Virus record (IMG/VR): IMGVR_UViG_3300048890_000030
Coordinates: 1-24,808 of that record
Length of the DNA: 24,808 nt
Source: a virus
Lineage: Duplodnaviria; Caudoviricetes
Strand: one strand, 5' to 3'
Position numbers and translations under genes: made by a program. This document shows, in pieces, positions 1 through 24,808 of this stretch (position 1 is its first letter; the number at the start of each line of letters is the position of its first letter). The notes under the pieces are model-generated. The model was not told the DNA's origin and did not search any database. It worked only from the letters and a program-made list of their open reading frames with translations.

Positions 1-1
1 G

Positions 2-598
2 GGCCGGCCGGTGATCGACGAGGACGTAGTTTTCACCAGCATTGCACAGTGCGCGCAGGTTGTGACCGAAAGCCGCGTGCGATCCAATTTCACGGGCGCA
101 CCGCCGCAGTATGTCCGCGATTGGGTCGTCTGCTCGGGCTCTGGCACGCACAACACGGATTTCCTCGGCTCGGTCGTCGTCTATGCGTTGCGGCCGGAAA
201 GCGACGTGGACTTGAATTGGATTCCTAGCGTCGGCGTGGCCGGCTATCCGATCCTGGCACAGTCGCCGCCGGACAACGCGGAATATATCACGGCCGAAAA
301 TCCTCCCCCTGCGGCGTATGTCTGCACGATCACCGATCTTCCGCCGGACGTGACCAGCGTCAAGGGGATCGTCGCATGGGTGCGTGCGGCGAAATCGGAC
401 GGCGGCGATGCCACGATCCAGACGGGGATTATTTCCGACCCGGAAGGAACGCCCGATACTGCGCTCGGCGAGGATCGTCCCATCACGACCGCGCAAACCT
501 ATTGGCGCGACGTGTTTGAAGAGGACCCGAAAACCGATGCGCCGTGGCTTCCGAGCGCGGTCAACGATGCGAACCTGCAACTCAACCGGACGAGCTAA
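2..598 (+). CDS. Virion structural/tail protein, C-terminal part (frame open from the window edge)
   Basis: The frame is open from position 2. The product is beta-rich and acidic, and it lies directly upstream of the tail genes. No specific family recognised. Confidence 0.6.
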   Translation, partial: GRPVIDEDVVFTSIAQCAQVVTESRVRSNFTGAPPQYVRDWVVCSGSGTHNTDFLGSVVVYALRPESDVDLNWIPSVGVAGYPILAQSPPDNAEYITAENPPPAAYVCTITDLPPDVTSVKGIVAWVRAAKSDGGDATIQTGIISDPEGTPDTALGEDRPITTAQTYWRDVFEEDPKTDAPWLPSAVNDANLQLNRTS

Positions 599-601
599 AT
601 C

Positions 602-2410
602 ATGGCGCGCGCTGCAATTCGCTACAAGCCGTTGGCAGGCGCCAGCGTAAACGGGAATGTCGTCAAGCATCAATATGGCGGTGCTTTGACGTATCTCGGG
701 CAGGGGCAATATCGTTTCGATTTCGACGTGCCGTTGACGAACGATGAATACCTTGTGATGGGCGGTTGTGATCGTTCGGCGCTGGTGATCGACCCTAGCA
801 ATTGCGGTTCACTCAACGTCACATTCAAGCATACCGATTACGTGGAATTCTCGACGACTTACGGTAATGGCGCGCTTTTCAATTTTGAGAACGTCAACAT
901 GCTCGTGTGGGACGAGGACGTGGATTTCTATATTCCGGGCGTCTATAAGCCCTTCGCGCTGGCAAATCTCGACGGACGTAACAAGGTTTCCCGCGTCGAA
1001 TACGGTTGTTCGATCACCTATGGCGCGGACGGCGTTTTCACGCTCACCTTCGACACGCCGCAGGCGGACGACCAATATTTCATCACGACTACGGGCGGCG
1101 ACCAAGTGCTTGCGGCGTTGCGTGCTGTCAACACGTCCGCCTACGGCACGACGACCATCGAATTCGGCACGACGAACACCGATGGAAATCTCGTGCTCGC
1201 GGATTATGTCGATATCATGGTATGGCCGGGCGATCCGACCGACTACACGGGCGACTATAAGCCAATTCTCGCGGTGAGCTTCAACGGCATTACGCCGGCC
1301 GTGAAAACCGAATATGGTCTTGCGTCGCTGGTGCGAAACTCGACGGGTAATTTCTCCGCGAATTTCGACGTGACGCAGGCGAACATCAATTATTACATCG
1401 TCGGCGCTGGTGGACGCACGTCCGGCCGTGCGGAGCAATTCATGCCCTGTCCGGGGCAGTATGACGTAGGCTTTGCCCGGCTGGTGACGACCTATGCCAA
1501 TGGCGGCGCCGAGAATTACGAAAACAGCTTTTTCATGGTATGGCCGGAAATTCCCGCGAATTTCCCGTCCGAAGGCGCCGACGACACTCAAGCGGCGGTT
1601 ATGGCGGTCGTTCGTATTCCAGCGCCGGAAGAGAACGTAGAGCAGTATCAGGCGCTCGCAATTATCAATTTCCCGGCGGATTTCGAGGACGTGACCTCTG
1701 TCCAAACGACCGTGCCCGTGCGGCAGTCCTCGCCTATCGAAGTGGAGCAGGCGGGCTTTGCGGTCGTTGCACGCGGCCGGACAGCGAACCCGCAGTTGCA
1801 CGCCTGGACGTTCACGCTCGACGGGCACGATTTCTATGTGCTGCGCCTCGGCGACCGGGAAACGCTGATCTATGACACGTCCACGGAACAATGGGTGGAA
1901 TGGGGCGACCTCGGCCTGCGGTTCTGGCGCCCAACGGTCGGGCAGAATTGGGTCGGTGGCATCCGGCTTGGCACCGACTACGGCAGCAGCGTGATTGCCG
2001 GCGACGACACGTTCGGCCTGCTTTGGGTGCTCGATCCCACGCAGCCGTTCGACCAGCATCCCGATTACCTCAATACCCGGCAGGAAATCTATTTCGACCG
2101 GATCGTCACGGGACAGGTGGTGCAGCGCGGCCGGGAGAATATGCCCTGCTATGCCGTGTGGCTGACAACGGACATGGGCCAGCCGGCCTATACCGGCGCA
2201 GGGGTGCGCTTGGAGCTTTCCGACGATGCAGGGCAGTCCTATGATGATATGGGGCTCGTCACGATCACGCCGGGGCTCTATGAACCCGAATTGGAATGGA
2301 CGAGCCTTGGTCAAATCCAAGCGCCCGGCCGCATTTTTCGGCTCACCGACGATGGCGCCGTGGCGCGGATTGACGGCATGGAAATGAACGATCCAGACGA
2401 TGACGGGTAA
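602..2410 (+). CDS. Tail protein: three tandem ~105-aa beta-sandwich repeats fused to a C-terminal P22 gp10-like (phage stabilisation/nozzle) region
   Basis: Repeats begin YKP at 623, 944 and 1256 and end in M/LVW. The C-terminal motifs FTLDGHDFYVL...TLIYDTSTEQWVE and VRLELSDDAGQSY...LEWTSLGQ...RIFRLT resemble the P22 gp10 family. Position fits P22 gene order. Confidence 0.65.
   Translation: MARAAIRYKPLAGASVNGNVVKHQYGGALTYLGQGQYRFDFDVPLTNDEYLVMGGCDRSALVIDPSNCGSLNVTFKHTDYVEFSTTYGNGALFNFENVNMLVWDEDVDFYIPGVYKPFALANLDGRNKVSRVEYGCSITYGADGVFTLTFDTPQADDQYFITTTGGDQVLAALRAVNTSAYGTTTIEFGTTNTDGNLVLADYVDIMVWPGDPTDYTGDYKPILAVSFNGITPAVKTEYGLASLVRNSTGNFSANFDVTQANINYYIVGAGGRTSGRAEQFMPCPGQYDVGFARLVTTYANGGAENYENSFFMVWPEIPANFPSEGADDTQAAVMAVVRIPAPEENVEQYQALAIINFPADFEDVTSVQTTVPVRQSSPIEVEQAGFAVVARGRTANPQLHAWTFTLDGHDFYVLRLGDRETLIYDTSTEQWVEWGDLGLRFWRPTVGQNWVGGIRLGTDYGSSVIAGDDTFGLLWVLDPTQPFDQHPDYLNTRQEIYFDRIVTGQVVQRGRENMPCYAVWLTTDMGQPAYTGAGVRLELSDDAGQSYDDMGLVTITPGLYEPELEWTSLGQIQAPGRIFRLTDDGAVARIDGMEMNDPDDDG
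623..1555 (+). repeat. Three degenerate protein-level tandem repeats (107 and 104 aa periods)
   Basis: The pattern YKP-x-A...G...YG...G-x-F/Y...FD...Y...G...TT...G...VW occurs three times in the 602-aa protein. Confidence 0.85.
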
Positions 2411-3353
2411 TCTTCAACCTCTCGACCAGAAATTCCCGGTCGTTAAGAACGATGGGACGCCCACGGATTATTTCATCCGTTGGGCACAGCAGCGGCAAAT
2501 CGATATTTCGGGCGGAATTACTGCGGAGCAGGCACAGCAGCTAATCAACGATTGGGCTGCGGCTCGCGAAATCATCGCTGGCGTGGCTTTGAACGGCGGC
2601 GGAAATCTCGCGGCAGACGTGACGATCGATCACGCCGACCAAGCAAATGACGTGGGCACCTTCGGCACTTCGACCAAGGTCGCCCGGATCACGGTTGACG
2701 CGCAAGGCCATGTCACGGACGTTGAGGAAGTGACGATCTCGGGCGGTGGAGGCGGCGGGGGCGGACCTTTTGCGCCGTGGACTATTCCCCTGCTCGCGGA
2801 TTTCACGCCGCTTAACCAGGGCGGGCAGTCCTATACCGATAACCTCAACGGGATCGTTTTTCAGAACCCGGCCGGCATGGGATTTCAGACGCGCGGCCTT
2901 ATCGCCAATGCAGCGCCGCCGGCTACGCCTTGGGACCTCTACGTGCGGATGGACACGAGCCTAGTCGCGGGCGAGGGAAATAGTCGCGTCGGCGTCACTT
3001 TGCAGAATGCCGGCGGGCGGTTGTCGCAGTTTGGTTTTCGCAACGATGGTAACGCCCAACACCTGATTGATATTATTCACTGGAATTCGCCTTCGTCTTA
3101 CGCGGGCGAAGCGACCTATGCCTATTATCTCACCGATGCTACTTGGATACGCATTGAAAATGACGGCACGAACCTGAATTATTATATCGGCGACGGGTAT
3201 AATTGGATGCAGGTTTTGACGGAGACGCTTGCAAGTTGGCTCGGTGCTGTCACGGGTGCAGGGATAACGCTTCAATCTAGCAATATCTCGATGTTCTCGT
3301 TCAATTCCTTTTCCTTCACGGCACCAGCCCCCGGCGGCGGTAGCCCGGCTTGA
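2400..3353 (+). CDS. Tail needle/fibre protein with a C-terminal ConA/LamG-like putative receptor-binding domain
   Basis: It occupies the gp26 position after the gp10-like gene. It has an N-terminal PVVKNDGTPTDYFIRW motif, a Gly8 linker at about 2742-2765, and a beta-sandwich-like C-terminus (WIRIENDGTNLNYYIGDGYNW). Confidence 0.65.
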   Translation: MTGNLQPLDQKFPVVKNDGTPTDYFIRWAQQRQIDISGGITAEQAQQLINDWAAAREIIAGVALNGGGNLAADVTIDHADQANDVGTFGTSTKVARITVDAQGHVTDVEEVTISGGGGGGGGPFAPWTIPLLADFTPLNQGGQSYTDNLNGIVFQNPAGMGFQTRGLIANAAPPATPWDLYVRMDTSLVAGEGNSRVGVTLQNAGGRLSQFGFRNDGNAQHLIDIIHWNSPSSYAGEATYAYYLTDATWIRIENDGTNLNYYIGDGYNWMQVLTETLASWLGAVTGAGITLQSSNISMFSFNSFSFTAPAPGGGSPA

Positions 3354-3390
3354 CAGGATCGGGGATCGGGCATATCACGTCCCGGTCCCC
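3350..3390 (+). promoter_or_regulatory. Putative sigma70-type promoter (TTGACA-N17-TATCAC) overlapped by an imperfect inverted repeat
   Basis: TTGACA at 3350-3355 is a perfect -35 match; the -10 candidate is weaker. GGGGATCGGG (3361-3370) and CCCGGTCCCC (3381-3390) form the inverted repeat. It lies in the only sizeable gap of the late operon. Confidence 0.4.
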
Positions 3391-3454
3391 GCCGCTTCGG
3401 CGCTCACCAGACAACAGGCCCAACGGGGAAATAGGCCAGTCAGGAAAAGAGCGC

Positions 3455-3850
3455 GTGAAGCACGAAACCATCATATCAGCTATCGATACCGCCGCCCTCA
3501 ACATGGGCGTGAGCGGTGCCGCGTGGCTTTCCAATTCAGAGAATATTGCCATCGGCTTCGACAACGGGGACATTGCCCTGTTCGAGCACGAGGGCGACCA
3601 TGACTATCAGGTCCATGTCCTTTTCGCCTCGGGCGGTCGCACCGCGATCAAGCACGTCCGGGAAGCGTTCGGGGCCATGTTCGAGCAGCACGGCGCGGAA
3701 TTGATCTTCGGCCTTGTGCCGGATGAGCGAGGCGACGTGAAAATGATGGCTCGGTGGACCGGAATGAAATTCGCGGGCAAGCGCCCGATCCCCGAAGGGC
3801 AGTGCGAGCTTTTCGTGCTCTCGAATATCATGTGGAAGGGCGGAAACTAA
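3455..3850 (+). CDS. P22 gp14/T7 gp13-like GNAT-fold virion assembly protein
   Basis: Likely GTG start at 3455 after CAGGAAAAGAG. Motifs YQVHVLF...GGR and LIFGLVP...MARWTGMKF suggest a degenerate acetyltransferase fold. Position is between the needle and ejection genes. Confidence 0.65.
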   Translation: MKHETIISAIDTAALNMGVSGAAWLSNSENIAIGFDNGDIALFEHEGDHDYQVHVLFASGGRTAIKHVREAFGAMFEQHGAELIFGLVPDERGDVKMMARWTGMKFAGKRPIPEGQCELFVLSNIMWKGGN

Positions 3851-3851
3851 A

Positions 3852-4589
3852 ATGGGCTTTCTGAAACCGAAGGCGGCAACGTCCACCTCGTCGAGCGAGA
3901 ACGTCAATAACGATCTCATCAAATCGACCTATGGCGGGACAATGCAGCAAGGAACCGGCGCGACGAATTTTCTCGCGCAGCTTCTCGGCGTAAGCCCTGG
4001 CGGTGTGGCCGGCACGGCGAATGCGGTCGGAACCGCTGCCAACGGTGTTGCGCAAGCCGGCGGCGCGCAGGCAGGATATAACAACTATTTGCAGCAGGCG
4101 GGATATGCGCCAGCTATGCGCCAGCTTTCGCAGGGCGTGACCGGCCAAGGTGCTGCGGCGGGCCTGCTGAATTCCGGTTCGACCGCGAAGGCGTTGCAGT
4201 CGCGCGGCACGGAATTGAACCAAGGATTTTTCAACAATTACCTGCAACAGCTTTCCGGGCTCTCGGGCCTCGGCTTGCAGGCCGGTGGGCTCGTGGCGAA
4301 CACGGGGCAGAAGAGCACCGGCACGAGCCAAGGCGGCGGACCTTCCACGCTCGGCAGCATTGCGTCCACGGTCGGCGGCATCGCCTCGATTTTCTCGGAT
4401 CGTCGCCTTAAGCGCGATATTGAGCGCGTTGGGGAATATGCGGACGGCCTCGGGATTTATTCCTACCGTTACGTCATGAACGCGAAGCGCATCCTCGGCG
4501 TGATGGCGGATGAGGTGGCGAAGCTGCGTCCGTGGGCTCTCGGCCCGACACGCGCCGGCTACGCGACCGTGAATTATGGAGCCCTCTAA
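3852..4589 (+). CDS. DNA ejection protein (P22 gp7-like) with a C-terminal peptidase S74 intramolecular chaperone domain
   Basis: The body is rich in Gly/Ala/Gln/Ser (AAAGLLNSGSTAKALQ...FFNNYLQQLSGL). SDRRLKRDI...GVMADEV...GYATVNY from 4395 is the S74 signature. Confidence 0.75.
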   Translation: MGFLKPKAATSTSSSENVNNDLIKSTYGGTMQQGTGATNFLAQLLGVSPGGVAGTANAVGTAANGVAQAGGAQAGYNNYLQQAGYAPAMRQLSQGVTGQGAAAGLLNSGSTAKALQSRGTELNQGFFNNYLQQLSGLSGLGLQAGGLVANTGQKSTGTSQGGGPSTLGSIASTVGGIASIFSDRRLKRDIERVGEYADGLGIYSYRYVMNAKRILGVMADEVAKLRPWALGPTRAGYATVNYGAL

Positions 4590-6016
4590 TGGCGGACCTC
4601 AACAATATCCTGGCTGCGCTCGCCAGCCCGAACACCGGCCTGCCTGATATCAATCAGGGGCTCCCCGCGTGGCTCACCGGCCAGCCGCAGGCGATGCCGC
4701 CTGTCATGGCGCAGCCCGACCCGGCCGCAGCCCCGCCGCCGAATTTCATGCAGCAAGCAGGAGTAACGCCCGATGTTCAACAGCCGGTCCAGCCGCCGCA
4801 GGCACCTCCACCTGTTGATACTGCTCGGCAACCGCGTGAGCGCCGCTCCGTGCTCGATACGCTCGGACGAATTTCGGACGTGCTGGCGAAAGTCGGTGGC
4901 GCGGAAGCCCTGTATCAGCCGACCTTGGATGCGCGCGAGGACCGCACGATTGCACAAGCGGACCATACTCGCGCGGTCGATCTCGAAGGGCTCAAGAAAA
5001 AGCTCGTTGAGCAGCAAATCGGCCAGAACACTACGGCGGACGCAAATCTAGCCGACGACCGGCAGCGCGCAATTCTCGGACAGGCCGTCAAAGGGCTCGC
5101 GGCAATCTCCGCGCGTTCGGGTCCGGCCGGCGTCGCTGCCGCTTGGCCTCAAATGGCGCAGATGCTCGGTCTTGACCAAGCGAAAACCCAAGAGATCGGA
5201 CAGGCGCTCGCCGCCGATCCCGAGGGCACGCTTACGGGGCTGGCAGGCGCGCTTGATCCCACGACACGTTCAGGCTCGCAGGCGAAGGAATTGCAGGTTT
5301 ACGGACTGCTCAAGCAGAACAATCCCGAGCTTGCCGAAAAATATCTCGCCGGGATCGCAAGCGGCAAGGGCGGGCAGGAAATGACGCCCTACCAGCAGGC
5401 ACAAATCAATCTCGCCATGCGTCGGCAGGGTTTCAACGAATATAAATTCGCGAACCCGCAGGTAAAGCCGGACGCAAAGGCGGCAGCGGCGCAGCAGGAT
5501 CAAGTTGCCGCTGCGGAAGCTGCCGTGCCGATCATCGGCGGGTTGAAAGACGCGGTGGAGCGTTTGAAGAGTGCCGGCAGCATGAACGCCCCTGGACAGT
5601 CGGCCGAGGGTCGCGTTGGCGCGTGGGCAATGCAGAACGTCCCCGGCCTCGAACGCATCACGAACCCGGAAGCCTATTCGGCCCGGCAGGATTTCGAGCG
5701 CCTTACGACGCAGGGCATCGGCTCGCTTCTGCCGCTGCTCGGCGGGATCAAGCTCGGTGGCAAGAATATCGACGCCGCCAAAGAGCTTGATACGTGGCGC
5801 AAGGCCATCACCAGCGCGACGGACTATAATTCGGCGATGCGTGCTCTCAAGGGATTTGAGGATCGCATTGAAGAATTGACCAGCGCCCGGCCGGCAGCGG
5901 CTCCCGCGTCCAGCGGTGGCGGCGGTCGTCGCATTCTTCCTCGCGCGTCCACGCGGCGCGCTGCACCTTCCGCTGCGTCAAGTGACGGATGGGGCAAGGC
6001 AACGGTGGTAAAATAA
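4589..6016 (+). CDS. DNA ejection/internal virion protein (gp20-like position)
   Basis: ATG at 4589 overlaps the previous stop (TAATG). The product is helical and Ala/Gln-rich with an MTPYQQAQ motif, and lies between the gp7-like and gp16-like genes. Confidence 0.65.
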   Translation: MADLNNILAALASPNTGLPDINQGLPAWLTGQPQAMPPVMAQPDPAAAPPPNFMQQAGVTPDVQQPVQPPQAPPPVDTARQPRERRSVLDTLGRISDVLAKVGGAEALYQPTLDAREDRTIAQADHTRAVDLEGLKKKLVEQQIGQNTTADANLADDRQRAILGQAVKGLAAISARSGPAGVAAAWPQMAQMLGLDQAKTQEIGQALAADPEGTLTGLAGALDPTTRSGSQAKELQVYGLLKQNNPELAEKYLAGIASGKGGQEMTPYQQAQINLAMRRQGFNEYKFANPQVKPDAKAAAAQQDQVAAAEAAVPIIGGLKDAVERLKSAGSMNAPGQSAEGRVGAWAMQNVPGLERITNPEAYSARQDFERLTTQGIGSLLPLLGGIKLGGKNIDAAKELDTWRKAITSATDYNSAMRALKGFEDRIEELTSARPAAAPASSGGGGRRILPRASTRRAAPSAASSDGWGKATVVK

Positions 6017-8883
6017 TGGCGACGTATTCGATCAAGGCGCCGAACGGGAAAACCTATCGGATCGACGGGCCGGCCGGCGCGGATGATGCAGCCGTGCGCG
6101 CGCAAGTGCTCAAGCAGTATCCCGACGCCGCCGGGCCGGCACCCTCTGCGGCCCCGAAAACCGCGCTTCCTACGCGCACCGCAGCGCCGCAGCCGGCCGG
6201 GGTTCCGGCGTCGTGGAGCCGTGTGCCCAAGGCGAAAGCCGCAGCGATTTTGACGCAGGCCCAAAATTCGATCACCCGGAAGCTTCCGCCCGAGCAGCAC
6301 GCCGCCGCGCTTGAGCGGTTCAATGCCGATCCCCGGATGGCGGCGCTGCGGAAAATCGCCGGGCTGGCCCCCGTCACGTCGCGGAAGAGTGAAATTCGTC
6401 GGGTCGCTCGGGAGGCCGTCGAGCAGGAGCGTTCGGGCTTGGCGCCGGATTGGGCTATCGCGCTCAAGGGCGGCATCACGCGCGGGCTTTTCGGAATTCC
6501 CGAACGGCTCGCTGCTGCTGGCCTCAAATATTCCGGGAATGCCGGCGATCTCTCCTATGATGAAACGCTCGAAGCCGTGCGCGCCAAGACCGATGCGGAA
6601 TTGGCCCTGTCCACACCGGGCAATATCGGCGGGCAGATCGTCGGCGGCGTTGTGGGCGGCGGCGTTGCCGGCAAGGCGCTCAAGGCTGGCGCTGGCCGAT
6701 TGATCGAAGCCGGCACGCCTGCCCTCGCTCGGGCCGGAAATGTCCTGCAATCCCTCATGACCGTGAAAAAGGGTCAAGGTGCCGCCAATACCGGCCGCGT
6801 CGCCCTGGCTGGTGCAACCGGCGGCGGTGCGCAGGCTCTCGGCGAGGGATCGGACGTGACGCGCGGCGCGCTCTACGGTGCCGGCGGTGCTACGGCGCTG
6901 CGGGGCGGCGGAAAAGCCATCGCGTTCATTGGTCGCCCGGTCGGGGATTTCCTCGGTATGACCTCGGCAAAGTCGATCCTGCGGCGCTTCACGTCCACCA
7001 CGGCCGAGGAAATCGAGCGCAAGGCAGCGGAGTATCGCACGCGCACGGGTGCCGAGCCGACCGTTTATGAGCTTCTGCCATTGGAAGATCGCGACGCCAT
7101 GAAAAAGGCGATCTCGCTCATGCCGGCGAAGGCACGGGAAAAGCTCACGGGACTGGTGCAGGAGCGCGGGCAGAATATCGGGCCGGAAATGGCTGCACAG
7201 ACGGGCCGGATTATCGCCCCGGCTCAAGGTCGCCGTGTGCAGGGCATCGCGAACGATCTCGCTCGTGCTCGAAATCCTGCCGCAACGCCAACGCCCGAGG
7301 AAGCCGCTCTTGCTGCCCGTGCGTCCCGCTCGCCGGTCGATCTCGAACAGGTGCGCGCCGACGAGGCTCGCGCGATCATGGCGCCGCACGATGATACCGT
7401 TGTCGCGGCCGATTTCGCCGATCTCATTCCGCAGGCGCCCGTCGCTGGCGGACGTGCCGGCTCCGTCGCGTTCCAGCCGACCGATCCCGAGGTAGCCGCC
7501 GTTCTTCGCTCCGTCGCCGGCACGCGCCGCCTTGGATCGGATATCACCGTGCGGGATATTACCGACATGGTTTCCGACCTTCGCGATGACGTGACGCGCG
7601 GCGGTGCAGAGGGACGCATCGCGCAGCGGGCAATCGACCATCTGCAAGACCAGCTTCCGGCCGAGGCACGCGCCGCAGCGGACCAGATGACCGAGGCGTT
7701 TGCAGGGCGCTCGCGGATGATGGAGGGTATGGCGGAAGGCGGACGCACCCGTTTGCGCCAAGACGTGCCCGTGGGCGACCGCACGGCAGCGCGGAAGGTC
7801 CGGCAGGCGTATGACACGCCCGAGGGTGCATCCGGCCGTGCTATGGGACAGGCTTCGCGCCTCGAACGCGACGTGCTGCAAACCCCGCAGACGACCTTGC
7901 GCGCCGTGGATGAAATCGCCTCGAACCCGTCCAAGCAGGCGGCGATTTCCGCGAACCTCGGCACCGACGAGGGCGCACGCATTGCCGACGCTGCTCGGGC
8001 GCAGGGAGAAAGCGCGCGGAACCTCGCCGGGCTGACAAAGGACGTGCCCGTGAACGCCGAGGCCGAGCTTGGTCTTTCGGATATCGCGCGCTCGCTGATT
8101 TCGATGACGCCCGGCGCGCTGCCGGCGACGCGGCTTTGGTCGCTTAGCCGAATTTCGCGCCTCATGACGCACCTCCCGGCGAAAAAGTCCGAGGAAATTG
8201 TCAACGGGCTGTTTTCGCAAAATCCGGCCGAAATCGCAAAGGGCATGAAATTCCTGAATAACGAGGGCGACGCCGGCCGGCAGGTTCTTCGCGAATTGGG
8301 CGTGGCTCTCGTCGCGGGTGCTCGTGCCGGACAGGTAGGCCAGACGGCAGGCGACCCGGATAATTCGGCCGCTCCGCTGTCCCCGGATCAAATGCCCGAT
8401 GGCGTCACGATCCCCGAGGGTGGCGATATGGGCGATCCCATGTCGGACGACCAAGGCCCGATTGCCGAGGGTGACAGCCCCTATGCAGAGAATTTGCAGC
8501 ACATTTACGACAACGAGGACCCGGATTTGCTGGACCTCGTGGAGCGTGTGCAGGGGCAGGAGAGCGGCGGCGATCAGTCGGCGGTATCGTCGGCCGGCGC
8601 AGTCGGCGTCATGCAGGTTATGCCCGACACGGCGCCCGAGGCGGCGCAGATGGCCGGCCTGCCCTGGGACCCCGAGGCATACCACAACGATGCAGCCTAT
8701 AATAAGCTGCTCGGCATTGCCTACCTGTCCAGCCTGCTCGAAAAATATGACGGCGACGTGGAAAAAGCGCTCGCCGCGTATAACGCCGGGCAAGGTCGGG
8801 TGGACGATGCACTTTCGCAGGGCGGCGACTGGATCGGCGCTCTTCCCGCAGAAACCCAAAATTACGTGGCGAAACTCGGATGA
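6016..8883 (+). CDS. Large internal virion/ejection protein (gp16-like position) with a C-terminal SLT lytic transglycosylase
   Basis: TAATG-coupled start at 6016 (MATYSIKAPNGKTY). The C-terminus QESGG...AVSSAGAVGVMQVMPDTA...ALAAYNAGQGRV...ETQNYV contains the SLT motifs with the catalytic Glu. Confidence 0.85.
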   Translation: MATYSIKAPNGKTYRIDGPAGADDAAVRAQVLKQYPDAAGPAPSAAPKTALPTRTAAPQPAGVPASWSRVPKAKAAAILTQAQNSITRKLPPEQHAAALERFNADPRMAALRKIAGLAPVTSRKSEIRRVAREAVEQERSGLAPDWAIALKGGITRGLFGIPERLAAAGLKYSGNAGDLSYDETLEAVRAKTDAELALSTPGNIGGQIVGGVVGGGVAGKALKAGAGRLIEAGTPALARAGNVLQSLMTVKKGQGAANTGRVALAGATGGGAQALGEGSDVTRGALYGAGGATALRGGGKAIAFIGRPVGDFLGMTSAKSILRRFTSTTAEEIERKAAEYRTRTGAEPTVYELLPLEDRDAMKKAISLMPAKAREKLTGLVQERGQNIGPEMAAQTGRIIAPAQGRRVQGIANDLARARNPAATPTPEEAALAARASRSPVDLEQVRADEARAIMAPHDDTVVAADFADLIPQAPVAGGRAGSVAFQPTDPEVAAVLRSVAGTRRLGSDITVRDITDMVSDLRDDVTRGGAEGRIAQRAIDHLQDQLPAEARAAADQMTEAFAGRSRMMEGMAEGGRTRLRQDVPVGDRTAARKVRQAYDTPEGASGRAMGQASRLERDVLQTPQTTLRAVDEIASNPSKQAAISANLGTDEGARIADAARAQGESARNLAGLTKDVPVNAEAELGLSDIARSLISMTPGALPATRLWSLSRISRLMTHLPAKKSEEIVNGLFSQNPAEIAKGMKFLNNEGDAGRQVLRELGVALVAGARAGQVGQTAGDPDNSAAPLSPDQMPDGVTIPEGGDMGDPMSDDQGPIAEGDSPYAENLQHIYDNEDPDLLDLVERVQGQESGGDQSAVSSAGAVGVMQVMPDTAPEAAQMAGLPWDPEAYHNDAAYNKLLGIAYLSSLLEKYDGDVEKALAAYNAGQGRVDDALSQGGDWIGALPAETQNYVAKLG

Positions 8884-9362
8884 CCGTCGATTTTCTTGGG
8901 GTCGCACCCTTCGCAATTCTTTCCGCTGCGGCAGCATGGGTAGGGCAATTGTGGCTCTACCGCGAGCGGCGGGAGGACAAGCGCAACGAACAGCACGAGC
9001 GGCTGGAAATCCACCGCGACGAATTGGCTTTCGAGCTTCTGAAAAACGCCCGGCAAGAAATGTCGTCGGCGCGGGTAGAGGTTGAGGACCTTCGCGACGA
9101 GGTGCGTAAGCTTCGGGCGATGGAGCAGCATTTCTATCATTTCCAGCAGGCGTTGGATCACCTTGAGGCGTTGCTTTTCCCGCCGTCGCTTGTTGAGCGG
9201 GAATCTGCCGAGCGGGCAGCACGAGCGTTTCTCAATCGCATGAAGCGGCTCAACGAGGCCAAAGGCACGATTGCAAACGAGGTGCAGCGTGCCACGGCGA
9301 AGAACAATTTCGACGGTCGGAAGATCGACGATATCGAAAAAGGAATGGGCAATGCTGACTGA
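8880..9362 (+). CDS. Membrane-anchored coiled-coil protein in the lysis region (holin-like or lysis accessory)
   Basis: ATGA-coupled start, one N-terminal hydrophobic segment (FLGVAPFAILSAAAAWVGQLWLY), then a charged coiled coil. It lies directly before the endolysin. Confidence 0.55.
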   Translation: MTVDFLGVAPFAILSAAAAWVGQLWLYRERREDKRNEQHERLEIHRDELAFELLKNARQEMSSARVEVEDLRDEVRKLRAMEQHFYHFQQALDHLEALLFPPSLVERESAERAARAFLNRMKRLNEAKGTIANEVQRATAKNNFDGRKIDDIEKGMGNAD

Positions 9363-9990
9363 CAAGGAAATTTTCGATGCAATTCGGGAGCGTGTCGGTT
9401 CTCTCAATCAGGCGCAGGTTGACGCGATTAATTCGGTTCTCCTGACTGCCCGGCTTTCACCGACCGCGCCGCCGGTTGTCCTCGCATGGGGATCGCGCGT
9501 CACACCGGAATTTCGAGCCCGTGTGCGCGGCGTTGCAGCGAATATCGGCGTCGATCCCTCGGACCTCATGACGTGCATCGCATGGGAGAGTGGCCGAAGC
9601 TTCTCGCCCACGGTGAAGAATGCGGCGGGCTCGGGAGCTATCGGCCTTATCCAATTCATGCCGACGACTGCAACGGGCCTCGGCACCTCAACCGCCGCCC
9701 TGGCAAAGATGACCGCCGTGCAGCAACTCGATTGGGTGGAGAAATATTTCTCGCCGTGGAAAGGGAAGCTCCACAATCTCGCCGACCTCTACATGGCGAT
9801 CCTCTGGCCCAAGGCGGTAGGACAGCCGCTCGAATATGTGCTATGGGACAAGGATAGCCGACCGACGACCTATCGGCAGAACGCCGGGCTGGACGCGAAT
9901 AAGGACGGCGAAATCACGAAGGCCGAATGCTCGGCCAAGCTCTACGCGATGAAAGCGGAAGGGCAGCGACCGGAGAACATTGCAGCATGA
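9352..9990 (+). CDS. Endolysin, SLT/lysozyme-like, with a C-terminal EF-hand-like loop
   Basis: ATG at 9352 after AAGGA. Motifs IAWESG (catalytic Glu), GAIGLIQFMP, QLDWVEKYF and DLYMAILWP are present. DANKDGEITKAE matches the EF-hand loop consensus. Confidence 0.85.
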   Translation: MLTDKEIFDAIRERVGSLNQAQVDAINSVLLTARLSPTAPPVVLAWGSRVTPEFRARVRGVAANIGVDPSDLMTCIAWESGRSFSPTVKNAAGSGAIGLIQFMPTTATGLGTSTAALAKMTAVQQLDWVEKYFSPWKGKLHNLADLYMAILWPKAVGQPLEYVLWDKDSRPTTYRQNAGLDANKDGEITKAECSAKLYAMKAEGQRPENIAA

Positions 9991-10391
9991 ATTTTTGGCA
10001 ATTCCTTGACAAGCTCCTAGACCGGCTCCCCGGCTGGCCGAACGGCCGGGGGCTCGTCGGGCTTGCCACATTCTCGCTCACCGTCATGGTGCTTTGGATG
10101 GTGCAATCCGATTTGACGCTGCGGAAGGATGAGTTTTTCAAGGTGATCGCAACGGCGATTGTCTTGACCGGCTTCATCAACGGCGTTGTCGCGTTCTTCT
10201 ATTCGCAAAACCAGCTAAATTCGGAAGCCTCGCGCACCTCGCAGACTTTCGCCGAGAGCATGGGCAAGCAGGCGGACGCGACGAAGGCGGCAGCGGAATC
10301 GATCCCCCCATCTGGTGCCGAAGCCAGTCGCGCGGCCGAGGAAACCGCAGCAGCCGCCGTTGATCGTGCGGCCGATTTCAAAGGATATTAA
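9987..10391 (+). CDS. Holin (two transmembrane segments)
   Basis: ATGA-coupled start at 9987. Two hydrophobic segments (GLVGLATFSLTVMVLWMV and VIATAIVLTGFINGVVAFFYS). It sits between the endolysin and the spanins. Confidence 0.7.
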   Translation: MNFWQFLDKLLDRLPGWPNGRGLVGLATFSLTVMVLWMVQSDLTLRKDEFFKVIATAIVLTGFINGVVAFFYSQNQLNSEASRTSQTFAESMGKQADATKAAAESIPPSGAEASRAAEETAAAAVDRAADFKGY

Positions 10392-10392
10392 A

Positions 10393-10734
10393 ATGCCCCC
10401 ATTCATCGCAAAATACTGGCCGGCTCTCGCTGGCGCCGCCCTCGTCCTGGCTCTGCTGACACTGGCCTTTTGCCAAGGAAAGCAGGCCGGGAAATCGGGC
10501 GAGATCGTCAAGCAGCAGGGGCGCGAGATCGAGACGCAACAGGACCTCGGCCGGGCGAACAGCAACGCGGCCGAGGCGCGGGTAAACGATGCGGTCAAGG
10601 CCGCGCAGCAACGGAAGGAATTGGACGATGCGATCACTGCCACGGATGATCCTGATCGCCAGCGTGCTTTGCGCGGGTGCGTCATCCTGCGCCAGCAGGG
10701 TAGAGACACAACGAACATTCCCGGATGCCGCTGA
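10393..10734 (+). CDS. Inner-membrane spanin (Rz-like i-spanin)
   Basis: N-terminal transmembrane segment, helical periplasmic region and C-terminal cysteines. It is overlapped in another frame by a lipoprotein gene. Confidence 0.8.
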   Translation: MPPFIAKYWPALAGAALVLALLTLAFCQGKQAGKSGEIVKQQGREIETQQDLGRANSNAAEARVNDAVKAAQQRKELDDAITATDDPDRQRALRGCVILRQQGRDTTNIPGCR

Positions 10735-10927
10735 TCTCCGATATCAGGTAGAGCCGGCATATCCGCTCGCGGCGCTGGAACCCGGCGATGCCGGCAAAGC
10801 GGCCGAGGACGCATGGCACGACGAGGTGCTGATATGGGGGCGCACCGGCTGGCGCCAGAATGCCCGCGTGTGCAAGTGGGCGGTCGATCTCGGGCTTAAA
10901 GTGCCGGCCGGTTACTGCGGACCCTGA
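10628..10927 (+). CDS. Outer-membrane lipoprotein spanin (Rz1-like o-spanin), overlapped architecture
   Basis: AAGGA RBS 8 nt before the ATG at 10628. Signal peptide MRSLPRMILIASVLCAGASS-C with a lipobox-like ASSC. The gene starts inside the i-spanin and extends past it. Confidence 0.8.
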   Translation: MRSLPRMILIASVLCAGASSCASRVETQRTFPDAADLRYQVEPAYPLAALEPGDAGKAAEDAWHDEVLIWGRTGWRQNARVCKWAVDLGLKVPAGYCGP

Positions 10928-11025
10928 TTTTTCTTGTCCTCGGCATTGCCGGCTGCAAACATGGATGCAAGCACCATCCCGACGATGACCCCGACCGAGC
11001 AGCCGGCGATAAATCCCACGATCAT
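10912..11025 (-). CDS. 37-aa single-pass membrane microprotein (not in the ORF track)
   Basis: MIVGFIAGCSVGVIVGMVLASMFAAGNAEDKKNQGPQ. It is ATGA-coupled to the RuvC-like gene stop and has an AAGGA RBS. Confidence 0.7.
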   Translation of the reverse strand: MIVGFIAGCSVGVIVGMVLASMFAAGNAEDKKNQGPQ

Positions 11026-11492
11026 AAATATTTCCTTCCATAGTGCGCGATCAAGGTCGCCTCGGCCCTGCCGTCATCCTTCACCCTCGTAAGCTGGTGC
11101 GCGCTCTTGGGATAGAGGACGCGGCATTTCTCCCGGCTGGCGCCTTTGCTGCTGTTGAGCAGGCCGAGCTTGGCTTTCCACACGGCCGGCGTGACAAAGT
11201 GGACCGGCACGCGGCATCGAGCGGCGAGGCCATGGGCGAAGCCAAGCGTGCGGCCGAAAGTGAACATGCTCGTTACACCCTGGCCCGGCCGGGCGGCGAT
11301 ATCTTCGATCACGATCATCTGCGGGCCGTGGAAATCGAGCGCCGGCCACCACGTCGCTTCCCAATCAGCCCACGCCGGCTTGTCCTTCCCCTTGATCTCG
11401 ACGCGCGGCACGTCCAGCAAGAAAACCTCGCCTGTCTCATAGGTGATCGAAAGCGCTCCGGTCTTGCCCGGATCAATGCCGGCGATAATCAC
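11022..11492 (-). CDS. RuvC-like Holliday junction resolvase
   Basis: Motifs IAGIDPGKTGA, IVIE, GVTSMFTFG, VTPAVWK and DDGRAEATLIAHYG give the RNase H-fold RuvC acidic residues. Confidence 0.9.
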   Translation of the reverse strand: MIIAGIDPGKTGALSITYETGEVFLLDVPRVEIKGKDKPAWADWEATWWPALDFHGPQMIVIEDIAARPGQGVTSMFTFGRTLGFAHGLAARCRVPVHFVTPAVWKAKLGLLNSSKGASREKCRVLYPKSAHQLTRVKDDGRAEATLIAHYGRKYL

Positions 11493-11866
11493 GACTTATA
11501 GCCCGGCAGGAATTGGACGCCGACCGTGTTGATTTTCGCCGGTCGCCATACCGTCCCGCAGGATTGGCAGGCGTGTGTATGGTGCGGCTTCTCGGCGAAT
11601 TCGCCTTCGTCTATATGGCGCTCGCCACACACGGGGCAGTTGAGCAGCATCGGGATCGGCGACGAAGGCACGGGAACCTGCTCGGGATAATCCTGCAAGC
11701 CGAGCCTTTCGTTCAATTCCATTTTTGCGATATTCTCGAAACCGCGTGGAATGAACATGATCCGAAAATTATCGGTGGAGCATGTCAGGACTTTATCCGT
11801 GCCCTCACGCTTGGAAAGCAGGAAAAGGTCATGGCAATTTTGCTCGATATTAGAACGGGCAGTCAT
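11489..11866 (-). CDS. Hypothetical protein with a C-terminal zinc-ribbon
   Basis: Likely ATG at 11866 after AAGGA. Contains CPVCGERHID...PHHTHACQSCG. Confidence 0.7.
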   Translation of the reverse strand: MTARSNIEQNCHDLFLLSKREGTDKVLTCSTDNFRIMFIPRGFENIAKMELNERLGLQDYPEQVPVPSSPIPMLLNCPVCGERHIDEGEFAEKPHHTHACQSCGTVWRPAKINTVGVQFLPGYKS

Positions 11867-12359
11867 CGGTAAATTCCTTTTCCGGTAGAAACGGTTTGAG
11901 CCAATCCGGCGGCGTGAAAAACGGCATGTCGGGAATTTCCCGCTCGACGGGGCGGTATTCCTCAAGACCTACGGCGACATAAATCCAATAGCGCTTTGTC
12001 TCAAGGTCTTGGAACGCCCGGCCGGGGTTCGATTTTATCATTTCGTTATTCTGCGCCACGCTCATGCCGGCGACGTGCTGCACGCAAAGCGTCGAAGGTC
12101 CGCACGGGCAATTATGCCCAACGGGCAGGCCGTCGATATTCAGGCCGTGGATATGATGGGCGGACCATCGGTGCGCAAACCAGCGGCGTTTAGCGTCCCA
12201 AAACGTCCCGTAGGGCGCATGATTGCCATGACCGCTCGTCGTGCCGCCGATCCACATAACGCAGCCCGTGAACGGGTCGAAAGCGCACTTCATCGCAAAG
12301 CGTTCCAGCGGCGTGAGGCGTCGGTTTGCCGACCAAGAATTTCCGGGCCGCGCAGCCAT
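11850..12359 (-). CDS. HNH endonuclease-like protein (divergent) with a C-terminal extension
   Basis: GCVMWIGG...YG...AHRWS...HG...VGHNC...LCVQHV...QNN follows the phage HNH pattern. Confidence 0.75.
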   Translation of the reverse strand: MAARPGNSWSANRRLTPLERFAMKCAFDPFTGCVMWIGGTTSGHGNHAPYGTFWDAKRRWFAHRWSAHHIHGLNIDGLPVGHNCPCGPSTLCVQHVAGMSVAQNNEMIKSNPGRAFQDLETKRYWIYVAVGLEEYRPVEREIPDMPFFTPPDWLKPFLPEKEFTDDCPF

Positions 12360-12539
12360 TTAGCCCATCGCCTCAATTGCTGCCTTCGCGCGCTCTATCC
12401 ACCATGGACGGCGAAATTCTTGCTCGACCGCATAGCAGATACTTTGTTCACTCATAGGCCCGTCACGGTGGGGCGAACGATTTGCCTGCTCATATTGAGT
12501 TTTGCAAAGTGCATAAGCTACTTTTTCTTCCCGCGTCAT
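12360..12539 (-). CDS. 59-aa hypothetical protein (not in the ORF track)
   Basis: MTREEKVAYALCKTQYEQ...WWIERAKAAIEAMG. It is ATGA-coupled to the polymerase stop and fills the gap exactly up to the next ATG. Confidence 0.75.
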   Translation of the reverse strand: MTREEKVAYALCKTQYEQANRSPHRDGPMSEQSICYAVEQEFRRPWWIERAKAAIEAMG

Positions 12540-14533
12540 TTCCGATACCTCAACATGCTTTCGACATTGGCCTTGACACGGAATTTCCGTTCAATCGCCC
12601 ACGGCTCCACGTCCTCCATAATCTGTGTCACCATCTGGATAAGGTCCGGCCGGTCGGTTTCCTCGAAAACCAATTCGTCGTGGACCTTGAAAATCCCGAA
12701 TAGCCCTTCCTTTTCCGCACGCTTCATCGCGCCGACCATAAGCTGCCGTGCGCTGCCCTGGATGCAGTCGGCGGTAATCATGCCGTGCCATGCGAGGTGA
12801 CGGCGGAATTTCTTGCCCTGATAGGACATGAAGGTCCACGAGGGATGCTCTTGCCCCGTGTTCGGATTGAAGGTCTTATCCTTGCGCGGCCGGTGATACC
12901 AAAGCTTTTTCCCGTCCGGCAGGCGCATCGTGAGGAAGTCGCTTTCCTTGCGAAATTCGATGCCGGCATAGGAATAGGTTTTCGCGTGATCGCACCAGAC
13001 GGCATCAACGCTCGCCTGCCAAAGACCATACCAGAATTTCGGCACCATCGGCGCCACCTCTTTCCGATAGGTGTTGATAGCGAGCATTGCCAGATCGATC
13101 GATTCCTTGGGGGCGAACCGCGCGCGGAACCCGACCGGCCCGAGGCCATAGCCCGAGCCTAGGAAGGTGTTCTTTCCGATTTGCCCTTCCTTCTGCTGCA
13201 CCTTGCGATCAATCGGCCGCTTGTAGATCATGGAGGCGGTTTCGGAATACACGTCGAGCCCCGCGTGCATCTGCTCCACCCGGTCGTGCTGGCCGGCCAT
13301 GGAGAGCAGGTTGCGGGCTTCGACGGCGGCATAGTCCCCCGAGACGATCACCTTGCCCTTCTCGGGCACGATGCACGACCGCAGGGACGAAATGATAGCC
13401 GAGAAAATGTCCGGCCCCCAAAGCTCTTGGATATAGTCGATATCGCGGGTGAGGATCGCGTCGGCGAGGATATCGGCCGTAAGCCCCTGCCGGTCGCTGA
13501 TTTCCCCTCGGGGATAATTCTGCACCTGAATAAGCCGACCAACATCGCGGCCCGTCCGGGCGCCGTGGAATTGCGTCGCATAGCGCACGCGCATATCGGT
13601 TGCCGAGGCGCATTGAAGCATCCGTTCGAGCTTGGCGACACTGGACGACGCGAGCGAGCGCCGCAGGGTGATGACCTCGTGGACGTGATAGGGCAGCGGC
13701 TCTTGGAAATCCTCAATTCCGAATTCGTCGCCCGGATCAAGGATCGCGTCGAGCGTGGCCTTTTTCATGTCCCCGAGCGGCACGCCGTTGTCATTGACCC
13801 AATTCAGCACCTTTTCGCGCTGCGTCGGATTGAGGCCCGTCAATTCCCGAAATCGCTCGGTCATCGGCACGCGCACTTTGTCGAGCACTTCAATACAGGC
13901 GTTCACGAATTCCGTGTCGATTTTAATCCCGCGCTGATTATAGCGCTGATCGACGATCCAAGTATGCCGCTCGGCCGGGCCGAGGCCCTGCGTCGTGACA
14001 TAGACGCCGTATTGCGCATCGCAGTCGGACGCGCAGTAGTCATAGAGAATTTTCAGGTTGTGCTCATTGTGCTGCGACCAGCCGCCATAGCGATCCGGCT
14101 TGCACATGATGAGCATGTGGCGGTGCCCGTCCATGTCTTTCTTGACGGGCAATTCCAGCGCCGTGACAAGCGCGTCGAGCCCGAGGGGCAGGCCCTTCAT
14201 GCCGGCGACGGCCATCGTGTCGTGCCAACGCTCGGGCGGCAGCGCAGGATAGCCCATCGGCTCCATATGAAAAAGCCACATAGCTTGCTCGAAGCCAGCG
14301 TTATGCGCGACGAAAATCACCGTCTCGTCAAGGCAAAGCTCCATCAACCGGGGATCGAGCGCGTGAAGCTGTTTTTCCGACAGGACGAAAGTCGGTGCCG
14401 GCCGCTTGTCTGTCACGACTTTAACGCCGAGGCAGAGCGCGAACGTGGACATATCCGCCGCGTATTTCCACGCACCTATTTTTTGGAGATCAGCCCGAGA
14501 GGCAGTCTCGAAATCGACAACTGCATACCTCAT
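12536..14533 (-). CDS. polA: Phage DNA polymerase, family A, with 3'-5' exonuclease domain
   Basis: ExoI VVDFET, ExoII AHNAGFE, ExoIII YCASD, RTGR...QVQNYP, motif A GDYAAVEAR, motif B GKNTFLGSGYG and motif C VHDELV. ATGA-coupled start at 14533. Confidence 0.95.
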   Translation of the reverse strand: MRYAVVDFETASRADLQKIGAWKYAADMSTFALCLGVKVVTDKRPAPTFVLSEKQLHALDPRLMELCLDETVIFVAHNAGFEQAMWLFHMEPMGYPALPPERWHDTMAVAGMKGLPLGLDALVTALELPVKKDMDGHRHMLIMCKPDRYGGWSQHNEHNLKILYDYCASDCDAQYGVYVTTQGLGPAERHTWIVDQRYNQRGIKIDTEFVNACIEVLDKVRVPMTERFRELTGLNPTQREKVLNWVNDNGVPLGDMKKATLDAILDPGDEFGIEDFQEPLPYHVHEVITLRRSLASSSVAKLERMLQCASATDMRVRYATQFHGARTGRDVGRLIQVQNYPRGEISDRQGLTADILADAILTRDIDYIQELWGPDIFSAIISSLRSCIVPEKGKVIVSGDYAAVEARNLLSMAGQHDRVEQMHAGLDVYSETASMIYKRPIDRKVQQKEGQIGKNTFLGSGYGLGPVGFRARFAPKESIDLAMLAINTYRKEVAPMVPKFWYGLWQASVDAVWCDHAKTYSYAGIEFRKESDFLTMRLPDGKKLWYHRPRKDKTFNPNTGQEHPSWTFMSYQGKKFRRHLAWHGMITADCIQGSARQLMVGAMKRAEKEGLFGIFKVHDELVFEETDRPDLIQMVTQIMEDVEPWAIERKFRVKANVESMLRYRK

Positions 14534-14904
14534 GCCCGGCGAGCCTTTCGTGTTTCCCAAGCCTTACGGCGGGCTTCGGGGTTTTTCCCGGAATGTGTGC
14601 CACGTCGCACGGTCGCTTGGATATTCTTTGCGCGCGTCCCATATTCGAGATTGGACAATTTCGGGTTTAGTCGATTGTCATCCTCATGGCACACGTCAAG
14701 GCCGGCCGGGCGCGGTCCTAGGAAAGCTTCCGCCACGACAACGTGCAGGAGTTTCGTCTTACCGAACGCGATATTGAATTTCAGGTAGCCGTGCGAACCG
14801 ATCCCCGGCCGCAAGAATTTCTGCGAGTGCCAACTATAAACGCGGCCTTCGCTCGAAACCATATGCATCGGGAAACCCGGCACGACTGCCCAACGCTCGC
14901 TCAT
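14530..14904 (-). CDS. Free-standing NUMOD4-HNH homing endonuclease
   Basis: ERWAVVPGF...VSSEGRVYS (NUMOD4), then LHVVVAEAFLG...VCHEDDNRLNPKLSNLEYGTRAKN (HNH). Confidence 0.9.
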   Translation of the reverse strand: MSERWAVVPGFPMHMVSSEGRVYSWHSQKFLRPGIGSHGYLKFNIAFGKTKLLHVVVAEAFLGPRPAGLDVCHEDDNRLNPKLSNLEYGTRAKNIQATVRRGTHSGKNPEARRKAWETRKARRA

Positions 14905-15359
14905 GACCGGGGAATTTCCGGCAGGAGAATGTCACGGGTCTTGATCTCGTGCAAAGCTTCCGTCCGTGTCCCAAATTTGCGCGTCTCTGCCAGGGCAAGA
15001 TAGCGCACGGCGCGGTCATGCTGCCGGGCACAGTGCTGGATTTCTTTTTTCTTACGGGCGATGAAGCTGGCACGGGCAAGCTTGCGCGTCGGGTAGGCGT
15101 GACGCCGGCCGGAACCTTCGAGCACGAATTTTTTGAACCGGGCTTCGGGGTCCCAAAGCGGCGCGATCCAGAAACCGGCAGGTGTGCGCTTGACGACGCG
15201 ATATTCAATGACCGAGATCGCGAGCACGTCATCGGACATGCGAGCATTCATTTCCCGATAGAAATAATGGTTCTCGTGCTCTGCGCGTTCCCCGCAATTC
15301 TTGCAGGTATTGGGAGCCCCGAACACATAAGCGTGCTGCGGCATGTCATCCTCGGTCAT
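14901..15359 (-). CDS. Hypothetical phage protein (N-terminal CxxC)
   Basis: ATGA-coupled on both sides, GGAG RBS. Confidence 0.75.
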   Translation of the reverse strand: MTEDDMPQHAYVFGAPNTCKNCGERAEHENHYFYREMNARMSDDVLAISVIEYRVVKRTPAGFWIAPLWDPEARFKKFVLEGSGRRHAYPTRKLARASFIARKKKEIQHCARQHDRAVRYLALAETRKFGTRTEALHEIKTRDILLPEIPRS

Positions 15360-15667
15360 AGGTCATACTCCAATGGAGGGCGGACAGGCTTCGGGCGCGT
15401 CTCGGGATAATGCTCGTGTATCCAGTCAAGCACCTCATAGGCCGTTTCGATATAATTCGTCGTCGGGTTCTTCGCGATCTCTTGACCGGGTGAGAAATTC
15501 ACCCAAATCTTCCCGCGCAGATTATAGGGCAGCATCGCCCAATGCTTTTTGCAGCCCCACATAGCCGGCGGCACTTTCGCGTCGCAGGTAGGCCAATGGC
15601 AGTGATGACCGCCGGCCCCGTGCTTCATTTGCGAACGGACATAATCCGCTTTCTCGGCGATGTTCAT
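15356..15667 (-). CDS. Cys/His-rich putative zinc-binding protein ending in EYDL
   Basis: HHCHWPTC...WGCKKHWAMLP motif. Likely ATG at 15667. Confidence 0.8.
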   Translation of the reverse strand: MNIAEKADYVRSQMKHGAGGHHCHWPTCDAKVPPAMWGCKKHWAMLPYNLRGKIWVNFSPGQEIAKNPTTNYIETAYEVLDWIHEHYPETRPKPVRPPLEYDL

Positions 15668-15669
15668 GG

Positions 15670-15918
15670 TCAAAACCCCTGCCGGTCGATTTCACGAGGC
15701 CCGAGCGGCTTTGCGCTGGCATCCCCGATATCCACGGTCTTGATCGCGCCGAGCATCGCCACCGCTTCGATGAAAGTTTGAAGTGGGATCAGTGCGGCGC
15801 ATTTCTGCTGGTTGCGTTGGTCGGCGACTTCGAGCAGCACCGCATTGCCGGCACGGCTCAAGACGAACGACGAGAGGTAGTGCGGGCTGTCCGCGTCTGT
15901 AGGGAACCGGATTTCCAT
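15670..15918 (-). CDS. Hypothetical protein (82 aa)
   Basis: GGGAG RBS 6 nt before the ATG at 15918, immediately after the upstream stop. Confidence 0.65.
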   Translation of the reverse strand: MEIRFPTDADSPHYLSSFVLSRAGNAVLLEVADQRNQQKCAALIPLQTFIEAVAMLGAIKTVDIGDASAKPLGPREIDRQGF

Positions 15919-15919
15919 G

Positions 15920-16105
15920 TCAGGCTCCCGCGTGAAAGTCGGAGTGCCGCGCAGCATCATAAGGTTTTTTCCGTTGGCGGCGCGACACGGCGCTCTCACC
16001 TTCCCGGAAATACATGCCACAACGCCGGCATTTGGCGGACGGGGATTTCCCCGAGAATTCTGTGTGAGGGTGCCATAGCAGGCACCATATCGCTTTCCAG
16101 CGCAT
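15920..16105 (-). CDS. 61-aa putative zinc-finger microprotein
   Basis: GGGAG RBS 7 nt upstream. Pattern CLLWH...CRRCG. Confidence 0.6.
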   Translation of the reverse strand: MRWKAIWCLLWHPHTEFSGKSPSAKCRRCGMYFREGESAVSRRQRKKPYDAARHSDFHAGA

Positions 16106-16112
16106 GACAATT

Positions 16113-16190
16113 CTCCCATGAAGGCGAGAGGCCGGGTTAGGCGTGGGATGACCGCCCGGCCTCTCTATCCGCTCCGATCCCTAGGAGATC
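16113..16190 (-). promoter_or_regulatory. Structured intergenic leader, copy 1 (CCTAGGG - 11-bp hairpin - GCCTTCATGGGAG)
   Basis: Perfect inverted repeat at 16126-16136 / 16155-16165. The 13-mer at 16113-16125 is identical to 24269-24281. Confidence 0.55.
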
Positions 16191-16941
16191 AGAACGGAAT
16201 TTCTTCGTCCAGCTTGCTACCGCCCATCGTCTGATTGTCGGGAGCGTTCGCCGTGGGATCATAGTCCGAATAGTGCTGGTAATTACCGAACACCTCATTG
16301 TTGCCGGGTCCGCCAGCGCCGGCAATGCGCTCGCCCTTGCGGACGTAGAGGCAGTTTTGCAGATATGCCGTCACGCCGTCCTTCGCGTCCAGCGTCTTGC
16401 GACGAAACGCCTTGAGGGCGACCGCCGGGACGACATAGGCGCCGGGATAGAACAGGTCTTTACCGGCCTGCGCCCGTGCGTGCTCTTCCTGCGGGATATC
16501 GACAACCTTCGAGCCGCCCGCAACGGGTTCGAGCCGTGCAAGCTCGATATCGTATTGGGACGACGCGGTGAGGATGCCGGCATAGGGCTTGTAAAGCTCT
16601 GCCCGCTTTTGGGCCTTCTCACGGAGCTTGAATTTGTCGTCCTCGGACAAGCCGGGGGCCGAGCAATCGAATTCCGCCTTTTCCAGCGCACGCTTGCCGG
16701 CGGTCATCCCGCTTTGGCAGGCGAGGTAATAATCGCCGGGGTTCGTGAAGGTGCCAAGCTCTGCCTTGATCGCACGCACCATGATTTCGACAACGGCGTC
16801 AAAATCTTCCTTTTCGATGCCGAAGGTTCCCGAGAATTTCGGAACGGCACCCTGGACGCTCCGGGGAGCACTCTTCGCCGTGATCGACGAGAAGAGCAGA
16901 CGGGCGGGCTTGATAAGCGTGTAGCGATATGTCTCGGCCAT
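16189..16941 (-). CDS. ssb: Phage single-stranded DNA-binding protein (DUF2815/gp2.5-like)
   Basis: ARLLFSSI...PKFS, FYPGAYV, GVTAYLQN...RKGERIAG and the acidic tail DEEIPF. It lies next to a DUF2800 nuclease and Pol A. AAGGA RBS before the ATG at 16941. Confidence 0.85.
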   Translation of the reverse strand: MAETYRYTLIKPARLLFSSITAKSAPRSVQGAVPKFSGTFGIEKEDFDAVVEIMVRAIKAELGTFTNPGDYYLACQSGMTAGKRALEKAEFDCSAPGLSEDDKFKLREKAQKRAELYKPYAGILTASSQYDIELARLEPVAGGSKVVDIPQEEHARAQAGKDLFYPGAYVVPAVALKAFRRKTLDAKDGVTAYLQNCLYVRKGERIAGAGGPGNNEVFGNYQHYSDYDPTANAPDNQTMGGSKLDEEIPF

Positions 16942-16954
16942 TTTCAATTCCTTT

Positions 16955-16981
16955 GCTTCATCGTGGTTTCATCGTGGCTGC
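16955..16981 (-). repeat. 27-nt leader repeat, copy A (tandem CCACGATGAA, 11-nt period)
   Basis: GCAGCCACGATGAAACCACGATGAAGC on the - strand, 25/27 identical to 18534-18560, immediately before the ssb RBS. Confidence 0.85.
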
Positions 16982-17023
16982 GGCGCGTCAAACTTCCCCG
17001 CCGCCGGGAATTCTTCTATAGCG

Positions 17024-18259
17024 TTAAAAGCCGGCTTCCTCAAGCGGAACCGTGCCCGCGTGGCCTTGAAAAACCGTCTCATTATTGCGCGGTTTCGCTT
17101 CGGGACGGGGATCGGAAAGCGGCGCAATCGTGAGGCCAGCGCTATCCGGCTTGAAACCATATTCCAGCGCCAATTCCTTGCCCCGGCTGGACAGCTTTTC
17201 GATTTGCGCAGGGCTGCGGATTTCCTTCGGCGCATAGGCTTTGTCACCGAAAGCTTCGAGCAGCGCCGCTTGCGCGCCGGGTTTCCAGACGCGAGCAACC
17301 TTTTTCTCGACGAGCTTCGCGCTCGGGATCGAACCCGGCTTTGCGATCATCCGGGCGCGCACGGTGTTTTCCAGCGCGGTCATGAAGCGACGGGCATATT
17401 CGCGTTGGGAATAAAGCTCGTCCAATTCTGCGTTCGTAAGCATGGTGATAAAATCCTCGCCAGCGTCCGCATAGGTGCGGAACGCGCGTTGCATGACAAT
17501 GCAGTCCAGAAGGACCGGGCAAAACTGGCAGTGATCGCCGGGCACATGATCGGCCTCGGTCGGTTCGCAATCCACGTCCGTTCCCGTGAGAAAATTCATC
17601 CGGGGCAGAAGCTCGTTGTCCAGCCAGTCGAGCACGAAGCCGACCGTAGTTTCCCAAATGTCCGGCTCTTCAAAGATGCCGTAGAAATTGGGCTGCACGA
17701 TCCCGAGCGACACGCGGAGATCACGGGGAGCACCGCCGTTAGGCCAGATGGATTTGACCATGAGCGCGCCATAATAGAGCAACTGCTTGTTGCCCTGTGC
17801 GTGGACGCCGACGCCTTCGCCGTTTTTATAGTCCCGCAGGAAAAGCCCGTGCCGCAGCGACCAAAGCCCGAAATCGACCGTGCCCTTGAACAGCGGATGA
17901 ATTTCGGGGAGGTGGATCGTGCTTTCCAGCATCAACGAGCTTTCGGGACCGCCGTAATTTTCCAGCAGCTTTTGGCACTCGTTGAAATAGATTTGCACGG
18001 CGTCGAGCGCAATCCCGTCCGGCCAGCCGGCCAGATACCCGTTGAAATCTTCGCCGAGATATTCGTAGGGCTCGCGGTCATCTTCGATGGCCTTCGCACC
18101 TAGCTCATGCGCGCCGGTTCCCCTGTCTGCATATTCGCTCGGTGTGTCCTCGAATTGACCAGTCATAATTTGCTGGCGCTGGATGAGGAACGAAGCGGTG
18201 CAGTTGAAAAACCGATGCGCGCCAGAGCCCCCGAGCGGGGAATGCTCTAGCTCGATCAT
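17024..18259 (-). CDS. DUF2800-family Cas4-like PD-(D/E)XK exonuclease
   Basis: HSPLGGSGAHRFFNC, GTGAHE, GTVDF...DYKNG...QLLYY and PGDHCQFCP...C. ATGA-coupled start at 18259. Confidence 0.9.
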   Translation of the reverse strand: MIELEHSPLGGSGAHRFFNCTASFLIQRQQIMTGQFEDTPSEYADRGTGAHELGAKAIEDDREPYEYLGEDFNGYLAGWPDGIALDAVQIYFNECQKLLENYGGPESSLMLESTIHLPEIHPLFKGTVDFGLWSLRHGLFLRDYKNGEGVGVHAQGNKQLLYYGALMVKSIWPNGGAPRDLRVSLGIVQPNFYGIFEEPDIWETTVGFVLDWLDNELLPRMNFLTGTDVDCEPTEADHVPGDHCQFCPVLLDCIVMQRAFRTYADAGEDFITMLTNAELDELYSQREYARRFMTALENTVRARMIAKPGSIPSAKLVEKKVARVWKPGAQAALLEAFGDKAYAPKEIRSPAQIEKLSSRGKELALEYGFKPDSAGLTIAPLSDPRPEAKPRNNETVFQGHAGTVPLEEAGF

Positions 18260-18513
18260 AGGTCGAATTCCTGCGCGGGCTTGGCCGGCTGGACCGGCTT
18301 CGGGAGATCGCACCAGAATTCGGGATTGATGATCCACACGCCGTAACCGCATGTGTCCACCACGTCGAATTTCCCAATGCGCTCCTGCGTCACTTTGGCG
18401 GCGCTGGTGAGAGGTTCGGCGGCGTAAAGCTCGCTCTCGATTTCCCCGCCGCAAACCAGAAAAGGTTCGCTGCTATGCGGGGCCGTGGAAATGTGTTTCC
18501 AGTCCTTTGCCAT
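18256..18513 (-). CDS. DUF551-like small protein ending in QEFDL
   Basis: WKHISTAP...FWCDLPKP pattern, AGGAG RBS. Confidence 0.75.
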   Translation of the reverse strand: MAKDWKHISTAPHSSEPFLVCGGEIESELYAAEPLTSAAKVTQERIGKFDVVDTCGYGVWIINPEFWCDLPKPVQPAKPAQEFDL

Positions 18514-18533
18514 GATTGGCTCCTATGTCGTCG

Positions 18534-18560
18534 GCTTCATCGTGGTTTCTTCGTGGTTGC
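18534..18560 (-). repeat. 27-nt leader repeat, copy B
   Basis: GCAACCACGAAGAAACCACGATGAAGC on the - strand, 25/27 identical to 16955-16981, shortly upstream of an AGGAG RBS. Confidence 0.85.
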
Positions 18561-18640
18561 CCGCAGATTACACGCTGCGGGCGCCGTGGCGACCCTTCGG
18601 GGTTTATCGGAGCTTCGCTCTTTCTAGCCCCGCAGGCAAC
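18556..18640 (-). other. Highly structured intergenic segment (candidate cis-regulatory RNA)
   Basis: Several nested inverted repeats, detailed in the findings. No known family recognised. Confidence 0.45.
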
Positions 18641-18644
18641 TCAA

Positions 18645-19382
18645 TTAACCAGCGAATTCGATGCCGGCTTTAGCCTCGATAGCGGCGGCGAACGCAGCGC
18701 GCTTGTCCTCGGGGATATTCCGCGAATGCGGCGTCTCGCCCTCGGTGACATATTCGGCGATGATCGCCTTGACGGGCGCCGGATCGCCGAGCTTCACCGC
18801 AGCCTGATTGCAGAGCGCGCCGAGATCGGCATCGGTCCACTTGCGCGACGGCACGCTGGCCTTCGCGCTGGCGTCCTCGGCGTCGGTCTTGGCGGCAGCG
18901 GCACGGAAGGCGGCGAATTCGTCGTCATCGTCCGCAGTCGAAGCCGGGGCGGGGTCCGCTTGGGTCGCACCCTGGCCGGACGCAGAAGTCGGAGACGTTG
19001 CCGTGTCGGTGCCAGTGCCCTTTGGGAAACCGGGGAGATCGGCCGGGCGGCTCACGCCGACCTTCATACGCCAATAGCCGTCCTTCGTGGTGCCGCGCGT
19101 CGAAGCGTGAAGATCGGCCGACCACGGATGACCGCCTGCATCGACCTCGTTCGGATCACCAGCCGGCGCCGTCTCGGTGGAGGCGACTGCGGGAGCAGCT
19201 TCCGTTGCCGATGCGGCCGGTGCGTCCGAAGTGGGCGACGGCTGCACCGAGACGGGCTTTCCCGAACCGGAAACCGCGACCGCTGCGAGCGACGCGCCGC
19301 CGAGCAGGGCATAGACCGCCGTAAGCTGTTCGCTGGACAGCACGGTAATCGCGACTGTCAGGGGATGCTCAAATTTACTCAT
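18645..19382 (-). CDS. Ala/Pro/Thr-rich phage replication-module protein
   Basis: A DAGGHPWSADLHAS...DGYWRMKVGV motif and a C-terminal helical domain are separated by low-complexity linkers. This type of gene typically precedes DUF2800 genes. Confidence 0.75.
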   Translation of the reverse strand: MSKFEHPLTVAITVLSSEQLTAVYALLGGASLAAVAVSGSGKPVSVQPSPTSDAPAASATEAAPAVASTETAPAGDPNEVDAGGHPWSADLHASTRGTTKDGYWRMKVGVSRPADLPGFPKGTGTDTATSPTSASGQGATQADPAPASTADDDDEFAAFRAAAAKTDAEDASAKASVPSRKWTDADLGALCNQAAVKLGDPAPVKAIIAEYVTEGETPHSRNIPEDKRAAFAAAIEAKAGIEFAG

Positions 19383-19386
19383 TTCC

Positions 19387-21225
19387 TTAACCTTCCTTCT
19401 GATCGAGAACGCGGTGGATCACGTTCATTTTTTCCAGTGCCTTCACCAGAATTTTTTCGGATATGGAGCCGGGAGCGACAAATAATTCTGCGCTAACCAA
19501 ATTCTCCTGCCCGATCCTGTCTAGCCGTGAAACGGCCTGTTCATTCTGCGCCGGCACCCAATCAGGTTCGGCGAGGTAGCAACGAGAGCAAACTTTTTGG
19601 AGGCCGTCCAAGCCAGTGCCCGCTGCTTGAATATTCCCGAGGAACACACGCACATTAGGCTTTCCCACAAAATCGTCAACGGCTTTTTGCCGTGCGTTGG
19701 GGCTTTTACGCCCGTCAACGCGAACGGTTCCATAGCGGGACAATTCTTCCTCGAAAATGTCGAGCACTTCTAGGTGCCACGCGAAGATGGTTAGCTTTTC
19801 CTCGGACCCTTCAAGGAATTCCCGTGCGTAGTCGGCAATGTGCGGTGCGAGCGCAATTCCCATCTGCCTACGGACGGCGGCAATGTGCCCTAAAACCTCG
19901 AAATCTTTAGTCGTCTGGATATCCTCAATGGAAATCCCAAGCATTCCCTCGGCGTCGAGCGCGTCTTTGATCGCACCGCCGGCTTCGGAGATTTTCACCA
20001 GCCCGTAGCGCGGTGGCTTCATGAATTTCAGCACGTCTTTTTTCTCGTGCCGGGCCATGATGTTCACGCGCAAGCGGTTCTGCAATTCCAATTCCAGCGA
20101 CGTGCTTTCGAGCTTGAACCGCTTCCCCTCAATCGTGACCATATCGGCCTGTTTGTTGTAGCGATCCTTGAAATCTTCCTCGCTCATGAAATCGATCGAT
20201 TCATGGTCGAAGTGCCGGAACAGCACGTAGCATTCGCTCGGCCGGTTGAGTAGCAGGGTTCCCGTGAGCGCGATCCGGTCGCGGCAGTATCCGGCAATCG
20301 CCGTCATCTTCACGTCGCCGTGCTGATATTCGCCCCGGCCATTCCCGAGGATCGCTCGCGTCGTGAGAGCGTCGATATTCTTCATTTTGTGGGCTTCGTC
20401 GCAAATCAGCACGTCCCAATCATATTTGGAAATCGCCCGGATGATCGCGGGATTTCTCGCCGCGTCATAGGAAAGCACCTGATAATTTGCGGTCGGATGA
20501 ATTCCGTCCTTCACCTTGAGCATGACCGACGCTTTGACGTTGGGGATCGTGCTCCACGCGCGGATGACCTCGCCCCATTGCAGCCGCACGGACGCCGGGA
20601 CGATCACGAGCACGCGATGCGCTTCGACCTCGTTGCAATAGGCGATGCTCGTCGGTGTCTTGCCTAGCCCCGGCTGGTCGCCGTTGATCCCGCCGCGCCG
20701 CTTCAAGAGATAGTCGAGCGTGGCTTTCTGGTAATCCCAAAGCTCTTTGCCCGGCGGCAGCTTCCGCGTGCCCATGCCGTCGAGCGCCCGGCTCAAGTCG
20801 ATCATACGCTTGAACGGTGCGAGGCCGGGGCAATCAGGATTAGCGAGATCAGCCAGGGCGTAGGGGTTCGTCGCGAACAGCACGGCTTTCTCGCGCGAGC
20901 TTGCCGCCGTGGAGAATGTGACGCCGCGATAGGCCATCATGTCGGCGATGAGTTTTTTCACGTCCGGCCCGGTCGGGACCTCGCAAATATAATTCGCGCC
21001 GTTCTGCCAAACCTTCATTCCGGGCTTCCTTGCTTTCTTCTCTTGCTCGAATTTCGGTTGTTCTCTGACTGCGGCCATAAAGCCGTCCATCCAAGACTTG
21101 CGGTGCTCGAACCTCGTGTAAGGGCATTTCGAGCCCGGCACTTGTGCGTCCGCCAAACCCTTCGCGTAGGCTTTTTGCAGGCCCTTAACATAGCCAGCCT
21201 CTTGAGGGGTTTCGCGAAATCTCAC
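19387..21225 (-). CDS. SNF2-family (SF2) helicase with an N-terminal RMF/CrpP-like extension
   Basis: LWDYQ, DQPGLGKT (motif I), DEAH (II), LTGT (III), AAGTGLDG (V), QAVSRLDRIGQ (VI). GTG at 21225 is GTGA-coupled. An alternative ATG at 21018 has an AAGGAAG RBS. Confidence 0.9.
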   Translation of the reverse strand: MRFRETPQEAGYVKGLQKAYAKGLADAQVPGSKCPYTRFEHRKSWMDGFMAAVREQPKFEQEKKARKPGMKVWQNGANYICEVPTGPDVKKLIADMMAYRGVTFSTAASSREKAVLFATNPYALADLANPDCPGLAPFKRMIDLSRALDGMGTRKLPPGKELWDYQKATLDYLLKRRGGINGDQPGLGKTPTSIAYCNEVEAHRVLVIVPASVRLQWGEVIRAWSTIPNVKASVMLKVKDGIHPTANYQVLSYDAARNPAIIRAISKYDWDVLICDEAHKMKNIDALTTRAILGNGRGEYQHGDVKMTAIAGYCRDRIALTGTLLLNRPSECYVLFRHFDHESIDFMSEEDFKDRYNKQADMVTIEGKRFKLESTSLELELQNRLRVNIMARHEKKDVLKFMKPPRYGLVKISEAGGAIKDALDAEGMLGISIEDIQTTKDFEVLGHIAAVRRQMGIALAPHIADYAREFLEGSEEKLTIFAWHLEVLDIFEEELSRYGTVRVDGRKSPNARQKAVDDFVGKPNVRVFLGNIQAAGTGLDGLQKVCSRCYLAEPDWVPAQNEQAVSRLDRIGQENLVSAELFVAPGSISEKILVKALEKMNVIHRVLDQKEG

Positions 21226-21464
21226 AAATCGAATTCCTGCGGGGCCGGAAGCACGGTCGGCTTCGTCTCGCCACGCTTGAACGCGGGCAGCGGCCCGACC
21301 CATCCAAAGACGGTGCCCGGCGGATTTCCCTGCCAGCCCGTTCCCATGTGCCAGATGCGGATTTGCTCAACGCACCAGAATTCGGAAATCGGGTCCTCGA
21401 CATAGGCGACATAGACGCCGCCGATAGGAGGCTTGCCCTTTCGGATTTTATAGTCGTCCATCAT
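21222..21464 (-). CDS. Small hypothetical (DUF551-like) protein ending in QEFDL
   Basis: PPIGGVYVAY...W...VFGWVGPLP. Coupled to its neighbours on both sides. Confidence 0.75.
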   Translation of the reverse strand: MMDDYKIRKGKPPIGGVYVAYVEDPISEFWCVEQIRIWHMGTGWQGNPPGTVFGWVGPLPAFKRGETKPTVLPAPQEFDL

Positions 21465-21796
21465 AGGTCGAATTCCAGTGCGGGCTTTTCAGCCGGTGGA
21501 CGGGGAAGCTGCTCGCCGAGGCGGACGCAGGCGCGGGCTTGATCGGCCAGCCGGGTCATAAGCGCCTCGAAAACCTCGGCGTCATAGGACAGGAGCATTT
21601 CCTTGATCGTGTCCAGAGCGAACCCGCCGAATTGCGCAGCAGCGATAATCCGGGCCTTGTCCATCTGATCGTCGGTGTAGCGGCGATTTCCGCCGTTCGA
21701 CCGTTCGACCGGGCCGAGCAAGTCTAGGTCCTCCCAATACCGGACGCCGCGTGCGGTAGTGCAGCCGGCCCGGCACATATCCTCAACGGTGTGCAT
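21461..21796 (-). CDS. MerR-family HTH transcriptional regulator ending in EFDL
   Basis: TARGVRYWEDLDLLGPVERSNGGNRRYT...GFALDTIKEML is the MerR N-domain pattern. TAATG-coupled ATG at 21796. Confidence 0.9.
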   Translation of the reverse strand: MHTVEDMCRAGCTTARGVRYWEDLDLLGPVERSNGGNRRYTDDQMDKARIIAAAQFGGFALDTIKEMLLSYDAEVFEALMTRLADQARACVRLGEQLPRPPAEKPALEFDL

Positions 21797-21957
21797 TAGA
21801 ATTGTCCTTCCCAAATCACTTGCGGCGGGTAGAGCCCTTTCCGCAATTTGAATTCATGCGTTTTCTGTTCCTTCGTCGAGCGGCAGTGCCCGCACTTCCG
21901 GTCATAGCGGGACTGATAGCCCCGGCCGCACTGGCAAACTTTAGAGCGCAATCGCAT
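21796..21957 (-). CDS. 53-aa CxC...CxxC zinc-finger microprotein (not in the ORF track)
   Basis: MRLRSKVCQCGRGYQSRYDRKCGHCRSTKEQKTHEFKLRKGLYPPQVIWEGQF. GAGGA RBS; its stop overlaps the MerR ATG. Confidence 0.75.
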   Translation of the reverse strand: MRLRSKVCQCGRGYQSRYDRKCGHCRSTKEQKTHEFKLRKGLYPPQVIWEGQF

Positions 21958-22360
21958 GGCGAAAATCCTCTTCCGTTTTTATGACCCTCGGCCAATGATG
22001 GATACGCTCGACAACGAAGAATTGCCGATAGCCGAAGTCCAGCCGGGGGAGATCGGCATAGTCCAATTCAAATTCCAGCCGCCGGGCGGATTTCGGAACG
22101 GCAGGCCAGCGGGTCGAATGACCGACCGCGATAGCCAGGGCGGGCCACATAGGCGCCAATTCCTCGGCGGTGTAAAAAGGTCGCACCTCCCAATGGGGAA
22201 GCCATGCGCGGACGGCCTGCGCGTCGGGATCATTGACGGGGCGGGCAAAAGCCCAATCCTCCATTTCCTGCTTCCACTGCGCAATCACGCCCGGCCGGTT
22301 GCCCGTGGCCTTCATCGCTTTGACGATGGCGTGCGTCTCGCCTTTCCAGAAATCGTTCAT
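21941..22360 (-). CDS. Hypothetical protein (139 aa)
   Basis: ATGA-coupled to the primase-helicase gene, GGAG RBS. Confidence 0.75.
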   Translation of the reverse strand: MNDFWKGETHAIVKAMKATGNRPGVIAQWKQEMEDWAFARPVNDPDAQAVRAWLPHWEVRPFYTAEELAPMWPALAIAVGHSTRWPAVPKSARRLEFELDYADLPRLDFGYRQFFVVERIHHWPRVIKTEEDFRHAIAL

Positions 22361-24264
22361 AGGTCATACTCCCGCGTCGGAATTGCCCATTGCCCCTTGG
22401 TCGGCTTGAGCGAAACTAGCTCGTCGTTCTTCGCCAGTTGCTTGCGGACCAAATCTTTTTCGATCCCGTGCGTCCCGGCGATTTCCTGCACAAGCGTTGC
22501 GTCGCTGCATTCCCCGCCTTGGCTCGCGATCACTTTCATGACTTCCAACATTGACGCCCAATCGTAACGGGATTTCTGCGGCTTTCCGCTCGTCGCCTCG
22601 GGAAGTGCTCCCGTCCGCGCCAGCACGATAGACGAACCAAATTCCTTTGGCTCAAAATAGCTGATTTCGTCGCTCACGTCCGCGTCTTTTTGCTTCTTCA
22701 CGCGAAGCTCTGTCCCGCCTTGACGCAATTTCGTGGAAATCACCGTGTCCATATTCGCGTAAAAAGCCGACGAGCCGCGAGCGCCCTTCGATTGATCCTT
22801 GCCGGTATGGTGGATCGCGAGCACGAAGCATTCATAATAGCGGGCAAGCTGCTCCATGAAATTTGTGACTATGCTCGCGTCCTTCGTGTTGTTTTCGTCC
22901 ATGCCGGTGAGCAGGCGCGTTAGCGTGTCGATCACGATCAAGGCGGGCTTGGCCTTCAATTCCCCGAGATCGGCCTTGATATGCTCCCATGCGTCGGAAT
23001 CTGTGTAGAACGGCACGCGGTCTTTGATGATAAAGCGATGATCGTTCCGAAATTCGATCCCCTGCCAGTCCATCCACGCGGGCCAGCGTTTCCGCGCCGT
23101 CGCAACGGGACCCTCGCCAGCGAGAAAAAGCACGTCGTTTTTCACGGGCGGCGCGTTCCATTGGCCGGGCACGCCGAACGCCAAGCACAAGGCCATGTCC
23201 AGCGACAAAAAGGATTTGAACGAGCCGCTTTCGCCGTAGATCATTCCCGTGCCGTTCGCGGGCAGCACGCCGGGAATTAGCCACTCGGGATCGCGCACGT
23301 TGTCGGCGTAATCATGCAGCCACTTCAATTTGTCGCGGCTGCGGTCCTCTGGTGCCTCGGGCTCGAATTGCTGCCCGACGAACGCGGCAAAAGCATCTTC
23401 GTTCGCCTGAAATCCTTTAACGCCGCCCTCGGTATCTTCTCCGTAGGCAGCGGCATTGCGGATAATGCCCTCAAGCTCCCAATCGTCCCATGGCGGCGAA
23501 CATGCCGGGTTCCAGTGCTCCCACATGAGATCGAAGCACACGCCGGGGGAAATCGCCTTGTCGAGAATTGAGGCGCAAACCTGAAAGGCTAGATTGTTGC
23601 CGCCTTTACCCTGGATAGAGACGCGGCCGGTTTCCACGTAGTTTTTCAGGAGATCGAGCGCCCACGCGACATTGCGGGGCTTGTCCGCGTCCGGGTTCTT
23701 CGCGAGCCCTAGCGTGTCGGTTTTCTTCCGCTCGGGAATAATCGCCTGCATGAAGTCGGGTAGCGGCTGGATCGTGCCGCCGGGCAGCGCCGTGTAATTG
23801 CCATCAACGCGGCCGGGTCCGGCCTTGGTCTTGCTGCCCGGCAGGACGACATAGCCGCCCGAGACTATGCGGCCCTCGCGCTGGATACCGCCGCGCGTGT
23901 CGATACCATCGGCGATGCGGCTGGCAGTGCTCGGGCCTTCGCCCTTGAAATAGACGTGCAAGCCGCCCTTGGGCGTGCGAACCTGAAAGGCAGCGTCAAC
24001 GGCTTGTCTGATAACCGGATCGCGCTCTAGCAGCTTCGCCCACCAGTCAAGGCCGTTGGGGTCGATATCGAAAACGAAAAGGCCGGATGGACCGCAGGCG
24101 ACGCCCCAATTGATTTCGGTGCCTAGGGCGCGTTGCCATTCCGCAATCTGTGCGGGGTCGCTGCTTGCGTCTTTCCAGCCGTTCTTTGTCGCCGGGTCTT
24201 TTGTGCCAGCGATGATCGGAAAAACCTTGCAGCCCCGGAGAATGTCGGGTAATCCTTGCAACAC
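22357..24264 (-). CDS. Bifunctional primase/polymerase (Prim-Pol) fused to a RepA/AAA_25-type helicase, ending in EYDL
   Basis: VFPI...KDP...GWKDASSD...NWGVACGPSGLFVFDID and TPKGGLHVYF (Prim-Pol). GESGSFKS (Walker A), LIVIDTL (Walker B), IHHTGK and RGSSA (RepA-type helicase). Confidence 0.92.
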   Translation of the reverse strand: MLQGLPDILRGCKVFPIIAGTKDPATKNGWKDASSDPAQIAEWQRALGTEINWGVACGPSGLFVFDIDPNGLDWWAKLLERDPVIRQAVDAAFQVRTPKGGLHVYFKGEGPSTASRIADGIDTRGGIQREGRIVSGGYVVLPGSKTKAGPGRVDGNYTALPGGTIQPLPDFMQAIIPERKKTDTLGLAKNPDADKPRNVAWALDLLKNYVETGRVSIQGKGGNNLAFQVCASILDKAISPGVCFDLMWEHWNPACSPPWDDWELEGIIRNAAAYGEDTEGGVKGFQANEDAFAAFVGQQFEPEAPEDRSRDKLKWLHDYADNVRDPEWLIPGVLPANGTGMIYGESGSFKSFLSLDMALCLAFGVPGQWNAPPVKNDVLFLAGEGPVATARKRWPAWMDWQGIEFRNDHRFIIKDRVPFYTDSDAWEHIKADLGELKAKPALIVIDTLTRLLTGMDENNTKDASIVTNFMEQLARYYECFVLAIHHTGKDQSKGARGSSAFYANMDTVISTKLRQGGTELRVKKQKDADVSDEISYFEPKEFGSSIVLARTGALPEATSGKPQKSRYDWASMLEVMKVIASQGGECSDATLVQEIAGTHGIEKDLVRKQLAKNDELVSLKPTKGQWAIPTREYDL

Positions 24265-24268
24265 ACTG

Positions 24269-24340
24269 CTCCCATGAAGGCAGTCCCACGAACCCGCCGA
24301 GTGCCCATGCTCGGCGGGTTTTTGCTTATGTTCCCCTAGG
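24269..24340 (-). promoter_or_regulatory. Structured intergenic leader, copy 2 (CCTAGGG - 11-bp hairpin - GCCTTCATGGGAG)
   Basis: The 13-mer is identical to 16113-16125 and the element has the same overall layout. Confidence 0.55.
24291..24323 (+). terminator. Intrinsic terminator-like hairpin with its U-tract on the + (antisense) strand
   Basis: AACCCGCCGAG-N8-CTCGGCGGGTT followed by TTT on the + strand. Confidence 0.55.
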
Positions 24341-24656
24341 GAAGCTCTGTCAACGGATCATTGCGGGACACAATATCTAGTGTCTTGATTTCGCGAATGA
24401 CCGTCTCCCCGGTGTCAAGCTTTTCTATCGTGACCTCGGCCGATTTATCCGGGCCGCTCGCAAGGTCGATTCCAATGAAGGTTTTCCCCATGCGCCTAGC
24501 CGGAAAAGGAATGTGCAGCCGTTTATTCCCTTGCGTAAGGAAATCGATCATTGCGCGTTGATGCGAATAGAGCCCCGGAAAAAGGTCCACAAGCTGCATT
24601 GCCGATTTCCAGCGCGGCCCGTAGTATTTCCGAAAACGGCGCTTTGGCTTTTTCAT
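24336..24656 (-). CDS. 106-aa protein containing terminase-large-subunit-like motif fragments
   Basis: LYSHQ...ARRMGKT is directly followed by FIGIDLASGPDKSA. ATGA-coupled start. Confidence 0.65.
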   Translation of the reverse strand: MKKPKRRFRKYYGPRWKSAMQLVDLFPGLYSHQRAMIDFLTQGNKRLHIPFPARRMGKTFIGIDLASGPDKSAEVTIEKLDTGETVIREIKTLDIVSRNDPLTELP

Positions 24657-24808
24657 CCTGCCATTGCCTTGACAATCAGCGCCTCTAGCCGTTCGATCCT
24701 CTGCCCGGCATAGGTGGATGCGGGCGATCCCGGCTTAAGCTTGCGCTGCCGTTCCTTTTCCGCCGTTACGCATATCCGCACGGCGTCGAGCAATTCCGGC
24801 GCCATTGC
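24653..24808 (-). CDS. Hypothetical phage protein, C-terminal part (truncated by the window edge)
   Basis: ...AMAPELLDAVRIC...LIVKAMAG-stop, resembling the common phage AAPELL motif. Its stop overlaps the next ATG. Confidence 0.7.
   Translation of the reverse strand, partial: AMAPELLDAVRICVTAEKERQRKLKPGSPASTYAGQRIERLEALIVKAMAG

Follow-up and report, generated by a model that had tools for sequence, protein, structure and literature searches.

In a phage clade recognized from IMG/VR record IMGVR_UViG_3300048890_000030, about one protein in six (~15%; 7-12 unrelated proteins per genome) ends in a short tail, [YFLH]-D-L-COOH, that is selected as a peptide and, where genes are coupled, is dual-coded with the ribosome-binding site (RBS) of the next gene. 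The proteins carrying this tag may be docked by it in a single pocket, for which the host beta sliding clamp is the favored candidate. No description of the tail was found in the open-access literature searched.

A shared C-terminal tail in the window

The window is the whole stretch analyzed, positions 1 to 24,808 of the record (24,808 nucleotides). A first-pass annotation had reported an E[FY]DL ending on five proteins and on no plus-strand gene. All five E[FY]DL strings in the six-frame translation directly precede TGA on the minus strand, with stops ending at 22357, 21461, 21222, 18256 and 15356, and the ending was present on 5 of 22 called minus-strand genes and 0 of 11 plus-strand genes. 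The codons vary as described (GAG TAT GAC CTA and GAA TTC GAC CTA twice each, GAA TTC GAT TTG once), and each of the five stops shares bases with the start of the following gene (four ATGA, one GTGA), an overlap that the annotation had itself raised as a caveat. The tagged genes and their untagged neighbors are as follows.

22357..24264, minus strand: primase-helicase (Prim-Pol and AAA_25, Pfam), tagged; EYDL and stop at 22357-22371
21941..22360, minus strand: conserved 139-aa protein, untagged (tagged in 0/10 relatives)
21461..21796, minus strand: MerR-family HTH regulator (Pfam, NCBIfam), tagged; EFDL and stop at 21461-21475
21222..21464, minus strand: 80-aa protein of a paralogous small family (family alignment), tagged; EFDL and stop at 21222-21236
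19387..21225, minus strand: SNF2 helicase (Pfam), untagged; its GTG start overlaps the stop of the 80-aa protein
18256..18513, minus strand: 85-aa accessory protein (six-frame tail scan), tagged, overlapping the start of a Cas4-like gene; EFDL and stop at 18256-18270
17024..18259, minus strand: DUF2800 exonuclease (domain match), untagged; ends EEAGF, a second tail class
16189..16941, minus strand: gp2.5-like single-stranded DNA-binding protein (SSB; domain match), untagged; ends DEEIPF, the second tail class
15356..15667, minus strand: 103-aa Cys/His protein (phrog_18063 match), tagged; EYDL and stop at 15356-15370
12536..14533, minus strand: family A DNA polymerase (Pfam), untagged

Pfam bore out the primase-helicase and MerR assignments. 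The label "DUF551-like" had no Pfam match, and the Atlas model of the 80-aa protein reached TM 0.56-0.61 to DUF551 clusters, below the tool's naming bar. A tagged 189-aa protein and the untagged 139-aa protein gave well-modeled folds with no Foldseek match at E<=0.001 and only winged-helix-like matches (Z <=5.5), and these pointed to no reader of the tag. The start and RBS of the 139-aa protein sit within the primase tail.

Distribution of the tail among relatives

Across 10 near-complete relatives, a DL end was found on 93 of 597 called genes against 2.8 expected, which is not chance; both counts are approximate, since they come from a home-made gene caller that miscalled at least one frame (the G009 methyltransferase). 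The third-from-last residue in these 93 genes was Tyr in 44, Phe in 30, Leu in 15, His in 3 and Gly in 1. The shared tail of the first-pass annotation is thus real, but the conserved unit is [YFLH]-D-L-COOH rather than E[FY]DL. The Pro-rich linker that it described was also recovered: Pro makes up 16.5% of residues before the tag against 4.6% in untagged ends. This linker is Pro/Lys-rich, with Asp plus Glu at 11.5% against 12.8% in untagged ends.

Among 41 families with at least four members, 32 had no tagged member and 6 were fully tagged. The primase-helicase was tagged in 10/10 relatives and at 21/21 further clade loci, and in 0/12 distant (~30%) relatives. The E, D and L of the MerR tail were invariant across 9 aligned rows. 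A scan with the MerR regulator yielded 36 loci at 50-86% identity. The 80-aa protein family ended DL in 16/16 members from the 10 relatives; the 85-aa family was tagged in 3/3 members, counting the window copy, and a homologue search with that protein returned one locus only. The tail was retained after an extension of about 55 residues and was also kept on short forms of 34-58 aa.

The tag, which the first-pass annotation had described on replication-arm proteins, is not restricted to that arm: it also occurs on a terminase-small-like protein and on a post-capsid protein. Virion families are untagged, and the tagged set is a mixture of early and late non-virion proteins. The terminase-small-like family was tagged in 119 of the 120 homologues listed, with 14 different residues at -4 and a terminal Leu in 120/120; among its representatives, 12/150 were tagged, 8 of them among the best 21. 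An Atlas search with this protein returned unnamed clusters only, and its label rests on a weak DUF5681 lead, covering 22% of one cluster, together with its location upstream of the terminase large subunit. No isolated relative was found: the best GenBank phage matches were below 35% (terminase, polymerase), and the only near-full-length primase match was at 28%.

Selection on the peptide and dual coding with the RBS

The tail was present without start overlap in 28 of the 93 tagged genes, copies of the kind that the first-pass annotation had proposed to look for. Each of the three stop codons and every one of the six Leu codons is represented. Among genes whose stop is unable to overlap any start, 22/281 carried the tag. 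Conversely, of 64 coupled genes that carry GGAR in the same register, 28 have a different ending, so that Shine-Dalgarno plus NTGA geometry does not itself produce the tag. The one-base variants E[FY]DF, E[FY]EL and E[SC]DL before a stop were each found 0 times, against 241 E[FY]DL-stop contexts. Because the tail persists without start overlap and the tested one-base variants are absent, these comparisons support selection at the protein level, as had been suggested. Glu preceded the tag in 53/65 coupled genes against 5/28 free ones; it is thus mostly supplied by the Shine-Dalgarno sequence of the next gene, making coupled tags dual-coded with the RBS.

That the repeat is a DNA or RNA element (a start-associated sequence or recombination junction) with the peptide as by-product is very improbable and, as the sole cause, largely refuted: although every copy in the window lies across an RBS and start, the 28 free copies have only codons in common and no further DNA, the degeneracy obeys the genetic code, the junction tracks the upstream and not the downstream gene, and in 217/217 junction-plus-start contexts the next base is an A that makes a stop in the tag frame, compared with A there in 314/586 genes.

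One methyltransferase family speaks for such an element. Junction DNA flanks the inserted methyltransferase on both sides. Behind this gene the junction is out of frame in 7 contigs, and in 5 it has been brought into frame by short duplications. Of the 241 contexts, 11 score best in another frame, and 10 of these come from this family. Retention of the junction in other frames, which had been named as grounds for abandoning the peptide, was found in this one family. In a tree of 14 rows, from which the partial or duplicate loci L173, L186, L187, L188, L190, L231, L237 and L238 were left out, the in-frame label was no more clustered than in shuffles and well-supported branches forced only 2 changes; the five in-frame methyltransferases did not form one clade (p-AU 0.04), which argues against the element. 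Junction DNA works as an insertion point as well, and its duplication is a likely route by which singleton genes acquire the tail.

The host sliding clamp as candidate reader

The first-pass annotation had suggested that the tail may recruit its carriers to one hub. The tail stood up as a selected peptide; the hub itself stays putative, with the host clamp favored. We put slightly below even the probability that the tail docks its carriers in one pocket, most likely the host beta clamp cleft, in the manner of a Q-phi-x-L-x-L hexamer that lacks its Gln.

Judged against the canonical beta-clamp-binding class, the tag fails to qualify. Gln stands at hexamer position 1 (-6) in only 4/93 tagged proteins, and position 4, which is Leu or Met in known clamp motifs (PMC11139829), is Tyr or Phe in 74/93. 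Position 6, where Leu or Phe is required, is the terminal Leu, with 0 E[FY]DF-stop against the 241 contexts above. Position 2 was Leu, Met or Val in 24/50 proteins against 24% expected with the Shine-Dalgarno base fixed (31/93 overall), with a p of 3e-4 that is inflated because the genomes are related. The Asp at position 5 is near-invariant in the tag, although known hexamers accept different residues (G, P, E) between the two hydrophobics and QLDLF can do without its Asp (10.64898/2026.05.27.728225). In favor of the clamp, PMC11139829 states that Gln helps clamp binding and is not essential, that LQLELDF is the top phage-display binder, and that clamp subsite I, which is basic, has acids or a free carboxyl beside it.

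Outside the clade, homologues of the Cys/His protein have clamp-motif-like ends in the slot of the tail. Among the 112 listed that do not end DL, 14 had a clamp-motif-like string within 14 residues of the C-terminus, compared with a mean of 0.56 and a maximum of 4 in 2000 shuffles and with controls of 8/504 and 1/138, although this covers one family and 120/237 homologues and the patterns were fixed after the tails had been viewed. The strings are in register with the tail, and a bridge form, Q-G-A-F-D-L, occurs. The 1/138 control consists of distant terminase-small-like homologues, where the slot is absent. It is likewise absent from homologues of the post-capsid protein found elsewhere, one of which ends EELF. 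Also counting against the clamp, the tag was on the polymerase in 0/10 relatives; the window polymerase has no canonical clamp motif.

The host is probably a member of the Sphingomonadales, judging by MAG bins (2/4 Sphingomonadales) and homologue names. The terminase-small-like gene was found in 1/151 genomes of the candidate bin's order, the bin itself, and DinB tails in that order were mixed. A Sphingomonadales clamp from an Erythrobacter bin was therefore a stand-in for that of the host. Co-folded with the MerR tail, with no interface given, it scored 0.43 against 0.01 for the best of three controls; runs agreed in at least 83% of contacts, and partner pLDDT was no lower than 48. Of the solved pairs 116/157 reached the mark, as did 2/215 mismatched pairs, but this pass is weak because scores of 0.60 or less included only 18/157 solved pairs yet both mismatches, and it may reflect solved clamp-peptide complexes memorized by the model.

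If the clamp is the reader, the aromatic and last Leu would fill subsite I, and the Asp and free carboxylate would meet its basic rim. Host clamps on DNA could then tether the primase-helicase, two HTH/winged-helix proteins, the terminase-small-like protein and small accessory proteins, and/or the tagged proteins could draw clamps off host Pol III and Hda. A bolder version, which we consider rather doubtful, is that the clade swapped Gln clamp motifs for a Gln-less three-residue address in the RBS junction, so that a duplication of about 20 bases can give a new gene docking and the host clamp serves as base or target for some one-sixth of the proteome, primase through terminase small subunit.

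Other candidate readers of the tag

A C-terminal degron, or a ligand of a host protease adaptor, chaperone or other pocket that sets protein lifetime or jams a machine, is a weaker candidate and on balance unlikely. It would suit a strictly terminal tag on a flexible linker (the final five residues of the 189-aa model have pLDDT <50), as well as the functional mixture of early and late carriers and the lack of the tag on virion families. However, Asp near the C-terminus usually protects from ClpXP and Tsp, and no matching degron was found in the literature searched. Nor were [FY]DL ends enriched in two candidate host bins (36 vs 42 and 47 vs 59 in controls), counts made with a pattern that also admitted TGG and Phe codons; these were removed before 23 stretches were inspected, among which one host-contig open reading frame resembled a real gene ending [FY]DL.

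Reading of the same peptide by a phage protein, namely the family A polymerase, the SNF2 helicase, a 245-aa multi-module protein or the 139-aa protein, is less probable again. These four are core and untagged, the range of the tag matches the clade in the distant primases and terminase-small-like representatives counted above, and the T7 gp2.5 tail binds a basic patch on its polymerase (PMC12339929). However, the T7-like role is already taken by the acidic, Phe-ended tail of the SSB, which the tag does not resemble; the tag is present on late-region proteins; and in outside homologues clamp-like ends stand in for it.

The delta subunit is the only natural Gln-less clamp ligand given as known in PMC11139829, which cautions that searches favor motifs with Gln; a tail without Gln across a whole clade would supply sequences on which to probe that gap. 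It would also allow one to ask if a phage lacking a clamp of its own organizes its replication, transcription and packaging around that of the host. Independently of its reader, the tail clearly exemplifies a protein tag that shares its coding with an RBS, and the way in which new genes gain it can be seen.

Comparison with known systems

Hexamer clamp motifs include E. coli Pol IV QLVLGL, Pol III alpha QVELEF and Hda QLSLPL (10.64898/2026.05.27.728225). Like them, the tag is a short motif at the end of a flexible linker, with a hydrophobic-x-Leu end, on unrelated DNA-acting proteins; it often has Glu at position 3, with a possible preference for an aliphatic at 2, and in one family shares its slot with clamp-like ends. 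Unlike them, it has no Gln, an aromatic at 4, a near-invariant Asp at 5 and a strictly terminal position, is spread over ~15% of a phage proteome and dual-coded with the RBS, and its binding is putative.

Phage Mu is a clamp-less phage that exploits the host clamp through short motifs on the transcription factors Mor and C; C relies on the clamp for late transcription, and Mor has the DLF core only (PMC12867686). The Mu motifs are Q-x-D-L-F, whereas the tag lacks the final Phe and is borne by a MerR-type regulator and many other proteins.

In T4, LDFL tails of gp33 and gp55 on gp45 also represent one C-terminal motif on several unrelated proteins that couples replication to transcription (PMC9690074). 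T4 encodes its clamp and loader and uses a different motif, whereas the polymerase here is untagged. No phage clamp or loader was present among the scanned sets (27, 21, 30, 30 and 33 proteins), which together cover part of the genes of a complete relative. The T4 gp43 polymerase reportedly has an LDFL-type motif as well.

As in T7, a primase-helicase with a C-terminal tail occurs beside a family A polymerase and a gp2.5-like SSB. The acidic, Phe-ended tail of T7 gp4 likewise binds the polymerase. Here the T7-like tail is on the SSB, as an acidic run ending in Phe, and on the exonuclease, whereas the tag lacks an acidic run and ends in Leu.

The 28 copies away from starts and the 217/217 contexts followed by A do not fit a DNA consensus tied to starts regardless of the upstream frame, the one methyltransferase family being the exception. 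The start-associated sequences of cluster K mycobacteriophages are, like the tag, repeats at the RBS of non-structural genes; they are a fixed 13-bp DNA word, whereas the tag differs in its codons from copy to copy and is kept at sites without a start as well (PMC3203893).

The C-terminal tail in the window

Six-frame translation of the 24.8-kb window returned five matches to E[FY]DL, each directly 5' of a TGA and at the coordinates proposed by the first-pass annotation:

22357..24264, minus strand, Prim-Pol/AAA_25 primase-helicase
21461..21796, minus strand, MerR-type regulator
21222..21464, minus strand, 80-aa protein
18256..18513, minus strand, 85-aa protein
15356..15667, minus strand, 103-aa Cys/His protein

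The tail is real. As had been claimed, the tagged proteins differ from one another, tagging is confined to the minus strand (5 of 22 called genes, against 0 of 11 on the plus strand), and every stop overlaps the next start (ATGA in four, GTGA in one); a DUF551 label was unconfirmed. A second class of tail was observed on the SSB (16189-16941, minus; DEEIPF), the DUF2800 exonuclease (17024-18259, minus; EEAGF) and an HNH-like protein (11850-12293, minus; DDCPF). Such acidic Phe/Trp ends recur clade-wide and resemble SSB C-terminal tips.

Distribution across the clade

The DNA pattern of the tail matched 5-8 times per genome in 10 near-complete relatives, and a reversed control gave 0. By our own gene calls, 93 of their 597 genes (7-12 per genome) ended in DL, with 2.8 expected, and 3 ended in EL. 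The preceding residue was Tyr in 44, Phe in 30, Leu in 15, His in 3 and Gly in 1. Tagging per family was nearly all-or-none: of 41 families with at least four members in these relatives, 32 had no tagged member and 6 were fully tagged, the other three being tagged in 9/10, in a merged pair (10/10 and 0/10) and in 1/7. Besides the five in the window, the tail also marks a 189-aa HTH/winged-helix-like protein, a post-capsid protein, and a terminase-small-like protein together with its neighbours. It was absent from virion proteins and from the polymerase, the SSB, the exonuclease and the helicase. Primases carried it in 21/21 further clade copies versus 0/12 distant copies, and terminase-small-like representatives in 12/150, mostly the closest ones. 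Thus, the tail ends at the clade's edge.

Selection on the terminal peptide

Copies without a start at the stop exist: 28 of the 93 tagged genes overlap no ATG or GTG start. These free tags end in TAA (16), TGA (7) or TAG (5) and use all six Leu codons. Glu at -4 occurred in 5/28 free versus 53/65 coupled tags and is therefore largely Shine-Dalgarno, so that the Glu of the E[FY]DL unit first proposed did not stand; the unit is aromatic/Leu-Asp-Leu-COOH. Among 177 coupled genes, 44 ended in DL where 0.9 would be expected; of the 64 with GGAR in the tag register, 28 had another ending. Thus, coupling geometry does not force the tail.

Across all clade loci, 241 distinct contexts encoded E[FY]DL before a stop, versus none for E[FY]DF, E[FY]EL or E[SC]DL; other variants were E[FY][NHG]L (3), a different last residue (2) and D[FY]DL (7). 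Terminase-small-like proteins had the tail in 119 of the 120 homologues listed (of 678) and in 46/46 complete loci. A 189-aa-family member with ~55 extra residues still ends in FDL, and 32 of 62 complete distinct post-capsid proteins end in DL, including 34-58-aa forms that lack one whole domain. The free copies, variant counts and terminase-small-like retention bear out the earlier claim of selection at the peptide level: selection acts on the terminal tripeptide, which is mostly dual-coded with the RBS of the following gene.

A 245-aa early protein (18645-19382, minus) and the tagged post-capsid protein of one locus (L149:17316-17684, plus) have in common a small domain with a W-R-M-K motif. 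The former, a candidate adaptor, has an invariant DEFAAF stretch inside a disordered linker.

Phage and host

The window covers only part of a phage genome. Relatives of this phage measure 40-46 kb; the gene set includes a P22-like portal and coat, and one module joins a family A polymerase and a gp2.5-like SSB with a DUF2800 exonuclease and an SNF2 helicase. No close isolate was found for the window phage. Three sequencing runs, all soil metagenomes, held at least half of the record's words, and two are possible sources. Sphingomonadales made up two of four MAG bins with clade contigs, both containing further phage pieces, and the 103-aa protein has named homologues in Rhizorhabdus, Sphingobium and a Sphingomonas phage; we therefore infer a Sphingomonadales host.

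HNH-type genes flank the polymerase on both sides (14530-14904 and 11850-12293, both minus). The SNF2 helicase has an N-terminal RMF-like stretch (21066-21180, minus; PF04957, E 1e-4, under the cut-off), which brings it to 612 aa, versus 543 aa in one relative (G001).

Candidate reader of the tail

Our tentative reading is that the terminal tripeptide docks in the cleft of the host β clamp. Docked in this way, the primase-helicase, the regulators and the packaging factor would be tethered to DNA-bound clamps, and/or clamps would be drawn off host replication; PMC12867686 describes similar use of the host clamp by Mu C.

Homologues of the 103-aa Cys/His protein also occur outside the clade. Among those listed (120 of 237), 8 end in DL, and 14 of the other 112 carry a clamp-motif-like string in the last 14 residues (shuffle mean 0.56; controls 8/504 and 1/138), the patterns (DLF, Q-x-x-L-[FL], Q-x-x-L-x-L) coming from the published consensus but having been fixed after the tails had been seen. 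Such a string or two final hydrophobics occurred in 26 of the 55 listed homologues with a tail of at least 10 residues. The clamp-motif-like ends line up with the tag, one being Q-G-A-F-D-L. Read as a hexamer, the tag is aliphatic at position 2 in 24/50 (expected 24%); Gln occupies position 1 in 4 of 93 tagged proteins, and position 4 is aromatic. A review (PMC11139829) describes Gln as non-essential, LQLELDF as the top phage-display clamp binder and subsite I as basic. Set beside the known motifs in 10.64898/2026.05.27.728225, the Asp of the tag is more fixed than they require.

When a clamp from the Erythrobacter bin was co-folded with the C-terminal 30 residues of MerR, the score was 0.43, against 0.01 for the best of three controls (contact agreement at least 83%, partner pLDDT at least 48). 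Since passes at 0.60 or below comprise 18/157 solved pairs and both passing mismatches (2/215), this predicted contact is weak and may stem from solved clamp-peptide complexes that the folding model has memorised. No clamp-like slot was seen among terminase-small-like or post-capsid homologues. The rarity of Gln, the aromatic at position 4, the fixed Asp, the lack of such a slot in these two families, the untagged polymerase and the uncertain host all count against the clamp reading; the tail could instead be a degron or fit another host pocket, which we consider unlikely, or be read by a phage-encoded protein, which seems slightly less probable still.

The clamp motif of DinB usually sits just after the little-finger domain. 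There, x-P-D-L-[ILVA] was observed in 11 of 30 DinB-family loci of the candidate host order (L283-L312), a few of which end in Q-L-x-L-[FL]. In the Erythrobacter bin, one host contig encodes a 178-aa ORF (L263:181-717, minus) that ends in PLQYDL and has no match in Pfam; this single case may be chance.

The junction and the C5 methyltransferase

The tag frame scored best in 218 of the 241 contexts, another frame in 11, with 11 unclear and 1 at an edge. The contexts in another frame speak against a peptide-only view: 10 of them follow a C5 DNA methyltransferase gene, and 1 is a frameshifted primase end. A DNA-only explanation would draw on these 11, but with 28 of 93 tags free of start overlap and all six Leu codons in use we regard it as highly improbable. 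In most copies with both ends readable, the methyltransferase lies between two junction copies:

L166:17747-18787, accessory C5 methyltransferase between junction copies (frame in or out)
L034, L103, L113, L192, L196, L178, L195, L028, L179, L033, L035, further loci with the same layout

In 7 contigs the methyltransferase gene ends within the junction and out of frame, and in 5 a short duplication carries it into the tag; the junction thus probably serves as a site of insertion and as a way for genes to gain the tag. The five in-frame methyltransferases form no single clade (p-AU 0.04); at least two changes are forced, five on the best tree, and clustering is no greater than in shuffles. Repeated gain of the tag is suggested, although the frames would also fit loss of the tag or nothing more than the need for a stop. 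An insertion breaks the gene in L196 and L178.

Comparison with known systems

No description of this tail was found in the open-access literature searched. It departs from the canonical clamp motif in Gln and at position 4 and, by analogy, may work as clamp-binding peptides and the T4 and T7 docking tails do.
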